Assembly: GCF_963921235.1 (NCBI RefSeq)
Contig: NC_086097.1
Span: 124,808,001-124,872,000 of the forward strand
Length of the DNA stretch: 64,000 nt
Reading direction: 5' to 3'
From: Mobula hypostoma
Lineage: Eukaryota
Below are positions 1 through 64,000 of the stretch, one piece after another. The stretch's first letter is position 1, and each line of letters opens with the position of its first letter. The notes below the pieces were generated by a model. It had not been told where the DNA came from, made no database searches, and saw nothing but the letters and a program-made list of their open reading frames with translations. Made by a program: the position numbers and the translations under genes.

Positions 1-3000
1 AAGAGGAGGCAGCAAGGTTCACAACTGGAATATTGTGTTTAGTTTTGGTCACCACTACAGAAGTGAAATGATTGCTCTGGAGAGAGTGCAGAGAAGGTTT
101 GCCTGAGATTTACTGTCTTAGGAGAGACTGAGTGTCTTGGAACAGAGACGGCTGAAGGGGTAACCTGACAGAAGTACACAAATTTGAGGGGCATGGTAGA
201 CAAGGTAGGCATCATAAAGTCCACCCTTCCGTGATCTGAAAGCAGCTTCTTCTATAAACCCTTAGGTGTATGTTTGAAGCAACCGGCAAGATGTTTAAAT
301 GGGATACAAGGAAGATTCTGTTCAATGAAGCTGGTTGGAATTCAGAATGCAATGGAACTTAAAGGACATCTGTAGAGGCAGGTTTATTTTTTGAAAGCAG
401 CTGTTGGTATCTGGTGAATGATGACAGAGGTGGTGGAGTCGTATTATGTATAACAGGCAATTAAGACACTTAAATAGGCAAGACTCTGAAGGATCCCAAT
501 TCTAATGCAGGCAAATGAGATTAGCATGGATGGGGTAAATCACAGAGATGTAGTGGGTTGTAGAGACTGCCCTGTACAACCTTATGACTCTACAAAAACA
601 AAGGTGAAGGCAGAAACTCAACATTTATCTATCTAGATAAATGTTTGAATTGCCAAGGCATGGAAGGCTATGGTACGTGGAGGTAAATGAGATTAATGCA
701 GATGGGTACATGGTCACCACTGACAATTATGCTTAATGTTTTTAAAATGGTAACTTAATCAAAACCTTTAAAACTAAGTTCTCTCCCATGCTGCATAATA
801 CAAAGGAGCTATGACACATATGGCTCTTTCCCAGCTTTGAAAAGCAATGGAAGCTCCAAAATGACACCGTTTTCAGTGTGGCTGTCACATTAACCACATC
901 TCCTGCATCGATAAACACAAAGCTTGATGTGTTGAACTGCAGCTAAAACATTGGCGATAAACTTCACGTGTCCTTGAAACATTGCCACAAGCAATTCTGA
1001 TTTAGAAGGCACCTTTCTAGCTTATTTACTTAGTGATTTAACAGAGTGACACCAATTCCACCTTTTTAACTAGTTCTTTGTTACGTAACTCTTAGCCTTT
1101 TAAAAGATCCTCTAACATTCACTGATGTGCCCAAACTGTAATGACTCAAAATTGCCTTAACTTTTCAGACAACATGGTAAACACTTTCTAAACAAGAGGC
1201 TGCAAAATCAGTGTTTGCTACTATGATTCTTGATGGATTCAGAGAAAACAAGTTCCATTGCCTGGCAAAACAAATCCCTTGATGGCCCTTTGGGATTTGT
1301 AAACAGCTGTCGATATCTGGTGAACGATGCCAGAGGTGGTGGTGGAATTATATACATGTAGCAGGCATTTAGACACCTAAACAGGCAAGACACTGAAAGA
1401 TCCAAATTCTAATGCAGGCAAATGGATGGGGTAGTCCCAGCAATCCCAGCTGAACACCTACATCCTAGCAAAGATGCAAGCTTTAGGCAGGTGACCAAGT
1501 ACACTTTTCCCCACACAAAGCCTGACTGTCAATTTATATTCAGGAATTTTTACCTCCAGCCAAAAATGTGACAACCAATGCACAGCAAGCCATCAAAAAC
1601 ACCATCAGCTGGTGGCTCAGGTATGCACTCCTGTATCACAATCACAAATGCCCCACTTCCTACTGCAGCAATACAACTATAGAAACTCAATTAAAATCCC
1701 AGTTGGCAGACAAACTAAAAGGCAACAGAACCTAAGACAAGCAACACACATAAAAACTGCTGGTGAACGCAGCAGGCCAGGAAGCATCTATAGGAAGGGG
1801 TACAGTCGACGTTTCAGACCGACTAACTGAAAGAAGAGATAGTAAGAGATCTTACTACCAGCAATTTTTGTGTTGCTTGAAATTCCAGCATCTGCAGATT
1901 TCCCCGTGTTTGAGAATCTCAGGCAAAATGAGATTGATAATAAATGGCTATGACAAAAAGTATAAGACCATTTGCAAAGGTACATTGTGGTAGTGGTAAG
2001 ACTCTTATTCACAAGGTAGACAATGAGAAATCTGCAGTTAACAAACAAAAGGAAGAAAGCCATGGATTGCACAAGTTATGAAAATGATTATGTCAGCAGA
2101 AAGATTACCTTATTTATATTGCACGAGTTCTGTTAATGTACCTGGGGAAGTCGAACCAGGCAACAACTAGCAAGTTTATGGAACAGTAATCAAAAGGATT
2201 ATAAAAATGCATTTGCAAAAGGCAGCAGGGTGGGTAGTTAAGTAGAGTAGCAAAAGAGATACATGCCTTAAGGTTAGGCCTGGGAGAGTGAAGGAAAGGA
2301 AGTCATGGCAGAGTCATATTAGTGGTCCTCAAGAGGTATATTATTATGGTCACATTACAGAAGGGAAAATTAAGCATTTCCCTGACATTCATAATGGATG
2401 GATTTTTGATCTCTTAAAATAATATCCTTAGAGGGCTCAACACACTAGATGCTAGGATGATTTTCTCCCTAATTGAGGCAGCTAGAGCCAGAACAGAGTT
2501 CTCACCCGGAGGCCGAGCAACTCATTGGAATTATATACCCACGAGAGCTGTAGGGCTCTTCTGTTAAATACATTTTAGACAGATGGATCTTGAATGTAGA
2601 TTTGAATACAGATTTTGAAAATAAATTTATATTGAATATCGAAGGATAGAGGCAAAGACCAGCCCTAATATTCATAATGGCTGAGTAGTTTCAGGAGTCT
2701 TATTATATTCTTTATTATAGTCTTACTGAACTTGAGTATGTTGCTGGGGATGTTCACTTACTGATAAGGATAGAGAGGCTTGGTGTGGTTCTTAACTTGG
2801 AACAGGCAGTCAAGTTCAGACTTAAAACACAACTGACAATTGAGGAGCCTGGAAAGGACCTGTTTACCACAGCAGACATCAATAAGTAGAGTGTATAGAT
2901 TTAAGGTAGTAACATTAAGCATAGGTAATTGGATGGCTTTTCCTCTCCCATCCACCAGAAGTGTACGAGGTAGGAATCCTCAGCACATGGCAAAGACCAA

Positions 3001-5884
3001 GGCCATAAAGGAAAATTAGTTGGTGTAGCCTGTTTGGCCAGTATAAGCATGGACAAATAACCAACCTCAATCCAATGCATAAAACCTAGAAGGATGCTAT
3101 ATGCTTTTAAGTTTAATTGAGAATAAAGTGACAAGGTGTAGTTTAGTGAATAGTTCCTCATCACGTGTATAGTTTTGGCCTGAAATTCAAATATAAAAGG
3201 ATGTTATAGCAATTGAAAAGTTGTTCTCAATGCACAAAGCTAAATGACAGTGAAAAGAACAAAGCTGCAACGGTTATTAGCAGCAAAAGTTTTTGAGGAA
3301 GTCAGGTGAGGCAAAAGGTATAGTTGACATTTTAGGTCAGAACTGAGTATAAAGGCAAGAGAGCCAGTATAAAGAGGCAGGAGGAGGATGGGTGGTAAGA
3401 AAATGTGGAGATAGCCAGAGGTTGGGAGGTTGTAAGTGGAGATAAAGGGTTACATAATACCAAATTTATAAGGAAGGTGATGAATTGAGCCAAACAAGGG
3501 AAGGAAGGAAGGTACAAACAGAAGGGGAGGGGCAAGGAGGGGATCTGTTGGCTTGTGTGTGAGGGTAACAGGCAAAAGGATTGGGGAGGGGAGTAACCTA
3601 GGCTACAGGAGGCTGAGAAAGGTTTTGTAAAGTGGGTGTCAGCGGATCAGTGGATCAGAGGGAGAAAGGAACAGAAGGACATGGGTTACATGAAATTGGA
3701 GAATTCAATGTTTATGGCATTAGGTTGAAAATTGCTAGAAGAACAACCCCTCATACTTATTGGGTAAATATTATTTTTATTGATGTAATCATTCAATGTT
3801 TCATAGAAGGCAATATGGAATAACTGAACCTAAAATAGTATTTTTTTTTAACATGTGGATTCAATAAAGTGCTGTAACCTCGGCATACTTGTGCAAGGCT
3901 ATCTCTGATAGTCCAGATTGAAGATACATGGATCTCAGATTACCAAGATGAGAAACAGCCAAAGTCATTGATCCTATTCAATACAGCTCTTTTGGCTCGA
4001 AGGAAAATAAATTCAGTTTCATTCCTATCCAATATTCCCATACCAGTAAAAGGAACATACAGTACTAAATCTTGAAATATTTTAGCCTACATGTACCAGG
4101 AATCAATCTTCCAAAAGTTGTTTTTTCTACTAACTATACTGCCAGAGCTAAAGAAACATTGATCAAGCTACCTGGACATTAACTACATTCCAGTCACAAG
4201 TGGAACTTAAGAGTTTGCTCCCCAACTATATATCAAAACCTTACAATAGTTGTAATAAATGCAGTCTCATTAGAACCACCCCGGATCAAGTGTATGGTCC
4301 CAAAACATTAGTACAAAACAGCAGGGTTGTCCATTAGTTCGGCATTAAAATAAGAATCAATTCCTATCCCACTAACACAAAACTATTTCTCTTCTTTAAT
4401 TTTACCCAAATTAACACGCAAGCTAATTGACTGGAAAATTGAAAGCAGACATTTTTGGTTGAAGCAATAAATGGCAAAAGTGATCCTTCAGTTGTATCAA
4501 TGTCTTAACTGCAGAACTATCACTACCTAAAATTTGAAGTCTTTTAAAAGCTCAAGTCCAAATGACCAAATATCCCCCTCCTCATTATTCTGCTCCTCCT
4601 GTTGCACACTCTCCCAAAAAAATAGCTACCGGGGCTCCTGCCATGGTTAACCATAGACTACTGCCATAACATTTGCCCCAATAAAATGGTACCTTCTGAC
4701 AAAAATAAGCCAGGTGTAGTACTATCCATATTAAATTTGGGGCATATTCAGTGGTCTGTCTACATCTGAAATTCCCACGAGAATTGCATTATATCAAGAG
4801 AAACAACTTGGAAGCTAGTTGGATTTACTGCACTGGGTTTGACTTGGGGTGAAAATATTTATGGAAGTCAAGTACAAAAATTTTAGGTAGTAACCCAGAA
4901 TTTTCATTCAGCCTGAGTGAAATGATCAAGAAGATGCCGGAATGTGAATCTCAATAGCAATTTTAGCATTTATTACCCACCCTTGACTGCCTCAGTTTGG
5001 GAAGAATAAAGAATCAACCACTCTGGAGAGCCTGCAGTCACATGGGCCAAACACTAGTACCTAACTGGGTTTCATTTCACGTCACCATTTCCAAGATTAG
5101 CCCTTCCTTAAAAATTTCACTTTTGTTTAATTACTTGAACCTAAATTCTTCAGCTGCATGGTAGAATTTGAAATCAAGAGATTAACTGAGCCAATTTACT
5201 GCAGTGAGGAGTGATCTTATTGATACAAACAAGATCCCAAAGACAATGAATACTAGAGAGAGTCTCAATCAAGGAGAAAGCCATTTGAAACCATGTATAA
5301 ATGTTCCTTTTTGCAGGTACAGATCTCCAGAATTCTCAATTCCATAGGATTGTGGAGGGCTGTTCACTGGATGGATTTAAAGTAGACATTCTCTCTCCCC
5401 GCACCCCCAAAAAGACCAGGGAACTGAAGGATGTGGAGCCGGCACAGGAGGGCCACAATTTAGGACCAATAAGTCATGGGTATACTGATGGCCAAGTGGT
5501 CTACTCTTGCTCTCCTCCTCTCCCCCACCCCCCACACTGCCAACATCAATGATCCGAACTGACTGCAAAGTAAACTCAATGACAACCCTTAAAATACCAA
5601 GCCCCATTTTACAGAACTGTTGTGCAAAAGCCTGAACTTTCCATCGGGTTTTGGACACATGAATAATTCACATTTGGGTTAACCAGTACATGGAAATGAA
5701 CCACAGACCCACTTATGAAACACGTAGAATATGTCATTAGTTTCAATAATAGATTTACTACATATTCAAAACAACAATTATATAGAATATTGTCTAAATA
5801 TTAGCTGCTACATTGAAACTGCAATTCTCATGCATAAACTTCTGCTTTTAGTAACTCATCCCAATATTTCACATTTCAACATAC

Positions 5885-6008
5885 CTTTCTTGTCATCACC
5901 AGAAGCCACTTCAGCTAAGTAACGATAGTAATCTCCCTTCATTTTCAAATAGAAAACTCTGCTCTCTGGAGAACTAGCATTGGCAATCAAGTATTTATCA
6001 AGAAGACC
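5885..6008 (-). CDS. ywhaz: 14-3-3 protein, second coding exon (124 nt, aa 99-139 plus 1 nt)
   Basis: Read by hand: acceptor tttacttcaatttaacag|, then [41 protein letters not shown], then donor AAG|GTATGT. It is in phase with the upstream exon, has the conserved 124-nt length and keeps K120, R127 and Y128. Absent from the ORF track. Confidence 0.95.
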
Positions 6009-7119
6009 CTGTTAAATTGAAGTAAAGACAAAGATTAAAAGCCCAGCACTACAAGCTTTCACGTCTCAAAATTTTAGATTCACAATGCATTCCACATTGC
6101 ACAGAATTCAAACATGAAATTAGAAAATTCAAGCTCAATAAAGCATTTTCTTACAACATAGAAGTACTGGATTACAGTGCAGATGCATTAGGAAGCATTA
6201 GCATACCCGAAACAGCACTACATTGCCATGAGGTAATGCTCACTTTCACTTTAAGGAGCTCAAGTCCAGTATTTCCAGAACCACAGGTATTCGTCACAAT
6301 AATCACACAAGTCGAGCACCCAACTTATTGGTTTATTTGGCGATATCCAAGCTCCATCACACATTACTCCTTGGCTGCTGGGCAATCATTCTTAATTGTT
6401 CAAATAATGTTAAATAAAGATCATGGTCTTAATTTGACAATTTGTATGATACAGTTCATTAGTGAGGAATGCCCACTAACAAATTGAACTCCATACTATA
6501 AACAGATATACAGGTGACATAATGGGCTAGATACATTAAGCAGCATGAACAGCCAAACCACCTTGCAGAACTATATTAGCATAATTTTGGAAAGCAAAGT
6601 TTGTGACCTTATGCACCCAATGGTATTAGAACTGTATTGAACACTTAAGATTTAACAGCATTCACCTTACTATGCTCTTTATTCAGACAGAAGGATAACC
6701 ACGGTAGCATTCTCTCAAAGCCCGCATAATAGAAGCCATCTTCAGTTAATTTAACACCGCACTTTATTAATGACCAACAACAGCACAAAGGCTATGGGAT
6801 CAGAGAATATACCTTAAGTTGTAGTACTGAAGACTTGCACACACTAAGTTGCTCCAACACAAATATGTAAAAAGTTAGCCACTCACATCCCATCCAGGGG
6901 AAAAAAAAATCCAATTTGGCTAGCTAGCACCTGTCTCAGTCAAGGTGATGATATGCCTTACCACATAGCAGCAACTCTTCACAATTTGCTGACCAATATT
7001 CAGTAAGTTTCACCAGAAATCAGCAGAGCTCCAGAAGTCAATGTCTGTCCACGTGTCTGGTAAAAGTGAGATGAATGGACATAACCAAAAAGAAAGCAAT
7101 CCAAAAGTTGGAATTCTTT

Positions 7120-8338
7120 GGAGGAAATAGGCAACAAGGAAGTCAATGAGAGTTACTGGATGTTGTTTACTTGTATTTTCAGAAAGTCTTTGACAAGGTG
7201 CCACATGCAAGACTACTAAACAAGAGGGAGAAGCAGAGTGAAGAAAAAAAGGGGGCCTATTCTGGTTGACTGCAGGTGACTAGTGGTGTTCCACAGGGGT
7301 TGGTGTTGGGTCTGCAACTTTTCATATTACACATTATTGATTTTGGTGGCAGAATTGATAATTTTATGGCCAAGTCTGCAGATAATACAATGATAGATGG
7401 ATGGTGTCGAGGGAGCAGTGAGTCTGCAGGACATAGATTAGGAGAATAGGCAAAGAAATGGCAGATGGAATAGTGTAGAGAAGTTTCTGGACGTGCACTT
7501 CAGTAAAAAAAAAGCATAAACTGATTTCTAAACCGGGGTTCTCACCTATTTTATGCCATGGACCCTTACCATTAACAGAGGGGTCCATGGAACCCAGGTT
7601 GGGAACCCCTGCTCTAAATGGGGAGAAATTTAAAAAAATTTGAGGTGTAAGGGGATTTGGGGTTCCTCATACTAGATCCCCGAAAGGTCAGCTTGCGGAT
7701 TGCATTGCCAGCAAGGAAGACAAATGCACTGGTCATATTCATTCCCAGAGTGCTAGAATATAAAATAATGCAACGCTGAGGCTTTCCAAGGCATTGGTCA
7801 GACCACTTCCGGTGTATTGTGAGCAGTTCTGGGCCTCATTTAAGAAAGAATGTGCTGATATTGGAGTGAGTCCAGAGGTTTAATAGAATAATTCCAGTAA
7901 GAGTTAACATACAAGGACCATTTGATGGCTTTGGGCCTATACTCACTGAAGTTTAGAGAATAGGGGTGGGGGGTGGGGGGGAAGAGATCTGATTGAAGCC
8001 TATCACATATTGTAAGGCCTAGATTCCACTAGTGAGAAAGTCAAGGACGAGAGAGGGGGCAAAGCCTCAGAACGGAAGACTAACCCTTAGAAAAGAGATG
8101 AGGAATTTCATTAGGTGGTGAATCTGTGGAATACTTTGATAGATGGCCGTAGAGACTAAGTCAGTGGGTACATTTAAAGCAGAGGCTGATAAGTTCTTGA
8201 TTAGCCAGGGCTTCAAAGGCAACGGGAAGGAGGCAGAATGGGGTTGCAATGGAAAAATGTATCAGACATGATTGAATGGCACAGTAGACTTGATCAGCCA
8301 AATGGCCTAATTCTGCTTCTGTCTTGTGGTCTTGTATC
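7120..8338 (+). mobile_element. CR1 LINE 3' portion, degraded
   Basis: CR1 RT-region relics (TTTGACAAGGTGCCACAT, AGTGGTGTTCCACAGGG, GTCAGACCAC) and tail GGCCTAATTCTGCTTCT. Confidence 0.8.
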
Positions 8339-8344
8339 TCAAGC

Positions 8345-9125
8345 AAAAGGAGATGGTTGTGATTACATAGGACAATTTTCAAGTGTTGTTTGCCTAGAAT
8401 TTTTTGTTTATGATAGACCAGTTGAAGCTGAACATAATTTTAGACTATTTGTATCAAAATTTGGCGAAACAAAATTAATTTTTGAATATAATGTGCTGAA
8501 TTGCATAACAGTACCGACACCTTGCAATATTTCAACTAAGCTAAGAATGTTTTGTTGATTTTCATTTGTACTCAGTGCCCGAGGCTTCTCACTTAACTGT
8601 CTAACAATCATCCAGCATTGACAAGATTCTAGTTGCCCCGATACCGTTTCTCCATGACCGCAATGTCTTGGTAAAGCCTTTCACCATGCTCATTATTGAC
8701 AGCGCCAAGATTTGCAGGAAAGAGATCTAAACAGGAATGCAGAAAATTAATCTTTAGTGGCATGTTGCACTTCAAGGTTTTGTATGCTTGAAGCATATTG
8801 TCAACCAGCTGCAAGTAATTTGGGGCTCTAAAGTTGCTAAGAAAATATTCAACAGCATCCTTGAATACCTTCTATGCGATTTTCTCCGGTTTCACTAGAA
8901 GTTGTTTGAACTGCCTGTTATTGATGGCCTGTTTCATTTGTGGATGAACAAAAATACCTTCCTTAATCTTGGCATTAGTTATTCGAAGTTAAATTATGAA
9001 TTGAAATTACAAATACAGGCGATTATAAAAAAAGGTGAATGATTGGGAAATTTCATGGTGATTTTCATGATCAGGACCTCAAAATCCATTATACACTCAG
9101 GAAGTAAAACTTTCATTGCCCAGTT
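8345..9125 (-). mobile_element. Chapaev3-like DNA transposon remnant, internally deleted
   Basis: Minus-strand peptide ITNAKIKEGIFVHPQ...NYLQLVDNMLQAYKTLKCNMPLKINFLHSCLDLFPANLGAVNNEHGERLYQDIAVMEKRYRGN. Terminus-like TTGCCCAGT ends at 9124. Superfamily assigned from remembered motifs; left boundary uncertain. Confidence 0.65.
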
Positions 9126-9789
9126 ATTGGAGTACAAGCACCCGAATGAGAACAGTGCTATCAACAACCTCCTCCCCTCCGCACCCCCCCACCACATCCA
9201 TTAAAGTCAGAAGCAAGAATGCTCAATACTATTCACTGCTTCTCAGCAAATGAAATTCCGTACTGCACATTGTAAGACCACGTACTATTCAGGAATAGGA
9301 TGATAGTACAGATGAATGAATGGATGAAGGAGTGGCGCAGGGGGTAAGGTTTCAGATTTCTGGATCATTGGGATCTCATCTGAGGAAGGCATGACCAAAG
9401 ACTCAAGTTAACACTGCAGACAACAGAAAACCATCAAAAAGTTGCCTAAAGACACAGGACTGTAAACCAGTCTAGATTTGTACTTGTTTAAATATTTGTG
9501 AAATAAAAAGTACCAAAGTTTTAGTTTTATTTCTCCTAGGGCATATAAACCAAGTTTAACAATGAGAAATAATGGTTCCTCTTAATGACTGTTTTAAAGT
9601 TTAATGCAGATGGAGAGTTCTCAGCAATTGTAAACTACATTTTTATTTAAATGTGCAACACATATGACCCTGATTCTTTCATCCTCAAATGTTAATAAAA
9701 ACAAAGATCAAGGATACCTAAAGAATTGAGACAAGAACAAGACTATGGTTGTGTCCTGTGTAACAAAAAAAATCCCAAAGGTTACTCAG

Positions 9790-10095
9790 CAGAAATTCTG
9801 CTTTGACTGATCACAACTGCAGAAATTAAGTGGTCTGTTAACTGGTATTACAGGGAAGGCACTAGCATGAACAGAGATTGGCTGACTGTGGGAATAGAGG
9901 CCTTTTTCTGGTTGGCTCCTGGCAATTAGTGGTGTTTTGCAGGGCTTGGTGTTGCATCTGCTACTTTTCACATTATGCTAATGATCTGATGGTTTCAAGG
10001 CTAGACTTGCAATGAAAAAGATAGGTGGAAGGGCAGGAGGGGTGAGGAAGCAGGAGTCTGCTGAAAGACAGATTAGAAGAATAGACAAGTATGTA
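9790..10095 (+). mobile_element. CR1 LINE fragment
   Basis: ATTAGTGGTGTTTTGCAGGGCTTGGTGTTG and AAGATAGGTGGAAGGGCAGG are homologous to the other CR1 copies. Confidence 0.6.
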
Positions 10096-10129
10096 GCAGA
10101 TGGAAAACTGTTATCCCAACGAGTCAGTG

Positions 10130-11915
10130 TTGAACCATGAATCTGCCAAGTCTCATCAACCTGCACCTGGACCACTGCTCTCCATAGCCCTCCCATCACC
10201 CCACCCCCATCAATCCAGATTTCTCTTAAATGCTGAAATTGAACCTATATCCACCACCTGCACTGGCAGCTCATTCCATACTCATGCCACTCCGAGTTAA
10301 GAACTTCCCGCTCATGTTGTCCTTAAACATTCCACCTTTTACCCTTAACCCATGCTCTCTAGTTGTAGTCTCACCCAACTTCAGTGGAAAAAGCTTGCTT
10401 GTGTTTACCCTATCTATGCACCTCTTAATTTTGTATACCTCTATCAAATCCCCATTCGATATTCCCTCGAACATACAAGTCCTAACCTAATTAACCTTTC
10501 CTTATAAATCAGGCCAAGTCCTGGCAACATCTTCCTAAATTTTCTCGGCACTCAGTCTTTACATCTTTCCTGCAGGTAGGTGAATAAAACCACATACAAT
10601 ACTCCAAATTAGGGCTCCCCAACATCCAATACAATTTCAACATTCCAACTCCTGTACTCAATACATTGATTTATGAAAGCCAATATGCCAAAAGCTTTCC
10701 TTACTCCTGATCTACCAATCATGCCTGTTTCAGTAACCATGGATCTGTATACCCAGATCCTTCTGATCTACCACACTCCTCAGTACCCTGCTGCTCACTA
10801 TGCAAGACCTATCCTGGTTGGTCCTCCCAGAGTTCAACACCTTACGTGTCTGCATTAAATTTATCTGCCATTTTCCCAACTGGTCCAGATCCTGCTGCAA
10901 GCTTTGATAGTTTTTCTTGCTATCCACTACACTCCCAATCTTTGCGTTCAACAAATCTGCTGATCCAGTTTACTACATCATCCAGATCTTTGATATAGAT
11001 AACAAAACAATGGACCCAGCACTGACCCCTGGAGCACATACTTGCAGAGAAGCAACCATCTACTACCACTCTCTGGCTTCTTCTGCAAAGCTAGTGTCTA
11101 ATACAATTTTATCTTGAATCCTCATCTTGAATGCTAAGCAACTGAATCTTCTTGACTGACCTCCCAGGTGGGACAACATCCACTGCCTTGCCTTCAACTT
11201 TCTCAGTAGCTTCCTTGAAAAATTCTATGGTTGGTTAGCCATGTTGACCATTCCTAATCAGTCTCTGTCTATCCAAATACTTGTATATTCAGTCCTTTAG
11301 AATACTTTTCAATACGGATGTCAGGTTAATGGCCTATAATTTTCTATTTTATTTTTAGAGCCTTTCTTAAAACAATGGAACATTAGCTATCCCCTATCAT
11401 CTAACCCCTCACCTGTGGCTAAGGGTATTTTAAATATCTCTGGTAGGGCCATGAGCTTCTGCACTAGCCTCCCACAGGGTACAAGGGAACACCTTGTCAG
11501 GCTCTGGGGATTTATCCACCCTAATTTGTCTCAAGACTGCAAACATTGTCTCCCCTGTAATCTGTTTAGGATCCATGATCTTACTGCTTTCCCTTTCTAT
11601 AGATTGTCCATTTCCCAAATAAATCTATAAGATGTCCCCTATCTCTTTCAGGTCCATGCATACATCACCATTCTGATCTTCTACAGGACCAATTTTGACC
11701 CTTAATATCTTTTCTCTTAATATATCTGTAGAAGCCCTGAGGGTTCTCTTTCACTTTGTCTGCTAGAGCAACATCAAGCATTCTAAGCCCTCCTGACTTT
11801 CCTTCATTTGTTCCTAACTGCCTATACCTGCTATGCACCTTTTTCTTAACCAGAGCCTCAATCTCTCTCAAAAATCCAAGTTCCCTAAACCTGTTATCCT
11901 TGCTTTTTATTTGTA
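10130..11915 (-). mobile_element. CR1 LINE, degraded
   Basis: Peptides GDLIEVYKI...DRVN...LFPL...TREHGLRVKGG, LQQDLDQLGKW and IRVDKSPEPD. Confidence 0.85.
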
Positions 11916-11924
11916 CAGGATTCC

Positions 11925-12560
11925 TAAAGGGTTAATTTGCAGGTTGCATTGCAAGTTGAGGAAGGCAAATGCAATGTTAGCATTCATTTCATAAAGATAT
12001 GAGGCTAAGGCCTTAAAGCATTTGGCAGACCAAATCTGGAGTATCATAAGCAACTTTGGGCACCATATCTAAGAACAGATGTGCTGTCATTGGAAAGGGT
12101 CCTGAGAAGGTTTACGAGAATGATCGGAAGAATGAAAGGGTTAATACATGAGCATTTGTTAGTCTGGGCTTGTACTTGCTGGAGTTACAAATGAAGAGGG
12201 AACCTCATTGAAATCTACCAAATATTGAAAGGCCGAGATAGAATGGACGGGGGAAGAATGTTTTCCATAGTCTACGTCTATGGTACAGCCTCAAAATAGA
12301 AGGATGTCTCATTGCAGATGAGGAATTTCTTAAGAGGTGGTGATTCTGTGGAATTCACTGCCACAGATGGCTGCAGAGACCAAATCATTGGGTACATTTA
12401 AAGCAGAGGTTGACAAGATTCTTGATTAGTAAGGGCATCAAAAGTTACAGGAGAAGGCAGGAGAATGGGTTTGAGAAAGATAATAATCAGCCATGATCAA
12501 ATGATAGAGCAGACTCAATGGGCCAAATGGCCTAATTCTGCTCCCATGTCTTACGGTCTT
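11925..12560 (+). mobile_element. CR1 LINE 3' end
   Basis: AGGAAGGCAAATGCAATGTTAGCATTCATTTC through to the tail GGCCTAATTCTGCTCCCATGTCTTACGGTCT. Confidence 0.85.
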
Positions 12561-13194
12561 ACTCACTACTGTACATGTATCACTTAGTCTACGTTTTCTC
12601 CAAAATACATTTTAACCTGATATGGGCAAGTACATGTATCAATTTTGTTAAATTTGCATAGTAGGGAAAAAGTCTTTAGTTTTTATGGACATGGAATAGA
12701 ACATGGATTTACTGTACCTACACTGTACAATGAACTTTGCACATTCTTTCTGACAATGGACTGATTGGGTCAAATATTTCCCACAATCAAATGGTTAATT
12801 GGGCACAGACTCCAGCACCGTTGCACAACAGCCGCAGTTTCCTCTGTCTGTAACATGCAGTCCAGCATCTCAAGTCTCCTTAGACAGCACCTACCAAACC
12901 AACACCTTATCAGCTAGAATGACAAAGACAGCAAGGAAAAGGATCACCTCCAAACCACACAGCATTTTGACTTGGAAATATTCCCATTCTTTCAGTGGGT
13001 CAAAATCCTGGAACCTTGCTCTTAACAACACTGTGGAAGAAAGGGAAGGAGGCACAAGAGGGAGGTGATAGACAGGCGAGGAGAAAGTGAAAGTGTGGAG
13101 ACAGAATGGAAAGAAGGGGAAAGGGGGGCGGAGGGGGAATTACAAGTTACAGAATTCAATCTAACCTGATGAAATTACTTTTGGCAATTTCTCC

Positions 13195-13469
13195 CCATCT
13201 GTGGCAATGAATTCCACAGAATCACCACCTCTTAAGAAATTCCTCATCTGCAATGAGACATCCTTCTATTTTGAGGCTGTACCATAGTCGTAGACTATGG
13301 AAAACATTCTTCCCCCGTCCATTCTATCTCGGCCTTCCAATATTAGGTAGGTTTCAATGAGATTCCCTCTTCATTTGTAACTCCAGCAAGTACAAGCCCA
13401 GACTAACAAATGCTCATGTATTAACCCTTTCATTCTTCCGATCATTCTCGTAAACCTTCTCAGGACCCT
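13195..13469 (-). repeat. Inverted duplicate of 12096-12370
   Basis: Aligned by eye: 275 bp, 6 substitutions, no indels. Confidence 0.93.
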
Positions 13470-15329
13470 CACCTAATATCCTCCTCCCTTTTCTTTCATT
13501 GTCCACTGTCCTCTCTTACCAGATTCCTTCTTTAGACCTTTATCTCTTCCACACATCACCTCCTTGCTTCTTACTTCATAACCATCTTCCCCATCCACCT
13601 ACTGCCACCTTACCTGGTTTCATCTATCACTTGCCAGCTTGTATAGATTCCCTCCCCCTATCTTCTTATTCTGGCTTCTCCCACCTTCCTCTCCAGTCCT
13701 GATGAAGGTTCTTGGCCCCAAATGTCGTATTGTTTATTCCCTGCCATAAATGCTGCTTGATCTGCTAGCAGTTACCTTCTGACAAGAAATTCAATGCTGG
13801 CTCAACCTGGAAAGCCCACATTCTTTAAAAATAATCCAGAAAATTTCACTCAATTGCATTAGACTTAAAAGCACATAACATTAAAGCTCAAGACCATACA
13901 ATTTCAGTGCACCCAGGACCTTTTCATAATTTAAAGTGACATCCATGGATTAAGTTCACAATTCCTACAAATACTACAGTTTCCAATGTTTTTGCTTAAA
14001 TACAAATTGGCATCAGTGGTTCTGACCTTCATCTCAACTCACTTTGCCCTCTTTCCCAATCTCATAGCCTTGTGTCTTCTATCAAAGAAACCCAATTACC
14101 AAAATACAGGTAGCTATTTTTGGACTCCTTCAAGATCTTAATTACCAGAAAGGTTTTACCACCAGTTATCTTACCATTGGATACAACAGGGTCTTTTAAG
14201 AGCCTCTTAGATACATGGAGCTTAGAAAAACAGAGCTATGCACTAGGGAAATTTTAGGCAGTTTCTAGAGTAGGTTACATGATCGGCACAACATTGTGGG
14301 CTGAAGGCCCTGTAATGTGCTGTAAATTTCTATGTTCACCTTCAGCCTGAGGTACCCAAGTCATTTGCAATTACACTCCAAGTGTAAAATCTCTGTTTTG
14401 GTATATCTCTGCATATTTCTAAATATCTGCCTATGCCCAAAGTCCATAAATAATGTGACCATTTCTGAACATTAACACCACCACTTTTGATCATAAATTG
14501 CTAAGAATACTAGCTAATATTCTATACAGGTAAGTAGAGATTTCCTCCAAATAATTGATAAATGATACTCAGCCTCCAAGTATAGTCATTGCCTTTTGCT
14601 TTTACTACAATTTTGTATTCAACAGCCAGAAATTATTTGGCAACTTGTGGATAAACCAAATTGTTCAAAATCATGGCGCCACATTCAACACAAACTGGAA
14701 TCTATCATTTGTGCAAACAGAAAATATTTATGTATTGGTTGCCTGCCTCCATCACTGCCTGCTTTGCAGCTCCTTACACCCTAATTTTTTTAATTTACAT
14801 TTCACTCCCCTTCAGGGTTAAAATTACTACTGACCAAGCTTTTCCACCTGTTCCAAGATACCCTTAGAAGACTCAGCTCAATCGATTCTGTTGCTGACTC
14901 CGCCACAGTACTTTGGAACAGTTATGTCAGAGTATAAATACATCCAGATACAGTATAATATAGGACAACATTCCACACAATTAGCTATGATCTGCAACTG
15001 CTAAATACTGGCCAGGATTTGATATCATCAAATACACCAAAAAGCTGTTAGCCAGTACATGCTGAACTTGAAAGGTACTGAATAACCAAATGATTTTCAA
15101 TAAAAACTGTTCAGATGCTTACTCTGAAATATCTGATAAGACATGTTGGATTGTAAGATGTCAGGTAAAAGTTTTGGTGCACATCCGTATAATTCACTTC
15201 CAAACTGTATACAATGCCTTGATCTGACACCTCTAGCAGAAAATGGAAGCCGACAATGCAACACTGCTCTTGCATTTAATTAATTTTACCCAAACACTAC
15301 AAATGCTTCATAAAAACCATCAGGGTAAT

Positions 15330-16450
15330 TCAAGCAACACACACAAAATGCTGGTGGAACACAGCAGGCCAGGCAGCATCTCTAGGAAGAGGTACAGTCG
15401 ACGTTTCGGGCCAAGACCCTTCGTCAGGACTAACTGAAAGAAGAGATAGTAAGAGATTTGAAAGGGGGAGGGGGAGATCAGAAATGATAGGAGAAGACAG
15501 GAGGGGAGGGGTGGATCTAAGAGCTAGAAAGATGATTGACAAAAGGGGATACAGGCTAGAGAAGGAAGAGGATCATGGGACGGGAAGCCTGGGGAGAAAG
15601 GTGGGAGGGGAGCCCAGAGGGTGGCGAGCAGGCAAGGAGTTATAGTGACGGGAACAGAGGGAGAAGAGATAAAAAAAAAAGGGGAAAAAATATATAAAAG
15701 TATTAAATAAGGGATGGGGTGTGCAGGGGAGGAGGGGCATTAGCTGAAGTTAGAGAAGTCAATTTTCATGCTATCAGGTTGGAGGCTACCCAGACAGAAT
15801 ATAAGGTGTTGTTCCTCCAACCTGAGTGTGGCTTCATCTTGACAGTAGAGGAGGCCGTGGATAGACACATCAGAAAGGGAATGGGACGTGGAATTAAAAT
15901 GTGTGGCCACTGGGAGATGCTGCTTACTCTGGCAGACAGAGGGTAGGTGTTCAGCAAAACGGTCTCCCAGCCTGCGTCGGGTCTCGCCAATACATAGAAG
16001 GCCACATCAGGAGCACCGGACGCAGTACGTCACCCCAGCCGACTCACAGGTGAAGTGTCACCTCACCTGGAAGGACTGTCTGGGGCCCTGAATGGTGGTG
16101 AGGAAGAAAGTGTAAGAGCATGTGTAGCACTTGCTCTGCTTACAAGGATAAGTCCCGGGAGGGAGATTGGTTGGGGGTTGTGGGGGAGGGGTGTGGTGAA
16201 TGGACAAAGGAGTCGCGTAGGGAGCGATCCCTGCAGAAAGCAGAAAGATGTGCTTAGTGGTGGGATCCCATTGGAGGTGGCGACGTTATGGAGAATTACG
16301 TGTTGGACCCTGAGGCTGGTGGGGTGGTAGGTGAGGACAAGGGGAACCCTATTCCTAGTGGGGTGGCAGGAGGATGGGATGAGAGCAGATGTGCGTGAAA
16401 TGGGAGAGATGCATTTGAGAGCAGAGTTGATGGTGGAGGAAGGGAAGGCA
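15330..16450 (-). mobile_element. Penelope-like element, 3' fragment with frameshifts, in 14-3-3 intron 2
   Basis: ORF pieces FPSSTINSALK...RVPLVLTYHPTSLRVQH match the 29-31 kb element; same 3' UTR and tail. Confidence 0.9.
15396..15431 (-). ncRNA. Minimal hammerhead ribozyme motif with intact core
   Basis: The minus strand reads AGTC-CTGACGA-AGGGTCTTGGCCC-GAAAC-GTC-GACT. Confidence 0.8.
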
Positions 16451-19400
16451 TCGATACTCAATTCAAGGCCACCCCTCCCCTCATTTACATGAAGCTTCTT
16501 TATTTCAATTTACCAAACTCTATGGCAGAGAGGGATACAGAACTCAATACAAAAGTATTTGATTTTGCCGATTTCCGATACCCAAATTTTTTCAACTCAA
16601 ACGCTGTGACAACATTGTCTACTGTCCCATCTCCTTCTGAAAATTTTGCACTTTGATTACAAGCCCATCTGTTTTCTTTGAGCATGTTCCCAAAATGCAG
16701 TCTAAACCTTTGCTTATAAACTGTTGTTTCCCTTTGCCCTTAGTCTTTGACAATTCATACAAAGCTTTATACATCCAACATCTTTCTACCACAATTAACC
16801 AAAAAATCCTCAGTTTCCACTTCAAGTCCCCTTGGAAACAAAAACTGATCTAAAAAAGCAGAAATCTGATGGAACAAAATGATTTGTCAGTATTTCAAGT
16901 CTGAACTTTCATCAGTTCTAATGAAGGGTCACAACCCTGGAAGGTTCACTTATTCTACAGATGCCTTTAACTGCCAAGCTTTTCCAGCTTTTGTTTCAAA
17001 TATCTTGCATAAGGTGTCAACTGACATTTCTCATGGCCATGTCATTCTAATATAATTCTAGAAATTTGCCTAATATCCGACCTCAACAAGCTAGTAAAAT
17101 GATCAAAAAAGGTTTTCATCTTCAGCCAACCCCACTGTAGACCAATTCCCAAATTGGCAATCTATATAATTGCAAGATAACACAACAAGCCAAGCAACTT
17201 GTTACATTCTGCCCTTTAATAATGGCTATTTACATTTGCTTCCAACTTTGCCCACCTCCAGCAGTATGGATTACCTACCATCAATAGAGATCAATAGCTA
17301 CCCTCATTTCAGATATCTCCTGGCAGGTCTCAGTAATAGCACACCCAAAAACCAGACAACTTATTTCAATCTGAAATGCATTTGTTTAATGATACATAAC
17401 TCTTCCCCATTTGATTTTCTCTAGCCTTTAAACAATCCTCCCAAAGGTATCTTCTTTTTAAAATAAATTTTATAACGTACTTGCCTATGGGACTTGACTG
17501 ATTAGTGACTCTTATTCTGGGGTCTTTTAGCATATCAATGAAATTAAGCCCTCAACATTGTCTGGGTTGTGCTGACTCTTTGCAAATAATGTCCTGTTAT
17601 ACTGAGTCTTAATACATCATAGGCTGGCTACTTGTGAACAACAGAGAAGATATTTTATATACAAGAAATAATTCCTATTTTTGATTATTCCTATTATTTT
17701 TACGACTTCAATGCATAGTCCAGCCAAGTATTAAGCAGAAAGTACAAGCCCTTGAATAGAGCTCAACTTCTAATACACTTAAACAGACCCCTAACTGGAA
17801 TACATCTCAGCATCAGAAGTGATGCAACAGGTTTCCATTATCCAAATGGATGGAACTGCAATTTCATTCTTATCTAACCTACCATAGCCCAAAAAAGCCA
17901 CAAAGACTTCACTCAGATGTTTACAGACAGCCCAACGTTCCATCTACTGTTTACCTCTTGAATACCAAAACCGTATTTCCCAACATTGAATTTCCCCATC
18001 ACATTTTTAGACCTAACCATTTCCACAGATTTGCCATGAATGGTTGACACCAAGTTGTAGACAATCTTTTTCTAATTACATGACTAAAGATTTCGAAGTC
18101 CACCATGAACCATGTTCCTACTTACCAATGGCATGCCGTCTTCAAACACCTGAGGCAGAACCAAACAAATTAAAACAGTGGCACCCTAGGCAATGCAGGC
18201 ATGCTTCCAGGCCCATATACTCTCCTAGTGGAGAATATTATTTATAGCTCACCTATCACAAGTATCAGTCCTGCCACTGATACCTGTAGGCTGGATTATC
18301 TATTGTTCCGGCCTGTACCCCAATTTGCAATCTCTAATTTCTAGTCAGCTACCAAACCCATTTTAAGACTCACATTGCATTGTGAGCAAAGCTGGTGAAA
18401 GTCCAGATTTTAAAGATGGCACTTAATTAAAATCTTCCAGTGGCTATAGTCCCAGAATACTCCAGTATTTCTATGTTTGTCAATTGTGATTTTCTTTATT
18501 CCACTGGCAGCCATATCTTCACGTCTAGCCCACAAACGTGGCCTGCTTTCCTCAAGATGAATCTTGGGATTATCCCAAATAATTGGGCATCAAATTCTGT
18601 TCGAAAATGATGCCCTAAAATGCTATAGAGCATTTATCATGTTGAGAACATGAATGGAAATTGTTTCAGAGATTGGGTAAGAATGCAGTGAAGTTCAAGG
18701 CAGAGAGGGGTATTGTTGCATTTGACAACTCATCCTCACTGTAATCACTATGAATTGTTTTATGCAAACACGAGGAAATCTACAGATGCTGGAATTGTTT
18801 TAAATAGGTTGGGTAGGGCAGCTTCATTTGGCAGGTAACCACTCTGTAACTTTTATGCAAACTAATGGCCCAGAACACTGCAGAATTATAGCAAAAACTG
18901 TAGATGCTGGAAATCTGTAACAAATAGAAAAGTCAGGAAAAAACGAGGTTAGGCCACTGAGTATTTCAACAGCTTTTAACTTATAGAAGTAATCCTGCTT
19001 GCCCACACTGCATGTTTGAAACAAAAAGTCAATGAAAGAATTCAGAGGATCAACCAGCATCTGTGGAAACAAGACCATGCGCTAGTATTTGTTATAAACA
19101 TTGAGGTGACTCACTAATGGAGGTGGATTTTTCCAATTTTAAAATTGAACTGTTAAAAATGATCACATTACCAGAAACTCAACACAAAGCATACACAGAA
19201 CTACAATGTCATTACCAAAATTTTAAATATTACATCTACAATTCAAGTCATTGTACCACCTATTCCTATAAACAAATTAAGTGAATATAAATGTCATGTA
19301 AAACAAATGCTTCTAATACTGGAAACATTAAAAATAATCAAACAAAATAACTCAGTTCTTAATCCCCTAATTTCTACTTTGATCCAATTTTAGTTTGCAC

Positions 19401-21171
19401 AAATCTGTTTTTCCAACAATGGTTACACACCTCCAAGAGTTGACAAATAAAACCCAATATGAAATGATGTCACTTCATCTACGCCACAGAGTTCTTTCCT
19501 GGATTAGACACTTATTTTTTTCAAATTATCCAAAAAATGCAGCTAAATTGAAACCTGATACAGTTAAATTGACATTTAATGTTTCCATGCATTTTTCCAC
19601 ATTTACAGTTCAATTCTTCCCCCCCCCCACACCAAGGATCAGCTTTTTCTTCCACTATTTACATGTATTAGTAATTTGCTGTGGTGTTAGTCAGAATTTG
19701 ACATACAACCATCTGTAATAAAAGCATGAGCAAATATGCTAGAGAAACAAAACTTGTTTAGATTTACAAACATAACCCAAAACAACTCCCAAACATTTGA
19801 GAAGGGTAGCTGAAGTTCATGCCTTTTGATGTCATACCAAGCTTTTTAAAACTCAGTGAATGGGAAGTGCAGTTGGAACTATCCATTCTGTCACAGGTTG
19901 AAGAAACCAGGCCTCAAATTTTAACACTTGGAAAAAATCTGAGAAATAAAAGCTAGAAGCCTTCCTTATATTACACTCAGGCAATTTAATACAAAGCAAT
20001 TAAAAGACCCAAAGTTTATATTACATTTGATTAAAAAAACAAATTAATCTATACAAAACACGTGTTTATTGCACACTTCAAGCAGAATTTTCTGGAGTTG
20101 GATAATAAAGGGGAGGGGAAGAAAAACCAATAAGGCTCCAATATTGTTCACTTTCAAAATGCTGCAGATAAAAAAAATTGTACCTACCAATCCGTTTTAC
20201 ATGAAAGCAAGATCACTGCAGAAGCAGAAAATGACCTCATGGTGCAAGAATCACTTTCAACCCTCCACCACTGCAACAAAAAAATCCTACCAGGAAAAGT
20301 TCACCTGAATCCAAAAATAAATAGGGAGTCTTCAACCTCACCTCTCCGCACCCTTTAGCAGGTCTACACATCAGCACCAGTGATTAACCGATTTGCAATA
20401 ATCCTTTAGTGACTAGCCTAAAGCTGTGTCACCTAAAGTAAACCGTTATCAGCAGCCTTCAAAGGCACGCCCAATAAAAACCAAGCCTAGTATTGCAATA
20501 AAACAGTAAAGTTAAACAAGGAGCCTCATTTGCATGTGCATAATCAAAGACGATTAAATAACGACTTCAGTGGGGGGGGCAATAACATGTTAAAATTTAA
20601 ATTATTATACTGTATACTTTAAATTTTGAATTAGACAATAATGCAAAACATAGCCGGGAGGCGTTGAGAGGAAGGCCTCCAATGGCAACGCCCAAAAATC
20701 TGGCTGCGTTTCCTTCACCTAATCCGAGACTGCCCGCTATTCCCTCTCAACAAAAAGAGTCCGTTATAACCGATTCCAATATAAGATTTCTTTACGGACA
20801 GATTTAAAATTCAGACTCATGAGAAACAAGGTCAAAGCGGTGACAAGTAAATGCTGCGGCTCCCTGGTAATATGGATTGTAACATCTCAAACCACCACCC
20901 CTCCAACCGGAGGTGAGGAGGAGACTGAACAACCGCAGATTTCCTCCATTTACAGAAAGGGAAACGAGACGAGAGGGAGGATAAAATGATTTTTTTAAAA
21001 AAAACAACCGATTGTAATACTGCCAGACGAAAACATCTGCAAACCGTAATAATACTGCCTTTATCGAGCTATATAGTTCAACGGCTTCGAATGTAAAATT
21101 TACACAAGCTGAAACATCGTTCAGAAATATGTATAAGGAATGCAGGTTTCTCGATTGTAAATGGCGACCTA

Positions 21172-21726
<555 letters not shown>

Positions 21727-22284
21727 TCAAAAAAAGCGACGAGATAAATCCCTTCCCTCCACTGATTTCCACCCTTCCCCACCCATTGTGAGTAAAATCG
21801 AGGGGCGAAAGAAAGGAAGGGATAGAGAACAAGGCTCGCGAACTCCCCACCCTTAACAATAAAAGGAATTGCGACCCTTTCCCAGGGAAAACGCCCCATT
21901 TTTTTCCTCTCCAAAGCAAAAAGGATCTCAGTGAGGGGAGGGAGGGGAAAAAACGAGCCGCACTGCCGTGCCGGGTGGCGGGGGCAAGTGGGCGAGGGTT
22001 CCCCGGCGGCGCAGCGGGGCCTCTGCAAGCCGCCCTCGGCCAGGGTGGCGACAAGTAGCACCCCACCCCGGTCCCGGTGCTGGAGCCTCCATCGCCCGCC
22101 ACCCACCCTCCCCCTTGACGCTCATCTGTTTTTTAATTCTTGTTTTTTTGTTGTTGTTCCCCGATGCACTTCGTCCTCCTCGGTCGATGAATGAATGAAG
22201 GGCTGGGGGGGGGGAGCGGGGTGGGGTGAGGAACGGAGAGAGGAGAAGGGGGGAGGAAGAGAGAGCGGCCGCCCTTTCTTTTAC

Positions 22285-22480
22285 CTACTGTCCGAGTTGA
22301 GCCCTCACGGTGACTCTGGCGCTCAGCGAGTGAGGAGGAACCGCCGCGATTCACCTCACTTGACGCTCGTTCGCCTGCTCGCACTCGCACTCGCTCGCTC
22401 TCACACACACTCGGTGGGTGGGGGAGGTGATGGCGCTGCCACTGCTCAGATGAGGGGGGAGGGGAGGGGAGACGGAGCCT
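22285..22480 (-). other. Probable non-coding exon 1 (5' UTR) of the 14-3-3 gene
   Basis: GC-rich segment just downstream of the promoter motifs, with candidate donor TAG|GTAAAA at 22285/22284 (alternative GAG|GTGAAT near 22354). Vertebrate zeta/beta/theta genes have an untranslated first exon. The TSS is a guess. Confidence 0.5.
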
Positions 22481-22531
22481 TTTCCTCTCTCAGCTGATCC
22501 TCGAGCGGCTCTCCGCCGCACGGGGTTTCCT

Positions 22532-22625
22532 CCAATGAGGTGCAGGGCGAAATGACGTCAAACCGTTGCCCGGGCAACGGCGGCATGATTGACGTGTAAA
22601 ATCGATTATCTCCCGTGTTATAAAA
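22532..22625. promoter_or_regulatory. Proximal promoter motif cluster: CCAAT, full CRE, palindromic RFX X-box, half CRE, TATA-like
   Basis: CCAAT 22532-22536; TGACGTCA 22553-22560; CCGTTGCCCGGGCAACGG 22563-22580; TGACGT 22590-22595; TATAAAA 22619-22625 on the + strand. Confidence 0.7.
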
Positions 22626-25600
22626 CGAAAGGCGCTCTTTCCCACACCCCTGTTTCTTCCCCCCCACCTTCTCAAATGCATCCCTTCCTCCTTTCTCAAT
22701 TAAATTAATGCGGAAGAAAAGAAATAATAATATATATTTATATGGTGCCTTTACACTGGGTGCGTTCGCGCCTTGGGAGTGTTGCGTTTTTGCGCAATGC
22801 TACACGTGTGTAGAAATCCAGCAAGGGGGCAATGAGGGCACTCAACACACCCAGCAGCAGCCTTATTAAAGCTCAAAGCTAACAATGCACTTGGAAAGAA
22901 GGGAGGGGAATGGGAAGGTTACCGAAAACGTTAACCTTTCCAATGCACCACAATTATTGCAATCTGCTAAGCAATTTAGGCTTCATACAGAATCAAACGC
23001 AATATATCAAGGAATTATGTAGTCCCTGTGGTGCTGATGTCAAAAGACTATCTCTATGCAAAACCCAAAATGACAACTGTAAGCTTAAAATTGATTTTCC
23101 CATCTGCAATGCTGCTTTAAAGAATTGTGTATCAGCATTCATAGCTCATTCTGGTATTCCACCAATGGTTGTACAATACATATTCACAATTTGGTTTGTC
23201 AAACCTTCTAGAATGAATTAACTATTATTTGGCTGCCTCATTATTTAATGTATAAAATTTTGCAAAAAAAAAATCATTGATTTACAAGCACAAGAGATTC
23301 TGCAGATGCTGAAAGTCCAGAGAAACACACACAAAATGCAGGTAAGGCAGCATCTATGGAGAGGAACCAACAGTTAGGCCGAGACCCTTCATCAGGGCAT
23401 CTTCAATTTATAAGAAACCTGAACCGGTAGATATCTTCATTCACAACACTGAACTGATCCCTTTGGACTCAGTTTGATGCCCTCTACAACTCATGATCTC
23501 AATATAATTCATGTATTTATTTGTTTATTATTACTTGTTTCTTTTTGTATTGCAGTCTTTGTGTGTAGTTTTTCATCGGTTCTATCGCATGTCTTTCTTC
23601 TACTGTGGATGCCTGCAAGAAAATGAATTTCATGAGGGTATTTGGTGACATATATGTACTTTAATAAAACTTCCTTTGAACCTGCCTGACTTTTTTAATA
23701 TATGAAAAAATAATGGACCCAGTCCCCATTTTTTTCAGTAATCCTTTGAGCATATGAACTCAATCAGAAAAAAGGAGTAATTTATTTATTGCATTTCATG
23801 ACCTTAGAATGTCTAAAATGTGTACATGATAAATAAAGTGTTTTTGATTGCAATGAAAACAAAAATCCTCAAAATCCTGACTCCATGGATGCTGCCTGGC
23901 CCACTGAGTATTTCTGGCATTTTCTGTTTTTATTTCAATAGTTTTGCTTTTCAGAATCAGGTTTAATATCACTGATGTACCTGTATGTCGCGAAATGTGT
24001 TGTTTTGTGCCAGCAGTACAGTGGAATACATAAACATTTACCATAAATTACAATTATATATATATAATTAAATAATTAGTGCAGAAGTAGTGAGGTAGTG
24101 TTCATGCATTGGTTCATTGTGGTGGCAAGAGGGAAGAAGCTTTTTTATTTTTTATTCAGTAACAGCCTCCGTGTCCAAATACAACCCGAGTGACCAACTA
24201 ACCTGCTTACCCATAAGTCTTTGGGGTGTGGAAGGAAACCCGAGCCTCTAGAGGAAGCCTATGCAGTCACGGGGAGGATGTACAAATTCCTTACAGATGG
24301 TGATGGGAATTGAATCCGGGTCTCTGGCATTGTAAAGCGTTATGTTAACTGCAAAGTAGCATTCCTAAAATGTTGATTGTGTGTTTTCAGGCCCCTGTAC
24401 CTCCTCTCTGATGGTAGTACTGAGAAGAGAGCACCAGTAGACAGCAAGCTTTTCACTTACTGTTCAACTACAGTCACCTTTATAAAGAATCTTGACAGAC
24501 AGTTTCCATGCAATAGGTCTAATTGAATGAAATAAATCTTCATAAAAAATATTTTTGAGGTTTATTTCAAAGATTAATTTTCAGAGAAGTTGCTCCCCTG
24601 TCTTGATGTTGCCTGGGATGGATTTTTTCAGCTTTTCCACCATTAGCTATCTCCTGCAATGAAAGATGCAATTCAGAGCATAAGACATAGGAGTAGAATT
24701 AGGCTATTTGGCCCATCATGTCTGCTGCCCATTCCATCATGGCTGATTTATTATCCCCCTCAAACCCATTCTCCTATAAGACATGGGATCAGAAAAAAAA
24801 AAGAATTATTGAGCTGTGCACGGCTGAAAGAAGAATGGTCATATTTTACCCTGGGTCATGGTCTTGAAACACACAGAATGAGGCCTGAAAATGTGTGTAA
24901 AAGGTCTTGGTCTGAAATGTTGATAGGTTATTCCTCTCCACAGATGCTGCCTGATCTTCTGAGTTCCTCTGCCATTTTGTGTGTGTATAGTCATTGCAGT
25001 ATTGATCTGCTGTAGGTTAGTACAGTTGTTATTCCCAGTCTTATCCTCCTTCTACACTCCCCCAATCCTGCCATTTTCCACTCCTTTCTGTTCACCTCAG
25101 CTAGTTCAATTATTTCCTCTTTCACCTGCAGAACATTTAAATCTGAACCCAGTTTAAAAATTTACGTTCCAAATTTACATTTTTCATGTTCAAAATCTTT
25201 TTAACTCTCCATTCATACTGGGAAGTCATTAATTATGGAATTGCAGAGTCACACATCATGAAAACAACTCCTTCGGCCTGCTACGTCCATGCCACTTATC
25301 AGCTAATAATCAATGCTGAGTAACACATTCAAAATGCAGGAGCAACTCAGCAGGTCAGGCAGCGTCTGCAGAGAGGGATAAAGGGTGGATGTTTCGGGCA
25401 GAGGTTCTTCGTCAGGACTCATTCCTTTCCACAGAAGTTCCTTTATTCCTCTCCATAGATGCCACCTGACCTGCACAGTTCCTCCACCATCTTATGTGTG
25501 TTACTCTGATTTCCAGCATCTGCAGAACCTCTTGTGTTTATGATCCACACCAATCCTATTTTCAGCATTATACAGCATGGTGTTTCAGGCAATGATTTTA

Positions 25601-25839
25601 AAACTTTGTGAAAGCATCTGCCTTCACCCCCACCCCCCGCCCCCGCTCCCCAGGAAGTCCGTTACATAGCCCAACTATTCTCTGGATGAAAAATATTTCC
25701 CTCAAATCTCCTCAAAAATATTCTACCCTTCGCTTAAACCATGCCTTCAGGAAATATGCTGTGCTGTTAAGGGCAAATATTCAAAATATCTACCCCGTCT
25801 ACACCCTTCATAATTTTGTTCTGCCTTTATTGAAATCTC

Positions 25840-26280
25840 TAAATTCCTCGGTGTTATCATTTCAGATCATCTGTCCTAGGCCCAGCATGTAAGCGCAATT
25901 TATGAAGAAAACACTTCAGTGCCTCTACTTCCTTTAGAGTATGTAAAGACTCAGCATGACATCCAAAACTTTGACAAACTTCTATAGATGTGCGGCCGAA
26001 AGTATATTGACTGGCTGCATCACAGCCTGGTATGGGAATACCAATGCCCTTGAATGGAAAGTCCTGCAGAAAGTAGTGGATAAGGCCCAGTCCATCATGG
26101 ATAAAACCCTACCCACCACTGAGCACATCTACAGGGAGCACCATCACTGGAAGGTAGTGTCCGTCATCAAGGACCTCCACCACCCAGGTCATGTTCTCTT
26201 CTCAGGAAGAAGATACAGAAGCATCAGGACTCACACCAGGGGTTCAGGAACAGTTACTGCCCTCCAACCATCAGGCCCTT
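25840..26280 (+). mobile_element. Rex1/Babar-like LINE 3' fragment
   Basis: Peptide TLTNFYRCAAESILTGCITAWYGN...LQKVVDKAQSI...HHPGH. Confidence 0.8.
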
Positions 26281-27831
26281 GGCCATTGTAAATTGTCCCA
26301 TGATTAGGCCAGTGTTAACTAGGTGGGTTGCTGGGCTTGTTGGACCAGAAGGGCCTGATCTTTACCATATTTCTAAACAAATAAAACACTAGTAACTGTA
26401 AATTCCATTGATAATGTTAACCAAGGAAATAGCCAGATTCAAATAATGTGAAACCTGCCTCTGACACCAAGAAGTTTCCAGAAAAATTCAACTTTAAGTA
26501 CTGAAAAAAAATTTCACTGAACAATGGCATGTATATAGGTGAATATATAAAAATATAAACAAGCGGAGGAACTTTAGACAACAAGAAAAATGACAAATCC
26601 AACAGTACTCACATCCTTCCTACAATAGTCTGATCAGAACTGCTCCTTCATCTGTGGCGTAAGCGATGTCTTATAAAGCAGTAACATTTCTTCAATGCCC
26701 TAGTTAATGAAGGAAGGTATCCCATTGGCTTTCTTCGTGATCTTGTCCTCCTGTGCTGCTATATTTGGAAATGGCCACAAAGTTTTTAATTTCGAGAAGC
26801 AGCTCTGTAACAGTCCCTTCTGGTCCCTGGAGCCAGCCCCACCCGATTACACCCATGTGACCAATTAACCCACTAATCCGTAGGGGAATTTCACGGCATA
26901 TGCCAGTGACATTAAACATGATTCTCATTCTAAACCGGAGCACCCAGAGAAAACACACGGTCATGGAGAGAACGTACAAACTCCTTACAGAGAGCAGCGG
27001 GAATCCTCTGGTCTTCAGTCGTTCCAAGGGTCTTACCCTTCTGTGTATATACCCTAACCACTGTCAATGGATCACTTTATACTCTACAGAATTAAATTCC
27101 ATCTGCTATTACTTGGTCCGTTTTACCAACTCATCAACACAATTCCACAGCTTAAAAACTACCCTCCTCCCTATCAAAGTTCAAAAAGTAAATTTATCAT
27201 CAAAGTATGTCTATGTCACCATATACTACCTTCAGAGCCATTTTCCTGAAGGCATTCACAGTAGAACGAAGAAATACAATAGAATTAATTAAAAACTACA
27301 CACAAACAAAAAAAGTAATAAATAATCCCGAGAACATAATTTGAAGAGACCTTGAAAATGAGTCCGATGTTTGAGGAATCAATTCAGAGTTGAGGTGGGT
27401 GAAGTTATCCACCATGATTCAGGAGCCTGAAGGTTGAAGGGTAATAACTGTTCCTGAACCCGGTGGTTTAGGACCTAAGGCTCCTGTACCTCCTGTAGCG
27501 AGAAGAGAACATGGCCTGGATGTGGCTATCAGCAACACTAAGAATTTTCTTGTCGTCTGTGAACTTTCTGATATTTCCTACATTCATATCCAGATCATTA
27601 ATGTATACATCAAACAACGAGGGTTCCAGAACTGAACCCCGCAGTATACGACTGCTACCAGACTTCCAATCACAGAACAAACTTTGACCTTCAACCTGTG
27701 GTTCTTATCACCAAGCCAATTATCAGATTGTCACTGGATCCACGGGCCTTTGTTGTATTTACCAGTCTCTTATGCAGGACCTTGTCAAAAGGTATAAATA
27801 AAGTCCATGTAGACCATTAATGGACAGACAG

Positions 27832-28135
27832 GGCTTGGCTTTACTTGTCACATGTACATCGAAATATTGGAATATACAGTGAACTGCGTTGTTTGTATCA
27901 ATGACAAACATAGTCCCAGATGTGCTGTCGACATGCTTCCGGCACCAAAGTAGCATGCCCACAACCAACCCGAACTCCAACATCTTTGGAACATGGGGGG
28001 GGCGCGGAGGGGGAACTGGAGCACCCAGATGAAACCAACACGATCGCGGGGAAAACGTACAAACCTCTTACAGTCAGCAGCAGAAATTGAACCTTATTTG
28101 TTGGAGCTGTAAAGCAACATGCTAACCATGCCACT
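27832..28135 (-). mobile_element. V-domain SINE
   Basis: Reverse complement of the same head, V domain and tail. Confidence 0.75.
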
Positions 28136-29132
28136 CTGGTACTACTGAAGCTCCTGTGAGGTCCACTGTTAATATGGGTTTTCCTGCTGAGTGTAACCTT
28201 GGAAGGTTTGCTATAATTCGGTTCCTCAGGGAGTAATCCCAGTCCTCAGCTGTCTTCCACACACGAGAGGAGTATCTGGATAACAATGAGTTTAACCTTT
28301 TGGTATAAACAGCAAAGCCGAAGCTCAAAGTTCAATGCTTCACAACTCTGGAGGTAGAAAGTCTGAAAGGTCGAAGACTAAAGTTGGTGAGTCCAGAGGT
28401 AGAGGGCCAAAGGCCAAGTCTGCGAGTCCGGGCCAGAGGCTGGAAGTTAGAGGCCTGAGCCAAAGTCAGGAGGTCCGAAGACTTGTCCTGGAGTTTAGGA
28501 GCCTGTTTGTGTGTGGGAACGGGGGTTGTTTTGCTGTTGCAGTCTTGTTTTCTTCTGTTGCTGTTCTTTCTACTGCTTGAGTTGCTCTGGGTTGTGTTGC
28601 TTTAGTGCTGAACTTTGTGGGCATGCTATGTTGGCACTGGAATGTGTGGCAACACTTGCAGGCTGCCCCGGCACATCCTTGGGTGTGTTGGTTGTTCATG
28701 CAAATGACACATTTCACTGTATGTTTCAATGTGATAAATAAATCTAAATCTAAATCTGAGTCACTTTCTTTTGCTATATTATGGATGCCTGTGCAAAATA
28801 TTTTACTGCACTTTTCTAATTTTTTCCTCCTGAAGGGAGCGACTAATTTTGGAGCACATCTCCTCTGCCGGTGGCCACATTTATCTAAGAGCATGCTCTT
28901 CATTAAGAGTCAGAATAAAATTGCGTTGTCCACCATTTTAAAACTGTGAGTATTTTAGCTACATCTACAAACGTTTGTACATTATCCTGTTCTTTCCAAA
29001 CGTCAATAAATGTGCAATTTGAGAAGCACTTCGTAATCAACAGCAGCAGACCAAGATGGTTTTCCCCCTCCAGGAATGTAAACATCAACTGCATTGTCTG
29101 TCCTGGCTGAAATAAACTAACTCAGCATAGAT

Positions 29133-31100
29133 TCATGGACACCCCGCTCTGGTCTTCTGCCTGCTCTGGATCTCTTTATTGCCAGCTGCCTACGGGACAT
29201 CAACCGTCTCGACTTCACCGCACCTTGTCCCCATTCCAACCTCACTCCTTCGGAACGCTCTGCTCTCCACTCCCTCCGCACTAATCCTAACATTATTATT
29301 AAACCCGCTGATAAAGGGGGTGCTGTTGTAGTCTGGCGTACTGACCTCTACCTTGCCGAGGCACAGCGACAACTCGCGGATACCTCCTCTTATTTACCCC
29401 TCGATCGTGACCCCACTAAGGAGCACCAGGCCATTGTCTCCCACACTATCAACGACTTTATCCGCTCAGGGGATCTCCCATCCACTGCTACCAACGTTAT
29501 AGTTCCCACACCCCACACTTCCCGTTTCTACCTCCTACCCAAGATCCACAAACCTGCCTGTCCTGGCCGACCTATTGTCTCAGCTTGCTCCTGCCCCACC
29601 GAACTCGTTTCTGCATACCTCGACACTGTTTTATCACCCCTTGTTCAATCCCTTCCGACCTATGTTCGTGACACTTCTCACGCTCTTAAACTTTTCGATG
29701 ATTTTAAGTTCCCTGGCCCCCACCGCTTTATTTTCACCTTGGATGTCCAGTCCCTATATACTTCCATCCCCCATCAGGAAGGTCTCAAAGCTCTACGCTT
29801 CTTTTTGGATTCCAGACCTAATCAGTTCCCCTCTACCACCACTCTGCTCCGTCTAGCAGAATTAGTCCTTACTCTTAATAATTTCTCCTTTTGCTCCTCC
29901 CATTTCCTCCAAACTAAAGGTGTAGCTATGGGCACCCGTATGGGTCCTAGCTATGCCTGCCTTTTTGTTGGGTTTGTGGAACAATCTATGTTCCGTGCCT
30001 ATTCTGGTATCTGTCCCCCACTTTTCCTTCGCTACATCGACGACTGCATTGGCGCTGCTTCCTGCACGCATGCAGAACTCGTTGACTTTATTAACTTTGC
30101 CTCCAACTTTCACCCTGCCCTCAAGTTTACCTGGTCCATTTCCGACACCTCCCTCCCCTTTCTAGATCTTTCTGTCTCTGTCTCTGGAGACAGCTTATCC
30201 ACTGATGTCTACTATAAGCCTACTGACTCTCACAGCTATCTGGACTATTCCTCTTCTCACCCTGTCTCTTGCAAAAACGCCATCCCCTTCTCGCAATTCC
30301 TCCGTCTCCGCCGCATCTGCTCTCAGGATGAGGCTTTTCATTCTAGGACGAGGGAGATGTCTTCATTTTTTAAAGAAAGGGGCTTCCCTTCCTCCACTAT
30401 CAACTCTGCTCTTAAACGCATCTCCCCCATTTCACGTACATCTGCTCTCACTCCATCCTCCCACCACCCCACTAGGAATAGGGTTCCCCTGGTCCTCACC
30501 TACCACCCCACCAGCCTCCGGGTCCAACATATTATTTTCCGTAACTTCCGCCACCTCCAACGGGATCCCACCACTAAGCATATCTTTCCCTCCCCCCCTC
30601 TCTCTGCATTCCGCAGGGATCGCTCCCTACACAACTCCCTTGTCCATTCGTCCCCCCCATCCCTCCCCACTGATCTCCCTGCTGGCACTTATCCGTGTAA
30701 GCGGAACAAGTGCTACACATGCCCTTACACTTCCTCCCTTACCACCATTCAGGGCCCGAAACAGTCCTTCCAGGTGAGGCATCACTTCACCTGTGAGTCG
30801 ACTGGGGTGATATACTGCGTCCGGTGCTCCCGATGTGGCCTTTTATATATTGGTGAGACCCGACGCAGACTGGGAGACCGCTTTGCTGAACATCTACGCT
30901 CTGTCCGCCAGAGAAAGGAGGATCTCCCAGTGGCCACACATTTTAATTCCACATCCCATTCCCATTCTGACATGTCTATCCACGGCCTCCTCTACTGTAA
31001 AGAATAAGCCACACTCAGGTTGGAGGAACAACACCTTATATTCCGTATGGGTAGCCTCCAACCTGATGGCATGAACATTGACTTCTCTAACTTCCGCTAG
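29133..31100 (+). pseudogene. Penelope-like RT/GIY-YIG polyprotein lacking its N-terminus, with one late nonsense codon
   Basis: The frame of ORF 29739-31007 extends upstream without stops (SWTP..., IKPADKGGAVVV, FYLLPKIHK, GRPIVS). RT motifs DVQSLYTSI, GVAMGTRMGP and RYIDD. Endonuclease motif VIYCVRCSRCGLLYIGET..RF.EH. A TAA at 31005-31007 interrupts a frame that continues ATLRLEEQHLIFRMGSLQPDGMNIDFSNFR to TAG at 31098-31100. Confidence 0.9.
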
Positions 31101-31513
31101 GCCCCACCTCCCCCTCGTACCCCATCTGTTACTCTTTTTTATGCACACATTCTTTCTCTCACTCTCCTTTTTCTCCCTCTGTCCCTCTGAATATACCTCT
31201 TGCCCATCCTCTGGGTCACCCCCCCCCGTCTACCTCCTGTCCCATGATCCTCTCGTATCCCCTTCTGCCTATCACCTGTCCAGCTCTCGGCTCCATCCCT
31301 CCCCCTCCTGTCTTCTCCTATCATTTTGCATCTCCCCCTCCCCCTCCCACTTTCAAATCCCTTACTCACTCTTCCTTCAGTTAGTCCTGACGAAGGGTCT
31401 CGGCCTGAAACGTCGACTGCGCCTCTTCCTATAGATGCTGCCTGGCCTGCTGCGTTCACCAGCAACTTTTATGTGTGTTGCTTGAATTTCCAGCATCTGC
31501 AGAATTCCTGTTG
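29134..31513 (+). mobile_element. Penelope-like retroelement (GIY-YIG endonuclease type), 5'-truncated, young
   Basis: Flanked by the exact direct repeat TCAGCATAGATT (29122-29133 and 31514-31525). Contains an RT + GIY-YIG frame, a pyrimidine-rich 3' UTR and a hammerhead motif. Confidence 0.93.
31383..31418 (+). ncRNA. Minimal type I hammerhead ribozyme motif in the Penelope-like 3' end
   Basis: AGTC-CTGACGA-AGGGTCTCGGCCT-GAAAC-GTC-GACT: stem I AGTC/GACT, CUGANGA and GAAA core boxes, short stem II, GUC cleavage triplet, palindromic ACGU in place of a closed stem III. Confidence 0.8.
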
Positions 31514-32269
31514 TCAGCATAGATTATATTGAATTGGTTGATTTATAATAATAGATATACAGTATAGCTGATGGTAGAATTCACAAGTGCCAAGAATCAT
31601 TTTCACCAAAAGTAAAAGTTTACATGGACAAATGGATCCTGCATGCAGTACATTCAGATTTATTTATTACATGGACGTCGAAACATACAGTGAAATGCAT
31701 CACTTGTATGAACAACCAGAACACTCAAGGGTGGGGGCAGCCTGCAAGTGTCGCCACGCATTCCGGCACCAACATAGCACGCCCACCACGTTTAACACAA
31801 CGCAGAATGATACAAGCAGCAGCAACAGAACAGAACAAGGCAGCAACAGCAAACCCATTCCAACCTTGCCAACAGCTCTGGTCTCCCCGAACCACCCCCC
31901 AACCCCCATCACACATACAGACAGACCTCCAGGACTCCAGTGGCACTGGCAATTCCTGATTTTACCTATTACCCCTTCCTTGCTGCACTTGAAAGGTAAT
32001 GTGTTGTCAAGGCACTATGCGAGTTCAGTAGATCCATGTTCTAGTTTTAAATGTGTATAAAAGCTAAAAATTTTTTCCCCACTGTGCAAGTTTAACAACA
32101 TAGAGCATAGAACATAGAATAGTACAGCACAGTACAGGCCCTTCGGCCCACAATGTTGTGCCGACCCTCAAACCCTGCCTCCCATTGGTACATTGGTACA
32201 TAGCTAGCCACCTGATATGGGTGAGTATAAAATGTATTTTGGAGAAGATGCAGAATAAAAGATACATGT

Positions 32270-32745
32270 ACAGTAGTGAGTAAGACCATAAGAGAGAGGA
32301 GCAGAATTAAGCCATTCGGTCCATTGAGTCTGCTCTGCCATTCGACCATAGCTGCTTTATTATCCCTCTCAACCCTATTCTCCTGGCTTCTCCTGGTAAC
32401 CATTGATGTCTTTACTCATCAGAAACCTATCAACCTCTGCTTTAAATATACCCAGTGACTTGGCCTCCATGGCCATTTGTGGTAATAAATTTCACTGATT
32501 CACTATTCTCTGGCTAGAGAAATTTCTCTTCATTTCTGTTCTAGACTCCCCCACTTTTGAAAACATTCTCTCCACATCCGGTCTATCTAGGCTTTTCAAT
32601 ATCCGATAGGTTTTGATGAGAGCCTCTCTCATTCTCCTGAGCTCCAGTGAGTACAGGCCCAGGGCCATCAATGCTCCTCATACATTAACTCTTTCATGCC
32701 CAGAATCATTCTCGTGAAACTCCTCTGGACCCTCTCCAATGCTGA
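32270..32745 (-). mobile_element. CR1 LINE 3' end
   Basis: Reverse complement of the CR1 tail (TAAGACCATAAG...GAGCAGAATTAAGCCATTCGG) and the adjoining ORF2 end. Confidence 0.8.
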
Positions 32746-33289
32746 TTGCCCACCTTTTTGCTGTATCTGCTCTCTTTTTTTCACCCAGTAAATGTTCTTT
32801 AGATTTTTATTTCCTTTATTCTCTTTCAATTGGACTTCTGATCAAATTCTGGCTTCGATCATTGCTCAGTCATTGCCTGGGTGTTGTAAAGTCCAGGGTA
32901 TGTTGCTGTTATATTCTTTAGCTCCTATATCTGCAGGTCCTTTCTCTTCGAGGCCTCGGCTTGAAGTCTTGTGGGGCAAGGCCTGATGGCTGGTGCTCCA
33001 AGTCTGCAAATCTCTGTGAGTCTACTGAGAAGTCGGGGCCCAGTGTCTATGAATCCACGAGGCAATTAGAGGCCGAAGAAGACAGCCTGTCATGGAGTAT
33101 GTGTATGTGCAGGTGGGTGTATGGGAGCGAGGAATGGGACTTGTTTTACTGCTGTTGGTTGGTATGTTGTGTTCTGTGGACATGCTATGTTGGCACTAGA
33201 ATGTGTGGCGACACTTGCAAACTGCCCCCAGCACATCCTTGGTTGATTATACAAAAGATATACACTATTTCATTGTATGTTTCAATTTT

Positions 33290-33485
33290 CCATTTCCTTC
33301 TGCACCTCATTCAGCACATCGGAAGGCAACTCTGCCATTTCTTTAGCGTTTGTCTGTTTTAAGAGGCCAAGTTGCTAGCTTGACACTCAACCCAGCACAG
33401 GGGGAACTTGAGCAAGGAGCCAGCTGGTTTCGAACCCAGGACCTCTCACCCCAAAGTCCGGTGGGGTTGCCACTATGCCACCGGC
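33290..33485 (-). mobile_element. Second tRNA-derived SINE family (no V domain)
   Basis: The minus strand starts GCCGGTGGCATAGTGG (A box) and has GGTTCGAAACC (B box, 33436-33426). It interrupts the tail of another repeat. Confidence 0.7.
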
Positions 33486-34168
33486 ACAGACATATTTCAA
33501 TGTACATGTGATAAATAAATCTGAATCTGAATTCAAATGAATCCCATCTCAGTGGTTTGACAGAGAAGCCAACATTCTTTTTGCAGGTGCTATTTATATT
33601 CTGGATTGTCAAAGTTGCTCCTGTCGTTGGGAATCATCTAATTGGCTGTTGTCTGGTTGGCTGCAAAGTATTGACTAAGTAATTTTTGATTTGCATGTTT
33701 TTTAAGTCCTTTGAAGGACTCCACAATGCATATTCTCAGTATTATTCTTTTTATTACAGTATTTGCAAGATTTGTCTTCTTTTGCACAATAGCTGTCAAT
33801 ACTTATTTTTCTACAGCACGTTTCTATTGCCATTGCCAGATAAAGTGGTGGACAGTTCAGTGATCGATTGGCTCCTGTTATGGTGCTGGTTACGCAGACT
33901 TTCTTGTTATCACTCGGTCAGATACTGATGTAATCCAACAAAAGTGAAACAAGCCTTGTTCCCCCCCCCCTACACACCCACCCAACCGCAATATATGCAG
34001 TCCTCAAACCCCCAAGAGAGGACATCTATGGCCTACAGCCACCAATGGACTCATGGATTCAGACACTGGGCTTAAACTTTCCCATTGTACCTAGCAGAGA
34101 CTCACATGCAGAGGGCTCTGACCATTGGGCTTCAATCGACCTTCGGGCTTATATTTGGACCTCCAATT

Positions 34169-34389
34169 GACATTGATGTATCAGAACCTCTGATTCATCT
34201 TTGGACATCTATCAGAACCTTCGATTGACCTCTGGACATCTATCAGAACTTCCGATTGACCTTTGGATATCTATCAGAACCTCCGATTGACCTTTGGACA
34301 TCTATCAGAACCTCCGATTGACCTTTGGACATCTATCAGAACCTCCGATTGACCTTTGGACATCTATCAGAACCTCTGATCGACCTTTG
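34169..34389. repeat. 31-bp minisatellite, 6-7 copies
   Basis: Head-to-tail unit GACCTTTGGACATCTATCAGAACCTCCGATT starting at 34227, 34258, 34289, 34320 and 34351, with degenerate flanking copies. Confidence 0.95.
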
Positions 34390-34879
34390 TGCTTCGATCT
34401 GGACTTCCGATCAACATTCTAGCTTCGGTCATTACTCAGTCATTGCCTGGGTGTTGTAAGTAACTCTTGTACTTGTCTTTCTGACAAACAGAGTCCTTGT
34501 GTTGACTAAAGCCTGTATATTACCCATTTCTCTGAAGGAGCACACCATTAAGGCTGCCCTGCTCCTTCACTGTCAACCATACCTTTTCTAGTTGTTTTTG
34601 TCCTTTGCAAATTTGAAATGCCCTAAACATAACCAATTCAGAAACACATTAATAGTGATCAACATCAGATAGAGGAAGTACAATCATGGCAACCACAGAA
34701 GAGTCTCCCTGTCATCTGCCACGAGGAAAGTTATTACAAGAATCCTCCTCAAATGCCTGCCTGCTCCTAGTGGCCAAAGAAATTATACCAAGGGACAATT
34801 TGCATTCTGTCCATCATGAGGCACAATGTATACAACATCCAAACAAAAAAGGCAGCAGATTCAACAATGAATCTGAACA

Positions 34880-35627
34880 ATGAATCCCCTCAGCATCAGC
34901 GGCTCCACAGTGGAGAGAGTGGAAAACATCAAGTTCCTTGGGGTGCAGATCTCGGACAATCTCACCTGGTCCAGGAACACCACTGGGATTGTGAAATGGG
35001 CCCACCAGAGATTGCACTTTCTGAGGAAGCTTAAACAAGCATCACTCCCCACTAACATCTTAACTACATTCTACAGAGGCGTGGTTGAGAGTGAGCTGAC
35101 CTTTAGCATCACAACCTGGTACTCCAGCTGCAGTGCTGTCGACAAAAAAGCCTTGCAGAGGGTGGTTAGGGGAGCAGAGAAGGTTATTGGGGTCTCCCTA
35201 CCTTCTGTCCAAGATCTCTTTCAGAGTCGATGCCTCCAGAAGATACGGTACATCATTAAAGACCCCTCACACCCTCTCCATGAAATGTTTGTTCTTCTGC
35301 TATCAGGCAAACGTTACAGGAGTATCAAAGCTAAAACCACAAGGCTACTAAACAGCTCCCTCCCACAGGCAGTCAGACAGCTAACTAGCTGCTCTACCTG
35401 ACTCTGCTTTGGACACTTTTAACTTGCACTGGACACTTACAACTTGACTTTAACTGACATGTGGCTATTGTGTTTTACTATTTATTGTTATGTTTATTAT
35501 TTAGTGTTGCGTTTGTTACATTATGATTGCACTGCTCCTGGGAAACGCTGTCTCATTCTGCCCTGCAGAGCTGATGTACGGTTAGAATGACAATAAAGTT
35601 TTTTGAATCTTGAATCTTGAATCTTGA
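34880..35627 (+). mobile_element. Rex1/Babar-like non-LTR retrotransposon, young 3' fragment
   Basis: Open 173-aa frame VERVENIKFLGVQISDNLTW...QRLHFLRKLK...FYRGVVES (post-RT C-terminus). AATAAA at 35592 and a (TTGAATC)n tail. Confidence 0.85.
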
Positions 35628-35697
35628 TCTCAGTAAGATCTTCACTCTATTAAATCCAAAGTAACTTTATTATAGACCTCATAGAAACATTTATTAT

Positions 35698-36093
35698 AGA
35701 CCTCATAGAAACATTTCGAATGTTAAAAGGCATGGACAGAGTGGATGTGGCAAAGTTGTTTCCCATGAGGGGGGAGTCTAGTACGAGAGGGCATGACTTA
35801 AGGATTGAAGGGCGCCCTTTCAGAACAGAAATGCGAAGAAATTTTTTTAGTCAGAGGGTGGTGAATCTATGGAATTTGTTGCCACGGGCAGCAGTGGAGG
35901 CCAAGTCATTGGGTGTCTTTAAGGCAGAGATTGATAGGTATCTGAGTAGCCAGGGCATCAAAGGTTATGGTGAGAAGGTAGGGGAGTGGGACTAAATAGG
36001 AGACAATGGATCAGTTCATGATAAAAATGGCGGAGCAGACTCAATGGGCCGAATGGCCTAGTTCTGCTCCTTTGTCTTATGGTCTTATGGTCT
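35698..36093 (+). mobile_element. CR1 LINE 3' end, young
   Basis: Peptide LKGMDRVDVAKLFPM..S.TRGHDLRI...RRNFFSQRVVNLWN.LP; (TTATGGTC)n tail; TTATTAT on both flanks. Confidence 0.9.
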
Positions 36094-36104
36094 TATTATC
36101 AAAT

Positions 36105-36400
36105 TAGGTATACACTTTGTGTCCATTTTATTAGATACCTCCTGAGTGTATCTTCATGGTCTTCTGTAGCTCTCAACCTTCCACTTCAAGGTCTAACGTA
36201 CTGTGCATTCACAGATGCTCTTCTGCACACCACTGTTGTACCACACGGTTATTTGAGTTACTGTCTCCTTCTTGTCATCTTGAATCAGTCTGATCAATCT
36301 CCTCTGACCTCTCTCATTTACAAGGTGTTTTCACCCACTGGATGTTTTTTTGACTTTCACACCCTTCTCTTTAATCTCTGGAGATTGTTGTCTATGAAAA
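36105..36400 (-). mobile_element. Tc1-derived element, partial and degraded
   Basis: Similar to the 59964-60441 copy (CACTTTGTGTCCATTTTATTAGATAC..., GCACACCACTGTTG, ATTTGAGTTACTGTC). Confidence 0.6.
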
Positions 36401-36404
36401 CTTT

Positions 36405-37190
36405 ATTACCTTGAGTTTCATTTTCCTGGAGGCATTTGCAGAAAAATAAAGAAATACAACAGAATTTGTGAAAACTATACATAAACAAAGATTGACAAAC
36501 AACTAATGTGAAAAAGAAAACAAACTGTGAAAATATGAAAAGCAATATTGAGAATACAAATGGTCGAGTCCTGGAAAGTGAGTCTGTGGAATCAGTGCAG
36601 CGCTGAGGTGAGTGAAGTTATCCAAGTGATTCAGGATCCTGATGGTTGAAGGATAATAACTGTTCCTGAACCTGGTGGTGTTGGATCTAAGGCTCCTTTA
36701 CCTTCTGCCCGGTGGTGGCTGCAAGAAAAGAGCATGGCCTGGATAGTGGGGGTGATTGATGATGGATGCTGTTTTCTTGTAGCGGTGCTCCTTGTAGATG
36801 TGCTCAATGGTGGGGAGGGCTTTGCTTGTGATGGGCTGGGCTGTGTTCACAACTTTTTGTAGGCTTTTCCATTTATGAACATTGGTGTTTCCATACCAGA
36901 TCGTGATGCAACCAGTCAGGAATCTCTGCATTGTGTAGCTATAGAAGTTTGTTAAAGTTTTAGAAGACATGCCGAATCTACGCAAACTTTTAAGAAAGTA
37001 GAGGTGCTGTTGTGTCTTCTTTGTGACGGCACTCCTGTACTGATCTCAGGACAGATCCTCTGGAATGATAATGCCAAGGAATTTGAAGGTACTGACCCTC
37101 ACCACCTCCGATCCCTAATGAGGACTGGCTTATTGACCTCCAGCTTTTTCCTCTTGCAGTCAATAATCAACTCTTAGGTTTTGCTCAACC
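36405..37190 (-). mobile_element. Rex1/Babar-like LINE 3' fragment
   Basis: Peptide RRFGMSSKTLTNFY...LTGCITIWYGN...LQKVVNTAQ...GRR, plus the family 3' UTR. Confidence 0.8.
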
Positions 37191-37781
37191 AGATTTTCAA
37201 TCTCCCACCTAAGTATATGCCAATGTTTGACCCTTGTGTGTTGTGAATGTTAATCACCACTATCGGGTCAAAGTCGAACATTGTATAGATCTTGCTGCAA
37301 GCGATCACAAGCAACTTAATTATCTGCAGAGATGTATATTGAATGAAACTGTGTGATTATCAACAAATATCCACAATCTCTGACCTTATGATAGATGAAG
37401 GTTTATTGAAGGAGCAGCTGAAAAACCTTCGGATCCAGGACACTAATTGATATCCCAGAACAGAAGTGATCAGCTAGCAATAATCACAAACATCTTGCTT
37501 GCTTTTGGGTATGACTCCAGTGAGTGGAGATATTTCACCTGGAATTTATTGATCTCAATTTTACAAAACTTCCTCCGTACTTCTTTGACAGTAAGCAAGG
37601 TTATTCTCCTTACTTCAAGATAACTTCTTTTCCATTGAACATAGAACACTACTGGACAATCCACCACAATTTTTTTTAAATAAAGCACCTTTAGTCTAAA
37701 AGACATCCACAAATACTTCTTAGACGTTTTGGAACCAGGCTGCCAATTCAAAACAATTGAGTCCAAAAGCTTAGTCAAAGA

Positions 37782-39097
<1,316 letters not shown>

Positions 39098-39299
39098 GTA
39101 CTCACGAAGAGGCATCACATATAAGACACATCTTACAGACATTACAAATGTGCATCTTGCCCCATATAACAGTAAGTTAATTTGTCTCCTACTATTGATG
39201 TTTTCCCCTGTTAGAAATTAGCTGAGGTGGAAGGCTACAGCTATCACTGTAATGTCCCAGTTATATCATTACGGTTAATTTAATAAAGCTATGTTTCAA

Positions 39300-39635
39300 A
39301 GATATTTTATAGGATGATAGGAGGCATAGATTGAATGGATGCCAGAGACTTCTTCCCAGGGCAGAAATGACTAATACAAGGGGGCATAATTTGAAGGTGG
39401 TTGGAGAAAAGTACAGGGGGGATGTCAGAGGTAGGTGCAAGGAATACCTAGTCAGGGGTGGTGATAGAGGCAGATACATTAGGGACATTTAAGAAACTCT
39501 CTGATGGGCACATGGAAAATCAAGGGTAATGTAGGAGAGCAGGATTAGATTGATCTTAGAGCAGGTTAAAAAGCTGGCATAACATCATGGGTCAAAGGGC
39601 CTGTACTGTGCTTTAATATTCCATGTTCTACGTTC
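39300..39635 (+). mobile_element. CR1 LINE 3' end, degraded
   Basis: ACTAATACAAGGGGGCATAAT...GGTCAAAGGGCCTGTACTGTGCT tail. Confidence 0.75.
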
Positions 39636-40735
39636 ATAAAGAGAATTCGTGGAGGATCAGTGTAAATAGGCGCTTAGTGGTTGATACGGAGTCAGTGTGC
39701 AGACAGTCTGGTTTCATAGTTTCATGAGTCCTCCTGAAGGTTCTCAGCCCAAAATGTGGACTGTTTGTTCTTCTTCATTGATGCTGTCTGACCTACTGAG
39801 TTCCTCCAGCATTTTGTGGGTGTTGCTCTGGATTCCAGCATCTGCAGGAAATTTTGAATTTAAAATCTCCTCTTGCAGTGAGTAGATGCCATCTAAAATT
39901 CACTGCCTGAAAGGGTGGTGAGTAATTTCAATTGCCACTTTCCCAGGAGAATTACAGTAAATAGATGTTTGAAGGCATAGACATTGCAGGGAAAGAATTG
40001 GATAAAGGGAGTGAATATCGTGCTCCTCTAGAGAGCTAACATGGCATCAGTGGACAAATGGCTTACTTCTGTCTCATTCTATAATTCTACAAGTTTAAGA
40101 GATCTCCAAATCTGTATCACACTTCGCATCTACAAGTGTTTCCTAACTTCACTTTTTTTGTAGATTGGTTCATTGGTTGTATTTTGGTCGTTGTTTGCAT
40201 ATAGTTTTTCATAAATTCTATTGTATTTATTTCACTGTAAATGCTTGCAAGAAAATTAATCTCATGATGACAGATACATACTTTGATAATAAATTTACTG
40301 AGACTTTAATATTTCTTGCTCTACTGTTATTAGCTATATCTTCCTCAATTATAAATGCTGGTGGAAAACAATTATTCAACCTATCTGCTTTTTCCTTATT
40401 TCATTGCAACACTGATGTTACCATTTTTCAAAGAGCCACCATGGTCTTTCCCCTTTACATAATTGAAACCTGTTTCTATTCATACTCCTTATTTGAAGCT
40501 TTTGCAATTAGCTTTTCTCACTAAGCCTCACACTTGCTAAAATTTGTGCTTCCTTTTGGATTTACTGTACCATATTATAAAAATGAAGTTCATACTATTC
40601 CTGGTTTATTTTGTTTTCCAGAAATATTTTGGGATCTTGTGCTTTTATAACCTGGAGGACTCGGGTCTTCAACCTGTCACATCAGCTGCCTTTCTAAACT
40701 GAAGCACAATTGGCCAGTTCTGATGCAAGGTATCA

Positions 40736-40986
40736 GGGCAGCACAGTAGTGTAGAGGTTAGAGTAACACTATTATAGTGCCAGTGACCTGGGTTCATTCG
40801 CTGTCTCTGTCAGTAAGGATTGCCTGTTTTCCCCGTGACTGAGTGGGTTTCCTCCGGGTGCTCCGGTTTCCTCCCACATTCCAAAGAGTACAAGTAGGTA
40901 GATTGGTCACGTGTTTGTAATTGGGTGGCGTGGGCTCATTGGACTGGAAGGACCCCTTACCACACTGCATCTCTGAATAAAATAAA
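40736..40986 (+). mobile_element. tRNA-derived V-domain SINE
   Basis: Head GGCAGCACAGTAGTGTAG...GGGTTCATTC; V domain GTGGGTTTCCTCCGGGTGCTCCGGTTTCCTCCCACA; (AATAA)n tail. Confidence 0.85.
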
Positions 40987-42619
40987 ACCGAAAACATTCT
41001 CTCTCCATTGTCGCTATCCGACTTACTGAATATCTCCAGATTTCTCTTTTCCTTCAGACTTTCAGCTGTTGCGGAGTTTTGTATGTTGCAGTTCCAGCAT
41101 TACTCTTGTTTTTTCTCTTCTTTACATATAGAACATAGAAGAAGAAGGTAGCACAGTACACACCCTTCGGCCCACACGGTTTGCTAACCCTTTAACTTAG
41201 ATTAAGATCAATCTAACCCCTTCCTCTTACATTGCCCTCCATTTTTCTTTCATCCATAAGAGTCTCTCAAATGTCCCTGATGTTCCAGTTTCTACCACCA
41301 GCCCTGGCAGTGTGATCCATGTACCTACCGTTCACTTGCTATCTGCACCCCTCCAGATGGATCAATACTCGTGAATAAGCTTTCAGTATGCTCTCCTAGC
41401 AGGCATCCCCATCACTTGTGTCATTCAGTCTCTCTCAGTCTCCCATCTATCACAGAAATTTCCTTTACTCTCTCCAGCCTTAACCTTTCCCGTAGCTTAA
41501 AACGTGCTTGATTTCTAACCATCCCTTGACCCGAGGAAAGGTCTTCCATCTGAAATATTAACCCTGCTTCTCTCTTCACATATGCTGCCTGACTTTCTGA
41601 GTTTCCTGCTCTTGGTTCATGAGGGAATCATCTAACTGAGGAGCAACAACAAACAATTGGCTGGAGGAACTAGGCGGATCAGGCAGCATGTATTGATGGG
41701 AATAAATAGTTGACTTATCGGGTTGAGTCCCCTCATCAGGAACAGCGCAGAAGCCAGGTGGGGGGAGGGGAAGGATTACAAGCCGACAGGCGATGGGAGA
41801 GACAATACAGCGAGCCTGTAATTTACTAACCCTAACCCACATGTTCTTGTTAGTAGGAGGAAACTAGAACACCACGTGGCCACAGGGAGAATGTACAAAC
41901 TCCTTACAGACAGCGACAGAATTGAACCTGAGTTGCTGATGTAATGGAGTCACGCTGGCCGCTGTGCTACCGTACAACCCTTATCCTTATAAAAGATTAT
42001 CTCAAACCATGTCTGCAGAGAGCTGGTGAATTTATCCAATACATCTGGCAATAACTAACATTTCTTGGAGTAACATGTCTGTAAATCTAGCTTAGCACAA
42101 CATTTTACCTCATCAGTACTCACTTTACTTTGCTTAATTCCCGACACCACCACAGCGAGAATAGGACTTCTTACTATTTAATTTTTTCTATATATTACAA
42201 CCAACTACATTTTGTGGCCAGCTAGGGGCCTAGCCCCCATTCCCACAATCTGATTGCCTCTCCCACAGTAGACAATCCACACTCATTCTCAATGCTCTAA
42301 TATGATTCCTGCGGTTTCAATTCTCCCACTAACACCTTGATCCTCTCCCACTTTAGATTTCTGTCTCTGCATAGAATAGCCTACCTACTTTCCTTTGCAA
42401 GCTTGGCAATGGCACATATATGAGTGAAAGTCACTATATTAACTATACAAGGTCTATTCTATAGCATACAGCACCTGAGACCCATTTGTTATAAATTTCA
42501 TAGCTGGTAGCTCGAAAGCAAAATGCTTGTTGGCCTGATGCACACTCTGAATTATCACCATTTTCCAAGTGCCTAAGAATTCCTAAGAGCAACCAAATAA
42601 ATTGGTAATAGTGTGATCA

Positions 42620-43025
42620 ATCAAGTGAAGTATGATACTCTCCTAAGGGGTTGTCTAGGATTTTAGAGTGAATGGAGGATGCTTGCGTGTATGACTTTGT
42701 TTAATGTGGAGCAGGTGATGTTTGGGCAGCCACTACACACACCTTGGCAGTTCAGGGTCAGCGTCCAGTGGCATAGAATGCAAGCTGACTGGAGACCATT
42801 CACTACTGCAGCCTTCCTCCGCCTTCACTGCCTTCGTGACGTGTCATCATCTTCTGCCAGCTCCACTGTTGAGGGCTTGGTGGAATTGCTGTTTGTCTTG
42901 AACCTCCCCCTTCACCTTACCACCATGGGTGACCCTACCAGGAGCTAAACTCCAGACCGCATTGGCCTCGGGATCTCAGAAACTTGCAAGTGTCTCCACC
43001 ACAAGGGGATTATCCTTGGAGAAAA
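42620..43025 (-). mobile_element. Short non-autonomous element with an RTE (Rex3/BovB-like) 5'-UTR head
   Basis: Homologous over its full length to 49710-50098. The head resembles RTE-clade 5' ends. Confidence 0.6.
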
Positions 43026-44014
43026 CCAAATAAGCACACTGATGAAAAATACAAATGCAGTTTTAAAAAAATGATTTTTCAGTGCTTTTGGAAGAGGCCT
43101 GGTCAGAAATGTTTATTCAGGACGTCGACTCATCGTTTCCATGGATGCTGCCCGACCTGCTGAGTTTTTCCAGCGTGTTGTGAGTGTTGCTTTGATCCCA
43201 GCATCTGCAGATTATTTCGTGTTTTTATTCAGGATTAGTTTTCAGATGTCTGTTTTCTTGTTGAGTTTTGCTGGGGTATTTGGCTTCTATGAAGCTGTTT
43301 ATCAAGCTTTGTGAATTAGTTTAAAATCGTGGACAATGTATTTAACTATTTCACAGTAGTCAGATAATTTTTAAAAGTCATTTTTCAGAAGTATTATAAA
43401 GCACAGAATTGTACTCAACTACACCTTTGCAAAAGTAGTTATTCCAACTATTACCTTCACCAAACACAGTGTGTTTATTGACAAAACTCTCAATCATGGA
43501 GTTGGAAGTGGGCAAGCTAATGGCTTATAGCAATTTTCTGACATGCAGCAAATGCAGTCTTTTTACAGAGTCATAGAATGCTACAGCACAGAAACAGGCC
43601 ACCCATCCTCTCTAGTCCATGCCAAACTATTAATCTGCCTAATCCCATCGACCTGCACCGGGACTATAGCCCTCCATACCCTTCCCATCCATGTACCCAT
43701 CCAAATTTCTCTTAAATGTTGAAATAAAAACTGTGTCCGCCACTTCCATTGGCAGCCTGAGCCTGCTCTGCCAATCAATATCCTGCTGACCTGAACGTAA
43801 CCTCAGCTCACATTCCCGTCTGTCCTTGGTAACTTTTGTTCCTTTATTCGTCAGGATTATAGCTACCACTTCCTCAAAAATATTCAAAGATCGCTTCAAT
43901 CACTATTTGAGGAAGAAAGTTCCAAGGACTTGCATCGTCTGAGAAAAAGTAATTTTTGTTTCATTTCTGTATTTGAAATGGTGATGTCTTATTTTTAAAC
44001 AATGATTCTCCCCA

Positions 44015-44310
44015 CGGCACATCAGCGCAGTCACATTACAGCACCAGTGATCTCCGATTGTAGTTGGATTTCTGCTGCTACATACTGTATAAGGAGTTTA
44101 TATGTTGGCCCCATGAGCTTCCTCTGGGAGCTTTGGTCTCCTATCACATTCCAAAGATGTATGGTTAGGATTGGAGTTAGTAGATGTGGGCATGCTTTGT
44201 TGGCACCATGTTGTGACGCTTGCACAATCCTCATTGATTGAAGTTTGCACAAATGATGCATTTCACTGTGTGTTTTGATGTACAAGGTGAGAAATAAAGC
44301 CAATAAATAA
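44015..44310 (+). mobile_element. V-domain SINE, degraded
   Basis: Same head, V-domain and tail layout as 46803-47128. Confidence 0.7.
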
Positions 44311-44706
44311 AACTCACTGGAGTTTAGGAAAATGGGAGGTGATGTCATTGCAACGTATCGAATATTGCAAAGCCTCGATAGAGTGGATGTGGAAAGGGAG
44401 TTTTCAATAGTGGGAGAGTCCAGGACCAGATGCTGTAGTCTCAGGATAGAAGAATGTCCCTTTAGAACAGAGCTGAGGAGGAATTTCTTTAGCCAGAGGG
44501 TGGTGAATCTGTGAAATTCATTGTCACAGATGGCTCTGGAGGCCAAATCACTGGGTATGTTTGAAGTGGAGTTTGATCAGTTCTTGATTAGTATGGGTGC
44601 CAGGGAGAAGGTAGGAGAATGGGCCGTGAATAAGTCAGCTGTGATGGAATGGAAGAACAGACTCAATTGGCTGAATGGCTTGATTCTGTACCTCTGTCTT
44701 ATGGTC
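44311..44706 (+). mobile_element. CR1 LINE 3' end
   Basis: Peptide GDVIATYRILQSLDRVDVE...RRNFFSQRVVNL. Confidence 0.85.
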
Positions 44707-45018
44707 AGTGGATATTTTTTATGTTTTTCAGGCCATTCTTTGTAAACTCTAGAGAATGTTGTGTGTGAAAATCTCAGGGGATCAGCAGTGTCAGAGATAG
44801 TCAAACCACCCTGTATGTCACCAACAATCATTCCGTGGTCAAAGTCAATTATGTCACATTTCTTCCCCCACTCTAATGTTTGGTTGGAACAACAACTGAA
44901 CCTCTTGACCGTGTCTGCCTGCCTTTATGCATTTAGTTGCTGCCACTCGATTGGCTGATTAGATGTTTGCATTAACGAGCAGGTCTACAGCTGTACCTAA
45001 TAAAGTGGCCACTGAGTG
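44707..45018 (-). mobile_element. Tc1-derived element, partial
   Basis: Peptide MIVG...GLTISDTADPLRFSHTTFSRVYKEW; TIR ...CTAATAAAGTGGCCACTGAGTG followed by TA. Confidence 0.75.
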
Positions 45019-45045
45019 TAGATTGAGCAATTTCAACACACTTCT

Positions 45046-46603
45046 AAACGTAAGAGATTCTGCAGATGCGGGAAATCTAGGGTAACACATACAAATATTG
45101 GAGGAACTCAGCACACCGTCTGCATAGGCCCATTTTTTTTCTGCCTGCTTCTGCCCCATTGAACTCATGTCCACATACCTTGACAGCATTTTATCCCCTT
45201 TGGTTTAGTCCCTTCCCACCTACAGCTGCAAAACTCCACATACTTTCAATCTCCTCAAGAACTTTCAATTCCCTGGACCTGATCGCCTCATTTTCACCAT
45301 GGATTTTCAGTTCCTGTATACTTCTATTCCCCATTGGAAGGCCTTAAAGCTCTCCACTTCTTTCTCAGCAACAGACCTGACCATTTCCCCTCCACCACCA
45401 CCCTCTTCTGCCTGTTGGAACGGGTCCTCATGCTCGACAATTTCTCTTTCAGCTCCTCCCACCTTCTCCAAACTCAAGGGGTAGCCATGGGCACCTGCAT
45501 GGGCCTCACTTGTGCTTCCTTTCTTGTTGGCTTCATGGAACAGTCCCTGCTCCAAGCATTCACTGGTAACACTCCCCAGCTCTTTCTGTGCTGCATTGAC
45601 AACAGCATTGGTGCTGCTTCATGCCCATGTTGAGCTTGTCAATTTCATCAACTTTGCCAACTTTCACCTTTCTCTTCAAGTTTCTGTTTCTGACACCTCT
45701 CTCCCCTTTCTCGATTTCTTTGTCTCCATCTCTGGAGACAAACCATCAACCAATATCTTTTATAAACCTACTCTCTCAGGTATCTTGTCTATACCTCTTC
45801 CCACTTTTGTCACCTGCAAAAATGCCATTCCCTTTTCCCAGTTGCTTCATGTTCACCGCATGCGGATTTCCTTTCCGGAACATCAGAGATGTCCTCCTTC
45901 TTCATAGAAGGGGCTTTTCCCTTCCCCACCATTGATGTTGTCCCCATCCGCATCTCCTCCATTTCCCAGACATCCACCCTCACCCCATCTTCCTGCCGCC
46001 TTAACAGGGAGAGAGTTCCTCTTGTCCTCACCTGACGTAGATTGGGGTCCGCTTTGCTTGGCACCTTCACTCCATCTGCAATGAGCGTCATTTCCCTGTG
46101 GCCAGCCATTTTAATTCCAATCCCCATTCCCATTCCAACGTATTGGTTTATGGCCTCTACAGGCACGATAAGAGTACCTTCAGATTAGAAGAGTAACACC
46201 TCATATTCCGCCTCCAGCCTGCTGGCATGAAGATAGATTTCTCAAAATTCCAGTAATTTTTCACCCCTTCCCCTTCCCCTTTCTTCTATTCCCCATTCTG
46301 ATTCCCCTCTTACCTGTTCTCTTCTCCCCACCTGCCTATCATGTTCCCCTAGTGCCCTGCCTTCTTCTGTTTCTCCCACGGTCCAGTCTCCTTTCCTACC
46401 AGATTCCTTCTTCTTCAGCTTCTCACTTCATTTCCCCCTCCTGACCCACCTGGCTTCACCTATTACCTTCTGCCTTGTACACCTTCCCCTTCCCCCCACC
46501 TTTCTTATTCTAGCTTCTTTCCCCTTCCTTTTCAGTCCTGATGAAGGGCCTCGGCCCAAAATGTTGACCGTTTATCCCTCTCCATAGATGCTGCCTGACC
46601 TGC
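45046..46603 (+). mobile_element. Older, degraded Penelope-like element with an inverted tail copy at its 5' end
   Basis: Broken ORFs (LYTSIPH, TQGVAMGTCMG, CKNAIPFSQ). Decayed hammerhead at 46534-46569 (CTGATGA...AAAATGTT). 45046-45115 is the reverse complement of the family 3' tail. Confidence 0.85.
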
Positions 46604-46802
46604 AAGATATTGTCGTTACAGCTTCCTAGTGTGGGAAAGCTAGATCGGTAAAGTGCAGTGCGCAGGAAGTTCTGAGCAATTCCTGCCTAAGGCTTCCTGT
46701 ATGAGTTGATCTATGCTCAGATCTTGGTGTAAATAAATCTCATTTGATTGCGAGGGGTCATTTAAGTACAAGCTCTATTTATTTGTAAACCCTGCCTAAT
46801 TA

Positions 46803-47128
46803 GGGCAGCACGGTAGTGTTACGGTTAGCGTAACGCTGTTACAGCGCTACCGGTAACCAATCAGGGTTCAATTCTTGTCACTGCCTGTGAGGAGATGGTA
46901 CATTCTCGCCTGTGACTGTGTGGATTTCCTTTGGGTGCTCTGGTTTCCTCCCACGTTCTAAAGATGTATGGTTAGGGTTAGCGGGTTGTCGGCATGCTAT
47001 GTTAGTGGCAGAAGTGTGGTGACACCAGTGGGCTGTCCCTCACCAGCACATCCGCACTGATTACATTTTATGCAGATGATGTTTTCACTTTATTTTTGAT
47101 GTACATCTGACAAATAAAGCTAATTTTT
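46803..47128 (+). mobile_element. tRNA-derived V-domain SINE with alternative tail
   Basis: GGCAGCACGGTAGTG...GGGTTCAATTC, V domain, tail GGCATGCTATGTT...TGTACATCTGACAAATAAAGCTAAT. Confidence 0.85.
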
Positions 47129-47209
47129 AAGCTTTACCTTTTCTCTTTACCTCTTGTGCAAGGAAGCTGGGGCGCTTATCCCTAATAATACTACCTCTCA
47201 AGTACCACT

Positions 47210-48935
47210 GGGAGCAGAATTAGGCTATTTGGTCCATCGAGTCTGCTCCACCATTCCATCGAGGCTGATTTATTATCTCTCTCAACCCCATTCTCTTGCC
47301 TTTTCCTCGTAACCTTTGACTAATCAACAACCTATCAATCTATGCTTTAGATATATCCAATGACATGGCCTCCACAGCCACCTGTGGCAATGAATTCCAC
47401 AGATTCACCAGTCTCTGGCTAAAGAAATTCCTCCTCACCTCTATTCTAAAAGGATGTCCCTCTATTCTGAGGCTATGCCTTCTGGTTTTAGACTCACCAG
47501 CTACTCCACATTCACTCTAACTAAGTCTTTCAAAATTCGATAGGTTTCAATGAGATCCCCGCTCATTTTTCTAAACTCTAATGAGTACAGGCTCACAGCT
47601 AACAAATGCTCCCCAAACATTAACCCTTTCATTCCTGGAGTCATTCTTGTGAACCTCCTCTAGACCCTCTCTAATGCCAGCACATATTTTTTTAGATAAG
47701 AGGCCCAAAATTGCTTAAAACACTCCAAGTACGGTTTGACCAATGCCTTATAAAGCCTCAGCATTACATACTTGCTTTTATATTCTAGTCCTGCAGGAGG
47801 ACTCCAAATTTGCAATTTTGATTTTTGAATCTTCTCCCTGTTTAGAAAATAGTCTACACCTTTATTCCTTCTACCAGTGCATGTCCATAGACTTCCTTAC
47901 ACTATATTTCATTTGCCACTTTGCCTATTCTCCTAATCAGTTTTAGTTCTTCTGCAGATTCCTTCACCTACCTCCTTATTGTCCACAAACTATGCTACAA
48001 AGCCATCAATTCTGTCATCCAAATCACTGACATGTAATGTGAAAAGAAGCAGTTCCAACACTGAACCCTGTAGAATACATTAGTCACCAGCAGCCAGTCT
48101 GTAAAGGCCCTCTTTATTCCCACTCTTTGTCTCCTGCCGGTCAGCTGTTCTTATATAGAAACATAGAAAATAGGTGCAGGAGTAGGCCATTCGGCCCTTC
48201 GAGCCTGCACCGCCATTTATTATGATCATGGCTGATCATCCAACTCAGAACCCCGCCCCAGCCTTCCCACCATACCCCCTGATCCCTTTAGCCACAAGGG
48301 CCATATCTAACTCCCTCTTAAATATAGCCAATCAACTGGCCTCAACTGTTTCCTGTGGCAGAGAATTCCACAGATTCACTACTCTCTGTGTGAAGAAGTT
48401 TTTCCTAATCTCTGTCCTAAAAGGCTTCCCCCTTATCCTCAAACTGTGACCCCTCGTTCTGGACTTCCCCAACATCGGGAACAATCTTCCTGCATCTAGC
48501 CTGTCCAATCCCTTTAGAATTTTATACGTTTCAATCAGATCCCCCCTCAATCTTCTAAATTCCAACGAGTACAAGCCCAGTTCATCCAGTCTTTCTTCAT
48601 ATGAAAGTCCTGCCATCCCAGGCTATCCATGCTAGTTGCCTTCTATTGGTTCTTTAAAGCTTCCAAATCCTCTAACTTCTCATTAATTTTTGCAATATTG
48701 TATGCCCTCTTTTTTGCTTTTATGCTCTTTGACTTCTCTTTGCCATGGTGCCTCATCCTCCCTTTAGAATATTTCTTCTTCTCTATGATATATCCATCTT
48801 GTCCCATATGAATTTCTCCCAGAAACTCCAGCCATTGTTGTTCTGCCGTCATCCCAGCCAGTGTTCCCTTCCAATCAACCTTGGCCAGGTCCTCTCTCAG
48901 GCTTCTGTAATTCCCTTTACCCCATTGTAATACTG
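47210..48935 (-). mobile_element. Nested CR1 LINE fragments, including a young copy at ~48155-48622
   Basis: Intact peptide GLSYEERLDELGLYSLEFRRLRGDLIETYKILKGLDRLD...FFTQRVVNLWNSLP (48332-48616) lying between older CR1 pieces. Confidence 0.85.
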
Positions 48936-49111
48936 AAATTAAAAGTGAGATTAGGGAAGTTTAAAGGATATGGCTGAGGCAAGTTTTCTTTTACACATAG
49001 TGCATAGGTAGGTGTCTGGAGTGGCAAAGCCATGAGAGATGATAGAAGCAGATAGGATAGAAACATTTACAAGCTTTTTGGACAGATGCGTGGACAGGCA
49101 GAGGTTGATAG

Positions 49112-49697
49112 AAATACCAAAACCCTTGTATAGAAAAGCCTACAAAAAGTAGTGGATCCATCATGGGTAAAGCCCTCCTTACCGTTGAACATATATACAT
49201 AGGAAGGCAGCACCCAACATCAAGGACCCCCACTATCTAGGCCATCTTCTCTTCCCATGGCTGCCATCAGGAAGAAGGTTCACAAGCCTCAGGACTCACA
49301 CCATCAGGTTCAGGAACAGTTCTGACCCCTCAACCATCAAGTTCTTGAACCAGAGGGGATAATTTCGCTCAACTTCACTCACCCCATCACTGAACTGTTC
49401 CCACAACCAATGGACTCACTTTCAAGGATTCTTCATCTTATGTTCTTGATATTTATTTCTAATTAATTAATTAATTAATTAGTTATTCTTATTTCTTTTT
49501 TTTTCTTTCTTATTAGCACAGTTTGTTGTATTTTTTGCACATTGGTTGTTGTCTGTCCTGTTGGGTGTGGTCTTTCATTGATTCTATTGTGTTTCTTGTA
49601 TTTACTGTGATTGCTCACAAGAAAATGAATCTCAGGGTGGTATATGGTGATATATAAGTACTTTGATAATAAATTTACATTGAGTTTTGAACTTTGA
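49112..49697 (+). mobile_element. Rex1/Babar-like LINE 3' end
   Basis: Matches 26040-26280 and continues into the family tail (...GTACTTTGATAATAAATTTAC...TTTGAACTTTGA). Confidence 0.7.
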
Positions 49698-49709
49698 GTA
49701 ACATGATCG

Positions 49710-50098
49710 CTTGAGTCAAGTATGATGTTCTCTCAGGGGTTATTCCCTTATTGGAGAATGCCTGTGAGTGACTTTATTTAATGTTGAGAGGCTGATGCAC
49801 AGGCAGTCACACATAGTCCTCAACAGGTTGGTGACAAGGTCCAGTGGCATGGAATGCAAGATGACTGGGGACCCTCCACTACTGCAGCCTTCCTCCAGCT
49901 TCACTGCCATTGTGAATGTGTCAACATCTCCTGCCAGCTCCACTGTTGAGGTCTTGGTTGGATTGCTCTTCATTTGGAACCTCCCCCTTGACCTTATTGC
50001 CAGGGGTGATCCCACCAGGTGCTGAACTCCAAGCAGCATCGCTCTCAGGATCTCACAAGCCTCTCCGCCACGACAAGGTAACAATCCTCGGAGAAGAG
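49710..50098 (-). mobile_element. Short non-autonomous element with an RTE (Rex3/BovB-like) 5'-UTR head
   Basis: The minus strand begins ...ACCTTGTCGTGGCGGAGAGGCTTGTGAG...CCTGGTGGGATCACCCCTGGCAATAAGGTC and ends ATCATACTTGACT. Confidence 0.65.
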
Positions 50099-50419
50099 GG
50101 TCATAGTGTCATAGTCATAGCTCCAATGCAACTCCAGCTCTGTCAGTGAGCAGAGACAAGATCCACAACACCAGCAGTTGTGAGACCAACGGACCATAGA
50201 GTGTGCTTTAGAGAGACAAGAGGGGAAATCACAGGGTTTTTTAATCCCACTATCACCAGTATCCACAACTATTTGCCAGCTCACTATGGATCCCATGTGG
50301 TCTAACTTTCCAAAGGTGCAAGCAGAAGGCATTAGTTAGAGTGGTATCATGGTCAATATGGAGCTGGAAGTCCTGTCCTTGTGTGGTTCTGTTCAATACG
50401 CCATGTCCTAGGAGTGTGG

Positions 50420-51252
50420 AGTCTTGATAGGATGCAGGAGTGGGCTGAGAAGTGGCAGATGGAGTTCAACCCGGAGAAGTGTGAGGTGGTACACTTTGGA
50501 AGGATAAACTCCAAGGCAGAGTACAAAGTAAATGGCAGGATACTTGGTAGTGTGGAGGAGCAGAGGGATCTCGGGGGTACATGTCCACAGATCCCTGAAA
50601 GTTGCCTCACGGGTGGATACGGTAGTTAAGAAAGCTTATGGGGTGTTAGCTTTCATAAGTCGAGGGATAGAGTTTAAGAGTTGCGATGTAATGATGCAGC
50701 TCTATAAAACTCTGGTTAGGCCACACTTGGAGCACTGTGTCCAGTTCTGGTCACCTCACTATAGGAAGGATGTGGAAGCATTGGAAAGGGTACAGAGGAG
50801 ATTTACCAGGATGCTGCCTGGTTTAGAAAGTATGCATTATGATCAGAGATTAAGGGAGCTAGGGCTTTACTCTTTGGAGAGAAGGAGGATGAGAGAGGAG
50901 ACATGATAGAGGTGTACAAGACAATAAGAGGAATAGATAGAGTGGATAGCCAGCGCCTCTTCCCCAGGGCACCACTGCTCAATACAAGAGGACATGGCTT
51001 TAAGGTAAGGGGTGGGAAGTTCAAGGGGGATATTAGAGGAAGGTTTTTTACTCAGAGAGTGGTTGGTGCGTGGAATGCACTGCCTGAGTTAGTGGTGGAG
51101 GCAGATACACTAGTCAAGTTTAAGAGACTACTAGACAGGTATATGGAGCAATTTAAGGTGGGGGCTTATATGGGAGGCAGGGTTTGAGGGTCGGCACAAC
51201 ATTGTGGGCCGAAGGGCCTGTACTGTGCTGTACTATTCTATGTTCTATGTTC
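50420..51252 (+). mobile_element. CR1 LINE 3' end, young, with two frameshifts
   Basis: Peptides WAEKWQMEFNPEKCEVVHFG, LYKTLVRPHLEHCVQFWSP and FFTQRVVGAWNALP; (TTCTATG)n tail. Confidence 0.92.
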
Positions 51253-51794
51253 AATCACTTAGGATAAAATTATAATCACGTATTTTAAATTGAAGTGAAT
51301 GTGATTGACTGTTTTGTCTCTTAGTTCTATTTCCCTTTGTTCCTGTTTGATTTTTGCCATGATTTAACTTAACTTTATTGACTTAACACTTTTTAAGCGA
51401 TACAGCATGATAAGAGGCCCTTCTGGCCCAATGAGCCCGTGCCACTCAATGATGCTCATGTGAGCAATTCACCTACTGGCCTGAATGTCTTTGGATTGAG
51501 GGAGGAAATCGGAGCGCCTGGAGGAAACCAATGTGGTTCAAGCTCCTTACTAACCGCAACAGTGTTCTTTCTTTCTTTCTTCTCTCTCTCTCTCTCTCTC
51601 TCCCTCCCTCCCTCCCTCTCACTCTTTTCATCACAGCAAACCTGTCCTCATGGACCTCAAAGACCTTTGACTGGAAACCTGGCCCTTGTTCTTCTCCCTG
51701 TAGATGCTGCCTGACTTTCTGAGCATTTCCAGTATTTTCTGCTATTATTTATCCTCGGTGCTCTTGGTGAAGTTACAACCAAGAAACCTTTGCA

Positions 51795-52080
51795 GGGTGG
51801 TTCGCACAAATGCTTTACAGTAATCGCCAGTGGAGGTTCAATTCCCTCTGCTGTCTGTAAGGAGTTTGCACCTTCCCCCTGTGGCTGCTTGGGTTTCTTC
51901 CGGGCTCTCTGGTTTCCTCCCACATTCCAAAATTGTACAGTTTTGCATTAGTAAATTGTGGGCATACTATTATGTCAGAAGTCCCCAGCACAATCCTCAC
52001 TGATTTCATTTGATGCAAATGACCCATTTTACTCTACGTTTTGATGTACATGTGACAAATAAAGCTAATCTTTATCTTAC
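51795..52080 (+). mobile_element. V-domain SINE
   Basis: GGTTCAATTCC B box, CTGTCTGTAAGGAGTTTGCAC, GGTTTCCTCCCACATTCCAAA and the family tail. Confidence 0.8.
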
Positions 52081-52459
52081 TGATAAACATAAAATTACTG
52101 GTTACTAAATTTTAATTCTCAAAATCAGGGTATGCCTGACTCATCTATTTGAAAGTGTACTCACCCTTCTGAAAAACAAATACAGTTACATGGGCTAAAA
52201 CCAGTCTGTCCTAGCCCGCATTTTTACACATCTGGAGAGGGTGGATTCAACGTTTCAAGTTTGCTTTTTCATTACAAAGTAATGTGGGATGGAAAACTAT
52301 CTCACTGCTGCAAAATAACAGCTATAGTCAATTATAAACCCATTAGCTAACAAAAACAGCCAACCTGTTAATTGTTCTCATGCAGATCACAGTGAGGAGC
52401 CTAGTGCAAACAGAAGACAATACAAACTAATTCTTCGCCGGCCATAATACAAACTAATG

Positions 52460-53582
52460 TGGCACACACAAAATGCTGGAGGAACTCAACAAGTCAAGGA
52501 AATGAACAAAGAGTCGATGTTTCAGGCTGAGACCCTTCTTCAGGACTGGAAAGGAAGGGGAAGATGCAGAGATCCCACCTCTCCCGGAAGTTCCGGGAGT
52601 CTCCCGCATATTAATAGTGCCTCCCTGATGCCTGCGAATTACATACATCATCACGGAAATCAATTTTTTTGAGAGCGAGCGAGAGAAAGCAAGCGAGAGT
52701 GCGCGAGCGACCACGAGAGAGAGAGCGTGCGAGCGAGAGAAAGCAAGCGAGAGTGCGCGAGCGACCACGAGAGAGAGAGAGCGCGCGAGCGAGAGCACGC
52801 CATGGCAGAGTGTTCCAAAAAAAATATAAAATGTACGTCACCCCAGACTACACTAAAGTGTACCCCTGCCTAATAGGGGTCAAAATAATGACAGTGTTGC
52901 TCACTGCACTGTTTGCAACAGTGACTTTTCTATTGCCCATGGTGGGTTAAGACTTTAAAAGACGTGTTGAGTTGAGTTTATCAGGTGTCATTCGTTCATT
53001 AGTATAGCTAACATTATTTAAACTAGCTGGCCAGCTGCTAAGGAGCTACTCTATTGCAGACATCCCACCTCTCCCGGAAGTCTCCTGCAAATTGATGATG
53101 CTACCTCCCTGAAATGAGTTTTTGCAGGGTGGGATGTCTGAAGATGCCAGAATAAAAGGGTGTGCAAGGGGGAGGAAGATAGCTGATAGGAGAGTGGACC
53201 ATAGGAGAAAGGGAAGAGGTAAGTGGCCAGAGTGGGGAATAGATGAAGAGGGGAGGGGAAGGGAAAAATGTTTTACCGAAAGAGAAATGGCTATTCATGC
53301 CATCAGGTTGGAGGTTACCCAGTCGAAATATAAGATGTTGGTCTTCCACCCTGAGGGCAATCATGCATTAAATTGCTGGGCACCATAAAATTCCACTTTC
53401 AGCAGATGGAGCAGAAGTGCTTAATGAATCAGTCTACGATGGCTCTGAGCATTGTAGATGAGGCCACATCGGGAGCACCGGACACAAGAGACAACCCTAG
53501 CAGATCCACAGATGAGTGTTACCTAACCTGGAATAACTCTTTGGGGCCCTGAATGAAAGTGAGGGAGGAAGTGAATGGGTAT
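52460..53582 (-). mobile_element. Degraded Penelope-like 3' fragment, split by a DNA transposon
   Basis: Peptide LRVEDQHLIFRLGNLQPDGMN. Hammerhead motif at 52512-52547 (CTGAAGA...GAAAC-ATC-GACT). Confidence 0.8.
52567..53140. mobile_element. Non-autonomous DNA transposon (MITE-like; superfamily uncertain, possibly hAT)
   Basis: TIRs CAGAGATCCCACC / GGTGGGATGTCTG (13 bp, 1 mismatch). Flanking duplication AAGATG, or GAAGATGC if the ends are shifted in by 1 nt. Internal GA/GC-rich tandem duplication at 52671-52800. Confidence 0.85.
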
Positions 53583-53959
53583 GTCCATATTTCTGTCTCA
53601 GCCCATGGTAGCAAATGGAAAATGCACAAAATATTGCACTAGTGCACATTTCTCAACTAGAGCAACACACACAAAATGCTGGAAAAAATAAACAGTCAAC
53701 ATTTCTGTCTTGGCCCAAAACATCAACTGTTTATTTCTCTCCATAGGTGCTGCCTGATGTGCTGATTTCCTCCAGTATTTTGTGTGTGTTATCCTTTAAA
53801 TGGAATTGGTCTATAGATATTCTATAGGTCACATTTCACTCAATTTACACAAATTTGGCTTTACATATAAGCAGGAACTCCTTGCAGCCACATGGGTAGA
53901 GAACACGTCTATATTTTGGGCTCAGTCTGCTTGGTAACTTGAATAGATTTGAGTGTTTG

Positions 53960-54790
53960 TCACTTGCAAAGATGGTAAGAAGCATTGTACGATCACCCCA
54001 GAGAAGGAGCTTAATGTATTGACAAAATATGAAAACAGGCAAATATCAACTTTGATATTGTGTCCTCTGGATTTAGACATGACCATGGTGAGTACCATGG
54101 TGAAGGAAAAAGTAAAAAATGAAAGAACGTATCAATGCTAGAAAAGTTCTCTAGCACTTTATGCCTGTTGGTCTGGATTTCCAGCATCTCCACAGCCTCT
54201 TGTATTTATGAAAGGACATATGAAGGCGCAGCACCAATAGGATCCACCGTGATTACAAAACAATAGTTTGGAGCATTTTCAGAAACAGAAAAACTATTAA
54301 CTCTGTGGATTGAGAATCAAAATGCAGTAAGTGATATGTTGTTTTAGCTCATGATGATCCAAAATAAGGATGAAGTCTTAATGAAGGTTTCAAACCTAAG
54401 TGGGTAAAGGGGAATTTTGTGGTGGTTTCATGGGTATGAACCTGCATGAATTTGCATAACGTGAAAGTGAATGTAGTGATGAGGAAGAAGTCAGACAATT
54501 TCCAGAAGATGGAACTAACGTGTGAGTGTATTTACCTGAGGAAGTGTTTAAATATAACAGGAGTGGTTTATTTTGAAAGAAAATGACTGATTGCATGTAG
54601 ATCTCAATGTAGAAGAATCCACGCTCAGGTTTAAAGCAGCCAAGGATTGTTTAATCCTGTTGCATTGGTGACTGCGAGTGTAGAGCCCTTGAAAATTCTT
54701 AAGCATTGAAAGAATAGTAAGAGCTCTTTTCCTTTTGTATCAGTGTCAAAATGAGGGGCTTGGGTTCCTATTGCCATAGTTAGGGCCTGG
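53960..54790 (+). mobile_element. Tigger/pogo-like transposase fossil
   Basis: Fragments KKHCTITPEKELNVLTKYE (CENP-B-type HTH), ETEKLLTLWIENQN, YLPEEVF...GLF*KKM and FKAAKD. Many stops; interrupted near 54140-54210 by a Penelope-tail fragment. Confidence 0.7.
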
Positions 54791-55507
54791 TTCAGAATCA
54801 GAATCGTTTATTATCACTGATATATGTCATGAAATTTGTTGCTTTGTGAGAGCTGTACAGTGCAATTCATAAAAAAATAAATTATAATAAATACATAAAA
54901 AGTAAGTAGTGTAATAAGAGAGCAAAAGTAGTGAGACAGTGTTTGTGGGTTCATGGATCAATCAAAAATCTGACCGCTGAAGGGGAAGAAGCTGTTCCTA
55001 AAATGTTGAGGATATGTCCTCAGGCTCCTGTACCTCACCCCTGACTAATGAGAAGAAGGCATGTCATAGGTGGTTGCAGGGGGTCATAAAAATGGATGCT
55101 TCTTCCTGAGGCATCATCTTTTGAAGATGTCCTCAATGGTGAGGATGCTAATGCCCACAATGGAGCCATTTATCTACCTATTTGCACTTTCTCTGTGCCT
55201 GTAACCCTATATTTTGCATTCTGCTTTTTTCCCCACTTTTTGCACTACCTCAGTGAATTTATATACAGAAATGGTCTTGCAAACAAAACTAAAAAATTAG
55301 CATGGGTTGGCCAATCCTTGTGAAATTTTAATGTAATCAAACTTTTAAGGGGAGACGTATAATCCTATCTGTGTGGTGTAAAGTATTTCAGACCTTATTA
55401 AAAGTTTCTTCTCCTAGGCTGTTCATCTGATCAACCACTCTAGTTATCCCCTACCCCCTCTATCTATTATCTCAGCCGTTGCACTACACTGTAAACTCTT
55501 TAAACCA

Positions 55508-55797
55508 CATAGTCTCAATATTTGGGGGAGTATGTTTAAGATGGAGATGAGGAGGAACTGCTTTTCCCAGAGAGTGGTGAATCTGTGGAATTCTCTGCCC
55601 AATGAAGCAGTGGAGGCTATCTCAGAAAACATATTTAAGACAAGGTTGGATAGATTTTTGCATAGTAGGGGAATTGAGGATTATGGGGAAAAGGCAGGTA
55701 GTCCATGGCCAGATCAGCCACGATCTATTGAATGGTGGAGCAGTCTCGACGGGCCAGATGGCCAACTCCTGCTCCTGTTTCTTATGTTCTTGTGTTC
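55508..55797 (+). mobile_element. CR1 LINE 3' end
   Basis: Peptide EMRRNCFSQRVVNLWNSLP plus tail. Confidence 0.8.
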
Positions 55798-55819
55798 TTT
55801 TTGTAATGCGGTTTACATA

Positions 55820-56362
55820 TGCATTGGCCACTCTATTAGGTACAGCTGTACACCTGCTCATTAATGCAAACATCTAATCAGCCAATCATGAGGCTGCAAT
55901 TCAATACATAAAAGCATGCAGACATGGTCAAGAGGTTCAGCTGTTGTTCGGACCACATATCAGAATGGGGAAGAAATGTGATCTAAGTGACTTTGACCAT
56001 GGAGTGATTGCTGATGCCAGATGGGGTGGTTTGAGTATCACAGAATCTCCTGGCATTTTAACACACAACAGTCTGTAGAGTTCACAGAGAATGGTGCAAA
56101 AAAACAAAAAAAAAAGCCGGAGGGCAGCAGTTCTGTGGGTGAAAATACTTTCATTACGAGAGAGAGCAGTGGAGAACAGCCATACTGGTTCAAGGTGACA
56201 GTAGCTGAAAATAATCCACATGTTGCAAAAGTGAGCGTCTTTGAATACACATGTCAAATCTTGACGTGAATGGGCTATAGTAGCAGAAAACCAAGAACAT
56301 ACTGTATACTAGGTGGCCACCTTATTAGATACAGGAATACCTAATAAAGTGGCCACTGAGTA
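55820..56362 (+). mobile_element. Tc1-derived non-autonomous element, same family
   Basis: TGGCCACTCTATTAGGTAC ... TACCTAATAAAGTGGCCACTGAGT. Internal peptide MGKKCDLSDFDHGVIADAR, a Tc1 HTH start. Confidence 0.8.
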
Positions 56363-58949
56363 TATTGTAAATGCATGCTGGTATTTACGCATATTTTATA
56401 CCTATCTGTACTGTAACTTCTAACTTTATCTGTTATAAAATTCTTTTTTTGTTGTAATTGTTGAATGGTGTTTTTGTGATGTGTCATGACAACGTGCCAC
56501 AGCAAATTCCTAATACATGTAAATGTACATGGTGCATGAAATTGTTCCTTGATTAAAATGAATTTCTAAAACATAACCTTCTCAGGTTGTAGTATTATAA
56601 GAGAGGACAAACAAATTAAGTTTTACTGAAACTGAAGATAGAAAATGAGGGTAACACTCAACAGGTCTGGCAGCATCTGCGGAAAGAGTAAGATTGGAAC
56701 ATTTCAGGTCCAGGGCCCTTCATCACACCAGATGTTGCTTGACCTGCTGAGTATTTCCAACATTATATGTTTTAAATCTGTATTTCCAGTATCTGCAGCT
56801 TTTGAAAGCTTTCCTTTTAAGTTATTTCACAGGTGACACAGTGGGCCCAGCCAGTAGAGCCATTGTCTCATAGCACTAAAGACCAGGTTCAATCCTGACC
56901 TTGGGTGTTTGTCTGTGTGAAGTCTGCACCTCCTCCTTTTGACTGAATGAGTTTCCTCTGGTTGCTCCAATATACAGAACATTACAGCGCAGTACAGGCC
57001 CTTCAGCCCGTGATGTTCTACCACCCCCCTCTGCACCCTCTCCAAAGCTTCCAGGTCCTTCCTATTATGAGGAAACCAGAACCGAACACAATACTTCAAA
57101 TATGGTCTGACTAGAGCTGCAACACTATCTCACAGCTTTTGAACTCACTCTTCAGACTAATAAAGGCCAGCACATCATACACCTCCTTAACGACCCTATC
57201 AACCCTACCTCCTCCCTCATATTAAAGAGGTGGGAGATTGCTGTCTTTGTGTATGGACCGGTAGAATCTATGGGGGAGCTGCTGAGAACATGGGGAGGAA
57301 AAAAGATGGAATGAATATGGGATTAAAGCAAATGGCTGATTGATGCTTGGTACGGATGTAGTGGACCCAAACGTCTGTCTGCATGCCTTGTCTCTCTATG
57401 ACTCTCTGCATAATCCTGATCTTTATAACTTCACTCACCTCAACTCTGAACTGATTCCACAACCTATGGACTCATTTTCAAGGACTCCACAACCTACGTT
57501 CTCAATATTATTGATTTATATATTCATTCATTTATCTATCTACCTATGCATTTATTTATTTATTTCAAACACAAGAAAATCTGTAGATACTGGGGATCCA
57601 AAGCAATACACACAACACGCTGGAGGAACTCAGCAGGCCAGACAGCATCAATGATGAAGGGTCTCAGCCCAAAACGTCGACTGTTTACTCTTTTCCATTG
57701 ATACTGCCTGGCCTGCTGAGTCCCTCCAGCATTTTGTGTGTGTTATTTATTGACTTGCACAGTTCGTCTTCTTTTGCACATTGGTTGTTTGTCAATCTTT
57801 GCAGTTTTTCATTGATTCTATTGTATTTTCTTTGCTCTACTGTGAATGCCTGCAAGGAAATGAGTTTCAAGGTAGTATATAGGGACATATACATAATTTG
57901 GCGATAAATTAACTCTGAACTTCGAACTTAAAAAATCTAATTATCAGCCTTTGTAGCACACTTGCCTTTGTGAGTAAAAATGTTGCAGGTTCCAGTCAAG
58001 ACACATCAGAAGAAATCACTGCTCCCACACTGGAGTGCTACATTGTCAGACATCCCTTTAATTCTGATGAAATGTTAAATCCAGTCAAGATTTCACTGCT
58101 GCGATCTCCATCGAGATCGTGGCTCAGATTTTGCTGTTTGTAGGAATGGTTTAGGGAGCAGAGAGGGGAGTTAGCAGTCAGGCTGGGGTCTTATGATAGA
58201 GTTGTGGTGGAGGTAGAGGTCAGATCTTCGCTCTGTGTTCGAAGCCCAGTGATGTGGGCGTGTGATGGAGGAAATCCAGAGTCCAGACCTCTGCTCCGTG
58301 CTCGAGGCCAGTGATATGGACATGGGGATAAAGGACATCTGCAAATATCAGGCTGCCTAAGGTTGGCAGGTCCCAGGATCTACAGTGAGTTTGTATAAGC
58401 AGGAGGGCTGAGGGCTGGTCAGTTGAGCCTGGAGTTCAGGGTCTCATCAGCAGCTAAGCCGCTGGTCAATACCGAAGACTGAAACCCTAAAGTTGATTGG
58501 AGATTTGGAAGTCAAAGCCCGATGGCTGAAGCCTGGAGTCTGGAGACTGGAGACCTGACAGGCAGACTGTCTGTGTTTGTGTGTGTGAGTGGGTGGGGAA
58601 AAATGGCTTGTTTTGTTGTTGTGTTCTGTTGTGTGTCCTGCTTTGTTCTACTGAGCGTTGTCTGCCTGCTGTGTTGGTGCCAAAATGTTTGCCAGCCCAT
58701 CTTTAGGTCTGTTGGCAATGAACACAAATCATTTCACTGTATGGTTCGATGTACATGTGATTAATAGGTGAATCAGAATCTGAAGACTCCACAGCACAGT
58801 TTCAAAGCACAGTGAAGATATCTCTGGTATGCTTATTGATGCCTTCAAACAGATTGTTACACTGGTGTTCACATATACTTGTCCTACCCCTATGTTCTTC
58901 TGCATTAAGCCTATAATTTCATGCCCTATCCACTTAAACTGTTAGGATC

Positions 58950-59288
58950 TTAATGCCTGCAGGCGGCTCTCCTGTCTGTGCTGCTCTCCAGTGTTCACTC
59001 TCTGGAAGATAGGTTGATTTGGCTTCATCTATGGCTGACCCAGCGTGAGATGGGGAACTGCTGCCTACTTGTTCTTGCAGCAGCATGACTTGAGGACAAC
59101 ATCCCATGCACTATCAATCTCCAGGTCATGCCACTCAGGGACGTGCGCTCATGTTATTTTGTGGTGTTGTAACTACATGTACTGTATGTGACTGTATGTA
59201 TTGTATTTTACACCTTGGCACCAGAGGTGTGATGTTTCATTTAGCTGTATACATGTGTATGGTTGAATGACAATTAAACTTGAACTTG
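58950..59288 (+). mobile_element. Internally deleted LINE derivative (endonuclease start joined to 3' tail)
   Basis: Decayed peptide LLSSVHSLEDRL...QREMGNCCLLVLAAA*LEDNI resembles an APE N-terminus (..NVRSLENK..ETWL). It is followed within ~150 bp by a GAATGACAATTAAACTTGAACTTG tail like that at 35586-35627. Confidence 0.5.
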
Positions 59289-59717
59289 TAAAGTCCAGAA
59301 CTTTAATGAAGTAAACAAGAGATGTGCATTCTTTTATTTAGTTCTTTTGATTTATAGCATGGTAACAGGTTATTCCAGCTCAGTGAACACTCAAAAGAAA
59401 ACCACGCTGTCATCGAGAGAACATACAAACTCTGATAGGCAGTGGGGTGGGGTTATTCTACAACCTCATGTGGAGTATGTTGATGGGCCAATATGCTACG
59501 TAAACCAGATGGGGACTAATAATGTAAAATAACTCTTTCACAAAATCCAATTGTTTGGTAAAGAACTTTGTCAGTTAGGTATGAATTCAAATTTAATTAA
59601 ATTGATTTGAGACTAACTTGACTCAGATCAAGATCAGTTGTGACTTTTAACAGATCTCATGTAACATCACGTGGACTTAGAACACCTTCGGTTCACTTGC
59701 TTGGAGTTACTTTGCTT

Positions 59718-59760
59718 TGAGAGAGAGAGAGAGAGAGAGAGAGAAATAGAGATAGAGATA
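59718..59760. repeat. (GA)n microsatellite
   Basis: Directly visible. Confidence 0.9.
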
Positions 59761-59963
59761 CATTTTATATGATCATAAAATTTTCAGGAAGTTTTATTCA
59801 TCCATTGGTAGAATTTTTGTAGCATTTTGATGGCATTTCCAGTAGCATGCTGTTTATTTAATATTGCAACATTTAAATGAATTAATCATAACTGTCATTA
59901 AACAAACGTATTATCAATTAAAATATTATAATTTATACATTATATTATAATCACTATAAATTG

Positions 59964-60441
59964 CACTTAGTGGCCACTTTGTTAGGTACAACCTCTACCT
60001 AACAAAGTAGCCACTGTGTATGTTCGTGACCTTCTGCTGCTGTAGCCCATCCACTCCAAGGTTTGACGCGTTGCTTATTCAGAGATGATCTTTTGCGCAC
60101 CACTGTTGAGAGGCATGTTTATTTGAGTTACTGTCGCCTTTACTGGATATTTTTTGCATGATTCTCTCTGTAAACTTTAGAGACTGTTCTGCATGAAAAT
60201 CTCAGGAGATCAGCAGCTTCTAAGATACTCAGACTACCCCATCTGGCACCAACGATCATCTGTTAAAGTCACTTGTATCACATTCCTTCCCCATTCTGAT
60301 GTATGGTCTGAACAACCTCTGAACCTCTTGACCATGTCTGCATACTTTTATGTGTTGAGTTGTTGCCACATGATTGGTTAATTAGATATTTGCAATATTG
60401 AGCAGGTGTACAGGGGTACCTAATAAAGTGGCCATTGAGTG
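59964..60441 (-). mobile_element. Tc1-derived non-autonomous element
   Basis: TIRs CACTTAGTGGCCACTTTGTTAGGTAC / GTACCTAATAAAGTGGCCATTGAGTG followed by TA. Internal remnant of a Tc1 transposase N-terminus. Confidence 0.8.
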
Positions 60442-60520
60442 TATTGCTAGATTTACCCAGAGGAAACTAATGCAATTCAGAAATCAATACCAATAAAGAC
60501 TAATTTTCCAAATTAGTAAT

Positions 60521-61294
60521 TGTGAAACCCTGTTGGCCAGAAAGAACTACAATCAGTAAACAGGAATCAAGGCAGCCATTTTGTGAGACTGTCCTAGCAG
60601 CTACCATTTTGTGAATTGTTTGATGAACTGATTCTTCCTCTGGAATAACTTAATCAGACCAATTGAATGTGGACACAAGGACTTTCCGCTGATGATCTAT
60701 CAAACCTGTGACCATTCTCAGATAAGAAGCTGTTTATTGTGTAAAGTGGCAGGAGTAATCTCCTTGTCTGGGTGCCTCACTTTGACTGGTTTGAACCGGT
60801 TAGAGTTGAATAGAACAAAATAAGTTACCTAAAGCACAAAATTGAATGTGAAGGCAATATTGCTTTTAGAACTGGTGCCATCCAAAGGGAAGCTGACACA
60901 GGCCAGTCAGATGACCTCAAGCCAATGAAACTGAAACATCGGACATTGATCTGATAAGGGAAGGAATAAGAATGAAGGATTTTGAGAGCGTAGGCAGTGA
61001 CAGCCCTCTGCAGACCAGCCATTGCGAATGTGGAGGACCCCAGGTCGGGCACGTGAAGATCACTTCGGGATCACAAGGAATACCTGGCCAGCATAGGCTG
61101 CTTTCTCTGGGTGTTATCATTTCTCTTCTTTGACCCATGGAGGGTCAGGGAAGCCTAGCAGGAGAGCACACAGGTATTCAGTTGTGTATCTTCATGTACT
61201 TGCGAACTGGGGCCACTAAAGCTACTTGTCAGTAAATACGGATTCTCTCTGTGCCTAACTGATTCATTATTATTGAGAGGTGATCCTTGTAACA
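60521..61294 (+). mobile_element. Possible solo LTR
   Basis: TGTGAAA...TGTAACA ends and an AGTAAA signal ~60 nt from the end. No TSD found. Confidence 0.3.
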
Positions 61295-62984
61295 ACCCCT
61301 TGCATCCAGCATGATCCACTAATAGCTAACTAAGACTCAAAGTAAGTGAAGAGCTGCAATAAGCATCATTTGGATTTCATCAACAAGAAATGGAACCCCT
61401 AAAACAAACAAATAAATCAGACACCAGTGGTCAAGTTGAATAAAAAGTGTGTTTAAGCTTGTAGAAATTAGAAGAGCTTAGGCCATGCTTTTGTATTTTA
61501 CAGTAGATATTTTATTAGATTCTTTGTCAACAGCTTTGTAAATAAATAAGTTACTTTTGTAGATAAATTATGTGCCTGTCAGATTCTGATTAATTAATTT
61601 ATCACATATACATTGAAACATACAGTAAAATGTTTATTTTGCATTAACAACCAAAACAACCCAAGGGTGTGCTGGGGGCAGCCCACATGTGTTGCGATAT
61701 ATTCCAGCGCCAAAATAAATGTGCCCACAATGTTTATTAGAACAACACAAGCAACAATGACAACAAAAACAAAGGAACAGAACAAGCAATAGAACACACA
61801 ACAGCATAATAAGGTTCCTTCTTCCCTCCCACATAACCACCCATCCACACACCTATTCACAGACACAGACAGTCTTCCAACCCCTAGATAGGCCACTGGG
61901 CCTCCAGCCTCCAGTGGATTTGCAGACTCACAGATAAAGGGCCTCTGACTTCACCAGTGGACTCTCAGACCCGTGACCTAGGGCTTCAGCCATTGGGCTT
62001 TAACTTCCGGGCATTCGATTGACCTTTGGGCTTTGATCTTCATATTAACTAGCCAAACTCCAAGTCTTGAACTCCGAACTTGCTGACATGTGTACCCCGG
62101 GGGTCCTTGGCCTTCATGACTCCTGCTTGCACGGATGTCCATCTGTTGCTTGGACCTGCTAACCTGAAGGGACTCGCTGACCTGGGAGACCCAGGTCTCA
62201 ATGGTCGCTCTCAATGGACCCCACCCTCAGCACTTGTCAGCCCAAAACCCACAGATGTCCTTAGTCCACCCGTTAATGTGGCTGGTCTTTGAGCTGTCCT
62301 CTTTTAGTTACAATTTGTTGTGATTATACCAAGGTACCTAGTAATGAGGGATATTAACAGAGATTAGTGGTTACTGGCACCATTGTGTTTTGAAGTTTAT
62401 TCTTCTTACCGGAATGAGAACTTTACTTTGAACTAACAAATTTATGATTTATTTAAAATTCATGAATAAACATATCTAGAGTAACACAGTAGAACGTACA
62501 ATCCCTAAAACACCTGCATCCTTTCACTTTTTCTCAAGATATAACCATTTTAAGATTTTAAATAGCCAAATAAAGATGTTCTGAATCCTGATGAAGGGTC
62601 TGAACCACGATGGAATGGCAGGGCAGACTCAATTGGCCAGTGGCCTAATTCTGCTCCTATGTCTTATGGTCTTGGCCTGAAATGTCAACTGTCTATCCTT
62701 CTCGAAAGATGCTGCCTGGCCTGCCAACTTCCTCCAGCAGGTCAGGATCTGCGTTGTGCTGCTAAAGATTTTACTTCTCATATTTGCACTTTGGCCCAAA
62801 TCAGTTTCAGGTTGGGTGGAAACTTTCATAAGTGGGTTTCAGCCACAAGCCCCAGCGCTTAAACATTCATTGTGGAAGGGCCGGGAACAGACGCTACCTG
62901 ATCTGAAGAGTATTTCCACTCCAGAGACAGACATCACTTTCACACTGTTAAAATGCAACCAATTTCATCACTATTACCATTTAT

Positions 62985-63240
62985 AGCGGAGATGAGGACT
63001 AATTTCTTTTGCCAGAAGGTGGTGAATCTGTGGAATTCATTGCTGCAGAAGGCTGTGGAGACAAGTAATTGGTATTTTTAAAGCGGAGGTTGATAGGTTC
63101 TTGATTAGTAAGGGCGCCAAAGGCTACAGGGAGAAGGCAGGAGGATAGGATACTGAGGGGTAATAAATCAGCCGCAATGGAATGGCGGAGAGATATGACG
63201 GGTCGAGTAGCCTGATCTTGCTCCTATGTCTTGTGGTCTA
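62985..63240 (+). mobile_element. CR1 LINE 3' end
   Basis: GAGATGAGGACTAATTTCTTTTGCCAGAAGGTGGTGAATCTGTGGAATTC through to the CR1 tail. Confidence 0.8.
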
Positions 63241-63397
63241 AAACCTTGATATTGGGTTTTGCTGCTGCGTTTGGATGGATCAAGGAAACTGTTCAGTGGA
63301 ATAACAGCAGGTCAGGAACTAAAGAAACAAATATAAAGAAGCACAAGTAAGCTATCCATCTCTTTGAGCCTGCAGTGCCATTCGTAGATCAGGTAGA

Positions 63398-63697
63398 TAT
63401 ATTAGCTTTATTGGTTGCATATACTGTACATTAACACACAGTGAAATGCGCTGTTTTGCATCAAGTCAAATCAGCGAGTATTGTGCTGGGGGCAGCGTGC
63501 AAGTGTCAGCACCCTTCCACCATAGCATGTCCACAACTCACTAACTCCACTCACACGTCTTCAGATTGTGGGGGGAACCCAGAGCATCTGGGGGAAACCC
63601 ACACAGTCTCTGGGAGAACATACAGATTCCTAACAGACAGCGGTGGGAATCAAACCCTGATCTTACAGCCGGCGCGGTAAAGCATTGCTCTAACCAT
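63398..63697 (-). mobile_element. V-domain SINE
   Basis: TGTGGGGGGAACCCAGAGCATCTGGGGGAAACCCACACAGTC is the reverse-complemented V domain. Confidence 0.75.
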
Positions 63698-64000
63698 ATA
63701 TACTACCCATTCAAAGTCAAATTAAGTTTATTAGCAAAGCGCATGGCACCATATCCCACCCTGAGATTCAACTTCTTGCAGGCATTTACAGGAAAAATAA
63801 AGAAATACGGTAGAATTTAAGAAAAACTATACATAAACAAAGACTGACGAACAACCAAGTATGTAATAAGAAAAATTGTTCAAATAAACGAGTCCATAGG
63901 TTGTGGAGTCAGTTCAGAGTTGAGGTGAGTGAAGTTATCCACGCTGGGTCAGAATCCTGATGGTTGTAGATTCAACAGGATCATGGGTTATCTTCTTCCT

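What the first reader, a model, noticed from the sequence alone, without database searches (positions are those of the whole stretch)
31383..31418. Minimal hammerhead ribozyme motif in the 3' end of a young Penelope-like element
Seen: AGTC-CTGACGA-(stem II)-GAAAC-GTC-GACT has both catalytic boxes, a stem I pair and a GUC triplet, predicting a cut after 31414. GAAAC abuts GTC, so stem III has no loop and only the palindrome ACGU. Known: Penelope-like elements carry minimal hammerheads that cleave poorly as monomers and are thought to act as dimers. Inference: this fish family processes its RNA the same way. No ORF or repeat label shows this feature.
Basis: partly seen in the sequence, partly recalled or inferred. 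Interest (0 to 1): 0.75.

Follow-up and report, generated by a model that had tools for sequence, protein, structure and literature searches.

The report
Penelope-element minimal hammerhead in a ray
The 36 bases are a real minimal hammerhead-ribozyme motif at the tail of a young but broken Penelope-like retrotransposon in what is likely a ray genome, an arrangement described in 2014; it is predicted to cut RNA only weakly, as a pair or with the element's protein, and this copy is likely inert.

Summary
Observation confirmed. 31382-31419 has both hammerhead core boxes, a 4-bp stem II, a 5-bp stem I, a loopless stem III (palindrome ACGU) and a predicted cut after 31414. It lies 287 nt behind the stop of a 5'-truncated RT + GIY-YIG Penelope-like element (29134-31513, 12-bp target duplication, Neptune-type zinc-finger linker, one premature stop). 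Chance is excluded: 14 of 36 related elements from other contigs carry both cores behind the ORF on the sense strand, 0 of 36 on the other; stems differ in sequence yet stay paired (44 of 48 cells, 1 of 40,320 permutations). The motif fits the published metazoan min-HHR consensus (Cervera and de la Pena 2014), and one relative carries the very motif listed there for a coral Neptune element. Cleavage was not tested. The monomer is predicted to be locked off; this solo copy has no partner in cis, and a G-U in place of the usual G10.1-C11.1 pair. In a lizard relative the ribozyme needs the element's protein and is dispensable for insertion in vitro. The scan found the same thing before in this and other shark or ray genomes. 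Ordinary: new member of a known kind.

The parts
29122..29133 (+). Left copy of the 12-bp target-site duplication
   Evidence: Only exact direct repeat of 8 nt or more between the two ends; rough chance 2e-4; protein homology starts at its last base
29134..31513 (+). 5'-truncated Penelope-like retrotransposon copy (Neptune type), no 5' pseudo-LTR
   Evidence: tblastn of 889- and 904-aa relatives matches from residue 237 and 255 onwards at 29133-31088; bounded by the duplication
29133..31100 (+). RT + GIY-YIG reading frame, 655 codons, N-terminus missing, premature stop at 31005-31007
   Evidence: DKG 29307-29318, RT motif 4 29733-29759, YIDD 30033-30044; Pfam RVT_1 E 1.7e-5, below curated cut-off; best homologs Mobula 87-94%, Hypanus 77-80%, Chiloscyllium 68-72%; 98-100% of contig depth in 4 of 4 runs reads other letters at the stop
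30696..30722 (+). CX4CX2C zinc-finger-like linker (Neptune/Nematis marker)
   Evidence: motif defined in PMC8557442 passages
30804..30947 (+). GIY-YIG endonuclease core with CxxC between GIY and YIG and two downstream histidines (CCHH)
   Evidence: Pfam GIY-YIG E 2.2e-4, 21.9 bits against cut-off 22.6
31382..31386 (+). Hammerhead stem I, 5' arm
   Evidence: pairs with 31415-31419; covaries across families
31387..31394 (+). Core box C3-A9 plus the extra nucleotide between 9 and 10.1 typical of min-HHRs
   Evidence: invariant core columns in alignment A3; extra nucleotide in the published consensus
31395..31406 (+). Stem II, 4 bp with 4-nt loop; G-U at 10.1-11.1
   Evidence: predicted pairing probability 0.96; G-C in 7 of 8 rows of A3, G-U only here
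31407..31414 (+). Core box G12-A15.1, loopless stem III (palindrome 31410-31413), C17; predicted cut between 31414 and 31415
   Evidence: sequence; standard hammerhead numbering; matches published consensus
31415..31419 (+). Hammerhead stem I, 3' arm
31485..31513 (+). About 30-nt optional 'tail' of the element's 3' end (boundary approximate)
   Evidence: 3' ends of window fragments fall mostly in two groups, about 31472-31491 and 31502-31513; contig depth ends at 31515; tail described in PMC8557442 and PMC11167929
31514..31525 (+). Right copy of the target-site duplication
15324..16447 (-). Sister copy of the family (82% identical) with an intact motif at 15432-15395 that keeps G10.1-C11.1

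Best explanation
This is a minimal type I hammerhead motif in the 3' pseudo-LTR region of a Neptune-type Penelope-like retrotransposon, predicted to be inactive as a single RNA and likely to cut after 31414 only slowly, when two copies pair through the ACGU palindrome or when the element's own protein refolds it; this truncated copy is likely an inert passenger. Steps: (1, shown) both core boxes, stems I and II and the palindrome are present and are kept under covariation across related families, so the fold is selected in the parent elements. (2, predicted) With no loop 3, stem III cannot close in one molecule, and the monomer instead pairs G5-G8 with C15.2-C17, hiding the core. (3, inferred from published relatives) In a parent element, arranged as a partial tandem with the motif in both pseudo-LTRs, two motifs meet in one transcript or on the element's dimeric RT-endonuclease, build stem III between them, and cut, which would trim tandem or read-through transcripts to unit length late in the cycle. 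(4, shown for the breaks, inferred for the outcome) This copy lost its 5' end, has a premature stop, has no second motif in cis and is decaying at CpG sites like its neighbours, so it likely makes no active ribozyme.
For: Position: both exact cores lie within 450 nt behind the ORF on the sense strand in 14 of 36 related loci with 200 nt or more of downstream DNA, 0 of 36 on the opposite strand, shuffled mean 0.36, maximum 4 in 200. Covariation on hits chosen by core and position only: 44 of 48 stem cells paired in 8 representatives (6 related families, the non-pairing L085 hit kept in, this copy), permutation mean 29.5, reached by 1 of 40,320 permutations; on MAFFT alignment A3 (8 rows, L085 left out) 93.8% paired, 7 of 8 pairs with changes on both sides, 0 of 500 shuffles, 28-39% when slid. 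Fit to the published consensus, and the motif in L015 is letter for letter the one listed for the Acropora digitifera Neptune element from stem I to stem I. Monomer fold: locked form -11.0 kcal/mol against -7.0 for stems I+II with open core, P(G5-C17) 0.98. Published assays: S. mansoni min-HHR silent as monomer, low activity as dimer or trimer (PMC4209133); anole Poseidon HHR cuts only with protein added (PMC11167929). Decay: only 4 of 19 aligned window fragments keep all 11 core letters; the 11.1/12 dinucleotide is TG in 8, CA in 5, CG in 3, other in 3.
Against: No cleavage was measured. Co-folding of two copies gives a long intermolecular duplex (-30.3 kcal/mol), not the dimeric hammerhead, so dimer activity is not supported by the energy model. 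5' ends of window fragments do not pile up at 31415. In the anole element, ribozyme mutants inserted normally in vitro and no RNA-seq reads began or ended at the site; Naiad elements thrive without the motif (PMC8557442 passages). 22 of 36 related loci lack an exact core in the 450 nt (some have one-mismatch versions). U at 11.1 is not private to this copy: C makes up only 21, 29, 6 and 34% of contig depth in the four runs, and several published min-HHRs have G-U there, so it may not mark decay or lost activity.
Confidence: 0.8

Rival explanations
1. The fold is kept mainly as a binding or positioning landmark for the element's RT-endonuclease (or as a hitch-hiking motif), and cleavage is incidental to the life cycle.
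For: Anole ribozyme mutants do not change insertion in vitro, uncut RNA is the main template, no reads end at the site. Naiads lack the motif and outnumber motif-bearing families. Copies here, this one included, were reverse-transcribed straight through the site, so their templates were uncut.
Against: The letters that stay fixed across families while the stems change are the catalytic ones; C3/G8 mutants abolish, and the double mutant partly restores, cutting in the anole element; fungal PLE hammerheads cut well as monomers.
Confidence: 0.15
2. This copy has been co-opted by the host as a working ribozyme that affects a nearby transcript.
For: Core intact; a 14-3-3 gene with a CpG island starts about 6-7 kb away.
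Against: The gene runs on the minus strand away from the element, so its RNA would not hold the motif; the copy is young, which explains the intact core; monomer predicted locked; neighbours decay.
Confidence: 0.03
3. Chance resemblance in a GC-rich repeat.
For: Folding z-score -0.37; no Rfam hit; 25 of 500 shuffled windows hold one descriptor hit somewhere.
Against: Same place and strand in related families with compensatory stem changes; Rfam also misses the published-type control.
Confidence: 0.01

Closest known systems
Minimal hammerheads (min-HHR) in the pseudo-LTRs of metazoan Penelope-like elements, including Xena, Poseidon and Neptune elements of fishes (Cervera and de la Pena 2014, PMC4209133)
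   Same: Type I topology, no loop 3, palindromic 15.2-16.2, one extra nucleotide between 9 and 10.1, short stem I, position behind an RT + GIY-YIG ORF, mostly solo copies on 5'-truncated elements; relative L015 has the motif listed for the A. digitifera Neptune element.
   Different: Host is likely a batoid cartilaginous fish, a group absent from the rows of their Table S1 and Figure S3 as read here; stem II is short (4 bp); this copy has G-U at 10.1-11.1 (also seen in a few of their rows).
PAc, Poseidon element of Anolis carolinensis (Frangieh et al. 2024, PMC11167929)
   Same: RT + C-terminal GIY-YIG, pseudo-LTR hammerhead, optional 30-40 nt tail that matches two reverse-transcription start sites.
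   Different: Other clade (Poseidon lacks the CX2-5CxxC linker that this ORF has); there the motif overlaps the start codon, which could not be checked here because the 5' end is missing; protein-assisted cleavage was shown there, not here.
Non-LTR retrozymes of animals (PMC7229834; Li, Clavereau and Pollet 2026, 10.64898/2026.07.22.740005)
   Same: Type I hammerheads that act as dimers in vertebrates; proposed to derive from PLE pseudo-LTRs; reported in the one chondrichthyan sampled in the preprint.
   Different: Retrozymes are non-coding tandem repeats of about 50-1000 bp, mostly with canonical hammerheads; this is a solo motif attached to a coding element.

Membership tests
Metazoan PLE min-HHR | Core boxes CUGANGA and GAAA, U16.1, H17 | tested here: met
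Metazoan PLE min-HHR | Stems I and II present, supported by compensatory changes | tested here: met
Metazoan PLE min-HHR | No loop 3; palindromic 15.2-16.2 | tested here: met
   31410-31413; CG in 6 of 8 representatives
Metazoan PLE min-HHR | Extra nucleotide between 9 and 10.1 | tested here: met
   A at 31394
Metazoan PLE min-HHR | G10.1-C11.1 pair (highly conserved, not universal) | tested here: inconclusive
   G-U in this copy, G-C in the sister copy and 6 related families; G-U occurs in some published rows
Metazoan PLE min-HHR | Located in the pseudo-LTR region behind a PLE ORF, sense strand | tested here: met
   287 nt behind the stop at 31100; same arrangement in 14 of 36 relatives
Metazoan PLE min-HHR | Weak self-cleavage as dimer or with protein | not testable with these tools
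   needs an in vitro assay
EN+ Penelope-like element | Single ORF with RT and C-terminal GIY-YIG, CCHH with two cysteines between GIY and YIG | tested here: met
   definition; both Pfam scores are just under the curated cut-offs
EN+ Penelope-like element | 5' truncation, inverted partner copies, optional tail, variable target duplication | tested here: met
EN+ Penelope-like element | Two pseudo-LTRs (partial tandem) | tested here: not met
   only the 3' one is present because the copy is truncated; a feature of full-length copies, not of the family label
Neptune clade | CX2-5CxxC linker upstream of GIY-YIG (shared with Nematis, absent in Penelope/Poseidon) | tested here: met
   30696-30722
Neptune clade | RT phylogeny with named Neptune references | not tested
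   no named reference sequences were held; indirect link through the L015 motif and the preprint's statement that vertebrates hold only Neptune and Poseidon
Canonical type I hammerhead / non-LTR retrozyme | 6-bp stem I with loop-loop contacts, stem III with loop, tandem short repeats | tested here: not met
   no loop 3, solo copy, no Rfam hammerhead hit

The most novel reading that the evidence does not exclude
The genome holds a fossil record of the ribozyme acting in vivo: back-to-back insertions of this family arise from two RNAs held on one protein dimer, and the hammerhead formed between them cuts only one. In 5 of 5 back-to-back pairs in the window one arm begins downstream of the predicted cut (reference 31419-31459) while the other runs into or through the motif, and in 4 of 5 the short arm is the one with the tail (read by eye). 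Against it: the short arms start at scattered places, not at 31415; solo tailed copies run through the site; inverted pairs in L007, L015 and L086 hold a motif on both arms; n is 5.
Probability: 0.07. Interest if true: 0.6.

Novelty: new member of a known kind. Interest (0 to 1): 0.15.

Why it matters
Little by itself: it adds a cartilaginous-fish Neptune-type family to a class known since 2014, and the scan has logged it several times. What hammerheads do for Penelope-like elements is still open, and this family is so dense (29 fragments of its 3' end in 64 kb, about 11% of the window with the coding remnants) that a whole ray assembly would give very large numbers of insertion ends with which to test whether cleavage leaves a mark on where copies begin.

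Tried and rejected
Own genome: none held, so no genome-wide copy census. Rfam: no hammerhead family at E<=10 over 29000-33500 or 31340-31470; control L015 also missed; uninformative. Folding z-scores of the motif (-0.37) and of the RNA behind it (-1.4 to +0.3 over five stretches) show no unusual stability, so a conserved 3' hairpin was not claimed. Sequencing runs: no RNA holder listed on record, 23 runs, all contigs; laying 4 of them gave no start or end pile-up, which contigs cannot show. Viral contigs: no relative of the protein among 43 pattern matches; a 20-nt pattern gave one chance match in a phage-like gene, L089. L085's core-only hit does not pair and is taken as chance; it was kept in the permutation test and left out of alignment A3. 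Motifs upstream of ORFs (L013, L018, L028, L033, L050, L071, L076, L077) and off-position ones were not used for covariation. The idea that U11.1 is a private lesion was dropped. An alternative register with the extra A pairing to U at 31406 gives only 3 pairs and was not preferred by the fold. Literature searches for Penelope + Neptune + shark + retrotransposon gave 0 papers and hammerhead ribozyme + Chondrichthyes gave 5, one relevant; no rate data for a G-U at 10.1-11.1 were found, so that such a change lowers activity is recalled, not sourced.

Full report
Observation. The 36 letters are at 31383-31418 on the plus strand. In hammerhead numbering: stem I 5' arm 31382-31386, C3-A9 at 31387-31393, one extra A at 31394, stem II 31395-31398 paired with 31403-31406 around a 4-nt loop, G12-A15.1 at 31407-31410, C15.2 and G16.2 at 31411-31412 with no loop between them, U16.1 at 31413, C17 at 31414, stem I 3' arm 31415-31419. 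Stem I has five pairs counting one U-G. The pair next to the core in stem II (10.1-11.1) is G-U. A min-HHR descriptor of my own (both cores, stems of 3 bp or more, 0-6 nt in loop 3) finds 2 hits in the window, at 31387+ and 15427-, against a mean of 0.056 in 500 shuffles; 25 of 500 shuffles had one hit or more and 3 of 500 two or more. Folding energy is ordinary (z -0.37). Rfam shows no hammerhead at E<=10 but misses the control motif in L015 too.

The carrier. A frame from 29133 to 31100 (655 codons, one internal stop at 31005-31007, no frameshift) holds DKG, RT motif 4, YIDD, a CX4CX2C linker (30696-30722) and a GIY-YIG core with CxxC between the two halves and two histidines behind. Pfam gives RVT_1 (E 1.7e-5) and GIY-YIG (E 2.2e-4), each just under its curated cut-off. 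The closest named proteins are from Mobula hypostoma (87-94% identity), Hypanus sabinus (77-80%), Chiloscyllium and Rhincodon (68-72%), then unnamed and invertebrate proteins at 45-56%, so the host is likely a ray. Relatives of 889 and 904 aa match from residue 237 and 255, starting at 29133-29136, exactly where a 12-bp direct repeat (29122-29133, 31514-31525) bounds the insertion. The copy is therefore 5'-truncated, with no 5' pseudo-LTR. At the internal stop, 98-100% of contig depth in 4 of 4 runs laid reads other letters, so the stop is peculiar to this copy. CpG observed/expected is 0.59 in the element, 0.40 and 0.26 in two other remnants and 0.30 in the window, in line with a young insertion. 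The linker marks Neptune or Nematis and is absent from Penelope/Poseidon (PMC8557442, passages); no tree with named references was made.

The family in the window. An iterated nhmmer search finds 29 fragments of this 3' end (second round); with coding remnants they cover about 11% of the window. Of 19 fragments aligned (those judged to reach the motif), 4 keep all 11 core letters and 2 pass the descriptor. The dinucleotide at 11.1/12 is TG in 8, CA in 5, CG in 3 and other in 3 of 19, the pattern of CpG decay from CG. But C at 31406 makes up only 21, 29, 6 and 34% of contig depth in the four runs, so U11.1 is common and may belong to a master lineage; this is not settled. 3' ends fall mostly in two groups about 30 nt apart, the optional tail that PMC8557442 and PMC11167929 describe. 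5' ends do not pile up at 31415.

Test across families. An alignment of this protein with 41 relatives fetched 80 metagenome loci (best 80 of 374 found) and 8 genome loci. The ORF end was mapped in 42 of 88, and 36 had 200 nt or more behind it. Both exact cores, with no pairing asked for, lie within 450 nt behind the ORF on the sense strand in 14 of 36, on the opposite strand in 0 of 36; shuffles give a mean of 0.36, maximum 4 in 200. Twenty-two of 36 had no exact core; several of them have one-mismatch versions. Thirteen of the 14 fit the fold, 95-313 nt behind the ORF; L085 does not. With one representative per family (six families, L085, and this copy) 44 of 48 stem cells pair, permutation mean 29.5, reached by 1 of 40,320 permutations; stem I alone 22 of 24. 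On MAFFT alignment A3 (two window copies, six loci, L085 left out) 93.8% of cells pair, 7 of 8 pairs change on both sides, 0 of 500 shuffles reach the score and slid controls pair 28-39%. The invariant columns are the core letters, G10.1, G16.2 and U16.1.

How it likely works. The single RNA is predicted to pair G5-G8 with C15.2-C17 (-11.0 kcal/mol, probability 0.98) rather than leave the core open (-7.0); the sister motif behaves alike. With no loop 3, stem III needs a second molecule; the palindrome allows this (inference, as argued in PMC4209133). Simple co-folding prefers a long duplex (-30.3), not the dimeric hammerhead, so help from protein is likely needed. Published tests agree: a schistosome min-HHR was silent as monomer and weak as dimer or trimer, and the anole Poseidon motif cut only when the element's protein was added, with catalysis by the RNA. 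The same paper found that ribozyme mutants inserted normally in vitro and that no RNA-seq reads ended at the site, so the role (trimming tandem or read-through transcripts) remains a proposal. For this copy: no 5' end, a premature stop, no second motif in cis (the nearest intact one is 16 kb away on the other strand) and a position about 6 kb outside the CpG island of a 14-3-3 gene that runs the other way. It is likely an inert passenger. No RNA holder was listed on record among 23 runs and contigs cannot show ends, so expression is untested.

Comparison with what is known. The motif fits the consensus of Figure S3 of Cervera and de la Pena 2014 except for the last base of stem II, and several of their rows have G-U at that pair too. 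They report min-HHRs in Xena, Poseidon and Neptune elements of fishes, coelacanth, frog and reptiles. The motif in L015, whose protein is about 49% identical to this one, equals their A. digitifera Neptune row from stem I to stem I. No cartilaginous fish is among the rows I read. Searches for a paper on shark or ray Penelope hammerheads gave nothing more. What I saw: PMC4209133 parts 1-2 of 4 of the text and parts 1-2 of 3 of the supplement; PMC11167929 parts 1-2 of 4; the preprint parts 1-2 of 5 and passages; PMC8557442, PMC7229834, PMC544870 and PMC2837043 passages only. Six earlier notes of this scan, two from the same genome, reached the same reading; I had formed mine before seeing them and they are not independent evidence.

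Verdict. Real, correctly read, and ordinary: a new member of a known kind, interest 0.15. The one lead worth a genome-wide count is the asymmetry of back-to-back pairs (5 of 5 with one arm starting behind the predicted cut, 4 of 5 with the tail on that arm), which I put at 7% as a trace of cleavage in vivo because the starts are scattered and inverted pairs in three related loci hold the motif on both arms.

Noticed in passing
window 21633-21340 and about 6000-5900, minus strand; CpG island about 20500-23000: A 14-3-3 gene (Pfam PF00244, E 2.6e-35) with its first coding exon starting at 21633 and a later exon near 5945. The element of the finding lies about 6 kb beyond the island on the opposite strand.
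   Followed up: partly
window 15324-16447, minus strand: The sister copy sits in the intron of that 14-3-3 gene in the sense direction, so an intact minimal hammerhead with G10.1-C11.1 (15432-15395) would be part of the pre-mRNA; its monomer is also predicted locked.
   Followed up: partly
window 57574-57747, 56639-56800, 25318-25535, 1737-1907, 53657-53798: Five back-to-back pairs of the family's 3' end; one arm starts downstream of the predicted cut, the other reaches the motif; the short arm has the tail in 4 of 5.
   Followed up: partly
L081, L082, L086 (about 100 nt behind the ORF end) and L056: A core variant with C in place of U4 recurs in otherwise perfect motifs of one related family.
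   Followed up: no
L033:323-360 and L028:338-375: In two relatives with long intact frames (1049 and 1139 codons stop to stop) the upstream motif overlaps the start of the frame; in L033 the first ATG lies inside the core box, much as in the anole element.
   Followed up: partly
window 45140-46604, plus strand: An older, frameshifted Penelope-like remnant (43-54% protein identity to this copy) with a decayed motif at 46538.
   Followed up: partly
L081-L087: Seven contigs of one 'bacterium' genome assembly in the GTDB set carry animal-type Penelope-like elements, likely host contamination.
   Followed up: no
window about 37650-39200: Long interrupted (CA)n microsatellite of about 1.5 kb.
   Followed up: no
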